In this document: positions 1 to 57,314 of the stretch, one piece after another
How positions within the stretch are numbered: position 1 is the stretch's first letter
Layout: every line of letters starts with the position of its first letter
NCBI GenBank assembly: GCA_038893995.1
Contig: JAWAQK010000007.1
Span: 1-57,314 of the forward strand
Reading direction: 5' to 3'
Source: Candidatus Thorarchaeota archaeon
GTDB taxonomy: Archaea; Asgardarchaeota; Thorarchaeia; Thorarchaeales; Thorarchaeaceae
DNA length: 57,314 bases
Position numbers and translations under genes: made by a program
The notes under the pieces: generated by a model
Told to the model about the DNA's origin: nothing
The model's input: the letters and a program-made list of their open reading frames with translations, nothing else
The model's database searches: none

Positions 1-113
1 GTCCTCCCGAGTCCTTCAGGCTGGGTGCTCTGATAAGGATGTCGGAGTAGGGGTAACAATGCCTTTAAGACGGTGAGGACTTATCCTACAGAAGGTGCGA
101 GGTGTAACGGTCG

Positions 114-926
114 TTGAGATATGCTCTTGGCGTCTTCCTGGGTGCATTGCTCTCAGGTGTGATCTTCCTGGGTGCTGCTGCGATCAGGCTTGCTGGATTC
201 GGACTCACTGACTCTGAGCAATTGCGGGCCCTCTGGGACCTGTTCAAGGCATGGTATCTGGTCTGCATCCTGGTCCTAGTCGTGCCTCCCATACTTGTAT
301 ACTTCCTCAGACGCTCGCTGTTCCGGGAGTGGCTCGTATTTGAGATCGGTGGGGTATCATTCTTCTCTCCTCTCTGGCTATTGCTGTCAGCTGAGATCGC
401 TGGTACTCCTGTGTCAGTGTTCCTCACGGAGGGTGCGTCGTCAGCATTGCCGTTCCTCGACCAGAATGGGAACATCGTGGGCGTAGATGTGGGCCCCCTG
501 ATTATCATACCTATGATCATCATATCGCTGGGCATAGGCCTGATCATGCTGAGACCCAGTCTTGTGAAGAGACTGACCTCTCCTGCAGAGAAACCTGCCG
601 CTCAAGAAATCGGTCCCAAGACCAAAGCTACCGCTGCAAAGAAGGAGCCGCAACCAACAGCTGGACCGACCGTCCCCTCCGACGATGAGCTGCCAAGGGT
701 GAGCGCGCCAGTCCCAGATGAGCGAAGCATGAACGAAATGCGCTCTGTACTGGCCGAGATCGGAGCCTCCCCTCAAGTCTCAGATGCACTGATTCGCGCT
801 GGTATCGGGACCATCGAACAGCTGACGACGACAAGACCCGAGAAACTTGCATCACTGGCGGGGATAGGCATTGACGAGGCTCGAAGACTGAGCGCCCAGA
901 TAATGAAACGGTTGACTTCAGCCTAG
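114..926 (+). CDS. Membrane protein (about 4 TM) with Pro/Ala/Lys linker and C-terminal helix-hairpin-helix (HhH)-like domain
   Basis: Hydrophobic N-terminal segments; low-complexity linker; C-terminal 'LIRAGIGTIEQL...LASLAGIGIDEARRL' resembles tandem HhH motifs. Confidence 0.7.
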   Translation: MRYALGVFLGALLSGVIFLGAAAIRLAGFGLTDSEQLRALWDLFKAWYLVCILVLVVPPILVYFLRRSLFREWLVFEIGGVSFFSPLWLLLSAEIAGTPVSVFLTEGASSALPFLDQNGNIVGVDVGPLIIIPMIIISLGIGLIMLRPSLVKRLTSPAEKPAAQEIGPKTKATAAKKEPQPTAGPTVPSDDELPRVSAPVPDERSMNEMRSVLAEIGASPQVSDALIRAGIGTIEQLTTTRPEKLASLAGIGIDEARRLSAQIMKRLTSA

Positions 927-1002
927 ATCGAGACCTCCGAGTCTGCCAGTGACCTGGACCCCACGCTAGGATGCATTGCAGCTCAGGACTCTCCATAAGC
1001 GA

Positions 1003-1755
1003 TCAGTCAGAGCTGGAGCTGTCAGGAGATGTGATCGCCTCGAGAGAAACAGGAATGAGATCACGTAATGATGGTCCTGTGTCCAACCTGGCCTCCTTCT
1101 CGACCGGTTCACCAATGATTTCACATATACAGCCTGTCCTGACTCCCCTGATCTGACCAAGCACAAACAGCACGGCGGACTCCATCTCTGTTGCCAATAC
1201 GTTTGCCCTCTGAAGAGATCGCCAGTATTCCCTGGCTGCCTCGGGACTAGTTGTCTTGTCTGGGATCTCGCTATAGAATGAGTCCTTTGTATGGCCTATC
1301 CCCACCTTGTATCTGACGCCTCTCGCCCGGGCTGCTCCAACCAGTGCCCTGACAACATCGTAGTCCGCGACTGCAGGGTACTCGACTGGCACATACTGCC
1401 TGCTGGTACCGTCTCCCCTGACGGAGGCGGTGAAGATCGCCAGGTCGCCTCTCTCGAGCGACGGGTCTACTGCACCTGCGGTGCCCACTCTGATGAAGGT
1501 CCTGCATCCCAGTTCTATCAGCTCCTCCAGGGCAATTGCGGCTGACGGACATCCTATGCCTGTTGAGCATACACCCACCGAAACGCCTCTGTACGTTCCC
1601 CTGTAGCTCCAGTACTCCCTTCGCTGGGCTATTGGCGTGTGTTCATCCAGGAACTCCTCCGCGATGCGTGCTGCCCTCTGGGGGTCTCCAGGAAGGAGTA
1701 CCCTCTCTGGAATCTCTCCTCTGGCTATGCCCAAGTGATACGTCCTGGAACTCAC
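1003..1755 (-). CDS. udp: Uridine/nucleoside phosphorylase (PNP/UDP family)
   Basis: Motifs LPGDPQRA, STGIGCPS, IRVGTAG, EMESA. Confidence 0.9.
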   Translation of the reverse strand: MSSRTYHLGIARGEIPERVLLPGDPQRAARIAEEFLDEHTPIAQRREYWSYRGTYRGVSVGVCSTGIGCPSAAIALEELIELGCRTFIRVGTAGAVDPSLERGDLAIFTASVRGDGTSRQYVPVEYPAVADYDVVRALVGAARARGVRYKVGIGHTKDSFYSEIPDKTTSPEAAREYWRSLQRANVLATEMESAVLFVLGQIRGVRTGCICEIIGEPVEKEARLDTGPSLRDLIPVSLEAITSPDSSSSD

Positions 1756-1796
1756 TTTGGTTCACTCCGTTACTGTGAAGATTCTCATTGCAGGCG

Positions 1797-2783
1797 TCAT
1801 AGGTACCTCACTATGGTGTCTACGACATCGTAAGTGTTCTCCGGGTGCTTGTCACAGAACAGTCGCGTCCGGATGCTATTTGACGTCACGATCTTCCCCT
1901 CGGACTTGCGATACAGATCTTCAAGCAACTCTTCTCCCTTGTCGACTAAGGGAAGTACATGTGCCACTGCCAGTCCCACGTCGACAGCACCCTGACTCCT
2001 GAGCCTCTCTGCAGCCTTCAATAGAGTGCTACCACTCTTGGTCAGATCGTCTAGCACTATTACTCGTCTGCCTTTCACATCAAGTTCGCCATGAAGTTCG
2101 ACCGTGAATGAATCATGTCTCGACTTGCCATATCCTGACATTGAGAATCGTTCCTGGCCTCCCTCATCAGGGCTCACAGCAATATATTCAGAGAATCCGA
2201 ACCTCCTGCTGGCAAACTCCAGCAGGTCATGGGTCAGGTCTATCTTCTCATAGACCCCTCTCTCCACGAGCTCGCGGACCCAGTCCAGGCTCTCAGGAGC
2301 GTGGGGATTGATGACATACATCTTGTCTGCGGCCTCGAGTATCGCCCTCGTTGCCCACCTTGCAGATATGGCCTCGCCAGTCTTGAACGCCTTATCCTGA
2401 AGCGCGAATGGTTGAAAGGTCAGAACGACCTCGACTCTCTCGGGCGGGTCTAGCTGGGTTGCGCGATACATCTTATGGCCCGTTTCTTCGACCTCATAGG
2501 GATTCTTGAGAATGTCAAGAATCAGGAGTAGCTCCACCACCCTGTCAGAGGTGGTGTATGGTTCTATTTCAGCGGGGCCGGCACCAGTGCAAGACTGGAC
2601 AACGATCACTCTCTTGTTAGACAGGTCTGCAATGTCAGGCAGCCGCGCATATATGTCCGCGTTGGGGAAGATCCTCTTCCCATCGTAGTTGACGTTGCAG
2701 CAGTGTACGTCACAACCGTGCCTGAGGAAGCTCTCTCTCAGATGCTCTGAGCCACTGGCCAAGACTACATCCAAGCCCGCCAT
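1797..2783 (-). CDS. Ribose-phosphate pyrophosphokinase-like protein (divergent; probable start MAGLDVV)
   Basis: FPNADIYARL, VIVVQS, FALQDKAFKTGEAISA, SPDEGG and PRPP-loop VLDDLTKSGSTL match the archaeal Prs layout. Confidence 0.75.
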   Translation of the reverse strand: MAGLDVVLASGSEHLRESFLRHGCDVHCCNVNYDGKRIFPNADIYARLPDIADLSNKRVIVVQSCTGAGPAEIEPYTTSDRVVELLLILDILKNPYEVEETGHKMYRATQLDPPERVEVVLTFQPFALQDKAFKTGEAISARWATRAILEAADKMYVINPHAPESLDWVRELVERGVYEKIDLTHDLLEFASRRFGFSEYIAVSPDEGGQERFSMSGYGKSRHDSFTVELHGELDVKGRRVIVLDDLTKSGSTLLKAAERLRSQGAVDVGLAVAHVLPLVDKGEELLEDLYRKSEGKIVTSNSIRTRLFCDKHPENTYDVVDTIVRYL

Positions 2784-3025
2784 GCGTTGCACCGAATGGG
2801 GGGCGCGGCAAGTCGACTTATGAACTTCACCATCCACATTGTGTACATGCGCCTGTGTCCAGTTCCTGTTCCAGGGCCTTTGAACATCCTCCGGGGTCAC
2901 ATTCAAGAGAACGCCTACCGAAGGCGTGTGACGTGGTTCCTGCAGTTGGGTTCCAGCCCATGCTCCTGAATATCTGCGTTAGGTTAAAGGCACGATGTCG
3001 CTCAGCCAATTTGAGGGGAACTGAT

Positions 3026-3745
3026 TTGGCACAAACGGCAAGAGACATGATAAAGAGGATTGCAGCGAGGACGGGCATCAGCTACGAGGAGATAGGACTC
3101 GAGGTAAACTCTCTCATTCAGTCGGGTGCAAGTCTTGAAGAGGCCATCAAGAAAGTTGCAGTGAGGCTAGGGCTCGATCCCGTGGAATATGGGTTCGATG
3201 CAGAGGCAATCGATGCCGAGATGAGATCAATTCTTGGTTCTGGCTATGCGCAGACTCTCATGATCACAGCTGTGCTGAGCCAGATGGTCGCTCCAGTGGG
3301 CCGCGGTCGTCTTGCGGTGCCAGCCTTTCTGCTGTTTGCGGAGATCCTCTCTGAGGTCAAAGACATCCCACCTGAAACACATGTTGACATCGCTCAGAGT
3401 GTCAGCGAATCTAGCATCAGGATCATAGACCTCGTAACTACTCTGGTGTCGCTCTTCTATCAGTGGTCCGATGATGGAATCAAGAGCGTGTCTCCCTCAT
3501 GCCCTGAGCGACTTGTTCCCCTGGCCCGAACGGTACTGAGACGGATAAGGCTCTATGAGCATGGCATCTGGACCTGCCTGTCGTGCGGCAGACTGGTTCA
3601 TGTCAGTGATTTGAGTTCGCTTCTATGTCCTGAGTGTGAATCTCGTGCAATTTCCGACGATTCATGGGTACATTACGATGATGAGCATGCAACCAGACAC
3701 CGAGGGGGCTACGGTCGTACCTTCGATAGCGATGACGATGTCTGA
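3026..3745 (+). CDS. Hypothetical helical protein with C-terminal zinc finger (CxxC...CxxC) and acidic tail
   Basis: CLSCG...LCPEC; TATA-like ggttaaag near 2982; start uncertain (TTG 3026 or ATG 3047). Confidence 0.65.
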   Translation: MAQTARDMIKRIAARTGISYEEIGLEVNSLIQSGASLEEAIKKVAVRLGLDPVEYGFDAEAIDAEMRSILGSGYAQTLMITAVLSQMVAPVGRGRLAVPAFLLFAEILSEVKDIPPETHVDIAQSVSESSIRIIDLVTTLVSLFYQWSDDGIKSVSPSCPERLVPLARTVLRRIRLYEHGIWTCLSCGRLVHVSDLSSLLCPECESRAISDDSWVHYDDEHATRHRGGYGRTFDSDDDV

Positions 3746-3933
3746 CGGGTCCTATTGCATCCATTGGTCCGGATGCCATGAGACCGTTCCCTCCGGATGC
3801 AACATGCGTGCGACGCAGGTTGGAGGAAAGTTCAGTTTCTGAATCGCACTGACAGGGATCTTCCGTCTTGGCACAGGCGGACTTGGCCTGCCCCGTACTT
3901 GCAAGTTGCCGGTTCAGAGACGCTCTTCATCCA

Positions 3934-4497
3934 TCATCCACGAATTATCTCAAGCAGCTCTGCCAGCCTCTTCCGGACATCGCTCTCTAGACTGCGTAGC
4001 TCTGCGAGTCTTCGGATGTGTTCGATATGCTGCTTGCGATACTCAGAGTCGGACAAGGTCCCGTTTCTGCGTTTCAACTCAAGTTGGTCCATTTCCGCAT
4101 TGATGCTGTCCCTCTGTTGAATGATGAGGTCGAATCCCTGCTTGAGCCCCATCCACTCGACCATGGCATTGGCCTTTTCCTGTTCAATTCTCTCTCGGCG
4201 AAGCCTCTCCTCCTCCTTCAATGCGATCTTGACGTTTGCAGCCCTTATCTCTCTCTGAATCTCCTGGAGTCTTGCTTCTACCTCTCTCTTGACTTGAATG
4301 AGCTCTGTTGACCTATGCCACATGTCCCGATAGCGCTCCATGTACTCGCTATCGGATATCCCTCCTGCGTTGTGCAGCCTGTCTAGGTCCGCGAGTTCTC
4401 CTTGGATCTCGGCCAGCCTTCTCTTGACCTCCTCATAAGACTCTCGTAACGCGGTCCATTCGACAGTGTACTCCGATAGTATAAGCCTAGGATCCAT
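3934..4497 (-). CDS. Coiled-coil protein with two SHOCT/CdvA-like helical-hairpin repeats
   Basis: Repeats LHNAGGISDSEY and KRRNGTLSDSEY within a charged heptad sequence; probable start MDPRL. Confidence 0.7.
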   Translation of the reverse strand: MDPRLILSEYTVEWTALRESYEEVKRRLAEIQGELADLDRLHNAGGISDSEYMERYRDMWHRSTELIQVKREVEARLQEIQREIRAANVKIALKEEERLRRERIEQEKANAMVEWMGLKQGFDLIIQQRDSINAEMDQLELKRRNGTLSDSEYRKQHIEHIRRLAELRSLESDVRKRLAELLEIIRG

Positions 4498-4691
4498 CTG
4501 GTATGGGTCCTCTTCAACACGCCGAGAGTCTGGAGTCAATTGAGCCCTCTCCTGCTGCAGCTGAATCACACAGTTGCGTATTCTCCACTTAAGTACTTCT
4601 CTGACACGTCGGAGAAGCGGCTGGAGCTGCTTGGTCGCCAGAAACACCTAAATGCCTGCCCTGCGTGCGCTTTGGTCGGGTCTGGAACTTG

Positions 4692-5768
4692 GTGAAGATC
4701 AAGGTCACTCGCGCACCAAACGAGCAACTCAGGCCAAAACCCAATGATATGAAGAGGGTCGGATTCGGGACCATCTTCACCGACCACATGCTGATCATGC
4801 GATACAGGAACGGTGCCTGGGAAACGCCGGAGATCGTGCCATATGGACCCCTGCCCCTAGACCCCGCAACGTCAGTCCTTCACTACGGACAGGGTATCTT
4901 CGAGGGAATGAAGGCCTATAGGCGTGGGAGAAGGATCTTCCTATTCCGTCCCAGAGACAACTTCGAGCGACTCAATAGGTCTGCTGAACGGATGGTCATG
5001 CCTACTATTGATGTCGACCTCTTGCTCGACTCCCTGAAGGAGTTGCTGCTGCTCGAACGGGACTGGATCCCACAGGATAGAGGCACCTCGCTGTATATCC
5101 GCCCCACAATGATTGCAACTGATGCTAGACTTGGTGTTCACCCATCGAAAGAGTATCTCTACTTTGTTATTCTGAGCCCTGTTGGACCATACTTCGATGA
5201 GGGATTCAATCCAATACGTGTGATAGTGTCTGACAAGTATGTGCGCTCTGCTCCAGGTGGCGTTGGTCATGCTAAGACCATCGGAAACTATGCAGCGGGA
5301 CTGAAGGCACTGAAGGAAGCCATCGCAACAGGCCATTCTCAGGTTCTCTGGTTGGATGCCGTCGAGCGCCGATATGTCGAAGAGGTGGCTACAATGAACT
5401 TCTTTGCCGTCTTCGGACAGGAACTTGTCACCCCTCCCTTATCCGACACGATACTTCCTGGTGTCACTAGGGCGTCAGTAATTGAGCTTGCACGAAGTCT
5501 CGGGACCAAGGTCAGCGAGAGACCCATCGCAATTGATGAGCTGATTGCAGGAATCAGATCGGGTACTGTGACAGAACTATTTGGAACGGGAACTGCGGCA
5601 ATTGTCGCTCCAATCGGCCAGCTCACATACAAGGGCAATACATACACAGTAAGGAATGGTGAGGCCGGTGAGATGTCCCGACGACTCTTCGATCTCCTGA
5701 CCGACCTTCAAGTCGGTCTCCTTGAGGACAAGTGGGGCTGGGTCGAATCAATCGAGTGTCCTGAGTGA
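4692..5768 (+). CDS. ilvE: Branched-chain amino acid aminotransferase
   Basis: FTDHM, LHYGQGIFEGMKAY, LYIRP, KTIGNY (PLP lysine), ILPGVTR, GTGTAA. Confidence 0.95.
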   Translation: MKIKVTRAPNEQLRPKPNDMKRVGFGTIFTDHMLIMRYRNGAWETPEIVPYGPLPLDPATSVLHYGQGIFEGMKAYRRGRRIFLFRPRDNFERLNRSAERMVMPTIDVDLLLDSLKELLLLERDWIPQDRGTSLYIRPTMIATDARLGVHPSKEYLYFVILSPVGPYFDEGFNPIRVIVSDKYVRSAPGGVGHAKTIGNYAAGLKALKEAIATGHSQVLWLDAVERRYVEEVATMNFFAVFGQELVTPPLSDTILPGVTRASVIELARSLGTKVSERPIAIDELIAGIRSGTVTELFGTGTAAIVAPIGQLTYKGNTYTVRNGEAGEMSRRLFDLLTDLQVGLLEDKWGWVESIECPE

Positions 5769-5875
5769 TCCCCCTCGGTCAGTGATGCGTGAGCCTCTGT
5801 CAGACCCTCATCTCCTAGCGATTACTCTCCCTACGTTCTCTCCTCACTCGGGCCTCTCATAACAGAGCCACATCA

Positions 5876-6088
5876 TTACTGCTTATGCAGCATTGACACG
5901 TAAAGGATGTCTTCGTAGCCAACTATTCCGATGCCTGCCTCATTCTCTAAAACTACGTGGTCTTCTCTGACATCACGTACCCTGACATTTGGAATCTTTG
6001 CAAGCGTGTCCTTTTGCAAATGACGTAGGTAGACCGTGAATACGGCCTTTTGTCCTATGAGTTCCTGAAACACTGGCTTCCAGTTCAC
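5876..6088 (-). CDS. Small hypothetical beta-rich protein (possibly Sm/LSm-like fold)
   Basis: 70 aa, protein-like composition; N-terminal helix then strands (LIGQK...VREDHVVLE...IVGYEDILYV); TATA-like element upstream. Confidence 0.6.
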   Translation of the reverse strand: MNWKPVFQELIGQKAVFTVYLRHLQKDTLAKIPNVRVRDVREDHVVLENEAGIGIVGYEDILYVSMLHKQ

Positions 6089-6329
6089 GCTCTCACTCTC
6101 GTTGTACCGGTGCGCGCTACAATTTAACGGTTACTGGGCAGTCGGCTCACCGGTCCCTGTAGATCGTGTATCCTGAACATGTCGCTCAAGCATCCGGCGT
6201 GAGATCCGGGTCATTGTATCTGACTGATTGGCCCGTGTGCATCTTAGTCTTCTCGTCGATCGGCATAGTTGCACAACAGTACTGCGTAGCCTGAGTGACC
6301 GTATCCATGGTCGGTCCCACTGCAATATG

Positions 6330-6794
6330 TCAAGAAAGTATCCTCACTTCTGCGCTCATTCCTAATTCAGTGAGGACACGGACAGAGAGGGAAATCGGAT
6401 CCGTTCCGTCCACTACTCGATACAGATGTGTGGAAGACCTACCGCCCATGTCTGAACAACCAAACCCGACAGGTCCTGGCTGGATGTTCGGATCATCGCG
6501 CAGAGCTGCTGCAATCCTTCTCTCTGTAGGTATTGGCGTCCATGCCGATACCACGGCCCTCACTGAACCATACCCCGGAACGAGACGGTCAATGTGCCAG
6601 TGCATCTTCTTGTCACGTGATAGATGTCTTCGTATCCTGCCCTCCAGTGAACTGGACCCTGTACCCATGGCTGAGCCAACATAGAGCCATGTACCGTGTC
6701 TGAGTTTCACAGTACCAAGAGCGCCGACATCGATGTCGCTATCATTGACCACTTCAATGATCAGAATGTAGACCCCTCTACTCATTCGATTCAC
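6330..6794 (-). CDS. DUF123 / GIY-YIG (Uri superfamily) endonuclease
   Basis: GVYILII, YVGSA, RIRRH, HWHID, GFGCSD, THLY. Confidence 0.85.
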   Translation of the reverse strand: MNRMSRGVYILIIEVVNDSDIDVGALGTVKLRHGTWLYVGSAMGTGSSSLEGRIRRHLSRDKKMHWHIDRLVPGYGSVRAVVSAWTPIPTERRIAAALRDDPNIQPGPVGFGCSDMGGRSSTHLYRVVDGTDPISLSVRVLTELGMSAEVRILS

Positions 6795-7842
6795 TAGTCC
6801 TGTTTGTCCCTATGTGTTCAGCGCGAGCAACTGGTACGATTATACTCCTGATCAGTCTGAGTGCCTCGCCACCACTGAGTACACCCGCATCAAGCTCTCT
6901 GAGGACTCGCAGTATGGACGGTCCTACCATCCTCCAGCCAACACTATGCGCACGACGTAGGGCTGCGCACCCGAACACGGCCCCTGGTACCCTGAGGCCA
7001 CGATCCCGTGTGATGCTCCTAGTCCGATACTTGGACCATGCAAGAGCTGCAGGGAGGTGGACCATTAGAACCTCGTCTACTAGTATCACCGACTGTCGCC
7101 CAGTGGGCAGTGTTTCGCCAGTCACCACGCATGGTATGCCACAGCGTCGGACATGATCCAGCACCGTGTCAAGGACTATCTGGTGGCAACGTCTGCATGG
7201 GTGCTGCCTTCCCGCATTGGCCAGCGGCCCGATCTCTGAGACGTCCTCGCCGGGGTCGACCATGACATTAACAACCCCTATCTTGTCGCAGTTCTCTTTC
7301 AGATGGTGTTTCAAGGAGGGACTCAGGTAGCAATCTCCCATGTCTACAGTGATGGCAAGCGGCCTCATGCCCGCCTCAACCATGAACGCAAGCACAGCCG
7401 TACTGTCCGTCCCACCGGATAGTGCTACCGAAACACCCACTCTCTCGTCGGGGCACTGTGCGATGGTGGTTTCCATCTCTGGATACTTCATCTCGGCCTC
7501 TGCCACACGCACAAGCCATTCGAGGATGGTCCTCTGTGGAGGGCTGACAGAGTCCGCAAGTTCTTCGCATCTCTCTCTCGTCATCTGCAGACGATGCCTT
7601 CTGGTAAGGAGTTCCTCCTGCGAATAGACACTGATGCTAGTTCCGATTGCTCTGGAGAGTTCCGCAGCAACCCTCCCTCCTGGCCCCATCATGAGACTCT
7701 TCTCCGCCCTGTCCGTCGTCACCACATGCAGGCTACCATCGTGGTGTCGATATACTGCTGTGATCAGAGGCGGCACTCCTCGTGCATATCCTAGCCTGGT
7801 ACGTGTCTCTGCGAGCAGACGCTCAATCTGCTGAAGGCTCAT
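6778..7842 (-). CDS. KH-domain + PP-loop ATPase (predicted tRNA-modification type)
   Basis: DRAEKSLMMGPGG (KH-like GxxG), PP-loop ALSGGTDS, HPCRRCH, FGC. Confidence 0.85.
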   Translation of the reverse strand: MSLQQIERLLAETRTRLGYARGVPPLITAVYRHHDGSLHVVTTDRAEKSLMMGPGGRVAAELSRAIGTSISVYSQEELLTRRHRLQMTRERCEELADSVSPPQRTILEWLVRVAEAEMKYPEMETTIAQCPDERVGVSVALSGGTDSTAVLAFMVEAGMRPLAITVDMGDCYLSPSLKHHLKENCDKIGVVNVMVDPGEDVSEIGPLANAGRQHPCRRCHQIVLDTVLDHVRRCGIPCVVTGETLPTGRQSVILVDEVLMVHLPAALAWSKYRTRSITRDRGLRVPGAVFGCAALRRAHSVGWRMVGPSILRVLRELDAGVLSGGEALRLIRSIIVPVARAEHIGTNRTSESNE

Positions 7843-7941
7843 CTCTCTGGGCCATGTAGTGTTCGAAGAAAAACTGATCGCGCGGTCCCGATACCATCAT
7901 AAGCACCCCTCAGAACCTCTGATCACAAACGGGGGCTCTCA

Positions 7942-8901
7942 ATGGAAGAGATTGTGCCGGGATACTGCGTGGTCAGACGTGATCCCGTAGACGATCTGGG
8001 TCTCATCTCGACGTATATCGTTCACGACTCTGATAGGGCGCTAGTGGTTGATCCAGGGACTGCAGGAAACCCGGGCCCGGCCACGGTCAAATCGATACAG
8101 GAACTTGGGCTTGACCCTTCAAGTGATCTGGTCGGTATCGTCTGTACCCATGGTCATCCCGACCACATAGGGGGTGTGGGCACACTGAAGAAGGTCACTG
8201 GTGCACCAGTGATGATTCACGCAGACGATGCAAGGATGTTGGAGGTTCCCCGCGCATTTGTCGATGAACGTCTCGTACTAGACAAGATAGGCAAGCTGGC
8301 AACGATGTTCGAGCATGGACCACTGAAGGTCAACTACAAGGGTATCCGTCCCGATATGTTGCTGACCGATGGTCAGTCAATACAGGTTGGAGATATTCGG
8401 TTAGAAGTAGTCCACACCGGAGGACATTCCGCGGGACACGTAGTGTTGTTCGATCGTAGACGAAGGGTACTTCTCTCTGGTGACGAGATATGCAACTATC
8501 CACTAGACCCTAGACTGTTCTATCTTGACCTCTCGGGCAATCTGACAATGAAGCTCTCCGCCCTCGAGATGTTGTCATCTCTGAACCCTGAGCATGTCCT
8601 TCCATTTCATGACTATCCCTGCTCCTCTGAGCGCGCGCTCAGAAGCATATGTGATATGAGGGAAGGGGTACTTGAATTCAAGGACGTGGTCCTACAGACA
8701 CTCGAACTGAGATCGGAGGCAGATCTTGCCCAGCTCTGTTATGACATCTCAGACTTCTTCGCCCATATTGTTCCTCGCGGGCCTGAGGCTCTTCTCTCGA
8801 CCACAGTCTTTGTTGCACTCAGAAGCCTCGAGACCTCTGGAATAGTCCACAGAAAGGCGAATGGAATATGGAAGGTCGTATCGCCCGTACAACCCCGTTA
8901 G
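7942..8901 (+). CDS. Metallo-beta-lactamase-fold hydrolase with C-terminal winged helix
   Basis: THGHPDHIGG, GGHSAGH, SGD, LPFH. Confidence 0.9.
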   Translation: MEEIVPGYCVVRRDPVDDLGLISTYIVHDSDRALVVDPGTAGNPGPATVKSIQELGLDPSSDLVGIVCTHGHPDHIGGVGTLKKVTGAPVMIHADDARMLEVPRAFVDERLVLDKIGKLATMFEHGPLKVNYKGIRPDMLLTDGQSIQVGDIRLEVVHTGGHSAGHVVLFDRRRRVLLSGDEICNYPLDPRLFYLDLSGNLTMKLSALEMLSSLNPEHVLPFHDYPCSSERALRSICDMREGVLEFKDVVLQTLELRSEADLAQLCYDISDFFAHIVPRGPEALLSTTVFVALRSLETSGIVHRKANGIWKVVSPVQPR

Positions 8902-8957
8902 GTTCAATAGTACCCTTGAGCTTGATTGTCATTCCTGACTAGCAGGGGTGGACCTGG

Positions 8958-11528
8958 TTGGCCATAAGGAGGACATCGGACACGACCAAGAAGATGACTT
9001 CTGTGAGCACCGTTGAAGCGGTGAGACTGGCAACAGTGTCTGTACTTGGGCTAACAACAGCTGACGGACAGATAGTAGGCGGGGCCTCGGGCGCGGGCAA
9101 TCTGCTTGAGGACAATTCCGAAGTGGTATCGATGAGTGTGACATCACTTGTCTCGTCTCTGAGCGATTCCCTGATGTCCTCCGATGGTGCCGACATCATT
9201 GGCATTGAGTGGATTCTCAAGCGCGCAATCACAGACGAAGTGCTACCCGAACAACTGGTCGTCCTCGAGCAGAGGCAGCCAGAGAGCTCGACTGTCGCGT
9301 GCGCCCTGGCATGGGAGAGGGGAATAGTAGATCTGCTCCGAGCGTACGAGTACGTTCAGACAGCATCGAGGAAGATCGAGGACATTCGCGATGCCGCGAT
9401 CAAGAGTGGTCTCGACAGTCTTGAGGTCCCTGCTGTGTTGAAACGTTTTGCTGGTCGGCTGAACAAGGTCTTCCTTGTTGACTTGATGGACCGCCGCTTT
9501 CAGAGCACATGGGACTCAGTACGGGTCCGACCCGACGACATTGACATCGAGACCCAGCTGGTCGTACCTGTCCGAGAAGACTTCACGGCAGTTCCTCCCT
9601 GTATCGTAGTGACCGGAATCAAGGACAGACGCTTCATCCTGCCCGATGCCGATGATCGGACTCTTGTGAATCGCCTGAATCGGATGGTCCTTACGCCATC
9701 CGGTATCTGGTCCCTTGCAGCGAGGGCATCAGAGCTTGGTCAGGCGGTCCTGAGTGAGATAAACAACTACGCGTACAGTACTGAGGAGTATGAGATCGCC
9801 AAGCGCGTAGTGGCGCTACTCGTCAATATCATCGGTTCTGAATCGGTCGCGCTGCATCAGGTCGCTGATGTCATCAAGACGGCAGATGTATTCTCTGCTG
9901 ACTTGGCCACAGGGGCAAGCATAGCAAGCAGTGCTGCTGAAACGCACACCGGGAGCGGCAAGAGCCTCACACTGTCGGAGCATAGGACCGAGATGCTTGA
10001 GTCCCCTCAACTCCTATCAGCGAGAGGTAGGTCGCGAGATGTTGCCACGGGTCTGATCGACACGATGATCGGAGTCCTCGAACGGGACTTTCCCCGTGAT
10101 GAGCAGGTCCCCGCATGGCGTATGAGGAGTTCGATCAGCCATTTCCTCTCAGCATGTCAGCGAGTCGTGACACACTTTGCAGTCGATGTCAGAAGATACC
10201 TGATAGTCGCATCGGCACGTGCCGCCCTCTCGGAGGCGTTCCAGAGATTCCGCTCGCGTGTCATGCTTGGGCTCAGCGACCCCTCTGATCAGCTGCTGTT
10301 TCACAAGTTCTACGGTGAGCTCTACACCCGTCTAAACTCGGTCTTTGACAGATTGAACTATCAGCAGACCATGCCTGAGAGTCTTGAGCACCTGATGAAG
10401 GCAATTGTTGATGATGTCAAGGACTTCTTCGATCAGCTTGACATCTGGAGTCTTATCGACTTTGCGGACGTCGCCCAGATTGCGAGGAGCGAGATTATTG
10501 CACAGCACAGTAGCGGTGGTACGCTTGGTCCACAGGGTGCTGCTCTGGAGAAGATTCTCTCATCCATGGAGTATCTGGTGTCTGACATAGTCCCTGACAT
10601 CGCAGAAACTCTGCTGAATAAGACTGTGATCACCAGGATTGCACCCCTGCTCGTGCATCCGACCAGCACACTCCAGGATACTGTTATCGGGATGCTCCAC
10701 GACAGTCTTGAGAAATCTGACGAATGGTTCAGGGAAGCCTCGTCCTGGCTTGATGACTACTCGCGCACGGTCCAACCCTCTGACCCCCCTCACAAGATGT
10801 TGGAGAAGTTCATTGAACTGGCTCATGAGAAGGTTGGCAGTGGTGTCACAGCCAGATCTGTGCTGGACCGACTTGAGCGAGAGGCTTCAAAGCTCAGATC
10901 AGAGTACGAAAGAGCGGTCGAGACATGGAAGAATGAATGCTCCAGGATCAGGTCTGAGAATGAGGCAATAGCCGCATACAATGAGCGACGTGCTAGGATG
11001 ATCGAGGAGGCGCGTCTCGCATACCAGACTGAGATGAAGGAGTATACTGAAAGACTGCAGTCAGCTTCATCCTCCGGGGGCGTAGCCATTGATCACACAC
11101 CGGTCAGTCTTGCCGAAAGGATCGCCACCATCGAGAAGGCCTATCCTCCCAGAGAGCCAATTCCTACCCCACCTGCCCCTGCAGTGCCTGAGCTGCTCAC
11201 CAACTACGAAGAACTTCGGCGACTGATCGCTGATCGAATGATGCGCATGATGAGTCAACAACGAGACATGGAACTGGTGTTTACTGAGAATCTCAAGTCA
11301 ATACGAGAGGATGTGGCTACTCTGTCACAGAAAGTCCTGATTGATGTCTCCTCCGGACTCCTTGACTTCATCATAAACTCCACCCTAAGACGTCTCAGAC
11401 AAGTACTTCCACTTCCCAATAAGACATACCTACGATTTCAGTCCGATGCCGATTCAATAGGTGTCGTGACCTACGATCTGGAGGGAGATGAGATGTTGAT
11501 CAAGATCGGTCATGCGACGTTGAGGTGA
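8958..11528 (+). CDS. Large hypothetical alpha-helical protein with C-terminal coiled coil and Pro-rich insert
   Basis: 856-aa open frame; GTGA overlap with the next gene. Confidence 0.75.
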   Translation: MAIRRTSDTTKKMTSVSTVEAVRLATVSVLGLTTADGQIVGGASGAGNLLEDNSEVVSMSVTSLVSSLSDSLMSSDGADIIGIEWILKRAITDEVLPEQLVVLEQRQPESSTVACALAWERGIVDLLRAYEYVQTASRKIEDIRDAAIKSGLDSLEVPAVLKRFAGRLNKVFLVDLMDRRFQSTWDSVRVRPDDIDIETQLVVPVREDFTAVPPCIVVTGIKDRRFILPDADDRTLVNRLNRMVLTPSGIWSLAARASELGQAVLSEINNYAYSTEEYEIAKRVVALLVNIIGSESVALHQVADVIKTADVFSADLATGASIASSAAETHTGSGKSLTLSEHRTEMLESPQLLSARGRSRDVATGLIDTMIGVLERDFPRDEQVPAWRMRSSISHFLSACQRVVTHFAVDVRRYLIVASARAALSEAFQRFRSRVMLGLSDPSDQLLFHKFYGELYTRLNSVFDRLNYQQTMPESLEHLMKAIVDDVKDFFDQLDIWSLIDFADVAQIARSEIIAQHSSGGTLGPQGAALEKILSSMEYLVSDIVPDIAETLLNKTVITRIAPLLVHPTSTLQDTVIGMLHDSLEKSDEWFREASSWLDDYSRTVQPSDPPHKMLEKFIELAHEKVGSGVTARSVLDRLEREASKLRSEYERAVETWKNECSRIRSENEAIAAYNERRARMIEEARLAYQTEMKEYTERLQSASSSGGVAIDHTPVSLAERIATIEKAYPPREPIPTPPAPAVPELLTNYEELRRLIADRMMRMMSQQRDMELVFTENLKSIREDVATLSQKVLIDVSSGLLDFIINSTLRRLRQVLPLPNKTYLRFQSDADSIGVVTYDLEGDEMLIKIGHATLR

Positions 11529-13960
11529 TTGAGTTGTCGACGTCATGGTTCTTCAAGTCCCGTCAGATGAGTGAGGCAGGAAAGGAGCTACTGCTGAGGG
11601 AGGCGCTTGTCAGTCACGCACGGAGCTCACGCGATAGGCAGACCCTCGAGACTATTCTGAAAGACAGGCGACCCCTTGAGGACATCCTCTCCTTCTTCTC
11701 ATCCTTCTATCTCTATAACTATCAGGGACTCCGTCTGCTGAAACCGGCGGCCTCCAATACGACCTCGGACGAACAGAGTCAGGCCCTAGTCGATGAGGAG
11801 CGACGACTACTGGAGCTTGAGATAAGACAGCTGCTGGGCGATCGTCAGAGACAGGAGTTGGAGGTCGCAAGACTGGTATCGGAGTCGATCATATTGCTTT
11901 GTGAGGCTGCAGAGGAAGGTCAGGACCATCTTCTGAACGACACGCGTCGAGTTCTCTCTGACCTCTTCAAGTCGATACCGTCAGACTACTGTCCTACGAT
12001 GACTATTGACCTGCTCAATGAGCTGACTGGCTGGGGACAGAAGACGAGAGACGAACTCTATGTCCGAGCCTCGGGTCCTAAGGAGTCATCCCTGTCCCTT
12101 CGTGAGGAGATGATGCGTGAACACGAGCACGAATGCATCGAGATCTCACTCCTGAAGAGAATGGTGCAGAGGATTCGACCTGGGGCAACTCACATAGGAG
12201 AGCTTCTGAACCTCACAGACCTTGATAGTGAGCTCGTGAACGAAATAGTCCAGGCGATCGTGTCCCGGATCCCCCGCAATGTTTCTTCGAGAAGAGCTCT
12301 GATGGCAGCAGAGAAGGTCCGTTCGACCCTCATCGAGACCCTTCAGTCAGAGATTGAAGTGCCTAGAACTGTCTACGAGATGGAACAGCACTTCTCCTCC
12401 ATCGCAGCTCGAAGGCTGCTGGAGGTGTTGAAACAGAGGGAGGTTGACGCAATCGAAGTTCTGGGCGCCTACCTGAGGCTCGACCCTGCTGATGTTCGTG
12501 CTGCACTCAGATCAGGTGGCATACCAGACTCTCCAACACTCCTGAAGGCACTGGAAGGGGTTGGCTCTGCTCAGTCCCAAGAGGAATCAGGGTATTCAGA
12601 TGCCCAGTTCGAGGTCATTGACAGGTCAATCAAGACACTGGAGAGGCTTGAGGGAGTTCTGGAGAAGCAGGTCAAGGGATTCCTCCGATCAAGGGGCTTT
12701 CGGAGTTCGGACATTGAGTCTGTCAGAGTAGACTTTCTAGCCAAGCCGAGAGGGTCACTAATGGCGATCGAACAACAGGTCCTGGATGAACTCCAGAAGC
12801 GAGTACGGGTCCCTCCGCCAGAGGAGGTGGCTCAGCTGCTTGAGGTACGGCGCTCGGCCAGTCAGAGGCAGGGGATCCATGCCGGTCCGTCTCTTGCAGA
12901 GCTGAGCGAACAGCGCAGACTAGCGGAGGTCGGAGTCAACATCGGGAAAGACCTTCTGTGGCATCTGATGGTCTCTGTTGTCACAAACCTGACGAGGATA
13001 CTTGAACTCTACCTACGTTCGAAGCAGGACCTCTTACGGTTCAGGGCACTCCTGAAGAGCATATGGGAGGATCAGGCGTCAGAGTTCCAGTTCGTCAGAG
13101 AGGAGGTGCTTGTTGACGTGCTCAGCAGACGAATGGTCGAGATGAAGTGTGTGCTTCCAGAGCTAGAAACAGAGACGATAAGCATCTGGATGCACTCTCG
13201 ACTGAGCTCGAGTGACTTGACCACCGCCGAGAACGATCTTCGTTCGACTCCCAGTCCGGTCTTTGAAGGGGTCGCAACCCGACCTCTCGACATGGCCTCA
13301 CTCCGGTTTGACAACTATGCCGTCGCCTTTGACATCATGCAGAGGTTCTTGAACCGGCAGCGCCAGGCACTCCTGGAGCGGGAGCAATACGCCTATGAGC
13401 AGAGGCTCAAGGAGCGTGAGCTCACCGAGAGCAAGAAGAAGTCCATTGATGCGCTTCAGTTCATATACACAAAGGCACATACTGTACTCAAGGCGATAGG
13501 CCGGGTTGGAACGAAGGGTCTAGAATGGTCCGGAACAGACTCAGCCAAGTGTTCCAATCTCCTCTCATTTTACGTGGCCTCAAACCGAGGAAGACCAGTA
13601 TGCCAAGTCTGCGGGAGCACGCCCGCGGACGGGGTCTGTCCCACTCACGGGAAGGGCAACATGAGTCTTTCTGACGACTTTGACAGTCTCTCCATCTTCG
13701 TGATGAATGCAATCTCCGACATCAAGAGCGGCCTCATAGGCCCAACTGCCGTTCCAATGAGCTACAGCGAGGCTCGCCAGATAGTTCAGAGAGAGCTGAA
13801 CAACCTCCGTAGGCGCGGAAGGTTGACGTCGAAGACCAACATCAAGGAGCTTCTCCCCGGAGAGGTGAATCACATTGTAGGCCCAGCCATAGCCGAGTTC
13901 ATCGGTTCCTACTTCAACGACTCGCTCAAGTATGCTGCCAGAAGAACGGACTTGGCCTAG
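11525..13960 (+). CDS. Large hypothetical helical/coiled-coil protein with CxxC-x8-CxxH zinc finger
   Basis: 811-aa open frame; CQVCGSTPADGVCPTHG. Confidence 0.75.
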   Translation: MIELSTSWFFKSRQMSEAGKELLLREALVSHARSSRDRQTLETILKDRRPLEDILSFFSSFYLYNYQGLRLLKPAASNTTSDEQSQALVDEERRLLELEIRQLLGDRQRQELEVARLVSESIILLCEAAEEGQDHLLNDTRRVLSDLFKSIPSDYCPTMTIDLLNELTGWGQKTRDELYVRASGPKESSLSLREEMMREHEHECIEISLLKRMVQRIRPGATHIGELLNLTDLDSELVNEIVQAIVSRIPRNVSSRRALMAAEKVRSTLIETLQSEIEVPRTVYEMEQHFSSIAARRLLEVLKQREVDAIEVLGAYLRLDPADVRAALRSGGIPDSPTLLKALEGVGSAQSQEESGYSDAQFEVIDRSIKTLERLEGVLEKQVKGFLRSRGFRSSDIESVRVDFLAKPRGSLMAIEQQVLDELQKRVRVPPPEEVAQLLEVRRSASQRQGIHAGPSLAELSEQRRLAEVGVNIGKDLLWHLMVSVVTNLTRILELYLRSKQDLLRFRALLKSIWEDQASEFQFVREEVLVDVLSRRMVEMKCVLPELETETISIWMHSRLSSSDLTTAENDLRSTPSPVFEGVATRPLDMASLRFDNYAVAFDIMQRFLNRQRQALLEREQYAYEQRLKERELTESKKKSIDALQFIYTKAHTVLKAIGRVGTKGLEWSGTDSAKCSNLLSFYVASNRGRPVCQVCGSTPADGVCPTHGKGNMSLSDDFDSLSIFVMNAISDIKSGLIGPTAVPMSYSEARQIVQRELNNLRRRGRLTSKTNIKELLPGEVNHIVGPAIAEFIGSYFNDSLKYAARRTDLA

Positions 13961-13979
13961 TCAAGTGTGCTGTAGTCTG

Positions 13980-14312
13980 TCAGTGTGGATGTGTCGCCCC
14001 CATCACGCTCGACGATATCCAGTTCAGATACTCTTCAGAGCCAGTGTCTATCCTGATCACGATGAACTCAGGTACCTCGTACGAGTGATGTTGTTTCAAC
14101 ACATCGTGAAGCTGCTTGATTCTGTCGTGGGTCGTCTTGATCAGCAGGATTGACTCGGTATCTCTCTCCACTCTACCTTTCCAGCGATAGATGCTCGAGA
14201 CTCCTCCTATGGTATTGACACACGCACATGTTCTTGATTCTATCAGAGCTCTTGCCAGTGGCTCCGCCTCCTCCGGGCGGCAGGTGGTGATCGCTAGGAC
14301 ATATCGTTTCAT
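13980..14312 (-). CDS. cutA: Divalent-cation tolerance protein CutA
   Basis: CACVN, SIYRWKGRVERDTE, IKTT, HSYEVPE. Confidence 0.93.
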   Translation of the reverse strand: MKRYVLAITTCRPEEAEPLARALIESRTCACVNTIGGVSSIYRWKGRVERDTESILLIKTTHDRIKQLHDVLKQHHSYEVPEFIVIRIDTGSEEYLNWISSSVMGATHPH

Positions 14313-14410
14313 GACTCGAAACTGTGTCGGACTGTAATTTATGCATGAGCCTAGCTGGTTTCGACACATATAATACGGTGTACCACAGCCGGGTCCTCTG
14401 GCTGTTGAGC

Positions 14411-15808
14411 ATGACCAGACGCTTTGTTCCAGGTGGAGTCATGCCTGCCCTTGTGACGCCATTCACGAAGGACGGTGACTTCATTGAAGATGGCCTGAGG
14501 CAGGTCATCGAGTACACAATCCAGAAGGGTGTCTCGGCCATTGTGCCAGGAGGAACCACTGGCGAGTTTGTCTACATGAGGACTGAGGAACGAAAGAAAC
14601 TCCTCAGGCTTGCTGTCGAATTTGCCGACGGAAGGGTTCCTGTCGTCGCTGGAACGGGCCAAAACAGCTCTCGGGCAACACTTGCCCTCACAAAGTACGC
14701 AGCGGATATCGGTTGCCAGGCAGCCCTCGTGGTGTCGCCGTTCTATCTACGTCCGTCTGACAGGGGCTACTACGAACACTATGAGACAGTGGCTCGGCAG
14801 TCGGATCTTCCCATCATCCTTTACAACATTCCCCAATGCACGCTGGGACAACTGAGTGTCAATGTCGTGGAGGATCTGGCCGAGATCGACAACATAGTCG
14901 CAGTCAAGGACTCGAGCGGGAACATACCCTACACGATGGAACTCATCCAGAAGCTCAGCGGCAAGTTGCCAGTACTCATTGGAAACGATGAGTGTGTCCT
15001 TGCTGCTATTACTGCTGGAGCATCGGGTGCGATACTTGCCTCTGCAAACATCATTCCTCACATCTGGATCGAACTGATCAAGTGTGTACAGCAGGGGAAC
15101 ATTGCTCGTGCAGCAGAGCTTCAGCGCTCCGCTCAGACCCTTGCGAGGATAATCTCAAAGCACGGTGGTGCAGCCGCAGTCAAGGCGGCACTGAGATATA
15201 TGGGCATAGATGCTGGACGATCCAGACTTCCTCTCGACTCTGGTGGGACACTGACTGCAGAGGTGAGAGAAGAGATACGTGTCGAGCTCGAATCTCTGGG
15301 TCTCATTTCTCGCCCTGTCGGGGTAAGCACACCAAGTGTACCCCCGATCGGTGAGGTCCTCAGTGAGTCTGGAGTCAGTATCAGTCTTGAGGGAATTCGT
15401 ACAGGGTCCGGGTCGAGTGATCGTGCCAGCGTGACTGTGGCTGCCGGACCAAAGGGAGGTCCCCTGGGTCGGGCATTGGTGAGGCTACTTGTACGTCCCC
15501 GTGTGGGGCGAGAGGCACTCACAGTCATTCTGGAACCCAATCTCCCAGTCCGTCCGATCAGTATCATGTTGCCAGCCAGGAGAGTCAAGTCCCTGCGGCA
15601 GGCCTCTATGATCTACGGACCGGCACAGTCCGGTGCTGCGAGGGCGATTGCCAGCGCCCTGAGCACTGGACGCATACCGAAGGAGTCGGTCGAGAATGAT
15701 GTCATGGTCTTAGTTGTAGACATGGACCTGGACTCCAAGAACAGGCGAGAACTGACAGCCTCTGTGGAGACTGCAACCATGCGCGCGATTGAGGCTATAT
15801 GGAGATGA
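14411..15808 (+). CDS. DapA/NAL-family class I aldolase fused to degenerate formaldehyde-activating enzyme (Fae) domain, copy 1
   Basis: PALVTPF, GGTTGEF, YNIP, KDSSG; C-terminal GPKGGP, EPNLPVRP, YGPAQ (Fae-like). Confidence 0.85.
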   Translation: MTRRFVPGGVMPALVTPFTKDGDFIEDGLRQVIEYTIQKGVSAIVPGGTTGEFVYMRTEERKKLLRLAVEFADGRVPVVAGTGQNSSRATLALTKYAADIGCQAALVVSPFYLRPSDRGYYEHYETVARQSDLPIILYNIPQCTLGQLSVNVVEDLAEIDNIVAVKDSSGNIPYTMELIQKLSGKLPVLIGNDECVLAAITAGASGAILASANIIPHIWIELIKCVQQGNIARAAELQRSAQTLARIISKHGGAAAVKAALRYMGIDAGRSRLPLDSGGTLTAEVREEIRVELESLGLISRPVGVSTPSVPPIGEVLSESGVSISLEGIRTGSGSSDRASVTVAAGPKGGPLGRALVRLLVRPRVGREALTVILEPNLPVRPISIMLPARRVKSLRQASMIYGPAQSGAARAIASALSTGRIPKESVENDVMVLVVDMDLDSKNRRELTASVETATMRAIEAIWR

Positions 15809-17289
15809 ACGCAATGACGGAGGAATTTCGTTTCAAGGGAGTCTATCCGGCGCTGGTCACTCCATTCAATGAGAATGGTGTGGATGAACAGCGGCTTCGC
15901 AACCTGGTAGACTACGTCATAAGAGCTGGAGCTACTGGTGTGGTCCCTTGTGGTACTACTGGCGAGTTCACAAGCATGAGGTTTGACGAGAAGGTCGAGG
16001 CCTTCCGCATAGTGTGTGAGGCTGCCAAGAACCGCGTGCCCGTGATTGCGGGAACTGGAGCTGCCTATACCAACGAGGCAGTCAAGCTCACAAAGAGGGC
16101 AGCAGAGTTTGGTGCTGCCGCTGCTCTGGTGGTCACTCCCTACTTCATGAGACCCTCCAATAGAGAGATCTTTGAACACTTTGAGAGAATTGCTGCCAAC
16201 AGCGACATCCCCATTTTCGTGTACAACATTCCACAGGTTACAGGTGTACCCCTGCACTGGACAGTCGTCGATGGTCTCAGAGAGATCGATGGCATCATCG
16301 GATTGAAAGACTCAAGCGGAGACTTGGTCAATCTGACGACAATACTTGTCAGGAAGCCCGAAGACTTTCAGGTAGTTGTTGGTCACGACGAGGTTGCACT
16401 TCCAGCGCTTGCAGCAGGCTGCAACGGGGCTATCCTCGCAAGCGCCAACATATTCCCGGATCGCTACATCAAGATGCAAGCGGCATTGGCACAGGGTGAC
16501 CTGAAGAGTGCAATGATAATCCAGCGAAGCATACAGACAGCAGTCCGATTGATAGTCAATCGCGGCGGAGGGCTCGCCGTCAAGGCTGCTCTCAACATGA
16601 TGGGCATTGACGTCGGGCCCGCGCGACGGCCTCTTCAGATAGGAGATTCCCTTACGTACGACGACCTTGATGAGCTCCGTACATGCCTCGAGGACCTACA
16701 GCTCATCCCGCGTGGTCCAGTGACGTTCAGAGTCAACGGAAGAGAGATAGTATGTGAGTCGTATCCCAAGGCAGTCGGCCAGTCCCGTGATGTCGTCCCT
16801 GATTTCACTCTCCTGCATGGGGAGGCATTGACTGGTGCCGGACATGAGGTTGCACACGTTGACCTCGTGATGGGGGTCAAGGATGGTCCGATGTCGGCAG
16901 CCATTGAGGACGTTGGCAAGCTGTCTGAGGGCTTCCACCCCTCCAACATAATAGAAGATCTCGTTCCTCTGACGGTCTTCTCCCCAACAGTCAATGTGAC
17001 TGACGAGCGTCACCATCGGATGGTGTACGAGTTTGCTCAGAAGGCGGTCTCAGACGCCGTGAAGAGAACAGTCACTGACAGGATAATCCCAGAGGACCTC
17101 GTGCCCGACATGGCAATAGCAGTCAACGTGTTTGTCCACCCAAAGGCCATCAATCATCGTCGTGTACATCTAAACAACTTCCGTGCTGTGCGATTCGCAC
17201 TTCGAAGGGCGATTGAAGGTCGCCAGACTCCCGACGAGATCATTGCACACATTCGTTCGGCGCGACATCCTTTCGCCTATGACCCCTGA
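15805..17289 (+). CDS. DapA/NAL-family class I aldolase fused to Fae domain, copy 2
   Basis: PALVTPF, CGTTGEF, YNIP, KDSSG; C-terminal GEALTGAGHEVAHVDL, VFVHP, RHPF (Fae-like); ATGA overlap with copy 1. Confidence 0.85.
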   Translation: MNAMTEEFRFKGVYPALVTPFNENGVDEQRLRNLVDYVIRAGATGVVPCGTTGEFTSMRFDEKVEAFRIVCEAAKNRVPVIAGTGAAYTNEAVKLTKRAAEFGAAAALVVTPYFMRPSNREIFEHFERIAANSDIPIFVYNIPQVTGVPLHWTVVDGLREIDGIIGLKDSSGDLVNLTTILVRKPEDFQVVVGHDEVALPALAAGCNGAILASANIFPDRYIKMQAALAQGDLKSAMIIQRSIQTAVRLIVNRGGGLAVKAALNMMGIDVGPARRPLQIGDSLTYDDLDELRTCLEDLQLIPRGPVTFRVNGREIVCESYPKAVGQSRDVVPDFTLLHGEALTGAGHEVAHVDLVMGVKDGPMSAAIEDVGKLSEGFHPSNIIEDLVPLTVFSPTVNVTDERHHRMVYEFAQKAVSDAVKRTVTDRIIPEDLVPDMAIAVNVFVHPKAINHRRVHLNNFRAVRFALRRAIEGRQTPDEIIAHIRSARHPFAYDP

Positions 17290-17500
17290 CCAGTGGTCGT
17301 GGACACACTCGACAATGTGACGTGTTCCTGCACGTAGTGGGCGTTTCGGTCCTACCCTAGGGGTCATTCGACACCTCGTGGCAGAGGGCCCCGTTTCGAC
17401 TGACCTCTCCGTTGACCGTTTCTTAAGTTATTTCGGACAATAACTGTGGACTGCTTCTGACCACTCTTCCGTTTCGATCTCTCATTCACGGCGAGTCCCC

Positions 17501-17917
17501 CAGTGGGCTGTGGAAACGGTCAGGACGGCCTTTCCCTGCGGGGCCGCATGTTATATGTGGAAAGCGGGACACAATTACCAGACTGCCTCCGAAAGGTGTC
17601 TGTTCGGACCCTGTGGTGAGCCGCTGATGTCGGAACCTGCAGAGCGCACTTTGAGTATGTGTCTTATTCTGCAGCATGTGGCAAATCCGCGGCCATTCGT
17701 GGTGCGATACTCACAGGGGCAGTATTCGCAGCTGCCGGGAATGCCGTGGACATATCAGAAGGGGGCGATGATGGGGTACAGGCTTATTCTTGGGCCAGAG
17801 TAGAATCCTCTCAGCGGCTCACGATAGCCATGCTCCACTCGGAGGCGGTCTTCCTCATTCAGATCGACCCTGTCCATCTCCTCTCATAGCTGACTGACCT
17901 GTTTCCGACCAGCACTG
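17501..17917 (+). ncRNA. Candidate large structured non-coding RNA (unassigned family)
   Basis: Nested long-range stems 17501-17523/17894-17917, 17567-17571/17871-17875, 17580-17592/17839-17851 (13 bp, one U-G) and 17616-17627/17811-17822 (12 bp perfect), plus local hairpins, in a 1 kb gap with no credible ORF. Confidence 0.55.
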
Positions 17918-18290
17918 ATCCCGAATCCGGTGCGAGGCATGTCAGTTTCCCCCCTGCCCGCCACGAGCAAGCGGGCGTTTCAGCCTGACAGGTCGTGGTA
18001 CATGATCGCAGATTGGAGTGAAGCGTATTTCGCGCATGTCAGGTCTCAGCATGCTCTTGGATCGTCATCGCTACTGCTCAGATAGGGGTAACTGCCTCAT
18101 CGACCTGGATGAGTCTATTCGCGCCATCTGATAAGGATGTTCAATATGGTCAGGCCATGCTGGTTTCTCTCCCAAGACTGGCCCTTCCGCCGTCCAGTCA
18201 GGCGATGTTGATGGACACTCAATCTATCATGCGGTCTATGGAATGGCCTCGATTGACTACACCCGAATGATCCTGACGCAACTCTGCAGA

Positions 18291-19076
18291 TCATGTCGTA
18301 CATCTGGCGCGCGCCCTGGCCACGAGCGCTGCAAATGCCCCCGCTCCTATGCCATTGCCGATGTTCACGACAGCGAGACCTGGTGAACATGATTGCAACA
18401 TCGATGTGAGGGCGCCAACTCCCTCTCCCCCAAATCCATACCCGGTAGGTGAAGGAAGCCCAATCACAGGAACATCAACGAGAGCGGTCACAACAGCTGG
18501 CAGTGCTCCCTCCATCCCCGCGACAACTATGACTGCCGCCACATCATCGTCCCTCAGTCTTCTTATAGGCTCTAGGAGTCTGTGGATTCCTGCTACCCCC
18601 ACATCGTGAAACATCACCGACTCCACTCCCATGACGCGGGCCACTGCTGCTGCCTCCTCGGCGAGTGGAACGTCAGATGTTCCAGCAGTGATGATGGCGA
18701 TCTTGCCTATCGGCGTTGGAAGCGTCCATTCTGTCTTCCAGGCAAGTATCGTAAGGTGCTCTCCTCTACCGGAGACCCTGAAGAAGCAGTGCGGTAACGC
18801 CTCTCTCAGAGTCTTCTCATGCGACTCCTTTGCTCGCGCGACCAGAGCGAATCCGTTGATGGAGACCATGGCCCTCACTATCTCCAAAACCTCGCTGTCA
18901 TCCTTGTGTTGTGCAAACACTACCTCTGGAATTCCCTTCCTACCATGCCTGCCAAGATCCACGGAAGCAAAGTCGCCGACGATGGCAACTGAGTAGTCCC
19001 TTATCGTCTTCTCGACTTCGTCTATTGAGATCTTACCATTGACTAGGTCCTCGAGCAACATCCTCAGGTCGCGCAT
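18291..19076 (-). CDS. larB: Nickel-pincer cofactor biosynthesis protein LarB (PurE-like)
   Basis: RKGIPEVVF, TAGTSDVPLAEEA, DVGVAGIHRL, AGMEGALP, GYG, MLQSCSPG, VVNIGNG. Confidence 0.9.
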   Translation of the reverse strand: MRDLRMLLEDLVNGKISIDEVEKTIRDYSVAIVGDFASVDLGRHGRKGIPEVVFAQHKDDSEVLEIVRAMVSINGFALVARAKESHEKTLREALPHCFFRVSGRGEHLTILAWKTEWTLPTPIGKIAIITAGTSDVPLAEEAAAVARVMGVESVMFHDVGVAGIHRLLEPIRRLRDDDVAAVIVVAGMEGALPAVVTALVDVPVIGLPSPTGYGFGGEGVGALTSMLQSCSPGLAVVNIGNGIGAGAFAALVARARARCTT

Positions 19077-19148
19077 TGATCCTCAGCCAAGACAGCTGTT
19101 GGAAAACCTTAAAGTTGATTCTGTTCCCCGGCTGACTGCTATTGGAGT

Positions 19149-19655
19149 GTGGCCCTCTTGCACTGGTTGATGACATTCGCATCTCCCATACTGTATGGTC
19201 TACCAATTCCTGTAGTCATTTCCCTTCTCTCCGGTAAGCGCCATTCGAGTCGTACAGAGACAACACTCAAAGAGGCTCTGAAAATACTCAATCAGATCAA
19301 GAGAGGAAAGACTCCATCAGTACCCCAGTTTCCGTCACGCAGGGACCTCTACATGTCCCTGTTTCTGTCTAGGATGGCGGAGGCGGGAATTACCCCCTCT
19401 ACCTCAGTCGGAGCAGGTCTGGCGGTACCCGTCACGAAACTGGCCGAGTACCTGCGAAGCATTGGAATTGAGCCGAGTGTGATCGAGGCTCTCGAAACCG
19501 GAGTGGAGGAGGCCACCTCTGAGGATGAGGTTGACATAATAGTTGAGGCATCCTCTGGAACTGCCTCACTGCAACTTACCGAGGAACAGGTCAAGACAGT
19601 GAAGGGGCTGGCTAGGGAGAGTTGGAAGCGAAGTCATGGCGGGTCGGGAGGGTGA
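19149..19655 (+). CDS. Single-TM hypothetical protein similar to the TM and cytoplasmic tail of the 4209-aa surface protein
   Basis: YGLPI...LL, LNQIKRGKTP, SRRDLYMSLF and AVPVTKLAEYL align with the giant protein tail; TATA-like ccttaaag near 19107. Confidence 0.7.
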   Translation: MALLHWLMTFASPILYGLPIPVVISLLSGKRHSSRTETTLKEALKILNQIKRGKTPSVPQFPSRRDLYMSLFLSRMAEAGITPSTSVGAGLAVPVTKLAEYLRSIGIEPSVIEALETGVEEATSEDEVDIIVEASSGTASLQLTEEQVKTVKGLARESWKRSHGGSGG

Positions 19656-20385
19656 TCATTTGACAGAGCTTCTTCATATGAGAGACAACTACTTGCGTGA
19701 GTTCGATGCGACAGTCAAACAAGTAGGCGCGAACTATGTCGTGCTCGATCGCACTGCTTTCTACCCGGAAGGAGGCGGCCAGGTCGGCGATCGAGGAGAG
19801 CTCCTGTCAGAGAGATTGAGAGCAGTTGTGATTGACACCAAGAAGGCAGAGGGTACAGTGCGACATATCATAGCCGATGAGAATCGTTTCAGTCCAGGGA
19901 TGGCCGTACATGGGTCTCTGGACTGGAGTTGGCGGTACCAGTGCATGAGGTACCACACCGCTCAGCATGTGCTATCGAGGCTTCTTCAGTTGACATTTGG
20001 TCTAGAAACAGTTGGGAACCATGTTGCGCCTGGAGAGTCGAGAGCTGACTTCAGTCCAGTCAACGACATAAGTGACGTGATGCGCAAGGAGATCGAGGAT
20101 GGTGTCAACGAGATCTTCTCAGAGGGACTACCTGTCGAGATTCGGTTCATGCCTCGAGAGGAGGCCACGACATTTCTCCATGAGATGGGCTATCAGACCC
20201 GGTATCTCGAGATGGTGCCTAAAGAGGTGTCAGAGTTCAGAGTAGTTCAGATTGGAAACTGGGACGCATCTTCGTGTGCAGGTACCCATGTGGCGAACAC
20301 CAGGGAGGTCGGCCGGCTTAGCATATTGCGCACCAAGAACGTGGGTGCCCAGAAACAGAGGATATACTTCACGCTCTACGAGTGA
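19636..20385 (+). CDS. alaX: Alanyl-tRNA editing protein AlaX-M
   Basis: TAFYPEGGGQVGDRG, HTAQH and CAGTH zinc-binding editing motifs. Confidence 0.92.
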   Translation: MAGREGDHLTELLHMRDNYLREFDATVKQVGANYVVLDRTAFYPEGGGQVGDRGELLSERLRAVVIDTKKAEGTVRHIIADENRFSPGMAVHGSLDWSWRYQCMRYHTAQHVLSRLLQLTFGLETVGNHVAPGESRADFSPVNDISDVMRKEIEDGVNEIFSEGLPVEIRFMPREEATTFLHEMGYQTRYLEMVPKEVSEFRVVQIGNWDASSCAGTHVANTREVGRLSILRTKNVGAQKQRIYFTLYE

Positions 20386-20451
20386 TACTCTCGGTACCGT
20401 GGGCTAAGGTTAAAATCGGTCCTTCTGCAGTCAGTGTATTGGTCATCCCAT

Positions 20452-21753
20452 ATGAAGGCTCTAGTACTGACTGCAGGCCGCGGTGTCAGGTTACGGCCCC
20501 TCACATCGACTCGTTCCAAGTCCATGCTCATGGTGGCTGGAAGGCCGGTTCTTGACTACATATTCGAGAGTCTCAGAGAGAATGACATCAGAGATGTGGT
20601 TCTTGTTGTAGGTCACGGTAGGGAACAGATCCTCGATTACCTCCGAGACAAGGAGGAGTCAGAGTTTCATGTCCGTTATGTGTTGCAGCATGAGCAGAAG
20701 GGAGTAGAGCACGCTATACTCACTGCCAGAAGCGAGATCGAGGATCAGGACGAGTTCCTGCTCGTGAATGGTGATGTGCTCGTTGAGCCCGAAATGGTCA
20801 GGCGAACTGTCCAGCATCATGCGATCGCAGGCTCGGAAATGACCATGCTAGTCACACTTGTATCAAACCCGGGTCAGTTTGGCGCTGTCAGAATGAACCG
20901 GGATGGCTTCGTTGAGGAGCTTGTTGAGAAGGCTCCTCCGAACACCTACGTGAGCAACTATGTGGTCGCTGGTGTCAGTGTGTTCCGGAGAGAGATCCTT
21001 GATCTCCTGGAGAAACATCACACCATGGAGCGGACACTGGGCACGCTCATAGAGAGCGGCGGGAAGGTGGCCGCCACCGTGTGGGAACAGGAGTGGACCG
21101 AGTTCACCTGGCCATGGGATGTTCTGAGAGCAAACAAGGTCGCACTTGACAAGATGCTGAGCGGTCGTGGCTCCTTCATTGCAGAGTCCGCCGACATCCG
21201 GAGCAACGTCGTAATCGAGGGTTCTGTGTACATCGGGGAAGACAGCATAGTCCGTTCGGGTACTACCCTGAGGGGTCCCGTGTATATTGGTCGGGGAGTT
21301 CATGTCGGTAGCAACTCGTTGGTTCGTGATTACGCCTGTCTCTGCGATGGTGTAACCTTGGGATACTCAGTTGAGGTCCGTAACAGTGTGATCTACGAAC
21401 GCGTCCGGATCGGGAGAATGACATATGTGGCAGACTCCATCATCGGTGCTGACAGCTGTATCGAGGCAGGAGTGCAGATGTGGAACTGGCGACCAGGGGA
21501 CCAGAAGCTGTACATCAACGAGGATGACGGTCCTGTCGAAGTCCCCTTGAGCAAGTTTGGTGCAATGGTCGGAGATGGAGTCATCATTGGCGTCAACAGT
21601 TCCCTCTACCCCGCGATACGAATAGGCGAACGGAGCATCATATCGCCCGGATGTGTAATCGACAGAGACATTCCTCCGGGGAGCGATGTAAGTGTCAAGC
21701 AGGAACTGTTGATAAGAAGTCGCGACGGGCTGTCCAGACATGGCTGTGGGTGA
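20452..21753 (+). CDS. Sugar-1-phosphate nucleotidyltransferase with hexapeptide-repeat domain (GlmU-like)
   Basis: LTAGRGVRLRPLT, NGD, VEK, PWD; left-handed beta-helix repeats; KFGAMVGD. Confidence 0.88.
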   Translation: MKALVLTAGRGVRLRPLTSTRSKSMLMVAGRPVLDYIFESLRENDIRDVVLVVGHGREQILDYLRDKEESEFHVRYVLQHEQKGVEHAILTARSEIEDQDEFLLVNGDVLVEPEMVRRTVQHHAIAGSEMTMLVTLVSNPGQFGAVRMNRDGFVEELVEKAPPNTYVSNYVVAGVSVFRREILDLLEKHHTMERTLGTLIESGGKVAATVWEQEWTEFTWPWDVLRANKVALDKMLSGRGSFIAESADIRSNVVIEGSVYIGEDSIVRSGTTLRGPVYIGRGVHVGSNSLVRDYACLCDGVTLGYSVEVRNSVIYERVRIGRMTYVADSIIGADSCIEAGVQMWNWRPGDQKLYINEDDGPVEVPLSKFGAMVGDGVIIGVNSSLYPAIRIGERSIISPGCVIDRDIPPGSDVSVKQELLIRSRDGLSRHGCG

Positions 21754-21852
21754 CAGACTCAAGGCCAAGTGTACGCTTCATGAGCATATTTAAAAGACAA
21801 ACTCGGCGGAAGGCTTCAGACCTGCCGGTGTTACAAGGAGCGTTATCTCAAG

Positions 21853-22620
21853 TTGAGCAAGAAGAAATGGGGAAAGACGACTCAGAGAACTGAACGTATA
21901 GTACGGGACGCAATACCGGAACCAAAGACACTCGATGAGATCAACCAGTATCTCAGCAAGGCAAGGTCGTTCACAGAGTTTGATATTGCAAACAAGTTCA
22001 ACGTCCGTGTGAGTGTCGCACGAAGGCTCCTACGTGACATGGAACGGAAGGGCACTATCGTTCCATACATCAGAGAGTGCGGGTTTGTGGCCTACACCAC
22101 ACCTGCAGAGCTGGCCAGGAAGGATACAGAACGTCCTGTCATACTTGCGGACGTATTGGAAGATGTGGCCAGAGCAACACCTGCTACGCCCTTCATGACG
22201 GAAGAGATGGAGCTCGCCCTGGCAGCTGCCTCGCTCGAGTCTATGAAGCCCTCGAAGATTGCTCGTCAGCGTCGTGCTCTTGGAGAGCGCAAGGAACGTG
22301 TCCGGGAGAAGAAGGCCATGCCACCCGAGACGTTGGAGGTACCCCCTGCACCTGCTCGTCGCGAGGAAAGCGATACGCTTGCGGATCTGACTGAGGATGA
22401 ATTGGTCGCTGCAACTTCGGAAGTCTCTCCTGCCGATGAAGCTACAGACACACAACAGAAGGTCAAGAAGAGAACCTCAGCTAGGAGTTCAAAGACCGCA
22501 AAGAAGGCCGAACCCACCTCAGACGAGGTGAAGGAGCCTGAGCCGAAGACTGATTCTGGTACTCCCAGCAAACCAACTCGTAGAAAGAAGTCACAGGAAT
22601 CAGTGTCTAGCGACGAGTAG
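21853..22620 (+). CDS. rps25e: Ribosomal protein eS25 with long C-terminal extension
   Basis: KKKWGK N-terminus; winged-helix core TEFDIANKFNVRVSVARRLLRDMERKGTI...YT; about 170 extra residues. Confidence 0.75.
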   Translation: MSKKKWGKTTQRTERIVRDAIPEPKTLDEINQYLSKARSFTEFDIANKFNVRVSVARRLLRDMERKGTIVPYIRECGFVAYTTPAELARKDTERPVILADVLEDVARATPATPFMTEEMELALAAASLESMKPSKIARQRRALGERKERVREKKAMPPETLEVPPAPARREESDTLADLTEDELVAATSEVSPADEATDTQQKVKKRTSARSSKTAKKAEPTSDEVKEPEPKTDSGTPSKPTRRKKSQESVSSDE

Positions 22621-22630
22621 GCAGTCACGT

Positions 22631-22651
22631 CGGCGGCAGTGGATGCCGTCG
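22631..22651. terminator. GC-rich hairpin after rps25e, between convergent genes
   Basis: cggcggca-gtgga-tgccgtcg, 8-bp stem. Confidence 0.35.
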
Positions 22652-22773
22652 GGACATGCTGATTGGCCCTTAGCATCCGGCGCCAGGTGGTCGCTGCTAC
22701 CTCTGGCTGAGCACACTACTAGTCACTATGTTCAGTGATGGATGTCATGACCCACGGTTCGAGCCTGTCACGA

Positions 22774-23427
22774 CTACTTTCTTGATGCTATCTCTCTCTC
22801 TAGCTCTTCCAGCATCCTGTCTAGTTCTGCCTCTTTCTCCTTGTACTCGGCTTCTGCGATGTACCCTCTCATGTAGTCGAACCTGACATCTGTAAGCTGT
22901 GCCTTCAGCTTGTCCTTCTTCTGTAGGAGGGCGGCGAGTTCCTCATCCACGGGCTCTGGTTTCCGTGGGATCTCAGTCGCTTTCGCCGCTGACGTCGGTG
23001 CTGGTGTCGGCGTGGGTGCTGGTGTAGCTGCAGCAGGTGTCGGCTTCGTGACCGGCGCACTGGGCTGTGGGGTAGCATGTACCGCCGTCGGCGTCGTCAT
23101 CCCAGCTGCAGGTGTTGTTGGTGCACGAGCCTGCGTGGTGACGGTCTTCTCGGCTGGAGGTGGGGTGGGCTGGGGTGATGTCTGGACGCTCTCCATCATC
23201 TCCATGTTTCGGCGAAGCATCTCGATCTGGTCTGCGATCTGAGAGAAGCTATCGTTTATGGTCTTGCTGACCTCTATCTTGAGTCTTGCAAGGGTCTCGG
23301 CCAGCTCATCAGCAAGTCTCTTAGTTTCGACGACCTTATTGGCAAATCCTTCTATTGCTCTCAGCTTCTCCAGTATCTCTGTGATATTGAAGCTCATAAC
23401 AGAGTCACCCACAACTGTAGTTAGCAT
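22774..23427 (-). CDS. Coiled coil + Pro/Thr/Ala linker + SHOCT-like C-terminal hairpin protein
   Basis: C-terminal FDYMRGYIAEAEYKEKEAEL; start may be 23397. Confidence 0.75.
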   Translation of the reverse strand: MLTTVVGDSVMSFNITEILEKLRAIEGFANKVVETKRLADELAETLARLKIEVSKTINDSFSQIADQIEMLRRNMEMMESVQTSPQPTPPPAEKTVTTQARAPTTPAAGMTTPTAVHATPQPSAPVTKPTPAAATPAPTPTPAPTSAAKATEIPRKPEPVDEELAALLQKKDKLKAQLTDVRFDYMRGYIAEAEYKEKEAELDRMLEELEREIASRK

Positions 23428-23494
23428 CTACTCCGGTAGTGTGTTCTTAACCTTTGTCGTGACCTACAAGCACCTAGTCCTGTCAGGCATATTC

Positions 23495-24346
23495 TCAGGA
23501 GGGCTTGGTGTCGGTCTTGCCCTCTAGAATGGCCCTGCGTATGATCTGGATCAGTCTGTCACGGTAGGATATGTCAATCGCAACGAGTTCATAGGTAGGA
23601 ATACCTAGTATCTGCCCCACTCTCTCTGGGGTGAGGGCCATAGGGAGGTCCTGCTTGTTTGCAATACCTATGATCCTTGCGTCCGGAACGACCTCCCTGA
23701 CCATCGTGACTAGCTTCTTGCTCCTGAGCACGTTCTCGAGAGTGCTGTCCGTGACGATCACGACTACCTGTGCGTTTGCGACCATCTTTGCCCAGATCAC
23801 ACTGAACTTCGACTGGCCGGCAACATCCCACAGGACTATGTTTGCAGCGCTCACTTCACTGGGAAGGTTCTTGATGCTCACTCCTATGGTGGGTTCATGT
23901 ACGAGTGGGAGAGTCTCACCTCTGAGTAGGCGCAATGTGGTCGTCTTCCCCACTCCAGCAAACCCGAGGATTGCCACCTTGACCATCGTGACGGTGATCT
24001 CGTCTACCTTCACATCGAACCCGTCAAGAGATTGGCCTGCGAGGGCGACGCTTGCAAAGTCCTTCATGAACAGGTCTAGAAGTTGTCTCATCTTCTCCTC
24101 GATCTGCGCGGTGTCGTCGGCCTTGTCCGCGACGAACACGAATGTGAACTGTGACCTCCTAGCATAGAACAGTCTTAGGGTCGACACGTTCATGAAGTCG
24201 ATTCTATCTCCGAGGTCGACACGACTCAGAAACTGAGATAGACTTGCAATGAATTCGGTGGTACCATCTGCGGGCTCGGTTTTCGCGTACTCCTTGCTGT
24301 AGAGTATCTCGTGGTTCGGACCGATGACAAATACTCCTCTAATCAC
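23495..24346 (-). CDS. Longin-domain small GTPase (Arf/Rab-like, Asgard type)
   Basis: Longin-like MIRGVFVI...ILYSKEY; G1 GFAGVGKT, G2 PTIG, G3 WDVAGQ, G4 NKQD. Confidence 0.9.
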   Translation of the reverse strand: MIRGVFVIGPNHEILYSKEYAKTEPADGTTEFIASLSQFLSRVDLGDRIDFMNVSTLRLFYARRSQFTFVFVADKADDTAQIEEKMRQLLDLFMKDFASVALAGQSLDGFDVKVDEITVTMVKVAILGFAGVGKTTTLRLLRGETLPLVHEPTIGVSIKNLPSEVSAANIVLWDVAGQSKFSVIWAKMVANAQVVVIVTDSTLENVLRSKKLVTMVREVVPDARIIGIANKQDLPMALTPERVGQILGIPTYELVAIDISYRDRLIQIIRRAILEGKTDTKPS

Positions 24347-24351
24347 TTACC

Positions 24352-25464
24352 TCACCCCCACGCCTCCAATAGGAGCTCAAAGAACCTGATGACGGTGGCA
24401 CTGTCGATCTGTCCCTGTGCGTGCTTCTTCACGATAAGAGGCAGCAAATACTCCGGTAAGAATGTTTCGAAGACCGGATCCGATATGAGGGCCCAGACCT
24501 TCTCAGTTTCGTGGAATGACACTACTCTTGCAGGCTCCAAGGCGTATAGCTTCGACTCTAGTAGAGCCCCAGGAATCATGGTCTGGGACGAGAGCTCTGC
24601 TGTCGTCATTGGTCGTTCCCTCAGGTATCTGAGAACCGTGTAGTTGAGACTGTCGCTCACTATCGATGCAATCCTTACCCTGTCTTCAGTGACAGGAGAC
24701 ACGGGCGACGTCCCTTCCTGTATGGGATTGTAGCCCGAGAAGAACTCTTCCACTTTTCCTCTGTACCATGGATAGATGTTCGGATAGATTCCCTTGCAAT
24801 ACTCAAGTGCCTTCACAGGCGGCACACGATATCCAATGATATCCTTCACCAAGAACACGGTTTCAACACCCTGTTTGGGAGGATTCGCCTTCTCATCTCT
24901 GCCCACGAATTCCACCTTCACTATTCCCCCCTCCATCATGGGCAGCACCACCTCTTTCAAGTCAATCATATCGGTCTGAATACTGCTTCGAAGCCAGGTT
25001 TCCAGACTTCTCGACCTGATGGCCCCCTCTGCCTGCAGCTTCTCAAGCACCAGACTTGACGAGGATATCGTGAGCAACTTGGCGCAGATCTGTTCTTCGC
25101 TGGGCGCCGGAATCACAGCCTTCCGCCTGATGATCTCGCCTACATCCATAGAGCCGGGGGCCTGCCTGGCCAGTATCAGCATCAACCTGCTCATGCCGGC
25201 GAGTAGTTCCGAGTTGTTCACGATGTCCTCGTCGTAGTTGAGCACGAAGCATACCATCCAGCCAGGCTGTGACTCATCTGTGAAAGTAGCAATTCTCTGG
25301 TCATTGACGTTGCACAACTTGAGGCCTGCGCCGGGTGTGTCTGTGTACTCCATGTAGACGAGATTGAGCAGTCGCTCATTGAGGCTGAATGTTGACGGAT
25401 ACCTCTTTGCAACTACAAATCCCTTGAACTCATCCAAATGTAGTATGAACACGGCCTGGGGCAT
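24352..25464 (-). CDS. Longin/uDENN-like N-terminal domain protein with winged-helix regions
   Basis: AVFILHLDEFKGFVVAKRYP resembles the uDENN FDxxxGPxxxxxYP start; wHTH-like YTVLRYLRERPMTTAELS; 5 bp from the GTPase gene. Confidence 0.65.
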   Translation of the reverse strand: MPQAVFILHLDEFKGFVVAKRYPSTFSLNERLLNLVYMEYTDTPGAGLKLCNVNDQRIATFTDESQPGWMVCFVLNYDEDIVNNSELLAGMSRLMLILARQAPGSMDVGEIIRRKAVIPAPSEEQICAKLLTISSSSLVLEKLQAEGAIRSRSLETWLRSSIQTDMIDLKEVVLPMMEGGIVKVEFVGRDEKANPPKQGVETVFLVKDIIGYRVPPVKALEYCKGIYPNIYPWYRGKVEEFFSGYNPIQEGTSPVSPVTEDRVRIASIVSDSLNYTVLRYLRERPMTTAELSSQTMIPGALLESKLYALEPARVVSFHETEKVWALISDPVFETFLPEYLLPLIVKKHAQGQIDSATVIRFFELLLEAWG

Positions 25465-25648
25465 TCTGGGGTTTCAGAATCAGCCGACCAACAAATATCT
25501 TTGCCCACTGTCTCTTGGAGGCGGTGTTCCCACTCGCCTCTCCTCTACTACCTCCGACTCCCAATTCTCGGGGAGACCGACTTGGGCGCCCGTTCGTCCC
25601 CTGATCTGTGGCGTCGCGGTCGCGCTTGTCCTGTCTACTCTAGAAAGT

Positions 25649-27994
25649 GTGAAAAGCAATGTCTATTGGTCTTCCATCAGGCCTGCGATGAACGAATCCT
25701 CTCCTGGGGTAATACTACCCGTCCTGGCAGTACAGCAGCTGGAAACCACCGCTCACCACAGGATATACCAGGCCGTGCCACATGGATACGCCTTGGCCTC
25801 TCATCTCTCTGCAGTCCTGGAGTCCGTTGACTCGCGCGATATCGAATTCATGCTCGAGTGTCATCTGCCGATTCGCCTCTACTGCGGTGACTCGGAGAAC
25901 GAGGTCCTGCTCCTGGAGGAACTTGCCATCTTCTCTGGATCGTTCGACATCGTAACACCACCGGATCTTGGTGACCTTGTTACTGTAGTTGAGTCCGCTG
26001 CTGATCTGGAATCGCTCCTACGTGCAGTAGGGGCTGTTGAGAATAGGCTTGACGCGACCGTGTCTGAGACCATGACGATACCGGGCCTGCTTCCCGAGTA
26101 TCTCGCGACCGATATCTTGTCACTTGCTGACTGGCCTACACGGAGTACATGCCCGGCTGTAGTCATAGTGCCGTCGACCCTCAAGGCCTCCGATCTCGAC
26201 AGACAAGTCTCAGTCCTGCGTCATGCTATCGCATCTGCGCGGGATTTCACGGAGAACATGAGTCGGATCCTAGGTGCAGCTCGCAGTCTGTGTGTCAGCG
26301 GTTTCTCATCATTTGAGAGGGCCATGCTTGACAAGATCGAGCGTCTGGACCTCAGGATACTTCGACTGAGATCGGAAGTTGAGTCGATATCTGAACGATT
26401 GCGCGCTTCTGAAACAGACACCCGTAGACGAGATCAGCATGCTGTGCAGGAACTAGAGCGTCGTCGCATCGCATTGGAAAGGGATGAGACACATCGCCGG
26501 TCGCTAGGAGAGCAGCTAGACTCCCGACGGGCCGAACTCATGACCCGCCTCAACTCTCTTGAGGAGAAGGCCCGTCGCCTGATGAGCCAGATGAGTGAAC
26601 AGGAGTCCCGATTGCGAGGCGCTTGGAGTGAGCACATTACTGCCGGTCTGAGGGGTATCAACAGGATCATGGTCCCCTTTGTCGTCGTGGGGTACTCTGA
26701 GAAGGGCGTCCTCAAGATCGTCTTCCGTCCTCCCTCTATCATTTCGTCACCGTCCGAGAGAGGTCGAAAGAGAGTTCGTGTCAGCGACAACATAGTGTCT
26801 GCCAGCAAGTCATTTCTGTCCCTTTCCGAAGCACTTGGACGAAGGACCCAGAGTGACGTCGCCCTCCTTGACCACATACGTAGGGCAGGCGCGAGGTCCA
26901 ACATCCTGTCACTCAAACAGACCCGAGACTCTCTCCGTGAGGGACTCTCTCTCTTGGTCGCGGAGGGCATCCTCAGGAAGCCGCAGTTGCTGGAAACGGA
27001 ACGTCTGCTGTCCCGTTTCCCTGAGACAACACTACCTCCGCCAGTTTCGTCAGCTAGATCTCTTGTCATTCCCAAGAGTGACGTAGTGACAGTCAGCTTT
27101 GCTGTGACTGATGAGACAGGGCATCCCGTTGTTGGTGCCAAGGTGACAGTCGACGGAACAGACCTTGTCACTGACGGCAGAGGCATCTCCAGTTTCTATC
27201 TGGCGGAGGGAAAGCACCATGCAAGTCTGTCCCTGGACGGACTCATGCCCACCGATTTCGAATTTGATCTGACATCTGGTGGCGACGTCGTAATCCCCGT
27301 CGTCCTCAGACGTTTAGGACAGGAGATGGGTATAGAACTCCTTGTTGAACGAATAAGGAGGAGGGCCCAGACGATCGACAACCTGCGCAAGAGGTTACTT
27401 CCAGTCATCGATGAACACCGAGAGCGGCTTCTTACCGACCCTGAGAACAGGCACGATCTTGAGACACTACTGAGTGAGCTTGGATATGATCCTGATAGGT
27501 GGATATCCAACGCGCGCAATGGGGGAGGCAAGTTCTCTAGACTATTGACTCGAAGCGGCCGCGACAGCCTTGTGATGATGTGCATGCTGTCCCTCATTGA
27601 GGCGTCCAGATCGGTAGGAGGAATGATGCATCTTGAGGAGGTTCTGTACAGTCTTCAGTCTCAGGGAGTAACAGTGACGCCGGCCGAACTAGAGCGGATA
27701 CTGAACACAATGAAGAAGCAGGGTCTCATCCATGGTGTCGTGACACTGGATGGGACCAAGATCGTGGATTTCATTCCTGTACAGCACTCGGGCGATCCGG
27801 AGGAGATACTGAAACTGGCTGCCAAGAATGACTACAAGTTGACTGCAGAGGTCGTTGTGACATCTCTTGGCTGGACAATGGCGAGAGCCCGGCGGTCGCT
27901 TGACTATCTGGTAGAGGTCGGCACTGCTAAGGTTGAGAACCTCTACTCGAGCGGCTCCATCTATCATTTCCCGGGACTAAAACGAGTTCGATGA
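25649..27994 (+). CDS. Multidomain protein: coiled coil + PEGA/carboxypeptidase-regulatory-like beta-sandwich + C-terminal EAP30/Vps22/Vps36 (ESCRT-II) tandem winged helix
   Basis: GGMMHLEEV...FIPVQHSGDPEEILKLA...SLGWTMARARRSLDYLVEVG...YHFPGL matches the Vps22/36 C-terminus; VTDETGHPVVGAKVTVDG...TDGRG; start uncertain (25649 GTG or 25688 ATG). Confidence 0.8.
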   Translation: MKSNVYWSSIRPAMNESSPGVILPVLAVQQLETTAHHRIYQAVPHGYALASHLSAVLESVDSRDIEFMLECHLPIRLYCGDSENEVLLLEELAIFSGSFDIVTPPDLGDLVTVVESAADLESLLRAVGAVENRLDATVSETMTIPGLLPEYLATDILSLADWPTRSTCPAVVIVPSTLKASDLDRQVSVLRHAIASARDFTENMSRILGAARSLCVSGFSSFERAMLDKIERLDLRILRLRSEVESISERLRASETDTRRRDQHAVQELERRRIALERDETHRRSLGEQLDSRRAELMTRLNSLEEKARRLMSQMSEQESRLRGAWSEHITAGLRGINRIMVPFVVVGYSEKGVLKIVFRPPSIISSPSERGRKRVRVSDNIVSASKSFLSLSEALGRRTQSDVALLDHIRRAGARSNILSLKQTRDSLREGLSLLVAEGILRKPQLLETERLLSRFPETTLPPPVSSARSLVIPKSDVVTVSFAVTDETGHPVVGAKVTVDGTDLVTDGRGISSFYLAEGKHHASLSLDGLMPTDFEFDLTSGGDVVIPVVLRRLGQEMGIELLVERIRRRAQTIDNLRKRLLPVIDEHRERLLTDPENRHDLETLLSELGYDPDRWISNARNGGGKFSRLLTRSGRDSLVMMCMLSLIEASRSVGGMMHLEEVLYSLQSQGVTVTPAELERILNTMKKQGLIHGVVTLDGTKIVDFIPVQHSGDPEEILKLAAKNDYKLTAEVVVTSLGWTMARARRSLDYLVEVGTAKVENLYSSGSIYHFPGLKRVR

Positions 27995-28181
27995 GGACCG
28001 GAATCCAGGGACTCGCCTAGTCTCTGCTAATGCAACTCTGTGTCTGTCCCTCAATGCTCCGCCCAGTCGGCTCTAGTGCCGCTCTGGTCTGCCGGCACCT
28101 TCAACCTGAGGACCCCGTGTTCCCGGCGCCTTGCGGACATCTCACCGTCTGTAGCCGGCACAGGGTGTCACGACCAGGTTT

Positions 28182-28487
28182 CTACCATTCCTCGTCGTAG
28201 TCCTCTTCGTAATCGCTCTCGTAGTCGGTGAGATAGTCTTCTTCTTCATCCTCGTCCGTGAAGTCCTCAAATTCCTCTTCTTCTTCCTCGAATAGGAATG
28301 TATCGGGGTCTGGCTCCTCCCTTATCTCACGTCGTTCACGTCTGACCCTGGGTTTCTGGACTGCCATACACAGGTTATCCTCTGCGTCGTAGTATGCGCA
28401 CTCTGGACAACACTCACCACGATGATCACATAGGCTGTACGCATCACATCTCTTGCAGCATTTGAGTTCTGAGGAGTTCTGTGACAT
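28182..28487 (-). CDS. Small Cys-rich protein with highly acidic tail
   Basis: CCKRC..C..CCPEC..C (8 Cys), a basic patch, then a D/E-rich C-terminus. Confidence 0.7.
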   Translation of the reverse strand: MSQNSSELKCCKRCDAYSLCDHRGECCPECAYYDAEDNLCMAVQKPRVRRERREIREEPDPDTFLFEEEEEEFEDFTDEDEEEDYLTDYESDYEEDYDEEW

Positions 28488-28610
28488 GTTATGCAACCCA
28501 CTCACTTCCCCGCCTCAAATGGCAAATAAGCGTCTCCAAAGGAAACCGGTCCCCGTGGACGTTTCATGAGCACGAGGCAAGGTTAAAAACTGCCCGGAGT
28601 GTGGCCTCAA

Positions 28611-30356
28611 TTGGTCGACGTGGAACGCCTGGAGTCAGAGATCAGAAGGTTCGTGCTTGAGAACGCGGTCAAGTACGACGGTAAACCGAACGCCAATTCA
28701 GTGATGAGTGCGCTCATGAGTGCAAGGGCAGACCTTCGCCCGATGGCGCGTGAGGTAAGAGCACTGGTCGAGCGTCTTGTGGCAGAGATATCTGGATTGG
28801 GCCTTTCCGCACAGAAGAGTGAACTGGCCCGTCTAACTCCCTCGACCGCGCCGACCCTCACGAGTGTCGTAAAGGAGGGCGATACGGGTCTTCCTGACCT
28901 GCCCAACGTCGACAAGTGGCCGAAGGTAGTCATGCGCCTGGCCCCGTTTCCCTCAGGACCTCTTCACATCGGAAACGCTCGAATGGTCATCCTCAACGAC
29001 TATTATGTCAAGAGATACGATGGCAAGCTCATCCTGGTCTTCGACGATACGATAGGATCAGAAGAGAAACAGGTTGAGCCCACCGCATATGACCTCATCC
29101 CAGAGGGGCTCGAATATCTCGGTGTGAAGTATCACCAGACCGTGTATAAGTCAGACCGACTGGATCTCTTCTACGATTACTCGGTTGACCTTATCAAGAA
29201 GGAACATGCGTACGTGTGTACTTGTGACCCCCAGAAATGGAGGACTGAACACAAGGCGAAGAAGAAGCCCTGTCCCTGCAGGACGCTCCGCGTGGAGGAA
29301 AACCTGTCCCGATGGGAGAAGATGTTGGACGGAACCTATGCTCCAGGAGAGGCTGCACTCAGAATGAAGACGGGGATGGATGACCCCGATCCTGCCATGC
29401 GCGACCACGTCATCATGAGGATCTCTGAAACGGTCCATCCACGCGTTGGTACGCGATATCGTGTCTGGCCCCTGCTGGAGTTCTCATGGGGCATCGACGA
29501 TCACGAGCTTGGAATATCCCACATCATTCGTGGAAAGGACCTTGTCAAGGAGGGTAAGATAGAACAGCACGTCTGGGCCTTCTATGGTTGGCAGTTCCCG
29601 GAGCTACTGTACTACGGCAGGCTCAAGATTGAGGGAGTGAAGCTGAGCAAGAGCAAGTCTCGCAGAGAGGTCATGGAAGGCGCCTATAGGGGATGGGATG
29701 ATCCACGTACCTGGAGTATTCAGTCTCTCCAGAAACGCGGCATTCATCCAGATGCCCTTCGGAAGGCCATACTCGATCTTGGCATGAGCCTGTCCGATGC
29801 GTCCCTCTCAGTGAAGTCCATATACTCGGAGAACCGGAGGCTCAGAGACGCAGACGCCCCCCGTTTCTTCTTTGTTCACGAGCCGGTCTGGCTCCAGATT
29901 GAGAACTTTCCGGAATCAATACGGACTGCAGAACCTCCTTTGCATCCAGACTTCCCTGAGCGTGGCCGGCGTAGGATAGACTTGCACCGATCAGAGGGCA
30001 GGTTGGTCGTGGGGGTTCAAAGGACCGACTTTGAACGGATAAGAGAGGGAGAGCTGTTCCGTCTCAAGGACCTTGCCAACATTGTGATGCGAAAGTCGGC
30101 AGGTGCATTCCCACAGTTCCATAGTACCGACGTGGATGAGGTGTTGAAGCTGAGATCTCCAATCATTCAGTGGGTGCCCGGAGAAGGTGTGGTCAAGGTC
30201 CGGATGACCATGGAGGACGGTCTTGATATCGAGGGAATTGCTGAGCCGGGTCTGGCCGGAGTGGAACCTGGCACGTTTGTACAGTTCGAGAGGTACGGTT
30301 TCGCAAGGATCTACGACGTGAGTGGACCAGTGATGGCTGCCTTTGCCCACAAGTGA
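28611..30356 (+). CDS. gltX: Glutamyl-tRNA synthetase (archaeal type)
   Basis: RLAPFPSGPLHIGN (HIGH), SHIIRGKD, KLSKS (KMSKS), GWDDPR, QFERYGF. Confidence 0.96.
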   Translation: MVDVERLESEIRRFVLENAVKYDGKPNANSVMSALMSARADLRPMAREVRALVERLVAEISGLGLSAQKSELARLTPSTAPTLTSVVKEGDTGLPDLPNVDKWPKVVMRLAPFPSGPLHIGNARMVILNDYYVKRYDGKLILVFDDTIGSEEKQVEPTAYDLIPEGLEYLGVKYHQTVYKSDRLDLFYDYSVDLIKKEHAYVCTCDPQKWRTEHKAKKKPCPCRTLRVEENLSRWEKMLDGTYAPGEAALRMKTGMDDPDPAMRDHVIMRISETVHPRVGTRYRVWPLLEFSWGIDDHELGISHIIRGKDLVKEGKIEQHVWAFYGWQFPELLYYGRLKIEGVKLSKSKSRREVMEGAYRGWDDPRTWSIQSLQKRGIHPDALRKAILDLGMSLSDASLSVKSIYSENRRLRDADAPRFFFVHEPVWLQIENFPESIRTAEPPLHPDFPERGRRRIDLHRSEGRLVVGVQRTDFERIREGELFRLKDLANIVMRKSAGAFPQFHSTDVDEVLKLRSPIIQWVPGEGVVKVRMTMEDGLDIEGIAEPGLAGVEPGTFVQFERYGFARIYDVSGPVMAAFAHK

Positions 30357-30409
30357 CGTTCACTAGACACCAGAGGACTAATATGCGAAGACTTCCATAC
30401 CTTTGACCA

Positions 30410-31171
30410 ATGTCGAAAGGTAAGTCAGCCAAGAGTAGCACAAGACCGAGCATATCGCCAGCAATGTTTCGGACGACGGGCCCTGCTGCTAAGCTGAGAG
30501 TCAATGACAAGTGCAGCAAGCTATACTACTTCAGCGAGAAGATAAAGGTGGAACAGGCAAGGGAGTTGGCACTGAAGGAAGGCGCAGAACTACTGTCCGC
30601 CGCGCCAGACAGTCTCAGTGTCGGTGCTCCTGCCCTCAAGTACGAGTTCTACTGTGCATACGACGCTGTCATGACCATGAGATTTCTAGTCTCGAAACGA
30701 CACGAACTCAGTGTTGCAGAAAGCGTTGTTGGTGTTGCGATCGACAAGCTCGTGCTGCAACCCACTAAGGGAAAGGAGGTTCCCGGACCTGTAGTCACCG
30801 TTGATATGGTCGAACTTCATGAGATGAAGCGAAGCGACTCAATGGTAGTGGACGGTCAGACGGGCCTCCAGGCAGAGGTCATGGCTGCGCTCCTGAAGGG
30901 CCCAGGTAAGGTTGCTGCCACATCCGCCTGGTTGGGAAAGGCCAAGGTTGTACCGGGCAAGTTCAATTCCATTGACAAGGTCGTGAAGGAGATAGGCAAG
31001 GTGGTGCTCCGTGTGCCCCCAAATGCCTCAAGACTGGTCGAGGCCAGCCTAGACTTCAAGCAGCTGGACGGCTACTATGTTCCTGTGTACTACGTTTCGG
31101 TGTCACATGGAGGCACGTCAAAGATCCTTCGAGTGAATGCGGTCAATGGTTCTGTCGCATTGAAAGTATGA
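30410..31171 (+). CDS. Hypothetical basic protein
   Basis: 253-aa ORF downstream of gltX; ends YVPVYYV...VNAVNG. Confidence 0.7.
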   Translation: MSKGKSAKSSTRPSISPAMFRTTGPAAKLRVNDKCSKLYYFSEKIKVEQARELALKEGAELLSAAPDSLSVGAPALKYEFYCAYDAVMTMRFLVSKRHELSVAESVVGVAIDKLVLQPTKGKEVPGPVVTVDMVELHEMKRSDSMVVDGQTGLQAEVMAALLKGPGKVAATSAWLGKAKVVPGKFNSIDKVVKEIGKVVLRVPPNASRLVEASLDFKQLDGYYVPVYYVSVSHGGTSKILRVNAVNGSVALKV

Positions 31172-31328
31172 TTCAACAATGGCCGCCTCTGGGCCCCATT
31201 TCTTGAGGGAAACATCGGCCGTATCGGTGCTGAAGCCTGTCATTGGCTGAGGGGCGGCGATCGCCTAACGCGGACATTTCGAACTACTTATACATCGATT
31301 CACAAGAGACCACTAGAGGCTCAGCAAC

Positions 31329-32531
31329 ATGCCACACTATACGGCTGTGCTGGTGAGGTATGCGGAACTCGGGATAAAGTCGAAACGGACCCGACGCAGG
31401 ATGCAGCAGCTGCTCGCCCGAAATATCCGTCTGGCCCTTGAGGAGTCATCCGTTGAATACGAGACAGTCAGAGAAGAGTTCGGTCGTCTATTTGTGATCA
31501 CGCACGACGCTAGGAGAGCATCCCAAGTAGTTTCTAGGGTTTTTGGAGTGGTTTCTGCGTCTCCGGTAGTGGAGATCTCGTCGAGGCTGGACGAGATACT
31601 AGATGTGGGGTGTCAGGTGGCCGAAGAGGTCCTGAGACCCAATGTGTCACTTGCCGTCAGAGCCAGAAGATTCGGTAACCATGAATACACAAGCCAGGAC
31701 ATCCGGTCGCAGCTTGGCGCCAGGATCCTTGAGGTCCTCGCACACAGAGGACTTCGTGTAGATCTGGACTGTCCAGAACAGATAGTTGCAGTCGAGGTCA
31801 GGGATGAGCGTGCCTACATCTATGCCGACACTGACCAGGGGTTTGGTGGCATGCCGACTGGGTCCCAGGGAAAGGTGGTATGCACGGTTTCCACTGGACT
31901 GGACTCACCAGTTGCAGCATTCAAGGTGATGAAGCGGGGATGCGTTCCCGTGTTCGTGTACTTCGACAACTCGCCCTATACTGACAGCCGCTGTAGAGAT
32001 GTTGCCATTGCACAGGCCAGACGACTTGCAGGATACATCTACGGCGAGGAGGTGAAGATGTACATCATACCCCACGGGGATGACCTTGAAGATGTACTCC
32101 ATCACTGTCCCTCGAAGATGATATGTGTGATGTGCAAGAGAAACATGCTCCGTCTTGCACGCGAGGTCGCATTTAGAGAGGGTGCCGACGCAATAGTCAC
32201 AGGCGAGATTATTGGCGAACAGGCCTCTCAGACGACGGCCAACCTACGTGTGATCAGTTCCGCGGTCAGTGACTATCCCGTGCTTCGCCCCTGCGCAGGT
32301 GACGACAAGAGCGATGTTGAGAGAATGGCCCAGAGAATAGGGACCTATGAGTTTGCCCAGCAGTCTCTCACTTGCTGTACACTGCCACCACGATACCCTT
32401 CCATTCAGGCTGACCTTCACAGAGTACTCGAATGTGAGAGTGAGATGGACCTGAGTGTCATCAGGAAGGAGCTTGATCGGGCTGAGATACTCTATCTTCG
32501 TACGAGTGCGGGTGAGCCCGCTGGTGCCTGA
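31329..32531 (+). CDS. thiI: tRNA 4-thiouridine(8) synthase ThiI (THUMP + PP-loop; Cys-motif type)
   Basis: VRYAELGIKS, GGMPTGSQG, STGLDSPVA, CVMCKR, TGEIIGEQASQT, CC. Confidence 0.93.
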   Translation: MPHYTAVLVRYAELGIKSKRTRRRMQQLLARNIRLALEESSVEYETVREEFGRLFVITHDARRASQVVSRVFGVVSASPVVEISSRLDEILDVGCQVAEEVLRPNVSLAVRARRFGNHEYTSQDIRSQLGARILEVLAHRGLRVDLDCPEQIVAVEVRDERAYIYADTDQGFGGMPTGSQGKVVCTVSTGLDSPVAAFKVMKRGCVPVFVYFDNSPYTDSRCRDVAIAQARRLAGYIYGEEVKMYIIPHGDDLEDVLHHCPSKMICVMCKRNMLRLAREVAFREGADAIVTGEIIGEQASQTTANLRVISSAVSDYPVLRPCAGDDKSDVERMAQRIGTYEFAQQSLTCCTLPPRYPSIQADLHRVLECESEMDLSVIRKELDRAEILYLRTSAGEPAGA

Positions 32532-32638
32532 CCATCTCCAGTTCTGTGCACGGCTGAGCAATTGAAATTGCTTAAATAGCCGTATGAGCAGTCTTGATTC
32601 AGAATAGTCCCATTTAGCACATATGGAGAAGGATAGAT

Positions 32639-32875
32639 TTGCCGCGTTCTAGAAAAGACCGCATAATTCCAGTAGCACCGGTCGACAGGCTCATGAGAAA
32701 GGCCGGTGCTGGGAGAGTCAGTGACACAGGTGCTGAGCGACTGGCCCAGATCCTTGAGAAGATCGGAATCGAACTAGCGAAGAGAGCTGCAGAACTGACG
32801 GAACTCTCACAGAGAAAGACAATTACCGAGAAAGACGTGAACATGGCCTACGAGCACTGGCGGCGCTCCTGGTAG
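32639..32875 (+). CDS. Archaeal histone (HMfA/HMfB family)
   Basis: IPVAPVDRLMRKAGAGRVS...RKTITEKDV histone fold; TATA-like cttaaata near 32571. Confidence 0.93.
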   Translation: MPRSRKDRIIPVAPVDRLMRKAGAGRVSDTGAERLAQILEKIGIELAKRAAELTELSQRKTITEKDVNMAYEHWRRSW

Positions 32876-32924
32876 ACCTTGCCGCCATGGTATCGATCGT
32901 CACGAGCATTAGAGAGGATATCCG

Positions 32925-33611
32925 ATGCTCCGGAGTGATGTGAGAGTTGACGACTTTACGGTCCTCCTGTCCATTCACGAAGTCACACCAGCCTACGAGG
33001 ATGATGTAGTCAGGTCGTGTGATATGCTCGATGAGCTCGGGCTATCGAGCTACACCCTCCTTGTCGTCCCGTTCTATATGCTCAAGAGGGCCAACTCGAT
33101 CGATAGACATGAGCTCTTCACGGAGTATCTGAGGTCACTCGGTAAGGAGATTGCCCTTCACGGGTATTCCCACATGTCAAAGTCCGGCTCGCCAAATGAG
33201 TTTCGCGGAATGACCACTGAGAAGGCAGTCTCGAGGGTGAGACTTGGGGCCGAGATGTTCGAGAGAGTCTTTGGCTTTAGGCCCGCGGGCTATGTCCCTC
33301 CTGAATGGGAGAGTACAAGGGCCATGGCCAGGGCACTCTCGACGATGAACTTCGGATTTGTGGTTGATGGCAATAGGATCCTGTACAGCGGACATGGACC
33401 CTGTGCCGTGTCCGGTAGCGTGATCAGTTTCGGCGACTATCGCGTTCCTGTCGTGGATGTGCTGGTCGAGATGGAACTCGGTGGGTCCCTCCAGATCGCA
33501 GTTCATCCGCACGATCACCGATACCCAGCCATGCGCGAGCTTCTGGTAGATCTCAGAGATCGTCTGGGCTACCGGTTCTTTGCATATGGCGAGTATGCGA
33601 TTAGGCCCTGA
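32925..33611 (+). CDS. Polysaccharide deacetylase / DUF2334 family protein
   Basis: SIHEVTP, EIALHGYSH, NEF, GYVPPEW, IAVHPHD. Confidence 0.8.
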   Translation: MLRSDVRVDDFTVLLSIHEVTPAYEDDVVRSCDMLDELGLSSYTLLVVPFYMLKRANSIDRHELFTEYLRSLGKEIALHGYSHMSKSGSPNEFRGMTTEKAVSRVRLGAEMFERVFGFRPAGYVPPEWESTRAMARALSTMNFGFVVDGNRILYSGHGPCAVSGSVISFGDYRVPVVDVLVEMELGGSLQIAVHPHDHRYPAMRELLVDLRDRLGYRFFAYGEYAIRP

Positions 33612-33960
33612 GCCTGTATCTTCGCGACACTGACTTCCGATCGAACGTAGGTCATCATGGCTCCATTCGTCACGGACGGGTCTGCTGTCTCCAGCTAATA
33701 GATGTGGTTCGTTGCGTCGTTTGACCCAATTCTGAATGAGCCAAGTGATTCATGGTCCGTTCACTGGTCCCGAGCCGGTGAAATCTCTCAGGGAGGTCAT
33801 CATCTCTACTGGCCCTATGAGTGTCAGCTGTAGGCACTCGTTCAGACAGTCATGCCTTCCACAATACCCATTGACGAGACTTCTCTTGGCGACACACTCG
33901 CCTGAGCATAGTCTTCGAAAAATAGAACGGTCCTACGCCGGTCAGAACGTCGGTAAGTAC

Positions 33961-33980
33961 AAAATGATTTCTTATATATC
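33961..33980 (+). promoter_or_regulatory. Putative BRE/TATA promoter of the giant surface protein gene
   Basis: aaaatgatttcttatatatc; similar A-rich + (c/g)TTA(A/T)A elements precede many genes here (near 19107, 20408, 28581, 32571, 47888). Confidence 0.5.
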
Positions 33981-34027
33981 GGGACTCCATCACAGCTTCA
34001 CGAGAGAGCAGGTGAAGCCCAAGCTCG

Positions 34028-37000
34028 GTGATTAGTCAGGGGATGCTTAGAAGGTTGTCCGTGAAGAAGTATTCTGTGCTGCCATTACTAGTGGTATTCA
34101 TGTTTGTGATACCGCTCCCGGGTCCCACGACCAACATGGTGCCCAGCGATGAGACGTCCACAGGCTGGGACTTGCCTCGAGACTTTTCCGTCGCTGACTA
34201 TTCAGTGGGACAGTCAGGCACTGGTCAATCCCTCCCGGTCTTTCTTACGGGGACTCTGGTCAATCGGTACGATTCAGTGTTTGAGATTTCCTCAACATCC
34301 CCCGGCACCACGACGATCTCCCTCGACACGGGATGGACCGGGAGTCGTCTCGTCACCAGAGTTCGAGGAATGTCCACATGGCGTACCGACGATCTTCTGA
34401 ACGGCCAGCTTGACTCATATCACTCTGAGAAGTTTATAGTAAGCGGTTACTCTCAGAGCTCCACATCTGTCTCTGTCCCGAACTCCTGGACCCTGGGCAA
34501 GCAGGCCTCCTTTGGCAGCGCCCTGAACAGGTTTCACCCGGCCTATGGCATCTGGCGTTTCTCGTCTTCGTCCGGAGCAGGATATGGGGGTACGATGGGT
34601 TGGAGGTTCCAGGCATCCTGGTCCGCATCGGACTACCTTGCCAGTACAGACCGTATATACATGGGGCAGCTGGTCAACGTCCCTTACAGGGAGCTCTATG
34701 GTACAACCATATCTCTACAGTATAGGATCCCGACATCCCCTGTCTCGAATATGAACGACCAGGTCTACCTCTTCGTGTCCTTTGCAGGCTACGAGGCAAA
34801 GCTGAGGATATTCGAGCCATCGGATCCCGTGGGGTCGTGGATAGCAGAGACGGTCACCATTCCTTCGGCATACCTCTCTAGCATCAGTATGCCAAACGCA
34901 CTACTACTCCAGGTAGGTCTGGGGACAGACCTCTCAGGAACGCAGTCCACAGCCCAGAATGCCTATGTCTTTGTTGACAACATCGAGTTGCGATTGAATG
35001 TCCGACCCTTCCCTGAACAGCTGGGTCTGAAGGCGAATGGTACCAGTGTGGTCGGTTCAGAATGGGGCTCGACCTATCAATATCTGACGGGATCTGGTCG
35101 TGATTGCTATGACGACCCGTACTATGGTCTTGATCTGGATGGTGTTGACTGGTGGTCCTCCTCAGGTATCAACACGGTGTCCCTATACAGTGATGGCGGT
35201 TCGAACGACTGGGCCAATGCACAGATCTACCGGTCGGGCCTCCAGTTTCCGCTTCAGATCCCCAGAGGCGCGGTGATACTCAGAGCCTATCTCGAGCTAT
35301 ATCCCACAGAGTCTGTGGACCCACCTGCAATGAGGATATACGTGGCTGGAAAGACCTCCTCGGGGCAGAGTGTTTCTCCGTTCACCACGGGCACTCCTCA
35401 CCTTAAGGACCGCTTCATGTGGTCATCAACAGGGGTCGACTGGACGCCGTTGAGATGGAACACAGAAGGTGACGAGTCCTATGGTTATCAGATCATTCAG
35501 CGAAGTCCTGACTTAGCGCCCCTCGTCCAGAGCGTCGTTTCTGATGGTGGGTGGACAAGTGGACAGTATATCTGCATCATGCTCGACTACATGAACTCGG
35601 CGACAACACAGTCATACAACAATTTCGCTGGAAGCTACGGTCTCTCCCCGCCTGTAGTACCAAGATTGATGGTGGAGTATCTTGTACCACTTCCGGACGA
35701 CGAGGTATATGTCCGTCAGTATAGGAAGGATCTCGTCATTGACCACAACAAGGTCGCCGCAGACCTGACCTACTTCCCGGTGATGGTCGATATCACCGAT
35801 GCTGACCTGCGAACTAAGGCACAGGCCGATGGCGATGACATAGCATTCAGCATGGGCAATATCGGCCTTGATCATGAGATAGAGTACTACGACTCCTCGA
35901 CAGGGCGACTCGTGGCATGGGTCCTGGTCCCATATCTTTCCTCGACTGTCGATACTGTCATCTCAATGCAGTATGGTAATCCGTATGCCCGGCGGAGCGT
36001 GTGCAGGTCGATGTGGCGAGACTACGCCCTCGTCATGCACATGAGTGACGATCCGTCTGGTGTACTATACGACAGTTCTCCCTACCGCCATTATGGGACA
36101 TCCTATGGCTCCATGAGTGGCGGAAGCCTCGTACCAGGAAAGGCAGATGGTGCAATCCGTTTCGACGGTGTGGACGATCGGATCTCTGTTGGTCAGATCA
36201 ATACTGATTCCTGGTCGAAGGTCACTTTCAGTGCGTGGGTATACCATGATGACACAGGTGATGACAGAGTCTTCTCGAAGGCATTTAGCACAAGTCCGAG
36301 CTATCACATCATGGCCACACAGTTGGCAGGGACCACCTACAGGGTCAGGTTGTGGACTGACGGGACCAACGGGCAATCTGCCACTCATGATTTTGGCACA
36401 GTCACCAGTGGTCAGTGGCATTACATCTCATGGACCTGGGACTCTTCCACCGGGCTGATCACCGCATACCTCAATGGAAACCAACTAGGCTCCGCTCAGT
36501 CACACACAGGTGCCACAGTGAGGGACTCTGTGGAGATGTTCATCATTGGAGACAACAGCCTTGCGACCGATCCCAGCCACCAACGGTTTCTCGCTGGACG
36601 AGTTGATGAAATCAGGTTGAGACCACAGTCACTCAGCGCTGCCTGGTTCTGGACTGAGTATCAGAATCAGAATAGTCCCTCCACTTTCATGTCCGTCGGT
36701 AGTGAACGCGTGAACCCGTTGTCATGGGTGAATGAGAGTGTTGTGAAGATGACCTTTAGCACGAGTTCTCAGGAACCCGTGGCAATGGACGTTCAGATGC
36801 TCATGAGCATCGAGGGAGAAGGTCGAAGTCTGGATGAGAACTTTGAGGAGGGAACCTCCTTCTATGTCGCCAATGCGTCAATCGTGGAGTGGACTGCCAA
36901 GATACTGGTCTCACCGCCCCCGGAAACCAACAACCTGGAGGTACGTGTGGCATTTCCGCAACAGGAATGGCGACCTACGAAGGTCACTAACCCATTAGGA

Positions 37001-40000
37001 GCAGTGAAGACCCTCGGGACCCAGTGGTACTATGAGGGCGGAGAAGTGGTTGTCCCCGACGGACAGGTTGATGTCTTTGGAGTCTGGACCATCAATTTCG
37101 TCAGCATGAACTACATATTGACACTGGACGTAGGGCCCCCTGGAGGTCCATACGGAACTACGGCGAACTTCAGCCTGGGCCAGACAATGAGATTTCGGAT
37201 GACAGTTCCATGGATCACGGGCGCACGACAGGGTCTAATTCTCACTGATCCGACGGGAACAGTCCAGTGGGAGAGCTATACCACCTCTACAGGGTCTCCA
37301 GCACATCTCTACCCGTCATTTCGGTACCGAAAAACGATCACCATCTCTAGCTCGAAGGTCTATGCAGATCTGACCAACTTCCCTGTCCTGATCGACATAC
37401 TCGATTCGGACCTGCGCAACCCATCGAAAGTACAGCCTGACGGCGATGATATTCTCTTTGTCCAGAACGGTAAGGTGTTGGCTCATGAGCTGGAGTTGTT
37501 CGTGCAGGACTACGATGCCACTCACGCGAGGCTGGTCGCATGGGTCCGTGCGAATCTGTCAGCCACCGCAGACACAGTGCTGACAATGTACTACGGTAAT
37601 CCCATACTTGGTCCTCAGTCCAATCCCAAGGCGGTCTGGAGCAATGCTTACGACGCAGTGTGGCATCTTGGTGAGATTGCGATCGACGAACAGACCACAG
37701 CAACCCACGTCGATTCAACTGGCCACGGATACTACGGCAACCAGTATGGTAACGCCAATACGACGCTGAGTAACGGAAAGATACTTCGTGGTCAGATATT
37801 TGACGGCGTCAATGACCTGATATCGGTATCTGCCTCACTCGGTCTCGCTCCGTCAGGGAACGTGGCACTGTCTGGATGGTTCTATCTGCCAACGACTTTC
37901 TCGAGCAGTTCACCCACATCCTATCTTCTGATGTCCAAGTATCAGAGCGTTGACTACAACATGCACCTCATGCTTGTTGGAAATGACTATCTTCAGGGGT
38001 CTGTCGCCAAGGGCTCATTGGTCTTCAAGATGGAAACTCAGCCGGCCGGTGCGAGATATATGTACACGACCAGGTCCTCGTGGGCCGCTGGCTGGTATCA
38101 CTACACGATCCTCCTTAACTCGACCGATATGTCGCGCAATGCTATCTACATCAACGGTCTTCAGGAGTCTACTCTTACCGTCCTCAGTGCTACAACTGGT
38201 TCCCTATCCTTCTCCGGCACGTGGGGAATCGGAGGCGGGTACGTTGACTATGGTCAGATTTCAGGTGGGGCCTCGTTTCTGAATGGCCGGATGGACGAGG
38301 TCCGTGTCTCATCAACAATTCGCTCCGCAGGGTGGATTCGAACAGAGTATGAGAGCCAGAGCAACCCGAGTGCATTCTATACAGTTGGAAGTGAGCAGAC
38401 CAGAGAGGACCTGGCTCCCTACATTGACAAGACCGTCACGAGCTCATATCCTGCTGGCGTCTGGACCGTCAGTGCATACTACAACGACACCGGCACTGGA
38501 GTGGACACGAGGACAGGCCTCTACGAGAGAAAGTTCATCATCAAGAGGGCTACTAGCCTCTCTCTGATAGCGCCTGGAGACGCTGTCGGCGATGGCGTGT
38601 CAACACGCGTCGTCGGACAGGGCCTGTATATCGAAGTCCGACTGAGAGACTCGGGAAACTTGGCTTCGATACCGGGTGCCACCGTGCGAATGAACTGGAC
38701 CGTGTCTGGTTCACCATCCATCAGGACAATGAATGACTATGGGGATGGCAGATATGGTATAGCGCTGAATACTACTGACCTGAGTCTCAACACAAGATGG
38801 CGCATCAACATCTGGTCCAGGCATGACTACTATCAGGATACAAGCATGTATTTCTTCCTGGATCTGTCCCATAACACACAGCTCACATACGCATGGGTTT
38901 CTACGACCCCTGTGGGATTCGACTTCAGGGCCTCTCTGTACTTCAGGGATGCATACACGGGGGCTCCAGTGACCGGTGCCACCATCAAGTTCTCAAACGG
39001 CACACCTGTAAGTGTTGTTGCACAGGGCGGTGGATGGTACAACATCTCTATCCCAACGACTGGCATGTCGCCCGGAGATTACTCGTTCACCTTCGTTGCA
39101 TCAAAGTCGGGAGCCTACCTCGAGTCTGCAAGTGTAGATGTGACCTTTACGCTGAGACGTCATTACACCGCCCTCTCTGTGTCCGGCGATCTTGTCACCC
39201 CGCAGGGATTCACGACTGCAGTCACTGTTTCAGTGATTGATCTTGATACTGGGACCCCAGTCCCTCTGGGCTCTACCAGCTCCCTCCTGTTCACGTGGAG
39301 TGGGGGATCTCATAACGTCCAGCCCGTCACCACCTACCAGATCACATTGCCAACAGGCAGCTGGAATATCGGAACTGTGGATGTGGTCCTGACAGCCGTG
39401 TTGTCCTCCACATACTATAACCCCGACGGATATACCTTCCAGATCCAGATCCGCAAGCACTACACGGCTGTGACTGCAATAGGGTCGTTCGTCTATCCGT
39501 ATGGGAATATGACACCCGTGACGCTCAAGATAGTTGACCTGGATACTGGAACAACTCTCGCAGCCAGTACGGTCAGCTCGATCTCCTTCACATGGAGTGG
39601 GGGATCATACAGTCCATCGCCCCCATATTCCAGTCTCTCATTCGTGCTGGACTCGAGCAGCTGGGCGGTGGGCTCAAAGATCGTCACAGTCTCTGTCGTC
39701 ATGGGTAGCATCTACTTTAGCCCAGACAATCATCAGTTCACGGTCACGATAGTGAGTATGCGGACTGTCCTGTACCACGAGCCCAGTGATCTGCTGTTCC
39801 CACGGTTTGACGACTTTGTCATCGTCCTGCGTGTCAACGTATCCGAACCCGGGCCATACTATGGTTCGCCCATCACAGGACTCTCGCAGACTCATTTCTC
39901 GCTGAGCGCGTATGCGATCAAGAGTCTCACGAATCTTGGGGATGGCCGATACCGGCTCACAATCGATCAGTCCTACTTCACTCAGGGTACTTACATTGTC

Positions 40001-43000
40001 ACAGTCACAGTCAATCCGACAGACAGCAGGTACGCGTCTGCCCTCCTGCAGATAGTGTTCCAGTATAGGCCGGCTGAGAGCCTCCTCTCGTCACCCAACT
40101 ATCCTCTTGTCATAACTCCGGTCCTGAGGGACGTAGTCATCACACTGAACTATACCGACCTGGACCGGTCCACTGGCATCACTACTGCCGTCATAACTGC
40201 ACAGGGCGTGTCAATATACGACCAGCAGAACCTTGGCAATGGACTTTACCGTGTCACGGTGAATGTGCAGAGCCTCTCGGTCGGTGAATATGTCTTCAAC
40301 CTGACTGCAACTGCATCAGGCTATGTGTCGAAGACCCTCACGTTCAACCTCCGGGTGCGGGTGGCATATACGTACGCCATCCCAACAGTCGGAGCGCTGG
40401 ACATCCCTGTCGGCAATGACCCAGTATTCTATGTGGACTACTATGACACAGACAATAGTGTTCCAATCTCAGGGGCCAGCGTCGCCTCGACATGGTCGAA
40501 AATCTCAGTGACCTACCTGCCGGCTCAGGGTCGATATCAGGTGACCTTCATCACTGACGACACAGACCCATTGGTCTCCAACATGGCAGTCGAATTCGAA
40601 TTCACGAAGGGATCAAACTATCAGCCTGGTGTGTTCTCCATCTCCGTCACAATACGCACACACAGGACGGAGTTCCGACTTGTCAGTGCCATTGAACCAA
40701 CCCCGTACAACAGTGACATCCAGATTCCTGTATACTACGGTGATATCGACAACAATGTGGGCATCAATGAGATGTACGTCTATTGCTACGTCAGGAACGC
40801 GACACATCTGGTCACTTCGCAACTGACGACCGGTGGTCAGGCCGGCTTCTTCATCGTCAAGGTACCTGCGGCCCAGTTCGGAGGACCAAAGCTTGTGGCC
40901 CTCACTGTGTACTTCAACTGGACTGGGCCATCTGTGAAATACTACAACATGTCCATCAGTGTGACTGCCAACGTGGTTGGTGAGGACTCTCGCTATACAC
41001 TCCTATTGGCCTCAGAGCCCACCCCCTACGGCTACAACATGTCGTACGTGTTCCTATACTCCGATCTGTCAGGCAGTGGCATTACCAACTCCACTGGCGG
41101 AGTCCACATATACGTCAAGTTTGACAGGACCGTCAATCTCAACCTGGTCACGATCAGAGAGGTCAATCGTGTCGGCCAGCCGGGTGTATACTCCATCTCG
41201 TTCAACAACGAGATCCTCGGCGGGGTCGGCCTCGTCTACATGCAGGTCTACATCAACTGGACAGGCGGTGCCCCGTTCTACACCAACAGACAGGACACAG
41301 TATCAGTCCGTGTACAGCCACGTGACACACTCCTCTCAGTGATGCCCCCCGTACCAACTCCTCGCGGCGAGAATGCGTCCTTTGTCTTCACGCTTGACGA
41401 TATTACGGGTGCCGGCTCCGTCCCGGTAGAGTACGACCCCGCTCACATGTTCATCACGTTGAGTATTTCGAGCTACAGCCTGACATACAATTCACAGACG
41501 CGAGAGTTCACTGTATCCTTCAATACGGCCCAGAGTCCCATCGGTGATGCTCCGTTAGGACAGAAGTCCTTCAATATCAGCGTGATCTGGACTGGAGCTC
41601 CGTTCTACGCAAACCACACAGGCCGCATCATGTATGTGTCTGTGACAGCACGACTGACCGTCCTCGACTACCAGTCTCCATCACCGACTCCATTTGGCGA
41701 TGTCTGTACATTCTTCGTCGTATGGACTGACGTCACCTCCAGTCCCGTAGGCGTTGATGGGGCCACCGTCGCGCTTTACGACGGCGGAAGTCTGATACCG
41801 GGCTCCTACTATACGGTGACAGGCATGGGTGGAGGTTCATACAAGATTGAACTTGACACAGACTATTATTCCTCTCCAGGATCCAAGACATTGCGGGTGT
41901 CGCTTTCGGCGACCGTGTTCTACATCCTTGATGTGTCCGCCACGCGGAACCTCCTGGTCCAACAGCGACTGAGCCTCGTGTCGTCTGAGCCACCTGCCAG
42001 AGTTCCCTACGGTCTCCCCATTCACATCGTCGTGTACTATCAGGACCGGTTCACACTGTCAAACATCGGCAATTCGACTGGGAAGGTCAGATTCTCCATA
42101 CTCAATGGATCGTCTTGGTACTACACTATTGAGTGGAAGGAGAGCTTTGGCTACTACGTACTGACGGTCGAGACCAGCAACCATCCGGAGCTACTCATTG
42201 ACGTCCCCTATTACCTTCATGTGATGATGTCCTATGCAGACGAGGCACCATTCTATGCCTCCGACGACGCCTACATCGAGTTCAGGCTTCGGCTGAGGGT
42301 GACCGCACTAGAACTTGTGACAGCCCCTACCCCTACCCCCTACCAGGACTACGTGAGCTTCATCGTGCTCTACAGGGATATTGACACCGGAGATGGTGTG
42401 GATGGTGCAACGATATCCCTCAAGAAAGGCGCAGTGACACTGGTATACGGAACTCACTACACGCTAGTTGCTGGTCCATCTGGAACCTGGACCGTGATTG
42501 TCTCGACAACGGCATTGGACGGCCTAGGCAAGACCACCGTCACGGTTGCTGCGAGCCGCGCTGGTGTACCATACAGGGCAAATGCAACGCTGAACGTGTC
42601 CCTGGATGTCACTAGGCGTCCAACGACCATCGACGTCATAAGTGCCACTCCGTCTGCACGGTACAACGACAACATAGTCATCGTGTTTGCGTACGTTGAT
42701 ACCGGGACATCCACATACGTTGGCGGCATCACGGACAAGGTGATGCTCTTTCGCTACAGCACCCTCATACCATCGGGCCAGTATTCACTGGTGGCCGGGT
42801 CAGTCCCGAACACACTTGTACTGACGGTCAGCACAAGTGTGCTGTCATCCGTGCTCGTCAATGGACTACCACTAACGATCAAGGTCTACTGGCTTGACGT
42901 CATTCCATACTACAACAATGCTAGCCTGACCCTGCCGGTCAATATAATCAATAGAGCTGGCATGCTCAGCCACGATCCAGTAGAGAGCACACCTTTAGGC

Positions 43001-46000
43001 GACCAGATGCAGATCAGATTCTACTATGTCGATGCCGATACTGGCGTCAGCATTGCAGACGCGATAGTACTCCTCGACTGCGTTCAGAAGCCGGGTCTTC
43101 AGCAGGGTACGGACTATACCATAACATATCTCAGTGGCGTCTATACTATTCTGGTGGACACCAACAGACTCAACGGAATTGGATCGTACACGTTTCTATT
43201 GACGATCCAGTGGAACCCATCCACCCCACCATTCTATTCCAACCAGACAACGAGGTCAATCCCCGGTTCTGTCCGTCTTGTTGCTGCAAACCTAGAGGTT
43301 GGGCTACCGTCACCGATATCGGTCCCATTCTATGCCAACGTCACATTCGACATGACGTTCACAGACCAGGACCACATGACTCCGATACTTGGTCTGACAG
43401 CCGGCAGCGTTAGTATCAAGTACAAGCACTCGAACCAACCTCCGCTCCTGTGGAGTTTTCGGAGTCTGGGTGGTGGCGTGTATAGAATCACGGTCAACGT
43501 GACCACAGAGGTCACCATAGGTGTCAGGACTCTCGCCATCACGGTCAACATGTATCCTTACGTGGAGCTGGAGAGACAGGTATCTTTCCAGGTGAGAAAC
43601 CGTCTCTGTGCGATATCTCTGGTGTCCATGCCTGAGAGCATTTACGCGGGAGACCCCGTACGGCTATTCCTGAACGTCACTGACGAGGACGCAGGTGGTT
43701 CGCTGGTCTCGGGCGCCAGCTTTGTACTTGTCTGGGACAATCCTCCGGGACCACCGATTGAGGTCTCATATGGTATCTATCAGGTTGACCTAGTCACCAT
43801 CGGCATGAGTTACGGGCTGAGACAACTGACGATCTCAGCCTCCAAGACAGGATATGAAACTGCGTACGTCGCCATCACAATAAACCTCTTGCCGATCACC
43901 ACTGATCTGGTCATCAGCGGGGATCTGGTTGGCCCCTACTACTGGGGCGATACACTAACAGTCTACGCATACTTCAACGACACAGTGCACGGGACCGGCA
44001 TAGAGGGTATTGCTGACGTCAGCTTCACATGGGGAGGTCTGCCCTACGTCTCTCTGACCGAACTGGGGTCTGGCAACTTCTCGGCATTCCTCGACACCTC
44101 GCTGGTATCAGCCACTACAGTCACGGTCATCATCCAGGCCCGCGCTCCCAACTACCTCACTGCAAGTGCCAGCTTCCTGCTGAGCATCCTGCCGAGGCCG
44201 GTGAGTCTGTCCTCTGTCGGAAGCCCGACGATGACTGTTCCAAGAGGCTCTAAGGCACAACTCACAGTGTATCTCACCGACCTAAAGACCGGCAATCCAC
44301 TGACGACTGCAACGATTGTCGCTAGCTGGAACTTTGAGGGAGTGCCTGGAACAGCCCAGTTTGTGAGTCGTGGCGGCGGGTACTATGATGCACTAGTCGA
44401 CACAGGTACGACAAAGGCAGATCAGGTGTACCAGATACTCGTCACATCGACTCTGGCAAACTATCAGACGGCGTCGACATCATTCCAGATATATACGACA
44501 CAGACGCGTACCTTTGTGATCCTGGACTCCCAGACTAAGACCTACGAGGAGAGGGCATTTGCATGGTCTGAGGTCATCAGGATCGGTGTGTACGTACTTG
44601 CCCTCGACCTCAATCAGACTGATCCCGATTACATCCAGTGGAACTCTACAGTCCGGCTGGAATATGAAACTCTTCAGTTCTACATGATGCGCAATGGGAC
44701 GACTGGTCACTTCTACTTCGACTTCAATACTACGCTATTCGATACAGGTACCTACGCGTTCCGTATCATTGCAACCCCTGCGAACCGCTCTTTCGCACAG
44801 TCCAGCAACAGGACAGTCATAACAGTATTCAAGGTTCAGACAAGCGTGATACCTCCGAGTGCAGACTCCCCCTACTGGGGAGTGTCGAAGTGGTATAACT
44901 TCACATACTTTGATGTTGTACGGAACCAGCCTATCGCGAACGACAGTTACAACCTGCCCGTAATCGCCAGATACAGATGGGCGGGCCACGAGGGTCTTGC
45001 GACCTACTTCGGGAATGGTGTCTACGGTGTGTTTGTCAATACCTCTCTTCTGACCGCAGGCCAACTATACATCCTCACCATCTCGTTTGAGAAACGGAAC
45101 TTTGAGTCTCGTGAGGGTCGTGTGGAGATAACCGTCCGAAGGGTCCCGACTGAGATTGTTGTCATATCTCCGTTCCAGAACCAGGTGGACGGAAACCCAC
45201 GTGTGTTGCAGGTACCCATCGGCGATGTAATCGATATCCTCTTCCTGTTCAACGACACTGACAACTCTGAGGGCTACGTCGGTGGGCTCAACGGCGCCAC
45301 ACTGAACATGGCCACTCGACTCAGTGGTCCCAACATCGACGTACCCCTGACGATGGAAGACATAGTACTGGAGCCACTTGGAAATGGTCTCTACAGATTC
45401 GTGTTTGACACCAGGACCAAACTGTTCGGTCTAGTCAGTAAGGAACCATTCCGACTTACAATAGGTCTCTCTCTTCCCAACAGAGAAGATGCAGTCGTTC
45501 TGGTCCTGGTGACAGTCATCAAGATCCCGACTGAGCTTGTCGTCACCCAGCCCATCCCCTCATGGACAGTGATGAACGGCGAGACCCAACGCATAGTGTT
45601 CTACTACAACGACACTTGGCACAACAGAGGCATTGCTGGAGCCACGTTCAATGCCACGAGTAGTAGCAGCTCCGTATTCGTAGTGAACTACGGCGAACTT
45701 GGCGGAGGGTACTACTATGTTGACGTAGTGACGGGCGGTATCAGACTAGCAGAGAGTTCGGCATTTGTCATAGTGACTGTCACGCTCGAGGATTATGCAG
45801 ACCGCTCCATGACGCTGGTCGTGACTGTTACCCAAAACCCGACCGACACCATGTTCACTACGGGACTGCAGTATGGTCTCCCCATCGCTCTGATAGGACT
45901 TCTCCTCACGGTCGGCTACGTGAAGATCTGGAGCGTGCCCAAGCGGCTGCGCCAGATAAACAAGCTGATCAGACAACTCAAGAAGAACAAGATTCCCAAG

Positions 46001-46657
46001 CCCATCACTGACGTAAGGAGCCGAAGCCAGATACTGGCTGACCTGTTCGCAGATACCTTCTCTGAACTGTCACTGACACGGACAGCGGAACAGATGCCGG
46101 CAGAGTCCGTACCAGTCGATATTCCTGAGCTTGGCGAGCTTCTAATGCAGCTCTCCATCCTGACGAGACTGGGTCCTCAGGAGCTCGATGACTTCAAGGC
46201 CGACATATCCAAGATGAAGCTGAGCGAGCAGGCAACCTTCATGAAAGAAGTCATAAACCAGGAGGCCATTCGTGCAGCTCGGCGGGAGGGCAAGAGCGTC
46301 GAGCAGGTCCTCGAGGAAGTGAGGTCTGAGGCCCGGAAACGCCTTGGAGAACGTGTGGAGCGTGAGCGGATCGAGGAGATTGAAGAAGAGGGTATTATCA
46401 TTCCTCAGAAACCAACAGAACCCACAATTCCCACGAGACCTGGTGTGAGAGCACCCCCGACGACTCCTGCCACTGGCGTCGAGCATGTTACTGCCGGACC
46501 TACAGAGAAACTCAGCCAGTTTGAACTCGAGGAGTTGAAGAAGGAACTCGAGGCAAAGGGAGTACCACTGCACGAGATTGACACAATCATAGAACAGGCC
46601 AAGAATCTGCCCAGAGAGCTTGTGGATGAACTGTTGCGAAGCATCGGAAAGAGATGA
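34028..46657 (+). CDS. Giant cell-surface glycoprotein: signal/anchor, 2x (DUF2341 + LamG), many Ig-like repeats, C-terminal TM and about 240-aa cytoplasmic tail
   Basis: Two YRK.I.I...KV.ADLT.FPV..DGDDI modules, each followed by LamG-like FDGV.D...W.H...GR.DE.R; repeated GxGxY/Ig-like units; many NxS/T sequons; TM YGLPIALIGLLLTVGYVKIW; start may be ATG 34043. Confidence 0.9.
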   Translation: MISQGMLRRLSVKKYSVLPLLVVFMFVIPLPGPTTNMVPSDETSTGWDLPRDFSVADYSVGQSGTGQSLPVFLTGTLVNRYDSVFEISSTSPGTTTISLDTGWTGSRLVTRVRGMSTWRTDDLLNGQLDSYHSEKFIVSGYSQSSTSVSVPNSWTLGKQASFGSALNRFHPAYGIWRFSSSSGAGYGGTMGWRFQASWSASDYLASTDRIYMGQLVNVPYRELYGTTISLQYRIPTSPVSNMNDQVYLFVSFAGYEAKLRIFEPSDPVGSWIAETVTIPSAYLSSISMPNALLLQVGLGTDLSGTQSTAQNAYVFVDNIELRLNVRPFPEQLGLKANGTSVVGSEWGSTYQYLTGSGRDCYDDPYYGLDLDGVDWWSSSGINTVSLYSDGGSNDWANAQIYRSGLQFPLQIPRGAVILRAYLELYPTESVDPPAMRIYVAGKTSSGQSVSPFTTGTPHLKDRFMWSSTGVDWTPLRWNTEGDESYGYQIIQRSPDLAPLVQSVVSDGGWTSGQYICIMLDYMNSATTQSYNNFAGSYGLSPPVVPRLMVEYLVPLPDDEVYVRQYRKDLVIDHNKVAADLTYFPVMVDITDADLRTKAQADGDDIAFSMGNIGLDHEIEYYDSSTGRLVAWVLVPYLSSTVDTVISMQYGNPYARRSVCRSMWRDYALVMHMSDDPSGVLYDSSPYRHYGTSYGSMSGGSLVPGKADGAIRFDGVDDRISVGQINTDSWSKVTFSAWVYHDDTGDDRVFSKAFSTSPSYHIMATQLAGTTYRVRLWTDGTNGQSATHDFGTVTSGQWHYISWTWDSSTGLITAYLNGNQLGSAQSHTGATVRDSVEMFIIGDNSLATDPSHQRFLAGRVDEIRLRPQSLSAAWFWTEYQNQNSPSTFMSVGSERVNPLSWVNESVVKMTFSTSSQEPVAMDVQMLMSIEGEGRSLDENFEEGTSFYVANASIVEWTAKILVSPPPETNNLEVRVAFPQQEWRPTKVTNPLGAVKTLGTQWYYEGGEVVVPDGQVDVFGVWTINFVSMNYILTLDVGPPGGPYGTTANFSLGQTMRFRMTVPWITGARQGLILTDPTGTVQWESYTTSTGSPAHLYPSFRYRKTITISSSKVYADLTNFPVLIDILDSDLRNPSKVQPDGDDILFVQNGKVLAHELELFVQDYDATHARLVAWVRANLSATADTVLTMYYGNPILGPQSNPKAVWSNAYDAVWHLGEIAIDEQTTATHVDSTGHGYYGNQYGNANTTLSNGKILRGQIFDGVNDLISVSASLGLAPSGNVALSGWFYLPTTFSSSSPTSYLLMSKYQSVDYNMHLMLVGNDYLQGSVAKGSLVFKMETQPAGARYMYTTRSSWAAGWYHYTILLNSTDMSRNAIYINGLQESTLTVLSATTGSLSFSGTWGIGGGYVDYGQISGGASFLNGRMDEVRVSSTIRSAGWIRTEYESQSNPSAFYTVGSEQTREDLAPYIDKTVTSSYPAGVWTVSAYYNDTGTGVDTRTGLYERKFIIKRATSLSLIAPGDAVGDGVSTRVVGQGLYIEVRLRDSGNLASIPGATVRMNWTVSGSPSIRTMNDYGDGRYGIALNTTDLSLNTRWRINIWSRHDYYQDTSMYFFLDLSHNTQLTYAWVSTTPVGFDFRASLYFRDAYTGAPVTGATIKFSNGTPVSVVAQGGGWYNISIPTTGMSPGDYSFTFVASKSGAYLESASVDVTFTLRRHYTALSVSGDLVTPQGFTTAVTVSVIDLDTGTPVPLGSTSSLLFTWSGGSHNVQPVTTYQITLPTGSWNIGTVDVVLTAVLSSTYYNPDGYTFQIQIRKHYTAVTAIGSFVYPYGNMTPVTLKIVDLDTGTTLAASTVSSISFTWSGGSYSPSPPYSSLSFVLDSSSWAVGSKIVTVSVVMGSIYFSPDNHQFTVTIVSMRTVLYHEPSDLLFPRFDDFVIVLRVNVSEPGPYYGSPITGLSQTHFSLSAYAIKSLTNLGDGRYRLTIDQSYFTQGTYIVTVTVNPTDSRYASALLQIVFQYRPAESLLSSPNYPLVITPVLRDVVITLNYTDLDRSTGITTAVITAQGVSIYDQQNLGNGLYRVTVNVQSLSVGEYVFNLTATASGYVSKTLTFNLRVRVAYTYAIPTVGALDIPVGNDPVFYVDYYDTDNSVPISGASVASTWSKISVTYLPAQGRYQVTFITDDTDPLVSNMAVEFEFTKGSNYQPGVFSISVTIRTHRTEFRLVSAIEPTPYNSDIQIPVYYGDIDNNVGINEMYVYCYVRNATHLVTSQLTTGGQAGFFIVKVPAAQFGGPKLVALTVYFNWTGPSVKYYNMSISVTANVVGEDSRYTLLLASEPTPYGYNMSYVFLYSDLSGSGITNSTGGVHIYVKFDRTVNLNLVTIREVNRVGQPGVYSISFNNEILGGVGLVYMQVYINWTGGAPFYTNRQDTVSVRVQPRDTLLSVMPPVPTPRGENASFVFTLDDITGAGSVPVEYDPAHMFITLSISSYSLTYNSQTREFTVSFNTAQSPIGDAPLGQKSFNISVIWTGAPFYANHTGRIMYVSVTARLTVLDYQSPSPTPFGDVCTFFVVWTDVTSSPVGVDGATVALYDGGSLIPGSYYTVTGMGGGSYKIELDTDYYSSPGSKTLRVSLSATVFYILDVSATRNLLVQQRLSLVSSEPPARVPYGLPIHIVVYYQDRFTLSNIGNSTGKVRFSILNGSSWYYTIEWKESFGYYVLTVETSNHPELLIDVPYYLHVMMSYADEAPFYASDDAYIEFRLRLRVTALELVTAPTPTPYQDYVSFIVLYRDIDTGDGVDGATISLKKGAVTLVYGTHYTLVAGPSGTWTVIVSTTALDGLGKTTVTVAASRAGVPYRANATLNVSLDVTRRPTTIDVISATPSARYNDNIVIVFAYVDTGTSTYVGGITDKVMLFRYSTLIPSGQYSLVAGSVPNTLVLTVSTSVLSSVLVNGLPLTIKVYWLDVIPYYNNASLTLPVNIINRAGMLSHDPVESTPLGDQMQIRFYYVDADTGVSIADAIVLLDCVQKPGLQQGTDYTITYLSGVYTILVDTNRLNGIGSYTFLLTIQWNPSTPPFYSNQTTRSIPGSVRLVAANLEVGLPSPISVPFYANVTFDMTFTDQDHMTPILGLTAGSVSIKYKHSNQPPLLWSFRSLGGGVYRITVNVTTEVTIGVRTLAITVNMYPYVELERQVSFQVRNRLCAISLVSMPESIYAGDPVRLFLNVTDEDAGGSLVSGASFVLVWDNPPGPPIEVSYGIYQVDLVTIGMSYGLRQLTISASKTGYETAYVAITINLLPITTDLVISGDLVGPYYWGDTLTVYAYFNDTVHGTGIEGIADVSFTWGGLPYVSLTELGSGNFSAFLDTSLVSATTVTVIIQARAPNYLTASASFLLSILPRPVSLSSVGSPTMTVPRGSKAQLTVYLTDLKTGNPLTTATIVASWNFEGVPGTAQFVSRGGGYYDALVDTGTTKADQVYQILVTSTLANYQTASTSFQIYTTQTRTFVILDSQTKTYEERAFAWSEVIRIGVYVLALDLNQTDPDYIQWNSTVRLEYETLQFYMMRNGTTGHFYFDFNTTLFDTGTYAFRIIATPANRSFAQSSNRTVITVFKVQTSVIPPSADSPYWGVSKWYNFTYFDVVRNQPIANDSYNLPVIARYRWAGHEGLATYFGNGVYGVFVNTSLLTAGQLYILTISFEKRNFESREGRVEITVRRVPTEIVVISPFQNQVDGNPRVLQVPIGDVIDILFLFNDTDNSEGYVGGLNGATLNMATRLSGPNIDVPLTMEDIVLEPLGNGLYRFVFDTRTKLFGLVSKEPFRLTIGLSLPNREDAVVLVLVTVIKIPTELVVTQPIPSWTVMNGETQRIVFYYNDTWHNRGIAGATFNATSSSSSVFVVNYGELGGGYYYVDVVTGGIRLAESSAFVIVTVTLEDYADRSMTLVVTVTQNPTDTMFTTGLQYGLPIALIGLLLTVGYVKIWSVPKRLRQINKLIRQLKKNKIPKPITDVRSRSQILADLFADTFSELSLTRTAEQMPAESVPVDIPELGELLMQLSILTRLGPQELDDFKADISKMKLSEQATFMKEVINQEAIRAARREGKSVEQVLEEVRSEARKRLGERVERERIEEIEEEGIIIPQKPTEPTIPTRPGVRAPPTTPATGVEHVTAGPTEKLSQFELEELKKELEAKGVPLHEIDTIIEQAKNLPRELVDELLRSIGKR

Positions 46658-46751
46658 GGGAACGGAGACGGGGACCTCTCCGCACTCCGTTTCCTCAACT
46701 CGAAGGTGGTACGGTCCAACACGGATCATATACCGGGGGGTAGTACCTTCG
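46655..46751. terminator. Double hairpin between convergent giant-protein and RadA-like genes
   Basis: 13-bp stem 46655-46667/46685-46697 and 7-bp stem 46701-46707/46745-46751. Confidence 0.45.
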
Positions 46752-46779
46752 CGTGGTCCCCCAACACCCCCCACTATCA

Positions 46780-47529
46780 TCAGATGTCAAGGAAGTCAGA
46801 CAGGGGTGGCGTCAAGTCTAGGTAAGATTCCCTAGGCCTTGATGAACGTTTCACCGGATACTGAGGATGCTTGGTCAGTGTGTATCTGATGTATGACTTC
46901 AGGCTCTCGACGCATATATGCACTTGAGCACTGCTTGCAAGCGCTCTTCCACCGGCTGGCGTGAATATGTCTCCTCTGCTGGAGGGCGCAGAGACCAGCG
47001 TGACGATCCCATGCCGCATGGTAAATGTGGATATCTTCCGTGCCATCTGGGTCATCTGTTGTGCATGTCTCACGTTGACGCCCTCCGAGATGAATAGGTC
47101 TGGAAACCCCGACACTATCAACAGTCGCGCTCTGATTCTACTGAAGAACTCCTCCAACTCATCCATTATCAGGACAAATACCTGAGATGAGTTGAAGGCG
47201 CGCGAGACATATATCCTTCTAATCACCTCTTCAGGTTCGAGTCCCAGCTCAATGGCATATTCGGCCAACCTACATGACCTGAGAATGTTTACACTATCTA
47301 TAACTACTGTTGGGCTCTGGAGACCCCCCTCTTGCTGAGGACGCTGAACGCTGACTGCAATGCGCAGCAGATCATCATGCAGTTGTGAGTCCCCGTAGAA
47401 TAGGTATGTGAGTCCGACCTCCAGCCCCCCACCGAGTAGGTCGTCCAGTGCCTCAGTACCTGTCTTGACGATCTGTCGTCGTATCGTGTCTGCTGTAGTA
47501 AACTCTGAAAGTTGCGTGCGGGATGTCAT
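46780..47529 (-). CDS. RadA/Rad51 paralog with degenerate ATPase motifs
   Basis: TGTEALDDLLGGG, VQRPQQEGGL, VIDS, IYVSRAFN, GGRAL; no GKT; Walker B reads LLIVSG. Confidence 0.85.
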   Translation of the reverse strand: MTSRTQLSEFTTADTIRRQIVKTGTEALDDLLGGGLEVGLTYLFYGDSQLHDDLLRIAVSVQRPQQEGGLQSPTVVIDSVNILRSCRLAEYAIELGLEPEEVIRRIYVSRAFNSSQVFVLIMDELEEFFSRIRARLLIVSGFPDLFISEGVNVRHAQQMTQMARKISTFTMRHGIVTLVSAPSSRGDIFTPAGGRALASSAQVHICVESLKSYIRYTLTKHPQYPVKRSSRPRESYLDLTPPLSDFLDI

Positions 47530-47628
47530 CTGAGTATAGTCGTTACCCAGAGTAATAACTCCCCCCGAGCTGATACAACACGTTAAATAGCACCTGCACG
47601 ACGCCCATTTGTGCTGGGATGAGTTGAA

Positions 47629-47826
47629 TTGGCTGATCGAATCAGGATATGTCCTCGATGCGGTGGAAGCCGGATGAAGGAGGTCAAGACTTCCATAAGT
47701 GGCTGGCTTGTCCCTTCAAACTACTACTGTGAAGACTGCAAGTACTCTGGACCGATCTATGTCGAAGTTGATGCGGACGAGGCGGAAGTGCTCCGGCGAA
47801 TGATCACAGAGGACCACGAGACTTGA
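47629..47826 (+). CDS. Small zinc-ribbon protein
   Basis: CPRCG...YYCEDCKYSG; TATA-like gttaaata near 47582. Confidence 0.75.
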   Translation: MADRIRICPRCGGSRMKEVKTSISGWLVPSNYYCEDCKYSGPIYVEVDADEAEVLRRMITEDHET

Positions 47827-47926
47827 TACTGACACTATTGCCCCCTCAGTTCCTGACATGTGAGATCCAAGGTCGACCGCAAATGACTTAAACCGCGTAT
47901 CCCTTTCCCGCCTTGGTGACCTCAAC

Positions 47927-48352
47927 ATGGTGACACATGAAGGGTATGATTTTCCTGATGATCTGTACTACACAGATGATCAGGAATGGGTGAAGATTGA
48001 AGGAGGAAAGGCGAAGATCGGATTCACCAAGTTCGGCATGGACCTCGCGGGCAAGATCAAGTTTGTCAGACTACGTCCCGCCGGTAAGGAAGTCGAGGCC
48101 GGACGGAGTATAGGCACACTTGAGTCTGGCAAGTGGACCGGACCCGTAAAGGCCCCTGTGAGTGGTATGCTTGAAACGGTGAACGATGCCCTCAAGGACA
48201 ATCCCTCCCTTCTAAATGACGACCCATATGGGGCTGGTTGGATCGCCATAATTGCACCGACGAAGCTCGATCAAGAGCTGAAGACCCTGCAGGGAAAGGA
48301 TGGTCTTCAGGAATGGATCGTAAAGCAGTTTGCTGAGAAGAAGAAGGCTTGA
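47927..48352 (+). CDS. gcvH: Glycine cleavage system H / lipoyl-carrier protein
   Basis: DLYY...EWVK, GTLESGK (lipoyl Lys), APVSG, LNDDPYGAGWI. Confidence 0.93.
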   Translation: MVTHEGYDFPDDLYYTDDQEWVKIEGGKAKIGFTKFGMDLAGKIKFVRLRPAGKEVEAGRSIGTLESGKWTGPVKAPVSGMLETVNDALKDNPSLLNDDPYGAGWIAIIAPTKLDQELKTLQGKDGLQEWIVKQFAEKKKA

Positions 48353-48371
48353 GAGCCGGACGAGTCGGCCG

Positions 48372-48387
48372 GGTCTCCGGCCGGACC
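48372..48387. terminator. GC hairpin between convergent gcvH and cdc6-like genes
   Basis: ggccgg-gtct-ccggcc (approximate coordinates). Confidence 0.35.
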
Positions 48388-48403
48388 TATCCTCTATACC
48401 CAT

Positions 48404-49537
48404 CTACCTCTCCTTACTGAGTTCTTGCCTCAGGCTGACGGCAGCATCATAGAGGATCTCGGGGGGGACTATCACGTACAGGAGCTGTTTCGAATAGCGT
48501 GACTCAAAGACTATACTCTGTAATATCAGTGTCTGCAGACCTCTGTCTATGTCATGTGCTGCGCGTCTCACACCAAGTTCCTCACACTTGATGTCGACGA
48601 GTTCGTTCAGGGTCTGTCTATCTATGTACACCTCTGTCTTGCATCTCATTAGATGTTCCGAGAGAGTCTCGAGAACCAAGAGAGTCATGAAGTCGTCCAT
48701 TCCGAGGGAATCGACCAGTTCCAGGTAGTCCTGGTCCAGGAATGAAGATGTCAGTCTGAATGTGGCCGATCGAACGGCATCAGAATCAATATCACATCCT
48801 CGTACGGCAAGGGGCCACAGTGATTTCAGTGCCTCAATAGTCGTCCTTGGCCTGCCGGCATCGAACTCACAGACAAGGTCGGTGATATACCTCAGCACGT
48901 CCTCGGTCAGGCTGTGAGGAAATGTTTCCTCAACTCGGTTCCGGACTATCTCGTAGAGCTGGCTCTCGCTGTAGGTATCCAGGGCTATTTCGAGATCGAA
49001 GAGCATACCTGAGGACCTGGTCTTTGTGAGCATCCTGTAATCGTGGCTGTTCAACACACCTATTGTACTCGCTCCGATCTCCTTTGAGAGTTGGGCAAGC
49101 TTTCGGTAGAGTTCTTCGTTGGTTTCGTCTATGTTGTCCATCACGAATACAGTCCGTTTGGTTGCAGCAGCAGCCCTCTTGAACTGCATCCAGAGTACAT
49201 CAAGATCGAATGCCACCGTTATTGGGCTGCTCAGTAGCGAGTGCGTCTTGTCACTCAGCTCCGACACTATCTCAAGGATGTCCTTGTTCTTGGCATCTAC
49301 ATAGACCGTGTGCGAGTCAAAGCTCTGCGGAATGACCCTGGTCAAGAAGTACCTCGAGAACACGGTCATTCCGACGCCGGTTATGCCGTGCACGAGACAG
49401 TTCATGCCATACTGGTCCTCGTAGGAGTCCCTGTAAGCGCGAGTCAGTATGTCAATCTCTTCGTCACGATATAGAAGTCGAGAGGGAACGTAGTACGGGT
49501 CAAACAGTCCCCTGGGGCTACATTCTTGACGTGCCAT
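48404..49537 (-). CDS. Orc1/Cdc6-family AAA+ protein with degenerate Walker motifs
   Basis: FDPYYVPSRLLYRDEEI, HGITGVGMT, VMDNID, YSESQLYEIVRNR, GRPR, C-terminal wHTH; TATA-like cttaaata about 30 nt upstream of ATG 49537. Confidence 0.85.
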   Translation of the reverse strand: MARQECSPRGLFDPYYVPSRLLYRDEEIDILTRAYRDSYEDQYGMNCLVHGITGVGMTVFSRYFLTRVIPQSFDSHTVYVDAKNKDILEIVSELSDKTHSLLSSPITVAFDLDVLWMQFKRAAAATKRTVFVMDNIDETNEELYRKLAQLSKEIGASTIGVLNSHDYRMLTKTRSSGMLFDLEIALDTYSESQLYEIVRNRVEETFPHSLTEDVLRYITDLVCEFDAGRPRTTIEALKSLWPLAVRGCDIDSDAVRSATFRLTSSFLDQDYLELVDSLGMDDFMTLLVLETLSEHLMRCKTEVYIDRQTLNELVDIKCEELGVRRAAHDIDRGLQTLILQSIVFESRYSKQLLYVIVPPEILYDAAVSLRQELSKER

Positions 49538-49605
49538 TACTATCGGCAGTGTGTGTCTGCAGCAGTATTTAAGCACCCCCACGGAGGGATGACTGAAACT
49601 ATTCG

Positions 49606-50943
49606 TCATACCATTGATCCGAGTACGGATGCATAGTCCGGGCTCAACACGAAGTCATTGAACCCTGTCCCTATTATCTCCCGGATCTGCATCAGTCTTC
49701 TGTTTTTCTCGACGTCGTCGTAGGGCCATTTGTGCTCGGGTTTTGGCGTGATCTCCAGCCTCCTACAGAGGTCGACTATGTCCAGCACAGTCTTGAAGAT
49801 CTGCTCTCCTGATCCGCCCTCTGGACGTATCTCTCGTGAGTGTAATATCACGCCATAGGCGGGGCGATTGTTGCCGAGGTACCACTTGCTCGGAGCATGA
49901 CCGTACTTTGCAAACGGAGTGAATCTGTGTTCGACAAGCAACCTATCAATGTCCTCGATGCAGTCCTGCATCCTCTGAAGACTCCTGCCGTGGAAACCAT
50001 AGTCCTCGAATATGGCCATCTGCAGCCCTGTCTTAGGGTTTCTTTTCGGCAACTTCAACCTGATATCCTTAAGACTGCTGAGCTCAGCCCCACTCAGCCT
50101 CTTCAGGTCGACTAGCTGCTTCAGGTCGTCGAAACGCTCCTGGGGTAGCTCGATAATCATCAGTGGCGGGCGGAGGTCCCCCCTGACATCATCATGGGCA
50201 GAATAGATGACCTCGCCATAGGTTATGGGAATCTTGCGATCAATCATTCTTGCGATGGACTGGCCCATCTCGTTTCCATCAGAGTAATGAACTGTGCCTC
50301 CGACTAGAGTCTCTCTCACGGTGGGTTTGATGACCAGCCGAAGTTCAGTGATGAAGCCAAGTGTGCCGTGAGAACCTGCTACATCGTCCAGACTGAAGCC
50401 GATGCCATTCAGGGCCGATTCTAGAGCCGGGTCATCGCAGCGGACTCCGCTCCGGTCAACAGTCACCCTGTGCCCGTTGTACAGGACCATCTTGGCCCTG
50501 AGGGTGTTGTCCCTCATAGTACCTGCGGTCCACGCATCATTGCCCCCGCCGTCCGTGCTCAGTAGTCCTCCCACGCTTGCCACGTCCCGGCTGCTAGGGG
50601 CAACGTAGAACTTCATGCCTATCGGACTTAGGACTGCGTTGATCTCATCTGGTGTTGCACCCGCCTGCACATCCACGTATCCCTGATCCTTGGACACGCA
50701 TAGGATCTGTCTCATCTGCAGCGTGCTTATCATCACTCTGTCGCGATTGCCACCCGTGCAGGCCCCGCTGAGGCCCGAGCCACCCCCCTTCGGCGTCACA
50801 CTGAACCCCTTCTCTCGTGCTTGTCTGATGACCTCGACGACCTCCTCCTCAGTTCGTGGGTAGAATGCCCCCCTTATCTTGGTTATGTCCACCTTATAGT
50901 ACACCGACGCATTCGCGCCCATCACTGCCTCTCTGAGTTTCAT
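49606..50943 (-). CDS. FAD-binding oxidoreductase (GlcD / D-lactate dehydrogenase family)
   Basis: PKGGGSGLSGA, APSS...ASVGG, GSHGTLGFITE, C-terminal PEH. Confidence 0.85.
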   Translation of the reverse strand: MKLREAVMGANASVYYKVDITKIRGAFYPRTEEEVVEVIRQAREKGFSVTPKGGGSGLSGACTGGNRDRVMISTLQMRQILCVSKDQGYVDVQAGATPDEINAVLSPIGMKFYVAPSSRDVASVGGLLSTDGGGNDAWTAGTMRDNTLRAKMVLYNGHRVTVDRSGVRCDDPALESALNGIGFSLDDVAGSHGTLGFITELRLVIKPTVRETLVGGTVHYSDGNEMGQSIARMIDRKIPITYGEVIYSAHDDVRGDLRPPLMIIELPQERFDDLKQLVDLKRLSGAELSSLKDIRLKLPKRNPKTGLQMAIFEDYGFHGRSLQRMQDCIEDIDRLLVEHRFTPFAKYGHAPSKWYLGNNRPAYGVILHSREIRPEGGSGEQIFKTVLDIVDLCRRLEITPKPEHKWPYDDVEKNRRLMQIREIIGTGFNDFVLSPDYASVLGSMV

Positions 50944-52059
50944 CTATGCCCCACCCCCAACAGCCTCGTCGATCATCTGAACTATGTCCCTGGTCTTTAT
51001 TCCCGCTCCCATCAGTTGTTCACGACAGGAGGGGCAGCATGTCAGGACCTCCGTGTCGTCCAGTCTCTCGGCTGCGCGTCTGACCTGAGCTATCTTGTCG
51101 CTCAGATTCGGATCGGTCATGCGTAGCAGCCCGCCCCCTCCGCAACACGAGAAATCCAGTTCTCTCCACTTCACCCCGATCTTCGTCATCACTGACCTTG
51201 GTTCGGTCTTGACCCCCATTATTCGATGCAGTTCGCACGGGTCATGGTAGGCAAACACCTGGTCCGTCTTGATGCGTATGGTATCAGGCTCGATGAGCTG
51301 ATCAAAAAGCTGAGTGTGGTGAATTGCCTTCACACCGTCGAGCTGATGGTGTTGAGAGAGCTGAATAAGACATCCCGGACAGCAGGTCACGACTGCCTTC
51401 GCACCAGCACCCTTGATGACCTCCCTGTTGTGTTCCCGAAGCTGCAGGGCATCATTCTCCATCCCCATCAGGTCTAGGGGATGACCGCAACAGAACTCCT
51501 CTGATCCCATCACGAGATAGTCTACCTTGAAGTGCTCAAGCATCCTGAATAGCGATCTCACGACATCGACCTGTGTGCCTCTGAATGACATCAGGCAGCC
51601 CAGGAATATCATATACTCGGCCCTCTTGCCAGGCGCGTACACACGCTCCTGAATGTGAGGGATCTCCGCCTCGAGCTCGTCAAGCCAGAATGTGGCCCTG
51701 TCATCAGGTTCGAGCCCATAGATATTCTTCACATTAGCAAGGGCGTTCTTCAGTGGTTCGAGATACTTGAACTCCTCGGGGGCCTGTCTTAGTGCGCGTG
51801 CCCTCTGTTCATGCCATATCCTCAGCAGGTCCACGTCCGATGAACATTTCTCCTCACACCTACCACACATTGTGCACTGGAATAGAAGTCTCCGGAACTC
51901 ACGTGCGAGCTCCTGGTCCTTCTCTATCTGGTCCATTATCTGAAGAAGGTAGGCCTTCCCACGAGGCGAGAACTGTTCCTCTCCGGTCACGTTGAATAGA
52001 GGGCAAAATCTCAGACAAGTACCACATCGAACGCACTTCTCGTAAGACATGAGTACCAT
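50944..52059 (-). CDS. Fe-S oxidoreductase with 2x[4Fe-4S] and CCG domains (GlcF/HdrD-like)
   Basis: CVRCGTCLRFCP, CTMCGRCEEKC, EFCCG, CPGC, YHDPC, CCGGGG, CPSC. Confidence 0.9.
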   Translation of the reverse strand: MVLMSYEKCVRCGTCLRFCPLFNVTGEEQFSPRGKAYLLQIMDQIEKDQELAREFRRLLFQCTMCGRCEEKCSSDVDLLRIWHEQRARALRQAPEEFKYLEPLKNALANVKNIYGLEPDDRATFWLDELEAEIPHIQERVYAPGKRAEYMIFLGCLMSFRGTQVDVVRSLFRMLEHFKVDYLVMGSEEFCCGHPLDLMGMENDALQLREHNREVIKGAGAKAVVTCCPGCLIQLSQHHQLDGVKAIHHTQLFDQLIEPDTIRIKTDQVFAYHDPCELHRIMGVKTEPRSVMTKIGVKWRELDFSCCGGGGLLRMTDPNLSDKIAQVRRAAERLDDTEVLTCCPSCREQLMGAGIKTRDIVQMIDEAVGGGA

Positions 52060-52221
52060 TCCGGTAGTTGTCTCGTCGCATGACTAATATCGATGACGGT
52101 AGAGTGCGTCAATCGCTGCATTCATCTGATAGGTCAACCCATCCTATCAGGTCGATTGGGGTGTAAGAATGAGAAATGTGGGTGGCGGCATCAGCTGACT
52201 GCCGCACCCATATTCGTTATG

Positions 52222-53655
52222 CTATGTTGTAGGGGCCTTTGGGATGAAGCCCTGCTGGTACAGCATCTCGGATGCCGCGCGGGCAGTGCGAATGATACTC
52301 TCAGCGTGTCTGTAGAGCTCCTTCTCTTCCCACTGCTTCCTCGCTATGCCCTGCTCGATGGCCTTCATTCCCACCGCGGTAGCCTCGAGTGGATACAACT
52401 CCCACTGGTCCATTGTGGGTATCACCTTCCTCTCGCTTGCTTCCTTGGCACCCAGATCTGCCAGTGCTTGAGCCGCAGCTATACACATCTCGTCAGTGAT
52501 GGTCGTTGCCCTGACGTCGAGTGTCCCTCTGAATATGCCCGGAAATCCAAGTGAGTTGTTGATCTGATTCTCGAAGTCGCTACGGCCTGTCCCGACGACT
52601 CTAGCTCCTGCATCTCTGGCGTCCCACGGCCATATCTCGGGCAGCGGGTTGGCACAGGCGAACACTATGGCATCCTTCGCCATCTTGGCAACCCATTCCT
52701 TCTTGACTGTGCCCGGTACTGGCGTCGATGCTGATATCAGTACATCTATGCCCTCGATCACCTCACCTAGATCTCCCGTCTTTCTGTCAGGGTTTGTCTT
52801 CTGGGCCAGATCGTACTTGAACGGGTCTTCCTCTTTCTCTGCGATTATGTCGTCTCTGTCAGCGTAGACGGCGCCTCGGCTGTCAACCAGGATGATGTTC
52901 TTCGGGCTAACTCCAGCTGCCATGAGAAGGTAGGCAGTCCGGGTGTTGGCAGCTCCAGCTCCCAGCAGCGCGACAGTGATGTTCTCGATGTCCTTCTTTA
53001 CGACCCTCAGCCCACCTAGTACACCCGCAAGTACAACAGTTGCTGTACCCTGAGCATCGTCATGCCACACTGGAATCTTGACACGGGGATCCTTCCTCAG
53101 TTCTTCAAGCACCCTGTAGCACTTTGGCTTGGCTATGTCTTCGAGGTTCACGCCGCCAAATGAAGGTTGAATCAGACGAACAGTTTCAATGAGCTTGTCC
53201 GGGTCCTTGGTGTCTATACATACCGGCCAGGCATCAACGCCCCCCAGGTACTTGAACAGTATGCATTTCCCCTCCATGACAGGACCCGCTGCATAGGGTC
53301 CAATGTCACCAAGTCCAAGTACCCTCGTCCCGTCGCTCACTACAGCAACCATGTTACCCTTGTTGGTATGCTCATAGACCATCTCTTCGTTGTCCTTTAT
53401 TGCGAGACATGGCTTTGCAACCCCAGGTGTATACCAGATTGCGAAATCGTCGAAGCTGCGGACGGGACACTTTCCAATACTCTGGATCTTGCCTCTATAG
53501 AATGGATGTAGTACCATTGCATCCTTTCCGGGCTTCTCAGCCTTCTTCTTCAGTTCATCGACTGATACTTTGCCCTCGGTCTTAGATCCTGAACCACTTG
53601 AACCAGTCATGACTACTTTCCTCGTTGGAATCTCTGTTGGTGTCCCATTGGTCAT
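52222..53655 (-). CDS. NAD(P)-dependent malic enzyme
   Basis: WYTPGVA, DGTRVLGLGDIG, VMEGK, NLEDI, HDDAQGTA, GAGAA, ANPLPEI, NQINNSLGFPG. Confidence 0.95.
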   Translation of the reverse strand: MTNGTPTEIPTRKVVMTGSSGSGSKTEGKVSVDELKKKAEKPGKDAMVLHPFYRGKIQSIGKCPVRSFDDFAIWYTPGVAKPCLAIKDNEEMVYEHTNKGNMVAVVSDGTRVLGLGDIGPYAAGPVMEGKCILFKYLGGVDAWPVCIDTKDPDKLIETVRLIQPSFGGVNLEDIAKPKCYRVLEELRKDPRVKIPVWHDDAQGTATVVLAGVLGGLRVVKKDIENITVALLGAGAANTRTAYLLMAAGVSPKNIILVDSRGAVYADRDDIIAEKEEDPFKYDLAQKTNPDRKTGDLGEVIEGIDVLISASTPVPGTVKKEWVAKMAKDAIVFACANPLPEIWPWDARDAGARVVGTGRSDFENQINNSLGFPGIFRGTLDVRATTITDEMCIAAAQALADLGAKEASERKVIPTMDQWELYPLEATAVGMKAIEQGIARKQWEEKELYRHAESIIRTARAASEMLYQQGFIPKAPTT

Positions 53656-53846
53656 CTTTCATGGGAATGCATTTGTCCCCATGGGCCCAACGGCGAGTGG
53701 CTGGCCTCCCCCTAGGATTAAAGGTTATGGTTAGGTCCGCGATGACTGACCAGTTTCCGAAATTGTGAGTGGTGCTCTCTGGAAGCCTTGTCCCGCCTCC
53801 AGCAGCTGGTCTTCGTACGTGTCACGGGATGTCGGGATCCTGTTGC

Positions 53847-54320
53847 TCAGATCTTCAACTTCCAGTATCCAAGTATCTGCTGGGCATGCTGAGCTGACTT
53901 GACTGCTTCCACTCCGTTCTTGTCTCCGAATACTGCCTCGATTCTTCCCTCCTCATCTATCAGGAAGGTGACCCGCTTGACCCCAATGCCAAGGATTCTG
54001 GTCCAGCTCCTCGCACCGTAGAGACCAGCGATCCTGAGATCTGTATCCACAAGTATGGGAAATGGCAGTCGGTGCTTCTCCTTGAAGTTCTTGTGAGATT
54101 CGGGAGAGCCCCCAGAGATCCCATAGACAGCGATCCCGCTCTGCTGAAACATGCTATAGGAGTCCCTGATTGAGCAGGCTTCCGCAGTGCATCCTGGTGT
54201 GAAGTCTCTGGGATAGAAGTACAGCACCACTTTCTTTCCGCGATTATCCGAGAGTCTGAATGGCCGACCAGACTCATCGACAGTCTCGAAATCTGGTGCT
54301 GGATCTCCGCTCTTGAGCAT
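53847..54320 (-). CDS. bcp: Peroxiredoxin Bcp/PrxQ
   Basis: LYFYPRDFTPGCTAEAC, RVTFLID. Confidence 0.92.
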   Translation of the reverse strand: MLKSGDPAPDFETVDESGRPFRLSDNRGKKVVLYFYPRDFTPGCTAEACSIRDSYSMFQQSGIAVYGISGGSPESHKNFKEKHRLPFPILVDTDLRIAGLYGARSWTRILGIGVKRVTFLIDEEGRIEAVFGDKNGVEAVKSAQHAQQILGYWKLKI

Positions 54321-54332
54321 CCATGTTCCCTC

Positions 54333-54809
54333 CTACATTTTGAGCTTCCAGTAGCTTATGACCTGCTCTGCGTGTCTCTTCGTGTCTACCTTCTCAATTC
54401 CGTTGGGCCCAAACACGCCTGCTATTCTCCCGTTCTCATCTATGAGAAACGTGGTCCTTTCTATCCCCATGTACTCCTTTCCGTACATTGACTTCTTTAC
54501 ATAGACCCCGTAGAGTCTTGCTATCTCGAAGTTCTCGTCCATGAGCAGTGGAAATGGCAGACTGTTCTTTGCCTTGAACTTCTGGTGGCTCTTAGCTGTA
54601 CCGCCTGAGATACCAAATATGCGGACCGAGGCCCCCTCGAACACGGGAAATGCGTCTCTCAATGAGCACGCTTCCTGTGTGCATCCGGGCGTATCATCCT
54701 TCGGATAGAAGTAGAGGACCACCTTCTGACCCCTGAATGCAGTGAGATCAAATGGCTCTCCACTCTCGGTCGTTGTCTTGAATACGGGAGCAATCTCTCC
54801 TTGTTCCAT
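54333..54809 (-). CDS. bcp: Peroxiredoxin Bcp/PrxQ (tandem paralog)
   Basis: LYFYPKDDTPGCTQEAC, ERTTFLID. Confidence 0.92.
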   Translation of the reverse strand: MEQGEIAPVFKTTTESGEPFDLTAFRGQKVVLYFYPKDDTPGCTQEACSLRDAFPVFEGASVRIFGISGGTAKSHQKFKAKNSLPFPLLMDENFEIARLYGVYVKKSMYGKEYMGIERTTFLIDENGRIAGVFGPNGIEKVDTKRHAEQVISYWKLKM

Positions 54810-54921
54810 ACCTCATCACTGGACATACAGTATTAACAATTGTTAATAAAGATTGGGGCCTGCCCACTCAGTTAGAAACGGTTATAGATTTCCCCAGCCC
54901 GCCACAACGAGAGGCAAAGAG

Positions 54922-55941
54922 ATGAGCATCTCTCTCGAGTTTGGATCGTTACGGCCGTATCTCATGTCCCTTGCAGCGATTGCCATTGTCATGTCCGTAG
55001 CTGGATATGTTGCTGGATGCATGGACTTCGGCGCTGTCAGGTCAGACGTCGTCATGTATGCAGTCTATTATCTGTGCCTGCCGGTTGTCAGCATGATCCT
55101 TGGTCTCGCGATTGGCGTTTGGGCCAAGCATCATTCGGTACGTCGTTATCGCCCTGAGTGGACACACGTGGAGAGAGACATGAATATAGAGGAAGTAGTT
55201 GAAACCCTTCGGAAGATCGACAGGGCGCTGTTCGGTGTCATTGCAACGGCCAGACTTCCGCATTTTCTTGTTCCCTCGATCACAGTTGTCTTCTTCTCGA
55301 CCATCCCGCTGCTGGCCACTGACTTCCCGACCCTGATGCTACCCTGGCCCTTTCTTGGGACGGCCGCCATATTGATAGTAGTCCTGGTGAGTTTCTACGG
55401 CTCCTACAGGGCCACATCCAATGTGGCATCGGATGACGTGAGCCCGAGATACTTCCGTGAGGCACTCTGGCTCGCTAGAGAACAGGGTCGCGTACTGGGT
55501 GTATCGGGCGTCAGAATTCGTGTCAAGGAGAGCCGCTCTGGTGACATTCTAACACTCAGGTGGCCGCGCGTCGTGGCTCACGTGAGTTGCATCGAGAAGA
55601 ACTCACTCATCGTATCCAGGTCTACCGAGCTGGGATCGATATCCCGCGTGGTATGCACCCTCAGCGATGAGGATGGCAGGACGTTGGCCTCGTGGAGATG
55701 GGATGCACGTCTTCCCTTCTTTGTCAGACTCCCTGAAGGCTCCACCAAGGCCCGGGTGGAGAGATATCTCATATCTGGCCCACAAGGCTTTCTCGGGGTA
55801 AAGGATGTGCGCCAGCTCACGATGGAGGCAGTTGCACTCGTTGCTCTTGAGTGGTTCCGGCTCTTCGGTCCTAGAGAAGACGTAGCTAGACTACTGAATG
55901 ACATAGGCGTGGAAACAGCCCCTCGTGTAGGGGTGAGCTAG
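54922..55941 (+). CDS. Hypothetical 4-TM membrane protein with C-terminal soluble domain
   Basis: Two TM pairs separated by EWTHVERDM; TATA-like ggttata near 54880. Confidence 0.7.
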   Translation: MSISLEFGSLRPYLMSLAAIAIVMSVAGYVAGCMDFGAVRSDVVMYAVYYLCLPVVSMILGLAIGVWAKHHSVRRYRPEWTHVERDMNIEEVVETLRKIDRALFGVIATARLPHFLVPSITVVFFSTIPLLATDFPTLMLPWPFLGTAAILIVVLVSFYGSYRATSNVASDDVSPRYFREALWLAREQGRVLGVSGVRIRVKESRSGDILTLRWPRVVAHVSCIEKNSLIVSRSTELGSISRVVCTLSDEDGRTLASWRWDARLPFFVRLPEGSTKARVERYLISGPQGFLGVKDVRQLTMEAVALVALEWFRLFGPREDVARLLNDIGVETAPRVGVS

Positions 55942-56849
55942 TGGTGGTTGCCAGGCCAGTACTCTTCAGACCGACGCTGGAGATGAGAGCGGCCCTGTTT
56001 ATGGTGGTCATAGCATACTCGATTCTTGCGTTCGTCGAGTCCCAATACGCGTTTGTTGTGCTGAACTCCGACCCCTCAAGATGGCCCCTCAGGTTTGTGT
56101 GGCTCACATCCGGATCCATGTCAACGATCTCCATCCTACTATGGCTGTTCAAGAACAGGGTCGAGGTCACCAACACAGAGTGGCACCGAGTGGAGAGGGA
56201 CTTGACTCCCCAGCAATTCTTTCGATTGGCGAAAGAATACTCGTGTGAATATTCACATCTGACCAAGAGGCTTGACTGGATCCTCATCACTCTCTCCGTT
56301 GCACTATTCGCTGTTATCGCGGTCGCTCCATTTGTCAGTATCACCCTGCTGCCTTCTTCGATAGCGATGATGCCAATAGTAGTTGGGGCGGCCACAGCTG
56401 TCTTTGCAATAGTTGCCATGCGTGCCATATACCAGGCAATTCCGACCAAGGCAACACATCTCTTTCCCCCAGTGCATGCCTCTGTCATCAGGAGCGCCCT
56501 CAGACTGTTACGGAGATGCCCGGGCATATCAGTGACCACTGTGAGAGTTGTCCTGTTGGAGAGTCAGGGATTCTACAGGATAGAGAGCTTCAGAGCCACG
56601 GGTCACATTGCAGGACTTGAGGGTGTAGGGTTGGTGATCGTCGACGCCGACACACACGGTCGTCCCCTGCGGGCTCACTCACTCCTTCAGTTGGATGAAA
56701 GCAAGTATACTTCAGTGGTGGATCTAGGCCCAGACCCTGAGAGTGTAATCACGTCTCTAGTATTGGACACAGTCCGGAAGTACTTGGATGCCCACGACGA
56801 CGGTGACTTGCAAGAATTCTTCGAGAACTCGGGACTCGGTCTGGATTGA
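55941..56849 (+). CDS. Hypothetical 4-TM membrane protein, paralog of the upstream gene
   Basis: Same layout with EWHRVERDL; 1-bp overlap with the upstream stop. Confidence 0.7.
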   Translation: MVVARPVLFRPTLEMRAALFMVVIAYSILAFVESQYAFVVLNSDPSRWPLRFVWLTSGSMSTISILLWLFKNRVEVTNTEWHRVERDLTPQQFFRLAKEYSCEYSHLTKRLDWILITLSVALFAVIAVAPFVSITLLPSSIAMMPIVVGAATAVFAIVAMRAIYQAIPTKATHLFPPVHASVIRSALRLLRRCPGISVTTVRVVLLESQGFYRIESFRATGHIAGLEGVGLVIVDADTHGRPLRAHSLLQLDESKYTSVVDLGPDPESVITSLVLDTVRKYLDAHDDGDLQEFFENSGLGLD

Positions 56850-57079
56850 CTATGTGTCAGAACTGACACGACCCCCTAGACAGGACTCGAACTGCCTCCG
56901 CTGCATGGACAGAACGGTGCGAAGCACCCAGCAACTCATGTCTCTTTTCACACACCGTGAGACCTCCGACTCAGCCTATGTCAAACGCCACGTGCCCTGG
57001 TATGAACGACGCAGATTCGTCACAGACACGTTTAATTCTGTTCCTCTAAATGCTCGATTTGAGGAGCACGTCCATGGCC

Positions 57080-57314
57080 CTAGAGCATTGGAAGAACAAA
57101 TGGATACTCATGCTTCTGGCTGGCATTGTAATTCAGGCGGTCGCTTATCCCGCTTCGTGGTTGCTGCAGATGTTTCAGCACAACTATTTCTTTGAGGTCT
57201 TCGTAGTAGGCGTCGTTTCGGTACTCATTCAGATCGCAGGGTTTGTCACAATAATGGTGAAGACTGCGGACAAGCATCCGTCCATCTACGGGCAGGGTCG
57301 ACCTTTCCAGCACA
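57080..57314 (-). CDS. C-terminal fragment of an unidentified gene cut by the window edge
   Basis: Open frame runs to the window end; no recognisable motif. Confidence 0.35.
   Translation of the reverse strand, partial: VLERSTLPVDGRMLVRSLHHYCDKPCDLNEYRNDAYYEDLKEIVVLKHLQQPRSGISDRLNYNASQKHEYPFVLPML

Follow-up and report, generated by a model that had tools for sequence, protein, structure and literature searches.

Two adjacent genes in the genome of a Thorarchaeota archaeon (Asgard archaea) were analyzed within a window of 57,314 nucleotides, the whole stretch of DNA under study. The two genes are paralogs with 37% identity, and both carry the database label of the lysine enzyme DapA (4-hydroxy-tetrahydrodipicolinate synthase). 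Their open reading frames extend from 14324 or 14411 to 15808 and from 15799 to 17289 on the plus strand. A sequence-only reading of this DNA had described two coupled paralogs, each a DapA-family barrel fused to a Fae domain, an architecture that was borne out by the open reading frames and by matches to PF00701 and PF08714 (Table 1). The same reading placed an ATGA overlap at the gene junction. An ATG at 15805 does give this overlap, but orthologs share a different start, the ATG at 15814, which lies 5 nt past the copy 1 stop codon and has a GGAG 9 nt upstream. The genes of copy 1 and copy 2 are tightly coupled whichever start is used. An Rfam search of the gene-free gap at 17200-18400 returned no match, and no aminotransferase or other pathway gene adjoins the pair within the window.

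Table 1. Features of the gene pair, in window coordinates
Feature	Positions	Strand	Remarks
Copy 1 ("up", type 1, alpha): DHDPS-family barrel and Fae-like domain	14411..15808	+	No catalytic His and no C-terminal arm; ortholog-conserved start at 14411
Copy 1 aldolase barrel	14432..15289	+	GTTGE, Tyr of YNIP and Lys of KDSSG intact; Arg138 position is Cys
Copy 1 Fae-like domain	15419..15796	+	GPKGGP, EPNLPVRP and YGPAQ kept; face that touches copy 2 in the model
Gene junction	15799..15816	+	Copy 1 stop TGA at 15806-15808; candidate copy 2 starts at 15799, 15805 (ATGA overlap) and 15814
Copy 2 ("dn", type 2, beta): DHDPS-family barrel and Fae-like domain	15814..17289	+	His353 and C-terminal arm kept; PNLP loop deleted
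Copy 2 aldolase barrel	15832..16638	+	GTTGE, YNIP and KDSSG intact; Arg138 position is Val; Tyr107 position is Phe
Copy 2 Fae-like domain	16819..17274	+	GEAL, EVAHVDL (His353), DGP, VFVHP and RHPF kept; these form the modeled interface with copy 1

The DHDPS profile PF00701 matched the whole (beta/alpha)8 barrel of both proteins, with E values of 3e-79 for copy 1 and 2e-73 for copy 2. Both copies, like almost all relatives, have the catalytic set of Schiff-base lysine (Ec Lys161), Tyr133 and Thr44/45, within the KDSSG, YNIP and GTTGE motifs, respectively. Alignment upheld the earlier description of barrels in which these residues are intact and Arg138 is missing. In DapA, Arg138 binds the carboxylate of aspartate semialdehyde; across every fusion examined, its position was occupied by C, V, L, A or M. 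By sequence, each subunit has an intact pyruvate-type aldolase barrel of class I (Schiff-base lysine) that belongs to the DHDPS/NAL superfamily and lacks the arginine for aspartate semialdehyde. A complementary loss of Tyr107 (copy 2 reads Tyr-Phe) was also considered; because it was inconsistent across pairs, with one pair lacking Tyr107 in both copies, it was not used as evidence.

The Fae profile PF08714 scored 87 bits for copy 1 and 100 bits for copy 2 against a cut-off of 27, covering profile positions 11-135 and 2-158 of 159, respectively. Scores against the NCBIfam Fae model TIGR03126 (79 and 108 bits) were below its cut-off of 118. Homology of both Fae-like domains to Methylorubrum extorquens Fae (1Y5Y) was detected with E values of 4e-19 and 3e-13. 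Alignment to this protein confirmed that copy 1 keeps its three central motifs but has neither the His motif nor the C-terminal arm. For copy 2, the proposed retention of GEAL..EVAHVDL, VFVHP and RHPF and loss of the PNLP loop stood, but the loss of GPAQ was partial: the sequence reads ..FAQ.., with the Gln kept and the Gly-Pro gone. In other lineages, this Gln position is M, A, S or L.

In the Fae structure, the pterin site reportedly lies between adjacent subunits, with His22 as the acid catalyst. We take this residue of M. extorquens Fae to be the counterpart of the His in the AH(I/V)D motif, and Gln88 to be the Gln of GPAQ. The AH(I/V)D histidine is at least 90% conserved as His353 of copy 2, and is absent from copy 1 and from all type-1 copies. 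Type-2 copies have a deleted PNLPxKP loop and have lost the GP, while the loop and GPAQ are invariant in copy 1. Seven copy 1 residues (Glu368, Glu375, Pro376, Leu378, Pro382, Gly403 and Gln406) were invariant in 63 relatives. Alpha Glu375-Pro376-x-Leu378, Gly403 and Gln406, together with beta Gly341-Glu342, Ala352, Phe-Val-His 445-447 and His490-Pro491, were unchanged out to 34-48% identity. Since each copy has more than 100 Thorarchaeota orthologs (58-80% identity) in which the retained motifs are at least 95% conserved, the reciprocal loss is more than chance.

The same upstream/downstream pattern of motif loss was found in six gene pairs. In 24 of 26 sampled genomes of the host's family, both copies were present about 1.4 kb apart and in the same order, and were the sole Fae domains there. 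The type-2 copies grouped in a single clade (99% support). Rather than having arisen by local duplication, the pair is an ancient module of two genes. Where other Asgard archaea and Bathyarchaeia have a fusion in single copy, it kept every motif and had no partner copy. No paper on the DHDPS-Fae family came up when the literature was searched for DHDPS-Fae fusions or Asgard Fae. At one locus with a single fusion (L001), the downstream genes encode membrane proteins with no homolog in the host genome.

The two Fae domains were modeled as a 1:1 heterodimer. The complex reached an ipSAE of 0.87, compared with 0.00 for the best of three controls, a pass that may partly reflect likeness to, or memory of, the Fae pentamer because that pentamer has already been solved. 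Among 80 solved complexes, 58 attained this ipSAE mark, as did 2 of 110 mismatched pairs. Model runs shared at least 89% of contacts, and the partner pLDDT was 86. The modeled interface is formed on the copy 1 side by the GPKGGP loop, the EPNLPVR loop and helix 410-418, and on the copy 2 side by HGEAL 340-344, His353, Asp355, DGP 363-368 and the C-terminal arm at 476-489. As the sequence-only reading had anticipated, the retained residues fell on opposite faces of the interface site, the motifs kept by copy 1 being set against those kept by copy 2, and it is precisely these kept motifs that make up the interface. Interface faces were more conserved than unused faces (0.77 versus 0.63, p 0.008; 0.81 versus 0.72, p 0.018), and this bias was seen in 6 of 6 pairs. 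The complex model and the face conservation support the earlier proposal that the two products may assemble so that one interface rebuilds a Fae site. By sequence, each subunit's Fae-like domain retains just one side of the inter-subunit pterin/formaldehyde pocket. Under the proposed arrangement, the beta face carrying GEAL, His353 and the C-terminal arm would meet the alpha face carrying the PNLP loop and GPxQ, and one complete Fae site would be rebuilt per alpha-beta pair. The two proteins probably work only as a two-subunit enzyme.

The host genome contains genes of the H4MPT pathway (two Mch, Ftr and Mtd), on which the idea of a C1 enzyme at this locus had depended. All 31 genomes considered from the host's family had a threonine synthase (ThrC) match exceeding the cut-off, and homoserine dehydrogenase was found in 2 of these 31; by profile search, no GHMP-type ThrB scored above its cut-off. 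In four loci, a conserved barrel gene, Y, lies directly upstream of a single fusion, and in families without Fae, gene Y shares an operon with genes for an aminotransferase, homoserine dehydrogenase and PatB and with an AOR-like gene. Family Y had no sequence match in Pfam, NCBIfam or the PDB, and Foldseek retrieved generic TIM barrels only (best E 1.5e-3). Its relationship to barrel family X was weak (hhalign probability 31%).

Because ThrC is universal and homoserine dehydrogenase rare in these genomes, and because barrel gene Y adjoins the fusion in some lineages and homoserine dehydrogenase in others, the genomic context points to a reaction in which pyruvate and methylene-H4MPT would be reversibly converted to 4-hydroxy-2-oxobutanoate and, from there, to homoserine. 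The presence of the Fae domain suggests formaldehyde as the aldehyde substrate. In the proposed mechanism, the enzyme would shuttle a C1 unit in either direction between 5,10-methylene-H4MPT and the C3 position of pyruvate: formaldehyde would be released or captured at the Fae site, the aldolase would condense it with the pyruvate enamine to yield 4-hydroxy-2-oxobutanoate, and an aminotransferase would then convert this product to homoserine. Since Thorarchaeota keep ThrC and almost always lack homoserine dehydrogenase, the likely direction in these organisms would be anabolic, with the C4 skeleton of homoserine and threonine built from pyruvate and C1 units derived from the Wood-Ljungdahl pathway. 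We place at about 50% the probability that the two products are the alpha and beta subunits of a single bifunctional, hetero-oligomeric enzyme that carries C1 units between methylene-H4MPT and pyruvate, likely in the anabolic direction. A wider proposal, in which Thorarchaeota and other fusion-bearing archaea make the homoserine/threonine skeleton not from aspartate but by hydroxymethylating pyruvate with Wood-Ljungdahl methylene-H4MPT, using the split-site alpha-beta complex and with barrel families Y and X adding steps, is offered only tentatively. Strict anticorrelation between the fusion and homoserine dehydrogenase was not found: both occur together in several Asgard families (f9, f16, f8 and f18), and the fusion is therefore not a strict replacement for the dehydrogenase.

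The same split-site enzyme could instead run catabolically, taking 4-hydroxy-2-oxobutanoate that stems from homoserine or some similar compound and cleaving it to pyruvate and formaldehyde; the latter would be trapped at the Fae site as methylene-H4MPT for oxidation or acetyl-CoA synthesis, a role that has been proposed for Fae-Hps. Analogy with Fae-Hps, the canonical Fae of other Asgard families, speaks for this direction; one pair adjoins genes for a peptide transporter, an aminotransferase, a CoA-transferase and an acyl-CoA dehydrogenase, and the operon of Y, aminotransferase, homoserine dehydrogenase and AOR can also be read as one for homoserine breakdown. However, the retention of ThrC without a canonical homoserine supply favors synthesis, and no evident source of homoserine to degrade was found, so that we consider catabolism rather unlikely.

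Somewhat less likely again are two separate homo-oligomeric aldolases acting on an ordinary, non-C1 aldehyde, their degenerate Fae-like domains being remnants without catalytic activity that serve in assembly or in sensing a ligand. Each barrel does look catalytically complete alone, and the TIGR03126 scores of both Fae domains fit with degeneration. Further, two relatives (P0249 and P0256) persist despite loss of the barrel lysine; parts of the module can therefore become non-catalytic. Against this, the beta catalytic His and the alpha Gln are near-invariant across 34-80% identity, the losses are reciprocal and face-specific in all six pairs, the two genes are strictly adjacent and co-occurring, and the model gives a confident heterotypic interface built from the retained motifs.

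A hydroxymethyltransferase acting on another 2-oxo acid, such as a PanB analogue converting 2-oxoisovalerate to ketopantoate, would use analogous chemistry, joining a methylene-pterin and a 2-oxo acid. In DHDPS-family enzymes, however, the nucleophile is pyruvate, and the reading is further weakened because the host genome encodes a canonical PanB (376 bits); we judge it improbable.

With DapA itself, the pair shares the fold and the catalytic Lys, Tyr and Thr, and DapA provides its best sequence and structure matches. Both copies exceeded the equivalog cut-off of TIGR00674 (237.3 and 236.9 bits versus 206.15), the nearest solved structures to both barrels were all DHDPS at 29-35% identity (e.g., PDB 1XKY and 1DHP), and the copy 2 model superposed on DHDPS structures with a TM score of 0.94 and an rmsd of 2 A. 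Nonetheless, that both genes are genuine DapA enzymes with an accessory domain, as annotated, is highly improbable and was rejected, given the replacement of Arg138 in every fusion, the absence of detectable DapB, DapF (DAP epimerase), Asd and homoserine dehydrogenase (PF05173, PF01678, PF02774 and PF00742) from the 91% complete host genome, and the scarcity of homoserine dehydrogenase in the host's family. The expectation that neither protein is a normal DHDPS thus held: unlike DapA, the pair carries an extra Fae-like domain and resides in a genome with no detected DAP pathway or aspartate semialdehyde supply.

If the alpha-beta C1 enzyme is real, hundreds of archaeal genes annotated as 4-hydroxy-tetrahydrodipicolinate synthase are misannotated, and the presence of threonine synthase without homoserine dehydrogenase in Thorarchaeota would be explained. 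The route from pyruvate and a C1 unit through 4-hydroxy-2-oxobutanoate to homoserine, hitherto known only from engineered pathways and regarded as non-native, would be natural and coupled to H4MPT, and would constitute a new C1 exit into amino acid biosynthesis. The pair would also be a clean natural case of an inter-subunit active site partitioned between paralogs after duplication, enforcing a heteromer.

Among known systems, Fae of M. extorquens (PDB 1Y5Y/1Y60) is homologous to the Fae-like domains of the pair. Fae itself forms a homopentamer whose five sites are identical, consistent with the five chains in each PDB entry, whereas each copy of the pair keeps one Fae face only and therefore needs a heterotypic interface. 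Since a five-fold ring cannot alternate two subunit types, the quaternary structure of the pair must differ from that of Fae.

In the archaeal bifunctional Fae-Hps protein (5,6,7,8-tetrahydromethanopterin hydro-lyase/3-hexulose-6-phosphate synthase; NF009833), as in the pair, Fae is joined to an aldolase-type barrel; the barrel produces or consumes formaldehyde, as is proposed for the pair, and both systems occur in H4MPT-using archaea. In other Asgard families, Fae-Hps was recognized by Fae matches of about 235 bits in frames of about 400 amino acids. The two copies scored 63 and 88 against the NF009833 cut-off of 274, with the match limited to the Fae part. In the pair, Fae is partnered by a DHDPS-family pyruvate aldolase of class I instead of an Hps with the OMPDC fold, the domains come in the opposite order, with Fae C-terminal, and the Fae site appears to be divided between two paralogous subunits.

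PanB (ketopantoate hydroxymethyltransferase) adds the C1 unit of a methylene-pterin to a 2-oxo acid at C3, which is in net terms the type of reaction proposed for the pair, but its fold is unrelated and its mechanism metal-dependent. A chemical counterpart is the laboratory-designed homoserine cycle, in which pyruvate and formaldehyde yield 4-hydroxy-2-oxobutanoate, then homoserine and threonine. Its HOB aldolase step relies on promiscuous use of E. coli RhmA, and HOB has been called a non-native metabolite in a review (PMC8879981). RhmA is a class-II metal aldolase that acts on free formaldehyde in an engineered pathway; the pair would be the natural counterpart, a dedicated enzyme coupled to H4MPT and one suited to synthetic-methylotrophy work.

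Both genes that the sequence-only reading took for adjacent DHDPS-Fae fusion paralogs carried the corresponding domains in Pfam searches. An N-terminal DHDPS domain (PF00701) was matched at E 3e-79 in copy 1 and 2e-73 in copy 2, and the barrel was followed by a Fae domain (PF08714) scoring 87 and 100 bits, respectively, against a cut-off of 27. The Fae match covered only positions 11-135 of the 159-position profile in copy 1 and positions 2-158 in copy 2, and both copies missed the NCBIfam Fae cut-off of 118 (79 and 108). The two proteins are 37% identical. Their named homologs assign the source organism to Thorarchaeota. The two genes are closely coupled whichever start is used: an ATG does overlap the copy 1 stop as ATGA, and the copy 2 start kept among orthologs lies just beyond that stop, without overlap. 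DHDPS Tyr107 extends into the active site of the neighbouring subunit; its counterpart in copy 2 is Phe (Tyr-Phe) in at least 95% of Thorarchaeota orthologs, and copy 1 has Tyr; this difference was not consistent in other pairs.

Features of the gene pair, its surroundings and the comparison loci
Feature	Location	Strand	Description
Copy 1 (P0001, type 1)	14411-15808	+	ORF, 465 aa
Copy 1 stop	15806-15808	+	TGA
Copy 2 (P0002, type 2)	15799-17289	+	ORF, 496 aa, adjoins copy 1
Overlapping ATG	15805		ATGA with copy 1 stop
Ortholog-conserved copy 2 start	15814		ATG, 5 nt past copy 1 stop, GGAG ahead
Copy 2 barrel	15832-16638		
Genes upstream of pair	8958-14369		Two large uncharacterised proteins (~850 and 811 aa) and a small minus-strand gene
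Interval downstream of pair	17290-18290		~1 kb, gene-free
Threonine synthase, own genome	contig C54, L022:4230-6151		Back-to-back with archaeal phosphoserine-phosphatase-like HAD-IB hydrolase
Y (P0391), own genome	contig C57:5066-6355 (L037:5066-6355)		Very conserved uncharacterised barrel protein, outside window
Y operon	L038-L042		Y - class I/II aminotransferase - homoserine dehydrogenase - aldehyde:ferredoxin-oxidoreductase (AOR)-like - PatB-family C-S lyase
Y with ThrC-like paralog, examples	G128:C45:6503-9722; G131:C68:5247-8478; G069:C2:34035-37245		Thorarchaeota relatives
X	L028:5104-6048; L029:7332-8264(-); L030:5042-5968(-); L031:5049-5984		

Alignment to Fae 1Y5Y bore out the complementary loss of Fae motifs. 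Copy 1 keeps GPKGGP, EPNLPVRP and YGPAQ and lacks the His motif and the C-terminal arm; copy 2 keeps GEAL, EVAHVDL, VFVHP and RHPF and lacks the PNLPxKP loop and the Gly-Pro of GPAQ. Among ~110-120 Thorarchaeota orthologs per copy, the retained motifs were at least 95% conserved, and the regions replacing the lost motifs were variable. In wider alignments, down to 34-48% identity, invariant residues were Glu368, Glu375, Pro376, Leu378, Pro382, Arg396, Gly403 and Gln406 in copy 1, and Gly341, Glu342, Ala352, Gly363-Pro364, Phe445-Val446-His447 and His490-Pro491 in copy 2, with His353 of copy 2 conserved at 90% or more. On sequence evidence, the retained Fae motifs are under selection.

Among 1.8 billion representative proteins, only about a dozen fusion-length clusters at 50% identity were recovered. 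Three kinds of fusion were distinguished: single forms, in which all Fae motifs are present, type 1 (like copy 1) and type 2 (like copy 2). Six gene pairs had type 1 immediately ahead of type 2: that of the window, those on two metagenome contigs and those in three further Asgard genomes. No partner copy was found beside the single forms at the two such loci inspected. In a 151-genome sample of the phylum, the window's family was represented by 26 genomes, 25 of them with Fae matches; 24 of the 25 had two matches, spaced ~1.4 kb and ordered alike, and a canonical Fae occurred in none. Other families of the phylum carried Fae-Hps (~235 bits, ~400-aa frames), in some cases alongside a single fusion (~190 bits, ~500-aa frames). 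In a tree, all fusions formed one clade apart from plain DHDPS (100% support); type 2 was monophyletic (99%) and nested with the singles (100%), and type 1 fell outside as an unresolved grade. On this topology the pair is an old two-gene module and not a local duplication.

The genes upstream of the pair were syntenic with it in three other Thorarchaeota genomes (L034-L036) and were not found near fusions of other lineages, and the downstream gene-free interval had no Rfam match at E ≤0.01. Two database relatives, one of type 2 and one of type 1 (P0249 and P0256), have lost the barrel Schiff-base Lys (ILDATG and LADSSG) and other catalytic residues and retain the Fae-like domain.

The two Fae-like domains (copy 1 residues 298-465 and copy 2 residues 303-496, each with a separate alignment) were modelled as a complex. 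The pair reached an ipSAE of 0.87, compared with 0.00 for the highest-scoring of three controls; the mark applied to this score is one that 58 of 80 solved complexes attain, as do 2 of 110 mismatched pairs. At least 89% of contacts were common to three runs, with a partner pLDDT of 86. With the structure of the Fae pentamer already known, some of this score may stem from similarity to the pentamer and so carry no independent weight; the informative point of the model is which of two possible heterotypic interfaces it chose. That interface comprised the GPKGGP loop, EPNLPVR 375-381 and helix 410-418 of copy 1, and HGEAL 340-344, His353, Asp355, DGP 363-368 and the C-terminal arm 476-489 of copy 2. 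Thus, in the model, the retained motifs of copy 1 face those of copy 2 across one interface site, as had been predicted.

Conservation among Thorarchaeota orthologs, on faces taken from the model's contact list and so only partly independent of it, was higher on the used face than on the equivalent of the other face in copy 1 (0.77 vs 0.63, permutation p 0.008) and in copy 2 (0.81 vs 0.72, p 0.018). The His face was less canonical in type 1 and the loop face less canonical in type 2 in 6 of 6 pairs, which have common ancestry and are not six independent events. Two subunit types cannot alternate around a ring of five, so the complex must be built differently from Fae; Fae-domain heterodimers could hang on barrel dimers or tetramers. 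Full-length copy 2 was modelled confidently (pLDDT 91, pTM 0.89). A heteromer with a split site is supported computationally and is the probable arrangement.

Both copies scored just above the NCBIfam dapA equivalog cut-off (237 vs 206), which accounts for the database name DapA, and the closest solved proteins of both are DHDPS enzymes. The reading as a normal DHDPS was rejected because Arg138, which in DHDPS binds aspartate semialdehyde, is replaced and searches of the 91% complete genome yielded no DapB_C, DAP epimerase or Asd C-domain. The Arg138 position is Cys or Val in the two copies, in agreement with the sequence-only reading, and Arg in none of the fusions examined. The pair genes are the only PF00701 members of this genome, in which homoserine dehydrogenase was likewise not found; each of these four missing domains was found in 9-14 of 14 control genomes. 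Across the family, homoserine dehydrogenase occurred in 2 of 31 genomes and an Asd-type domain in 7 of 31.

The genome does hold H4MPT pathway genes, as expected: it carries two copies of Mch together with Ftr and Mtd, three of these genes sharing a contig, and the best Mer-like match was below its cut-off. On this gene content, methylene-H4MPT is an active metabolite of the organism. Were both domains to follow the chemistry of their families, the aldehyde condensed with pyruvate by an aldolase joined to Fae would be formaldehyde, giving 4-hydroxy-2-oxobutanoate (HOB), the 2-oxo acid that corresponds to homoserine.

Three observations point to HOB: threonine synthase is kept in all family genomes sampled and the canonical homoserine supply is missing, an uncharacterised protein, Y, directly precedes the single fusion at four loci (L025, L027, L032 and L033), and Y heads a homoserine dehydrogenase operon in two Fae-less Asgard families (f5 and f22). 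All 31 family genomes had a threonine synthase above the cut-off (own genome, 470 bits vs 303); being related, the genomes are not independent observations for this argument. No GHMP homoserine kinase passed its cut-off. The HAD-IB hydrolase beside threonine synthase is weakly similar to the homoserine phosphotransferase ThrH, which makes it a candidate substitute for the missing GHMP kinase.

Y (about 426-429 aa) has no Pfam or NCBIfam family; all 8000 of 8000 scored database candidates were significant. Between Asgard classes its identity is 60-76% (own-genome copy, 64% to Y of other classes). The protein has many invariant His, Glu, Asp, Cys and Arg residues and was modelled by AF2 as an N-terminal helical bundle and a (beta/alpha)8 barrel (pLDDT 79). 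The conserved Y operon, with a homoserine dehydrogenase at 424 bits (cut-off 373), suggests a homoserine/aspartate-semialdehyde route with AOR in place of Ask/Asd. In many Thorarchaeota relatives, Y adjoins a divergently oriented ~500-aa ThrC-like paralog (~320-340 bits to NF006050), which tblastn did not find in the window's own genome. Y thus keeps company with homoserine dehydrogenase in one setting and with the fusion in the other, as though each offered its own way to one metabolite; a limit on this argument is that the fusion and homoserine dehydrogenase occur together in some families. In lineages without Y, a ~312-aa protein, X, with no family match, lies directly upstream of the fusion or pair. 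X may be distantly related to Y, the two having weak profile similarity (hhalign probability 31%, E 5e-4) and a common FK(V/I)S(I/V)F.G..NP motif.

The HOB/homoserine reaction is our best current inference for the predicted activity, held tentatively at a little under even odds; physiologically it may run towards synthesis or towards breakdown. For the full statement, a split-site heteromer plus the HOB/homoserine reaction, with binding and activity both predicted, we put the probability at about 0.5.

In one review, HOB is called a non-native metabolite, and the condensation of pyruvate with formaldehyde a promiscuous activity exploited in the synthetic homoserine cycle (PMC8879981). Literature searches found no paper on a DHDPS-Fae fusion family. 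The pair resembles Fae-Hps as a variant of the same Fae-fusion theme, but differs in the aldolase to which Fae is joined and in the division of the site between two subunits. It is best described as a new form of the theme known from Fae-Hps.

Follow-up and report, generated by a model that had tools for sequence, protein, structure and literature searches.

Our analyses revealed that a 417-nt rod of nested long-range helices in a Thorarchaeota genome occupies the slot that, in related Thorarchaeota, holds a small protein-coding gene (ORF2) whose start codon pairs with its own 3′ UTR through a covarying helix. The rod lies at positions 17501 to 17917 (+) of the window, by which we mean the whole 57,314-nt stretch of Candidatus Thorarchaeota archaeon contig JAWAQK010000007.1 (assembly GCA_038893995.1) that was analyzed and to which all coordinates given without a prefix refer. 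Its pairing is real, exceeds chance, and is biased to the plus strand, and the start-codon/3′ UTR helix of the gene family is solid. In the reading that we favor, to which we give about an even chance, the rod is a lineage-specific, over-extended fold-back transcript in which the RNA itself masks the start site and which may now be noncoding.

Structure and Energetics of the Rod

The rod lies in a 1-kb gap flanked by a gene for a DHDPS-Fae fusion protein (15799 to 17289, +) and a LarB/AIRC-like gene (18291 to 19076, −). Two tandem DHDPS-Fae fusion paralogs, which overlap by a few bases, span 14324 to 17289, an arrangement that is kept in relatives, with a CutA1 gene upstream. A first-pass annotation, made from the letters of the DNA alone, had called the gap gene-free. 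This is correct only in part, as a C/D box sRNA gene is present at 18039 to 18108 (−); it is convergent with the rod and belongs to the conserved locus, not to the rod itself.

Three nested helices build the rod. The outermost, H1, pairs 17501 to 17523 with 17894 to 17917 (+) with a duplex energy of −33.4 kcal/mol. By eye, it carries a 2-nt bulge and a 3-nt bulge around a 4-bp helix, as a bulge-helix-bulge motif for splicing or circularization might, whereas the family helix described below is continuous. H3 pairs 17580 to 17592 (AGACTGCCTCCGA) with 17839 to 17851 (TCGGAGGCGGTCT), both on the plus strand, with one U-G pair and a duplex energy of −29.6 kcal/mol, and was returned by the repeat finder as inverted repeat I5. 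The core of H4, inverted repeat I3, is a perfect 12-bp match between 17616 to 17627 and 17811 to 17822 (−30.7 kcal/mol); in its extended form, 17611 to 17627 with 17811 to 17827 (+), the helix covers 17 positions with one G-U pair and one mismatch. Above H4, an apical domain (17628 to 17810, +) folds into local hairpins in both the MFE and centroid structures, for example 17637 to 17643 with 17668 to 17674. The long nested helices of the first-pass annotation were thus confirmed in the sequence and in the duplex energies, and H3 and H4 also by the repeat finder. A further helix that it had listed, ggaca/tgtcc, exists as a 5-bp complementarity in the sequence but is absent from the MFE and centroid structures.

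The folding energies favor the plus strand. The MFE of 17501 to 17917 was −171.1 kcal/mol on this strand (z −3.24), with 0 of 100 shuffles equally good, and −144.6 kcal/mol (z −1.11) on the minus strand. For a 279-nt core, 17578 to 17856, the plus strand gave a z of −3.80 (0 of 200 shuffles equally good) versus −1.39 for the minus strand. The stability of the plus strand is therefore beyond chance, and that of the minus strand is not. Moreover, the U-G pair of H3 becomes an A-C mismatch on the minus strand. This strand asymmetry argues for pairing at the RNA level, as the earlier proposal had it. As a control on the end-to-end pairing, the first 130 nt were paired with the last 130 nt in all 417-nt segments of the contig, on both strands. 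The pairing gain for 17501 to 17917 was −29.7 kcal/mol, a value reached by none of the 936 other segments (mean −8.6, SD 4.0, minimum −23.2 kcal/mol).

H3 and H4 were retained in the MFE and centroid structures across every context folded. H1, by contrast, is context dependent: in the centroid of a 706-nt fold, its 5′ arm pairs with 17413 to 17423 instead, and 17391 to 17408 and 17413 to 17422 are alternative partners of the same arm. The hexamer CGTTTC occurs on the plus strand at 17342, 17392, 17417, 17470, and 17976, with one GAAACG at 17513, all within 640 nt. Every copy of CGTTTC is a potential partner of the H1 5′ arm, and H1 formation therefore has several competitors. Nowhere else in the assembly is this hexamer pair clustered so densely, apart from the CRISPR array, which lies at a contig end (C48:1-550) and has the 30-nt repeat GTTTCAACACGACGATCGTTCTTCTGAAAC.

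Once the helices were removed, the 5′ and 3′ stretches between them had no residual complementarity (P = 0.85 and 0.88). The complementarity is thus confined to discrete helices separated by unrelated stretches, and the rod is not a decayed palindrome; for the same reason, we rejected a decayed inverted duplication as the sole explanation.

Searches for a Known Identity and Further Copies

When Rfam 15 was searched with covariance models, 0 matches were obtained at gathering thresholds in the whole window. In E-value mode, the interval 17250 to 18350 gave only C/D snoRNA-like matches, at 18039 to 18110, with none in 17501 to 17917; no known family was therefore matched in the rod. A tRNA/tmRNA scan found none. 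The elongated shape, length of about 300 nt, and nested helices of the rod are reminiscent of archaeal SRP RNA (RF01857), a likeness that the first-pass annotation had remarked on while finding no helix-8 motif and leaving the RNA unassigned. Unlike SRP RNA, the rod region has no Rfam match, and a full-length RF01857 match is found on another contig of the assembly (C2:48906-49217; 81.9 bits, E = 9e-19). RNase P RNA was likewise rejected as an identity, its gene being at C33:818-1155 (169.5 bits).

BLAST found one copy of the rod in the assembly (2.33 Mb, 91% complete), and the 19-nt arm occurs once even when three mismatches are allowed. With no partial copies and no matches in relatives, we rejected a MITE or transposon remnant, and the multicopy distribution against which the first-pass annotation had warned is not seen. 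A replication origin or ORB array was also considered. The window contains CCAGTGG...GGAAACGG, which resembles archaeal ORB cores. There is no AT-rich stretch, and clustered ORB-like repeats were not found (CCAGTGGAAAC gave four scattered matches), which leaves this candidate unsupported.

BLAST of the 1-kb gap against 40 relatives, 85 genomes of the family, and 24 metagenome loci returned only C/D sRNA matches. The flanking DHDPS-Fae protein falls, at 90% identity, in a cluster with only L062 (GCA_038825165.1) and L063 (Logan), in which the gap is 100% identical and offers no variation. In the nearest distinct relative, L038, the flanking protein of which is 80% identical, ORF2 is normal and the rod is lacking; three further loci at 75 to 77% identity (L077, L078, and L080) have a normal or rearranged locus, again with no rod. 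In view of this, the earlier reading of the element as a stand-alone, unassigned large noncoding RNA family was not supported: no relative conserves the rod, which is syntenic with a small protein-coding gene that has a covarying helix.

The Syntenic Gene in Related Thorarchaeota

In 33 distinct loci of related Thorarchaeota, the syntenic slot holds a 52- to 86-aa ORF beginning "MAETC...", which we term ORF2. The gene order is kept: DHDPS-Fae, (ORF1), a 16-nt motif, TATA, ORF2, its 3′ arm, the C/D sRNA, and the LarB-like gene. In finer detail, the interval in relatives comprises an optional ORF1, the 16-nt motif, a TATATATAC box, a conserved 5′ UTR with a GGAG site, ORF2, and a short 3′ UTR that is followed by a T-run and the convergent sRNA. 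The motif, with the consensus NTGGCCnnnTGTTAAG, is present in ∼26 of the 33 loci (L004, L005, L009, L011, L019, and others), 200 to 240 nt upstream of the ORF2 start. It occurs with or without ORF1 and reads as a start codon, three codons, and TAA.

ORF2 in relatives is a real gene. Changes between its orthologs are biased to synonymous ones (11:2, 11:3). The protein forms ∼100 clusters, all from Thorarchaeota or Promethearchaeota, all hypothetical, and none with a Pfam domain. It is basic and soluble with no transmembrane segment (alignment A1 and AF2 model), and the AF2 model, which is confident (pLDDT 87), has a beta-alpha-beta-beta-beta fold. In a comparison of this fold with the PDB, the best rows were of the Roadblock/LC7 type, including an Asgard Roadblock, and were weak (E 0.15 to 0.6). 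ORF1, a small gene of 64 to 77 aa, lies upstream of the motif in many relatives (for example, L038:4236-4430 and L007:720-941) and shows faint, repeated MazE/AbrB-like Pfam matches (E about 0.1). Neither the window nor L080 has this gene. In L077 (4455 to 5100; 77% identity in the flanking protein), a different small gene, whose product has a hydrophobic segment at its N terminus, is present twice in the ORF2 slot, from which it follows that the interval is evolutionarily plastic.

The C/D sRNA is the only part of the gap that is conserved at the DNA level. By BLAST, it was found in 12 of 24 and then in 41 of 85 genomes of the same family. The RNA gives full-model alignments to snoR38 and snoPyro_CD, below the gathering score, and has boxes C, D′, C′, and D in order (CGAUGA...CUGA...GAUGA...CUGA) together with a terminal stem. 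No convincing rRNA or tRNA target was found in the assembly for either guide. In L004, L007, L020 to L022, L028, L038, and L046, the ORF2 start region (GGCUGAGACCUG) is the same sequence as the sRNA 3′ end, comprising box D and the terminal stem. The start region thus has two alternative 3′ partners on the plus strand: the 3′ arm of the same transcript and the sequence antisense to the end of the sRNA.

A Covarying Helix Ties the ORF2 Start Codon to the 3′ UTR

At every ORF2 locus examined, nucleotides +2 to ∼+16 of ORF2 (GGCUGAGACC...) are complementary to a segment of the 3′ UTR (GGUCUCAGCC) located 9 to 67 nt past the stop codon, a pairing that may also be written GGCTGAGACC/GGTCTCAGCC. We analyzed this helix in alignment A4, which contains 33 sequences, with controls in which the partner was slid by 1 to 3 columns and with 500 shuffles. 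In the true register, 84% of cells were paired, compared with 25 to 50% when the partner was slid. Both sides had changed in 9 of 15 pairs, and the observed values were reached by 0 of 500 shuffles. Specifically, the third codon is GAG or GAA opposite C or U (16 G-C and 15 A-U), and GCC occurs with G and GUU with A. MFE folds of the ORF2 transcripts of relatives contained the closing helix in all cases, with mostly negative z-scores.

Genus g11 separates the helix from the protein. Between its members L005 and L027, which have diverged by 23% at the nucleotide level, there are 3 synonymous versus 15 nonsynonymous codon changes, whereas coding pairs range from 11:2 to 11:9, the last at the divergence of the g11 pair. 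In a third member, L033, ACG replaces ATG. The g11 helix is nevertheless retained and is longer (16 to 22 bp); compensatory substitutions are seen among members of the genus, and the helix has G-U pairs that can form on the plus strand alone. As the g11 frame is free of protein constraint and the helix is kept, the family helix is selected at the RNA level, independently of the protein.

The Rod Compared with the ORF2 Transcript

The window has the synteny of an ORF2 locus: the rod follows the DHDPS-Fae gene and the 16-nt motif, here TTGACCGTTTCTTAAG (17412 to 17427, +), and precedes the convergent C/D sRNA. A MAFFT alignment from the motif to the sRNA with 17 relatives placed the landmarks of the window in register with those of the family; this alignment rests on short landmarks, BLAST having found nothing significant outside the sRNA. 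The distance from motif to AUG is 215 nt in the window and 207 to 237 nt in the family, and that from TATA to AUG is about 75 nt compared with 65 to 90 nt. The H1 5′ arm (17501 to 17523, +) is located before the TATA-like box, in register with GAAACGGCTTCTAG, an element that is semi-conserved in relatives; consequently, H1 would be present in the RNA only if transcription also began upstream. In the alignment, the TATA-like element itself, GTTATATGTG (17549 to 17558, +), falls opposite the TATATATAC box of relatives, with the spacing to the start codon (∼75 nt) unchanged. Judged from this match, it would be the promoter of an ORF2-type transcript starting near 17578 to 17582. H3 begins about 25 to 30 nt past the box, where an archaeal transcript would be expected to begin. 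Its 5′ arm (17580 to 17592, +) aligns with the conserved 5′ UTR element of relatives, TAGACTGCCGC, the counterpart of which reads CAGACTGCC from 17579 (+) in the MAFFT alignment.

An SD-like GGUGA (17614 to 17618, +) is found 8 nt before an AUG at 17627, which opens a 58-codon frame at the position of ORF2 (17627 to 17803, +). The frame starts ATGTCGGAACCTGCA, like the family ATGGCTGAAACCTGCA, and its stop codon (17801 to 17803, +) is preceded by ...GGCTTATTCTTGGG, compared with ...CGGCTCATTTTGAAA in the family. H4 encloses this frame exactly. Its 5′ arm (17611 to 17627, +) covers the GGUGA and the A of the AUG, and its 3′ arm (17811 to 17827, +) begins 8 nt past the stop codon. H4 spans −16 to +1 and the family helix spans +2 to +16, an upstream shift of ∼12 nt. 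By position, H4 may be regarded as the analog of the family helix, with homology putative. Given the syntenic slot, the SD-like site, the AUG, and the enclosure of the 58-codon frame by H4, a derived ORF2 mRNA, possibly one that no longer codes for protein, is the best reading of the element.

The 3′ side departs from the family. A segment of ∼115 nt (17804 to 17920, +) has no counterpart in the 17 aligned relatives and contains the 3′ arms of H4, H3 (17839 to 17851, +), and H1 (17894 to 17917, +). These arms lie 120 to 220 nt before the sRNA, within the inserted segment, whereas the family arm directly precedes the T-run; no T-run terminator was found after the 3′ arms of the window. At the position of the family arm GGTTTCAGCC, the window has AGCGGGCGTTTCAG (17970 to 17983, +), a likely relic of the ancestral 3′ arm. 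It continues as GCGTTTCAGCC (17975 to 17985, +), 41 to 60 nt before the sRNA end, as judged from the alignment and the positions of the 3′ arms of relatives.

The protein is no longer recognizable. An ORF2 profile (alignment A1) gave no signal against all six frames of the window or against its 58-, 76-, and 97-aa frames (negative hmmsearch scores), and a Pfam search gave no match for these three frames. The ORF2 protein was not found anywhere in this 91%-complete genome, nor was ORF1 found elsewhere in it (one query). The codon scores of the 58-, 76-, and 97-aa frames fall within the overlap of real genes and spurious ORFs. The score of the 58-codon frame is equaled or exceeded by 27% of spurious ORFs, and 7% of real gene windows do no better; the most gene-like values, 17% and 13%, belong to the 76-aa frame. 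The 58-aa frame had no match in the protein atlas, and a genuine ORF2 used as control likewise had none. In the public annotation of the identical contig, the only ORF called in this region is one of 40 aa on the opposite strand.

Discussion

The data suggest how a fold-back transcript of this kind might work. In relatives, a TATA-driven transcript with an SD site, ORF2, and a short 3′ UTR would be made, and the last bases before the T-run could pair with +2 to +16. The finished RNA would thereby hide its own start codon, and translation would take place mainly while the RNA is nascent. The paired RNA ends may also protect against exonucleases. The transcript predicted for the window has the same skeleton: the TATA-like box (17549), the transcription start (near 17580), GGUGA (17614), AUG (17627), and the stop codon (17801 to 17803). 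In this lineage, the ∼115-nt segment would have supplied new 3′ arms, such that H4 masks the SD site and the AUG, H3 ties the predicted 5′ end to the 3′ region, and H1 closes around both in any RNA that is also initiated farther upstream. Because the ORF2 protein is unrecognizable in the window, the RNA may no longer be an mRNA. It could still be an mRNA, tightly locked and encoding a 58-aa peptide that evolves fast; more probably, it is a noncoding structured RNA in which the cis fold is kept. A stronger statement, that in this one Thorarchaeota lineage ORF2 was lost while the self-masking helix was kept and multiplied into a 270- to 420-nt rod that works as RNA, seems to us rather doubtful. 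A possible link in such a case is the convergent sRNA, its 3′ end being the same sequence as the start-region arm of the family.

We weighed four other explanations against the reading as an over-extended fold-back transcript. The rod might be a stand-alone, trans-acting structured noncoding RNA gene of ∼280 to 420 nt, exapted from a former ORF2 transcript and serving as a scaffold, a sponge, or a partner of the neighboring C/D sRNA. The strong, plus-strand-specific structure would fit such a gene, as would the confinement of the complementarity to helices, the lack of protein homology together with weak codon usage, and the failure of searches to find the ORF2 protein in the genome; in g11, moreover, the fold outlives the protein. 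However, no homolog of the rod was found in the 85 family genomes or the 24 metagenome loci, and the SD site, the AUG, and the intact 58-codon frame are still present and exactly enclosed, which fits a cis-acting mRNA structure. We therefore consider a trans-acting gene unlikely. Our estimate is equally low for a neutral relic, in which ORF2 died and one or more template-switch or inverted-duplication mutations left functionless inverted repeats. That all 3′ arms lie in a single window-specific insertion of ∼115 nt, collinear and inverted relative to the 5′ region, speaks for such an event. So do the failure to find either the ORF1 or the ORF2 protein in the genome, the plasticity of the locus elsewhere (ORF1 is absent in L080 and ORF2 is replaced in L077), and the presence of the rod in one species only. 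Yet a relic would be expected to show graded similarity, and instead perfect blocks of 12 to 13 bp alternate with stretches that are not complementary. The wobble pairs and z-scores also favor one strand, and selection acts on the helix throughout the family, including where it has ceased to act on the protein, g11 being the precedent.

It is very improbable that the region is an ordinary protein-coding gene whose RNA structure is incidental. Open frames do exist, of 97 aa (17510 to 17803), 76 aa (17659 to 17889), and 58 aa (17627 to 17803); the second has the most gene-like codon usage, and the first starts GTG-GAA-ACG (M-E-T), reminiscent of MAET. Against this stand the lack of any Pfam match or ORF2 homology, codon scores that overlap with those of spurious ORFs, the public annotation, and the empty protein-atlas search, although the latter was equally empty for the genuine ORF2. 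We give almost no credence to a DNA-level element, be it a MITE or transposon remnant, an origin-like repeat array, or a cruciform. H1 does have the form of imperfect terminal inverted repeats, and the CGTTTC/GAAACG cluster is unusually dense. The element is, however, single copy, with no partial copies, and absent from the relatives searched; it has neither an AT-rich region nor clustered ORB-like repeats, an Orc1/Cdc6 paralog is 30 kb away, and the strand-asymmetric stability argues for RNA.

On the reading as an over-extended fold-back transcript, the closest system is the ORF2 fold-back mRNA of Thorarchaeota itself. The two share the slot, the 16-nt motif, the TATA-like box, the SD-like site, the distance to the AUG, a similar frame length, and, with H4 taken as the analog, long-range pairing that encloses the frame and would conceal the initiation region. 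The window differs in that its protein is unrecognizable, three nested helices replace one, the closing helix is placed ∼12 nt farther upstream so as to cover the SD site and the first base of the AUG, and the 3′ arms are in an insertion rather than directly before the T-run and sRNA. Pairing of a 5′ start region over a long distance is known from the fbi-tac pairing of the hok/Sok type I toxin mRNA and from the masking of the MS2 maturation-gene start. In hok, base pairing between the translation start and the 3′ end of the transcript leaves the full-length RNA translationally inert. The likeness of the Thorarchaeota fold-back to hok and MS2 would be one of 5′-3′ fold-back principle only: the host is an archaeon, and there is no sequence relation. 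Unlike a hok/Sok toxin, ORF2 is basic and soluble and has no hydrophobic toxin peptide, and no antisense RNA was identified. To our knowledge, very little is known of RNA-level regulation in Asgard archaea. In haloarchaea, translational regulation requires the two UTRs in combination, and communication between the 5′ and 3′ ends of the mRNA is thereby implied (PMC2636863). That case is a functional requirement with no defined covarying start-codon helix and concerns a different phylum and different genes.

Newly documented here is a small gene, specific to Thorarchaeota, in which a covarying helix joins the start codon to the 3′ end of the same transcript. It provides a concrete case of 5′-3′ communication within an archaeal mRNA, for which functional support has so far come only from haloarchaea (PMC2636863), and, if our proposal is true, no fold-back translational lock would have been defined in Asgard archaea before it. 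We read the element of the window as a new, lineage-specific variant of the same self-masking principle. Should the rod prove to be neutral debris, it would serve as a warning against calling noncoding RNAs from inverted repeats in a single genome. As we read it, the window may show what becomes of such a transcript after the protein is lost, the RNA fold staying in place and growing, and, if confirmed, it would be a clean example of an mRNA turned into a structured noncoding RNA.

Follow-up and report, generated by a model that had tools for sequence, protein, structure and literature searches.

Why would a genome that encodes a giant surface protein also carry a free-standing gene for little more than that protein's membrane anchor and inner tail? 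The question is raised by a 168-aa frame at positions 19149-19655 (+) of the window (the whole 57,314-nucleotide stretch of Candidatus Thorarchaeota archaeon DNA, from an Asgard metagenome-assembled genome, that we analysed), which the initial annotation described as an ectodomain-less "mini" homolog of the transmembrane (TM) segment and cytoplasmic tail of a 4209-aa protein encoded at 34028-46657 (+). We refer to the two as mini and the giant. The giant consists of a signal/anchor, two DUF2341 and two Laminin_G_3 domains, a long beta-rich stalk with 48 N-x-S/T sequons, a single C-terminal TM segment (residues 3950-3968; 45875-45931, +; Kyte-Doolittle 1.74) and a tail of about 240 aa. An alignment of 24 giant tails reveals a conserved G-x-P at the outer end of the TM segment. 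Orthologues 2000-5900 aa in length share 50-62% identity in the tail, which also exists in several more distant copies per genome. Two features of the tail-coding region deserve mention in their own right. The tail (window 45815-46654) contains an internal repeat, L-S/G-x-x-E-L-D/E-x-F/L-K, at tail residues 118-137 and 232-251 (hhalign E 5e-5 over 20 columns). Opposite the 3' end of the giant gene, and overlapping it, is a 212-aa ORF (46142-46780, -), most probably a shadow ORF of the tail-coding sequence, which is strongly conserved.

The mini frame, as given by the list of open reading frames and its translation, begins with GTG, and two later starts are available: a TTG at 19158, which yields the 165-aa form found on the window's own record, and an ATG at 19170, which yields 161 aa. 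Roughly 35 nt 5' of the first possible start lies a TATA/BRE-like element (AAAACCTTAAAGT, 19103-19115, +) that we take as a putative promoter. An AAAAC(C/T)TTAAAGT element can also be read from the sequence 5' of mini orthologs in other genomes. The protein has a single hydrophobic 19-aa window, which starts no more than about 8 residues from the N-terminus, and in this respect its description as ectodomain-less holds. This TM segment (residues 9-27; 19173-19229, +; Kyte-Doolittle 1.73 over 19 aa) has a proline near its outer end and lysine/arginine residues next to it. The K/R residues that follow the TM segment fit a predicted N-out/C-in orientation. Outside the membrane mini thus has only a very short stub, which leads into a single TM helix and about 140 residues in the cytoplasm.

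A comparison of mini with giant residues 3900-4209 by BLASTP returned E 8e-6 with 27% identity over 102 aa, in an alignment that spans the TM segment, a basic helix, an S-R helix and a V-P-V stretch and that covers four of the five motif pairs originally matched by eye. When the whole 2.33-Mb genome was searched in six frames with mini as the query, only mini itself and positions 45854-46159, inside the giant gene, were recovered. Because TM segments can inflate alignment scores, the test was repeated without them: Smith-Waterman alignment of mini 33-168 to the post-TM tail scored 67, compared with 34.5 +/- 6.0 for shuffled sequences (z 5.4; the score was reached in 1 of 2000 shuffles), and the best local match of mini's cytoplasmic part anywhere in the giant's 4209 aa fell at residues 3974-4097. 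The proposed colinearity with the giant from about position 45870 onward is therefore borne out by the BLASTP, TM-free and genome-wide results alike. Profile-profile comparison agrees with this. An alignment of 19 mini orthologs matched the 24 giant tails in hhalign with a probability of 97.3% and E 2e-11 over 65 columns (mini 39-104, giant 3973-4041), and the Viterbi path also takes in the TM segment with its conserved outer proline. As judged from these alignments, homology between mini and the giant is near certain over the TM segment and some 65-100 cytoplasmic residues.

Past this stretch the correspondence becomes looser. The fifth motif pair, GIEPSVIEALETGV / RLGPQELDDFKADI, falls outside the significant region; relaxed hhalign and MAFFT both place it colinearly, but it is not significant by itself. 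At a permissive threshold the hhalign alignment of mini and the giant remains colinear over 151 columns with low posterior probability, and mini proteins, Thorarchaeota giant tails and tails from other Asgard archaea are aligned colinearly by MAFFT. The C-terminal halves compared alone (mini 93-168, tail residues 100-195) show no similarity in hhalign (probability 0.9%). Mini 98-133 gives a weak match (E 2.9e-4, probability 40%) to the giant's terminal three-helix domain (tail residues 235-278; 46517-46648, +), which was delimited on the AF2 tail model, is conserved among the 24 tails, follows a disordered acidic/Pro linker and itself has weak RecX_HTH1-like matches. The AF2 models of mini and the giant tail (mean pLDDT 80.5 and 79.6) are both all-helical, with the same order of six helices and similar loop lengths. 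The giant's middle helical domain (invariant S-E...F..EVI.QE motif) is absent from mini, and helix order alone is common to the two models.

The homologous cytoplasmic stretch can be described as a juxtamembrane module, which occupies residues 39-104 of mini (19263-19460, +; boundaries from hhalign, AF2 helices at 36-51 and 64-78) and residues 3973-4041 of the giant (45944-46150, +). It begins with a basic amphipathic helix that ends in K/R-G-K, continues through a short proline-containing linker to a second helix capped by S/T-R, and closes with a G-x-P turn. The first helix has a hydrophobic stripe at i, i+3/4 and i+7 and prolongs the TM helix as modelled by AF2; together with the linker, it aligns between mini 39-56 and giant 3973-3990. 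The second helix and turn read SRRDLYMSLF...AGITP in mini and SRSQILADLF...LSLT in the giant. We built a profile of the shared region (46 sequences, 91 positions), in which the cap arginine of the second helix is present in at least 90% of rows. Within its own genome mini scores 79 bits against this profile (E 3.9e-22), a value that is partly circular since mini belongs to the profile. The giant's module is strongly basic, with 10 K/R versus 1 D/E in 32 residues. The best-conserved positions of the module (K-G-K, S-R) are polar, as would be expected of a contact surface.

Following the module, mini has a C-terminal four-helix domain of its own (residues 97-167; 19437-19649, +), which stands out in the conserved columns of the 19 orthologs and is modelled at pLDDT 94-97 over residues 100-160. 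This domain is specific to the mini family, ends in a conserved LAVEEW-K/R motif and, in profile comparison, does not match the giant's middle domain significantly.

We next consider whether mini is a genuine gene. Orthologs of 140-214 aa are present in 35 of the 36 family genomes of a first sample and 57 of the 59 of a second. Among the genomes sampled, no full-length ortholog was found outside the order Thorarchaeales; a sister family within the order has a mini-like ORF in a 198-aa frame with an AlaX-type alanyl-tRNA editing gene downstream. The ratio dN/dS is 0.12-0.19 for unsaturated pairs, indicating purifying selection. The window's copy diverges most within the family, sharing 25-34% identity with the remaining members in the alignment of 19 orthologs, and a word-based homologue search with the protein returned only a self-match. 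This divergence, the small size of the protein, its lack of a database name and its ambiguous start codon might suggest a decaying remnant, the truncated 3' end of a surface-protein gene or a chance ORF, with a likeness to the giant that stems from chance or TM composition. Such an account is already contradicted, and we assign it a very small probability: the match is significant without the TM segment, the gene sits at a fixed locus in 57/59 genomes under the selection just described, the AF2 model is confident (above all in the C-terminal domain), and mini proteins form their own, weakly supported, group on a tree. The mini gene is authentic, old, order-wide in Thorarchaeales and fixed 5' of AlaX. 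One genome encodes a second mini-like paralog (1535-2620, +; E 1.5e-44 against a mini profile) in a 362-aa frame with further hydrophobic segments and about 200 extra residues, adjoining a LarB-like remnant. It may be a duplicated, rearranged copy of the mini locus.

About 13 of the 57 orthologs, from several genera, lack the TM segment and begin instead with M-(P/S)-F-F-G followed by K/R. A split-off TM exon or TM-coding piece was looked for 5' of these genes and none was found. The TM-less orthologs thus indicate that the conserved core of the family is its cytoplasmic part and that membrane anchoring is not required in all members, though their hydrophobic-polybasic start might still bind the membrane peripherally.

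The only conserved neighbour of mini, and its presumed operon partner, is the AlaX gene (19636-20385, +; Pfam tRNA-synt_2c and tRNA_SAD), and a link between AlaX and surface proteins is not obvious. AlaX lies directly 3' of mini in 19/19 ortholog loci examined as well as in the sister family, and a LarB/AIRC-like gene is often found divergently 5' of mini in ortholog loci. In most orthologs AlaX starts 10-18 nt past the mini stop codon; the annotated frames in the window overlap by 20 nt. The window's AlaX frame opens at ATG 19636, and its orthologs start at what are residues 10-15 of the window's protein (M-T-E/D-L-L-H/Y-M), so the true start in the window may be an internal methionine near 19678. 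This adjacency and tight spacing could mean that mini acts with AlaX, for instance by tethering the tRNA-editing protein to the membrane or by regulating it, and that mini's likeness to the giant's tail reflects ancestry only. We regard such a role as improbable. Unrelated genes are often tightly ordered in archaea, mini has no meaningful likeness to tRNA- or synthetase-binding domains and, to our knowledge, AlaX homologues elsewhere function without such a partner. The adjacency also weighs little because synteny across Thorarchaeaceae extends over about 30 kb, as far as the giant gene and including it. In at least 12 genomes of at least 10 genera, mini and its best-matching giant are encoded on the same contig and strand, with mini 5' and 26-41 kb between them (26.7 kb in the window).

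On a tree built from 99 alignment columns, mini proteins, Thorarchaeota giants and other Asgard tails fall into separate groups with weak support (34/82 for mini monophyly). The other Asgard tails fit the mini profile better than the giant profile; one example scores E 6.6e-13 against the former and 1.5e-4 against the latter. The separate groups and the better fit to the mini profile together suggest that mini is an old, independent lineage of the module. From the same profile scores and weakly supported tree, we rejected the idea that mini arose recently as a truncated copy of the nearby giant. The best reading of these comparisons is that mini represents a tail-only paralog of Asgard surface proteins. 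Mini does not fit easily as a mere decoy for the giant, since it has its own well-conserved C-terminal helical domain and, on the weakly supported tree, is not nested among the Thorarchaeota giants.

The initial annotation had further proposed that giants and a stand-alone membrane protein share a conserved juxtamembrane module, and this reaches well beyond the pair in the window. A search of 1.84 billion cluster representatives with the shared-region profile retrieved 223 proteins at E <= 1e-3, of which 124 reached E <= 1e-10; every named match is an Asgard "hypothetical protein" from Thorarchaeota, Lokiarchaeota/Promethearchaeota or Jordarchaeales/Freyarchaeota. Many carriers are proteins of 500-6500 aa. 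Among the best 150 of the 223 matches, 38 are at most 230 aa and 28 at least 2000 aa; of the longer proteins, 93% have no more than 260 aa between the end of the module and the C-terminus. Wherever a carrier has a TM segment, the module follows it directly. We found the module in 137 of the 251 genomes of the phylum that were sampled and in about half of 28 families; it was not found in three of the sampled families (0/26, 0/16 and 0/10 genomes). Several large module proteins are encoded per genome across Thorarchaeaceae, and other Asgard lineages have the module in surface proteins of 500-1440 aa.

The window's genome has five carriers: mini, the giant, two large genes on contig 66 and a 2162-aa frame on contig 14. 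The contig 66 genes are arranged in tandem, one partial and one of 2581 aa, both with a TM segment and module, and their tails are of a shorter, more divergent type with 34-38% identity to the giant's tail. On contig 14, the TM segment and module lie at 19071-19364 within the 2162-aa frame. The ectodomains of carriers include DUF2341/LamG (as in the giant), Big_1, Invasin_D3 and CarboxypepD_reg, or none that is recognised. The distal tails also vary. The tail of Lokiarchaeota-type proteins consists almost wholly of the module's first half, and one tail from another lineage has an extra helix-hairpin-helix-like stretch (IEGVGDKVASQL...) after the module. The Lokiarchaeota protein TFF96824.1 (1031 aa) has the complete unit of ectodomain, TM segment and module in two consecutive copies; it may represent a pair of genes called as a single one.

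A comparison of the carriers sets mini apart from the longer forms. The tails of Thorarchaeota giants with DUF2341/LamG ectodomains resemble mini in having a TM segment with an outer proline, the module and later helices in the same order. Mini differs from them in lacking an ectodomain, the SEQAAFVKEVI-type middle domain, the acidic/Pro linker and a clear terminal three-helix domain, and in having instead its own C-terminal domain and a separate, weakly supported place on the tree. Surface proteins of 1000-1440 aa from other Asgard archaea (for example the Jordarchaeales MEM2830851.1 cluster and the Lokiarchaeota TFF96824.1) contain the same module followed by helix-G-h-S/P-helix units, whereas their ectodomains are Ig-like or of unknown type and their distal tails differ from mini. 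No tail-only form adjoining AlaX was seen outside Thorarchaeales in the genomes sampled.

We also compared the module with families and structures from outside the Asgard archaea. Neither mini nor the tail matches a family of Pfam-A or NCBIfam at the curated cut-off, and scans of the individual members of the mini and giant-tail alignments gave scattered sub-threshold matches. Foldseek searches of the PDB with both models returned nothing at E <= 0.001. VIA-align against 48,161 chains gave Z <= 7.0, to generic helical bundles and within the background range for helical models, while the ESM Atlas gave TM <= 0.38 by shape and <= 0.85 by language-model features, the latter being chance level. 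Two readings of the helix-G-V-P-helix units were dropped: a SHOCT-like one, with no SHOCT match at E <= 1, and a UBA-like one, for which a single UBA_9 match (E ~0.1) fell on a different stretch. A likeness to RecX_HTH1 (PF21982) appears below threshold in two of the 19 mini proteins, with E 0.0043 at best, and in seven of the 24 tails, with E 0.0021 at best, on helix-G-V/L-x-x-helix units that come after the module. Every such match is below the Pfam cut-off, and the fold searches returned no RecX structure or chain; at most, the likeness reflects a common small three-helix arrangement, and it does not point to a function.

An archaeal point of comparison is the PGF-CTERM/archaeosortase anchor, which likewise places a C-terminal TM segment followed by basic residues on large glycosylated surface proteins. 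In those proteins, however, the chain ends with the TM segment and a few basic residues and the anchor is cleaved off, whereas the module contributes to 60-260 conserved folded residues after the TM segment, with no PGF-type motif before it. About 240 residues lie past the giant's TM segment, that of mini is N-terminal, and no PGF-CTERM-type family appeared in the Pfam/NCBIfam scans of the tails. The literature searched holds no description of the module or of the tails of Asgard surface proteins. As far as these databases and this literature extend, the module is an Asgard domain family without prior description.

What might such a module do? The initial annotation had suggested a receptor/co-receptor, decoy or sorting/cytoskeleton-anchoring system; these would be conceivable roles, and neither the fold searches nor the gene neighbourhood gave a hint towards one of them. 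The module abuts the TM segment, starts with a basic amphipathic helix, has conserved polar residues and is joined to unrelated ectodomains and distal tails, and for these reasons we read it as a putative self-contained unit that lies against the inner membrane face. There it may dock a common cytoplasmic partner or lipid head-groups, or it may drive lateral association of its carriers. Mini, for its part, could use the module to reach the sites where surface-protein tails are found and there either present its own C-terminal domain or compete for a shared partner, which would make it an adaptor or regulator rather than an adhesin. Taken as a whole, the statement that mini is a tail-only paralog with a self-contained docking or oligomerisation module at the inner membrane face seems to us rather more probable than otherwise. 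Its components differ in strength: homology and the gene-family relationships are near certain, and the docking or oligomerisation role of the module is put forward tentatively, as a possibility to which we give clearly less than an even chance.

The main rival to a docking or oligomerisation role is that the module acts in biogenesis, as a topogenic signal composed of a stop-transfer/positive-inside element and a recognition helix for the machinery of insertion, glycosylation-coupled export or quality control that serves C-terminally anchored Asgard surface proteins. Mini would then have kept the module through its use of the same insertion route. A signal of this kind would fit several properties of the module, which always comes directly after the TM segment, is strongly basic in the giant (the 10 K/R versus 1 D/E noted above), forms nearly the whole tail of short-tailed Lokiarchaeota-type proteins and is joined to unrelated ectodomains. 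Yet the TM-less mini orthologs have nothing to insert and nonetheless retain the module under selection, and at roughly 65 conserved residues, among them a second helix and the G-x-P turn, it exceeds what a topogenic signal needs. The module is also missing from about half of the sampled Asgard families, and families without it presumably have anchored surface proteins as well. On balance we consider a topogenic role unlikely, while giving it more credence than any direct partnership of mini with AlaX.

For the module and its ectodomain-less carrier, the closest analogies so far described come from eukaryotes. Eukaryotic adhesion receptors contain juxtamembrane docking regions, as in the binding of p120-catenin by cadherin and the polybasic ERM-binding regions of CD44 and ICAM. 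A membrane-proximal segment can be common to eukaryotic receptors with differing ectodomains, and ectodomain-less paralogs exist, analogous to the module and mini. The eukaryotic regions and the module have no relationship in sequence or fold, and the parallel is an analogy and not functional evidence. A more specific extension would have the module couple Asgard surface proteins to actin-based, ESCRT or small-GTPase/longin machinery, with mini as a dedicated regulator or adaptor conserved across Thorarchaeales. We view this extension as a long shot, of scarcely greater probability than a role with AlaX. If true, it would represent an archaeal counterpart of the coupling between receptor tails and adaptors.

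What is new here is an undescribed Asgard domain family that forms a conserved tail on single-pass surface proteins, together with a tail-only paralog. The module is rare and restricted to Asgard archaea in all named cases, and it lies directly under the membrane on many large surface proteins. Mini offers a mostly soluble, conserved handle on it: about 140 residues that could be expressed for structure determination, lipid binding and partner fishing, work for which 4000-aa glycoproteins are impractical. No closer relatives of eukaryotes are known than the Asgard archaea. Should the carriers of the module have a common partner, its identity would reveal whether receptor-like transmembrane coupling is older than eukaryotes; even as nothing more than a biogenesis signal, the module would point to a way of anchoring surface proteins that is specific to this lineage.

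Follow-up and report, generated by a model that had tools for sequence, protein, structure and literature searches.

Asgard archaea encode many eukaryote-like GTPases without known regulators or targets, and genome layout rarely helps to match these GTPases to partners (PMC10933270). Likewise, the question has been posed which GTPases partner the GAP-like longin proteins of Asgard archaea (PMC12290439). We analysed a locus of a Candidatus Thorarchaeota archaeon in which a longin-GTPase operon lies beside a gene for an ESCRT-II-type protein, and asked whether these genes form one GTPase-regulated sorting module, as an earlier note on this DNA had proposed, or two separate units. The window, that is the whole stretch of DNA analysed, has a length of 57,314 nucleotides and belongs to contig C7.

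Layout of the locus

All four open reading frames were found at positions 22774-27994 as the earlier note had described them, with three co-directional minus-strand genes head-to-head with an EAP30-domain gene (Table 1). Based on alignment of the orthologues, the start of P0001 was set at 23397 and that of P0004 was moved from 25364 to 25688. In this genome 5 nt separate the P0003 stop from the P0002 start. The divergent spacer between P0003 and P0004 was GC-rich, and no clear shared element was recognised in it on reading the sequence; in relatives this spacer measures 138-994 bp. In relatives a membrane-protein gene adjoins P0004; this genome lacks it. No RNA datasets carrying the stretch are listed; the datasets that do carry it are three DNA runs of a single metagenome study on hot springs, and this DNA may itself derive from one of them.

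Table 1. Features of the locus, in positions of the window.
Feature	Position	Strand	Description
P0001	22774..23397	-	207 aa; operon gene 3; start from orthologue alignment (MSFNITE...)
P0001 parts			N-terminal conserved helical region, then Pro/Thr/Ala-rich linker, then C-terminal coiled coil
P0002	23495..24346	-	Longin domain fused to Arf-like small GTPase
P0002 longin domain	23993-24346	-	Residues 1-118
P0002 Arf-like GTPase domain	23498-23992	-	Residues 119-283
P0003	24352..25464	-	370 aa; operon gene 1
P0003 longin domain	25129-25464	-	
P0003 winged helix 1	about 24817-25113	-	
P0003 linker GYNP...DPNSP			Conserved; between winged helices 1 and 2
P0003 winged helix 2	about 24451-24702	-	Terminal helices also present
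Divergent intergenic region P0003/P0004	25465..25687		223 bp
P0004	25688..27994	+	768 aa; long Vps22 paralogue; start from orthologues
P0004 N-terminal alpha/beta domain	25688-26182	+	
P0004 helical hairpin	26186-26620	+	
P0004 middle alpha/beta domain	26663-27013	+	
P0004 transthyretin-like beta-sandwich	27083-27316	+	
P0004 Vps22/EAP30 core	27320-27991	+	Leading helix and two winged helices

The longin-GTPase operon

The identification of P0002 as a longin-fused small GTPase was borne out by a Pfam Arf match (64.5 bits, 1e-17, residues 122-268), by a match of its orthologue profile to Arl1/Arf1 in the PDB at 6e-16, and by the invariant motifs G1 GxxGVGKT, G3 WDxAGQ and G4 NKQD. In an atlas model residues 1-118 superposed on longin folds with TM 0.75-0.82, the matches being coatomer zeta, the first longin of FUZ/MON1/HPS1 and sybindin. 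True Arf proteins have an N-terminal amphipathic helix, whereas P0002 lacks it and carries the 118-residue longin domain in its place. The architecture is identical to that of the longin- or roadblock-fused Arf/Rag-like GTPases of Asgard archaea (Liu 2021 preprint 10.1101/2020.10.19.343400; Tran 2024, PMC10933270). P0001 had been called SHOCT-like, which we could not reproduce: SHOCT (PF09851) gave no match in it even at E <= 10, and its C-terminus is a generic coiled coil for which all coiled-coil matches were sub-threshold.

P0003, P0002 and P0001 form an old, conserved Asgard operon. The gap between P0003 and P0002 was -10 to +2 nt in all 39 Thorarchaeia loci, with the two genes overlapping in 33 of them, and P0001 followed the GTPase gene at 78-290 nt in 34/39. 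In Freyarchaeota and in family f15 the order P0003-P0002 is kept with gaps of 12-30 bp and no EAP30 gene nearby, and in Freyarchaeota a gene for a coiled-coil protein of 110 aa takes the place of P0001 as the third gene after the pair. In Hodarchaeota a P0003 paralogue adjoins a longin-GTPase gene. This genome holds two more modules of a P0003-like and a longin-GTPase gene, on contigs C1 and C14, and the one on C14 additionally encodes a large partner whose beta-sandwich is of the CarboxypepD_reg type. In strain MK-D1, GTPase genes were generally found outside operons with longin or roadblock genes (Tran 2024, PMC10933270); in contrast, P0002 is translationally coupled to the longin gene P0003 and the two genes stay together in several Asgard classes.

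Fold and family of P0003

No Pfam family was matched in P0003. Its AF2 model (pLDDT 90, pTM 0.85) consists of a longin domain (1-101) and two winged helices, in agreement with the longin/uDENN-like and winged-helix assignment of the earlier note, although the term DENN-like applies to the longin (uDENN-type) part only. Orthologues were present in 86 of 87 Thorarchaeia genomes and this orthogroup is confined to Thorarchaeia, while members of the wider family were found in 282 of 400 Asgard genomes.

The longin domain, and perhaps the C-terminal winged-helix-type domains, are shared with the GAP complexes GATOR1 NPRL2-NPRL3, FLCN-FNIP and C9orf72-SMCR8 (PMC12290439; PDB 7t3b, 8fw5), and P0003 is encoded together with its Arf/Rag-like GTPase. 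P0003 and P0002 could be a true GAP pair of the GATOR1 or CSW type, in which the G domain would receive a catalytic arginine from one of the longins. The best longin matches of P0003 were a Lokiarchaeal longin and NPRL2 (Z 10.2-10.6; 114-116 residues aligned at Z 10.6 and 10.4), and an Arf-like GTPase is also the client of C9orf72-SMCR8 (PMC12290439). We also found that the pan-Asgard longin-winged-helix family has a W-D-x3-G motif, W10-D11-x3-G15, with the same spacing as the essential residues W33-D34 and G38-P39 of C9orf72 (PMC12290439). Among 70 diverse members W was present in 57 (81%), D in 52 (74%) and G, which sits just before strand 2, in 64 (91%); the position after G15 was P in 13/70. 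However, P0003 itself reads L-D-x3-G-F, with W replaced by L and P by F; in P0003 G15 is invariant and the next residue is F, L or I. The strand 4-5 loop of P0003 is DESQPGW, and no conserved arginine was found in this loop across classes in either of the two longin domains. Pfam NPR2 (PF06218) had no match in P0003 or genome-wide at E <= 1, and the C9orf72-like and DENN families found nothing in the whole genome. In addition, the longin Z-scores for NPRL2-type longins (10.2-10.4) were tied within 1 with those for TRAPP, DENN and adaptor longins. A whole-chain Foldseek search gave NPRL3 and NPRL2 as top chains, with E down to 4e-4 and TM about 0.2, the structural alignments to NPRL2/3-type chains covering mainly the longin domain. 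P0003 differs from the longin-domain GAP complexes in that no arginine finger was found and in lacking a DENN module and Pfam-level membership; a true GAP pair appears possible but doubtful.

Winged helix 2 (residues 255-338) was ArsR/SmtB-like with Z 9-10, the P0003 profile matched PagR in the PDB at 1.4e-4, and one source names a homologue an ArsR family regulator. Together with the divergent gene arrangement, this would fit a winged-helix transcription factor whose longin senses the GTPase and which regulates P0004 in a classic regulator-target layout. However, P0003 is a markedly acidic protein, with a mean net charge of -16, and the net charge of each winged helix is negative as well, -3.7 on average for winged helix 2, whose recognition helix is conserved at core hydrophobic positions only; no conserved basic or polar DNA-reading surface was found on this domain. 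The family also persists where P0004 is absent, and it turns up as a fusion, joined to giant LamG/Ig-like surface-type proteins at their C-terminal end. We therefore regard a transcription factor as very improbable.

P0004 is a second, long Vps22

P0004 proved to be a genuine extra ESCRT-II-type protein, as its assignment to the EAP30 proteins had implied. It scored 38.3 bits with Pfam EAP30 (PF04157), for which the cut-off is 26.8, and between residues 559 and 770 its profile aligned with human SNF8/Vps22 at 7e-16. In the AF2 model (pLDDT 80) the secondary structure of residues 545-760 comprises a leading helix and two tandem winged helices; Foldseek retrieved 3cuq_A at 6e-7 and structural alignment of the core gave Z 10.9-11.0. 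The last 224 residues thus correspond to a complete Vps22 core (Vps22/SNF8/EAP30; PDB 3cuq_A, 2zme_A, 1u5t_A), but P0004 differs from ordinary Vps22 by a 545-residue N-terminal extension. In residues 1-545 Pfam detected only the beta-sandwich, which matched the transthyretin-like domain of carboxypeptidase D with Z 12.9, and no GLUE or PH domain. [quoted passage not shown] No usable lead for this domain came from the protein atlas, a profile of residues 1-445 run against a large protein collection returned the query alone with the candidate list swamped, and hhalign among the three N-terminal domains found no match, the pair of confirmed longin domains included.

Full-length P0004 is restricted to the class Thorarchaeia, and elsewhere the only matches are Vps22 proteins of about 250 aa. 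Previously, one Vps22/36-like gene per Asgard genome has been described (Hatano 2022, PMC9192718), whereas P0004 is a second copy beside the canonical protein of about 250 aa. Canonical Vps22 was present in 40/41 Thorarchaeia genomes that were >= 90% complete, including those that lack P0004. The EAP30 domain of P0004 forms an own clade in the tree, and a duplication on the Thorarchaeia stem was not rejected (p-AU 0.67); the copy in this genome is the most divergent one, with 1.23 substitutions per site on the terminal branch of its EAP30 domain. Like eukaryotic Vps36, P0004 is long, its EAP30-type core being preceded by an N-terminal input region, and it has a short Vps22 alongside; however, its core is closer to Vps22 and no GLUE or PH domain was detected. 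The two proteins resemble each other in layout alone, and this likeness arose independently.

The usual Asgard Vps22 is encoded with Vps25, Vps4 and ESCRT-III, but P0004 lies away from all three. We located the ordinary cluster with Vps22, Vps25, Vps4 and ESCRT-III on contig C27, consistent with the statement that the locus is separate from it. Vps25 and ESCRT-III genes had been noted as missing from the window, and indeed its contig carried no Snf7, no Vps25 and no second EAP30 match; such matches lie on C27 and C54. A weak EAP30 match on contig C2 was the C-terminal winged helix of MCM.

The link between the operon and P0004

Adjacency is conserved within Thorarchaeia: P0004 adjoins the operon divergently in 33/39 loci. 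This synteny is non-specific, however, as the whole 14-kb neighbourhood of housekeeping genes (S25e, Glu-tRNA synthetase, AlaX, ThiI) is equally syntenic. No EAP30 gene was found near any of 20 loci of the P0003 family outside Thorarchaeia. P0004 is absent while the trio is kept in at least six genomes of 95-99% completeness (G005, G011, G013 and G077-G079), amounting to at least four independent losses. Conversely, where P0003 seemed to be lacking from P0004-bearing genomes (G012, G033, G058), contig ends or scaffold gaps account for it.

Together the four proteins could work as one machine, in which GTP-bound P0002, set by P0003, would recruit P0004 via its N-terminal extension, and P0004 would in turn bring in Vps25 and ESCRT-III at a selected site on the membrane. 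Besides the divergent adjacency, this would agree with the restriction of both P0004 and this P0003 orthogroup to Thorarchaeia, with the large partner gene of the paralogous module on C14, and with the precedent of Asgard multidomain proteins in which longin and ESCRT-related domains are combined (PMC10936438). In the sister-family genome G001, P0004 has also stayed close to the genes for the GTPase and the coiled-coil protein, no more than 1-3 kb away, despite a rearrangement that places P0003 on another contig. However, the independent losses of P0004 from genomes that keep the trio, the operons without an EAP30 neighbour in other classes, and a synteny no stronger than that of the adjoining housekeeping genes make a single machine unlikely.

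In a mirror-tree/partial Mantel analysis of 28-29 genomes the residual distances of P0003-P0004 and P0002-P0004 correlated at 0.46-0.48; this covariation equalled that of the coupled pair P0003-P0002, compared with about 0 against a fast-evolving neighbour. When Vps22, Vps25 and S25e were included (17 genomes), all pairs correlated at 0.40-0.74, and as every pair was correlated, S25e included, we rejected rate covariation as non-discriminating. Complex prediction of P0004 residues 1-545 against P0002 with GTP and Mg gave a score of 0.00 in a single run, classed as 'no answer', which weighs neither for nor against an interaction.

Discussion

We conclude that the locus most likely consists of two units that are neighbours by descent and not one machine, with the roles outlined below (probability about 0.6). 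The GTPase-regulated sorting module proposed in the earlier note thus holds in part: the trio is a conserved GTPase module, while its unity with P0004 is not supported, given the losses, the EAP30-free operons and the non-specific synteny. Taking the observed domain identities, operon coupling and phyletic distribution as they stand, we infer all physical contacts within the two units.

Two-longin platforms are known in NPRL2-NPRL3, FLCN-FNIP, C9orf72-SMCR8 and Mon1-Ccz1. In the first unit, the operon, the longin of P0003 may pair with that of P0002 into such a platform, on which the G domain would have its nucleotide state regulated, and the tandem winged helices of P0003, which are acidic, would act as an adaptor that binds other proteins. 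As no conserved arginine finger was found, P0003 may act as GAP, GEF or scaffold. The second unit is the Thorarchaeia-specific second Vps22, whose C-terminal core may join ordinary Vps22 and Vps25 in the way that Vps36 does with Vps22 in eukaryotes, with the N-terminal extension supplying an input.

The proximity kept in G001 despite the relocation of P0003 and the large partner on C14 speak against two units; since the C14 module also has a large partner protein, a pattern of a GTPase module with a variable large partner is conceivable. A lineage-specific functional link between the operon and P0004 keeps a small but appreciable chance. It is still less likely that P0004 specifically acts as effector for the longin-Arf-like GTPase encoded next to it, such that GTP-bound P0002, set by the C9orf72/NPRL-like P0003, would recruit P0004 and then Vps25 and ESCRT-III at defined membrane sites. 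If true, a prokaryotic small GTPase would control ESCRT-II, a role taken in eukaryotes by the GLUE domain of Vps36, which binds lipid and ubiquitin. The present evidence does not establish a link between the operon and P0004; if proven, it would be the first GTPase-controlled ESCRT-II outside eukaryotes.

The P0003-P0002 operon offers a ready-matched pair across several Asgard classes that is open to biochemistry. Moreover, ESCRT-II stalk-type subunits come in two forms, short and long, in at least one Asgard class, a layout that parallels Vps22 and Vps36 with independent origin, and the long Vps22 paralogue qualifies the single-gene statement for Asgard genomes (PMC9192718).

Gene arrangement and genome context

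The four open reading frames described in the earlier note, three of them co-directional on the minus strand (P0003, P0002 and P0001, in operon order) and one divergent on the plus strand (P0004), were confirmed, but the starts of P0004 and P0001 were revised. The SHOCT domain that had been proposed for P0001 was not detected in this protein, which consists of a helical part, a Pro-rich linker and a coiled coil.

Features of the locus and of related loci (window positions unless a locus is named)
Feature	Position	Strand	Description
S25e reading frame	21853-22620	+	255 aa
P0001	start 23397	-	start from orthologue alignment
P0002	23495-24346	-	longin + Arf-family GTPase
P0003	24352-25464	-	longin + two winged helices
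FLxxDxxxxRxPP motif	24817-24870		P0003 residues about 199-216
P0004	25688-27994	+	768 aa; start from orthologue alignment
P0004 Vps22 core	27320-27991		
Cys-rich protein	28182-28505	-	small; no Pfam family
Slot membrane protein	L065:7626-8462, L066:7797-8618, L071:1312-2100		multi-pass, about 270 aa (MNRLSHILFA...)
C14 module	L080:6136-15430		four genes in one direction

The genome (G000) is a 91% complete MAG of Thorarchaeota from a hot spring, small at 2.33 Mb compared to 2.2-4.3 Mb in relatives, and the close homologues all carry the name Candidatus Thorarchaeota. Metagenomes that contain this stretch of DNA are from hot springs. Housekeeping genes flank the four-gene set: on one side those for an AIR-carboxylase-like protein, for AlaX, for a sugar nucleotidyltransferase and for ribosomal protein S25e, and on the other side those for Glu-tRNA synthetase and ThiI. 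In the S25e reading frame the S25 family match is confined to residues 3-82, and relatives align over roughly the first 150 residues. The gene for the Cys-rich protein, which has a CCxxC...CPEC pattern in relatives, adjoins the gene for Glu-tRNA synthetase at almost every Thorarchaeia locus examined. Canonical ESCRT genes, encoding Vps22 (261 aa), Vps25, Vps4 and ESCRT-III, were found on contig C27 and a second ESCRT-III gene on contig C54; the earlier note was therefore right that Vps25, ESCRT-III and Vps4 are absent from the window. On C27 the Vps22 gene spans 1460-2245 and the Vps25 gene 2220-2969.

The longin proteins of the operon

P0003 has no family in Pfam or NCBIfam. Its AF2 model, with 28 orthologues in the alignment, is confident (pLDDT 90, pTM 0.85) and shows a longin domain at residues 1-101 (beta-beta-alpha-beta-beta-beta-alpha), followed by two winged helices (about 123-214 and 257-335) with a conserved linker between them, and by terminal helices. 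The longin domain matched a Lokiarchaeal longin (Z 10.6) and NPRL2 (Z 10.2-10.4 across 116-119 residues), with the longins of Lst4, DENND1A and TRAPP scoring within about one Z unit of the best matches, and the NPRL3/NPRL2 chains of GATOR1 were the six best whole-chain Foldseek matches (E 4e-4 to 3e-3). The second winged helix (winged helix 2) is similar to ArsR/SmtB domains (Z 9-10). The mean net charge of -16 makes P0003 a strongly acidic protein, and its recognition helices are conserved at core positions only, which argues against a DNA-binding regulator.

Residues 122-268 of P0002 form an Arf-family GTPase domain (Pfam, 1e-17). A profile built from 25 orthologues matched Arl1/Arf1 structures at 6e-16, and the motifs G1 (GVGKT), G3 (WDxAGQ) and G4 (NKQD) showed no variation. 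The first 118 residues superposed on longin folds with a TM of 0.75-0.82 in a protein-atlas model, the matching folds being coatomer zeta, the first longin of FUZ/MON1/HPS1, and sybindin.

Among 70 diverse members of the P0003 family, a W10-D11-x3-G15 motif, one of the two best conserved features, was found at the junction of strands 1 and 2 (W in 57, D in 52 and G in 64 members), with P directly after G15 in 13/70; P0003 itself reads L-D-x3-G-F at this site. An FLxxDxxxxRxPP motif lies in winged helix 1, with R213 present in 69 of the 70, and is the most conserved feature of this pan-Asgard family.

A conserved arginine in the loop between strands 4 and 5, the presumed place of NPRL2 Arg78, is absent from the longin domains of both P0003 and P0002. 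The Pfam families NPR2, C9orf72-like and DENN had no match anywhere in the G000 genome. The W-D...G spacing of the P0003 family equals that of W33-D34 and G38-P39 in human C9orf72, residues that are, according to PMC12290439, essential or specific to longins of the GAP type. The P0003-P0002 pair is therefore putatively read as working like a longin-platform regulator, which might be a GAP or a GEF, and its GTPase; these results do not place it in GATOR1, FLCN or the C9orf72-SMCR8 complex. For Thorarchaeota, both fusions of longin with GTPase and longin proteins that resemble NPRL2 have been published (preprint 10.1101/2020.10.19.343400; PMC10933270).

P0004, a long Vps22 paralogue

The C-terminal Vps22 core of P0004 was recognized by Pfam EAP30 (38.3 bits), by a profile match to SNF8 over residues 559-770 (7e-16) and by Foldseek against 3cuq_A (6e-7). 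Ahead of this core come an alpha/beta head and a helical hairpin of 145 residues, then a further alpha/beta domain and a beta-sandwich of transthyretin-like type (Z 12.9). In the EAP30-domain tree, whose backbone is weak, the P0004 orthologues and the canonical Thorarchaeia Vps22 formed two fully supported clades with long stems. Forcing these clades together scored better (lnL +9.3) and was not rejected (p-AU 0.67), so these sequence data would be compatible with a duplication on the stem of Thorarchaeia. The core in the window is unusually divergent, with the longest terminal branch (1.23 versus a median of 0.14) and 42% identity to its closest orthologue.

Hatano et al. (PMC9192718) gave one Vps22/36-like gene per Asgard genome; diverse numbers of ESCRT-II paralogues and longins fused to ESCRT-related domains have also been described in Asgard archaea (PMC10936438). 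Neither the 770-aa Vps22 paralogue nor the longin-GTPase operon was found described in the literature searched.

Conservation of the neighbourhood

For 40 genomes of the class, we compared the roughly 19 kb that surround the P0003 orthologue. The trio was adjacent in 39/39 genomes of family f1, with the distance from the P0003 stop to the P0002 start ranging from -10 to +2 nt in all of them and the genes overlapping in 33. P0004 was the divergent neighbour of the operon at 33 of the 39 loci; the entire 14-kb housekeeping neighbourhood was equally conserved, and the adjacency in f1 therefore says little about function. Six genomes from at least four lineages (G005, G011, G013 and G077-G079; 95-99% complete) have no full-length P0004 and no remnant of it in the vacated slot, and keep the trio and the canonical Vps22. 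Genomes with P0004 and without P0003 were only apparent, reflecting assembly breaks. In the sister family (G001), P0004 lies 2.4 kb from P0002, P0001 and S25e with three genes intervening, and P0003 is on a different contig adjoining the nucleotidyltransferase gene.

Where Thorarchaeia lack P0004, a multi-pass membrane protein is encoded in the slot that separates the operon from the Cys-rich gene. In other relatives the spacing beside P0004 would fit this protein; the window has no room for it.

Among 400 Asgard genomes, full-length P0004 profile matches were limited to Thorarchaeia, and all other matches were Vps22 proteins of about 250 aa. The P0003 family is pan-Asgard (282/400 genomes at E <= 1e-15, often multicopy; 285 clusters at 50% identity), with members named from Odin-, Loki-, Hel-, Hod- and Freyarchaeota, every one 'hypothetical'. 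At 20 P0003-family loci outside Thorarchaeia no EAP30 gene was found. In Freyarchaeota, including the closed genome of Ca. Freyarchaeum deiterrae, a full-length longin-GTPase directly follows the P0003-like gene and precedes a 110-aa coiled-coil gene; family f15 also pairs a P0003-like gene with a longin-GTPase in this way, and in Hodarchaeota a P0003-like paralogue lies tail-to-tail with a longin-GTPase.

The earlier note had joined the trio and the ESCRT-II gene into one GTPase-regulated membrane-remodelling or sorting module. This reading is partly supported. Both parts are real, an ancient GTPase module and an extra ESCRT-II-type protein, but their functional coupling is unproven and we consider it rather improbable: the adjacency, although frequent, is non-specific, and P0004 is repeatedly lost and confined to the class. 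The synteny, loss and distribution tests agree with the view that the trio and P0004 are neighbours by descent.

Paralogous modules and fusions

Two further P0003-like plus longin-GTPase modules are present in G000, at the end of contig C1 and on contig C14. The latter encodes a 386-aa P0003-like protein, a 2162-aa protein, a 301-aa longin-Arf-like GTPase and a 188-aa coiled-coil protein, the 2162-aa protein being of surface type (Ig/CarboxypepD_reg) with a C-terminal membrane anchor. In P0066 and P0073, two proteins of 1600-1900 aa from a public collection with LamG and Ig-like/CarboxypepD_reg domains, the entire longin and two-winged-helix module forms the C-terminal end. This fusion hints that the P0003 family may serve giant surface proteins as an adaptor in the cytoplasm.
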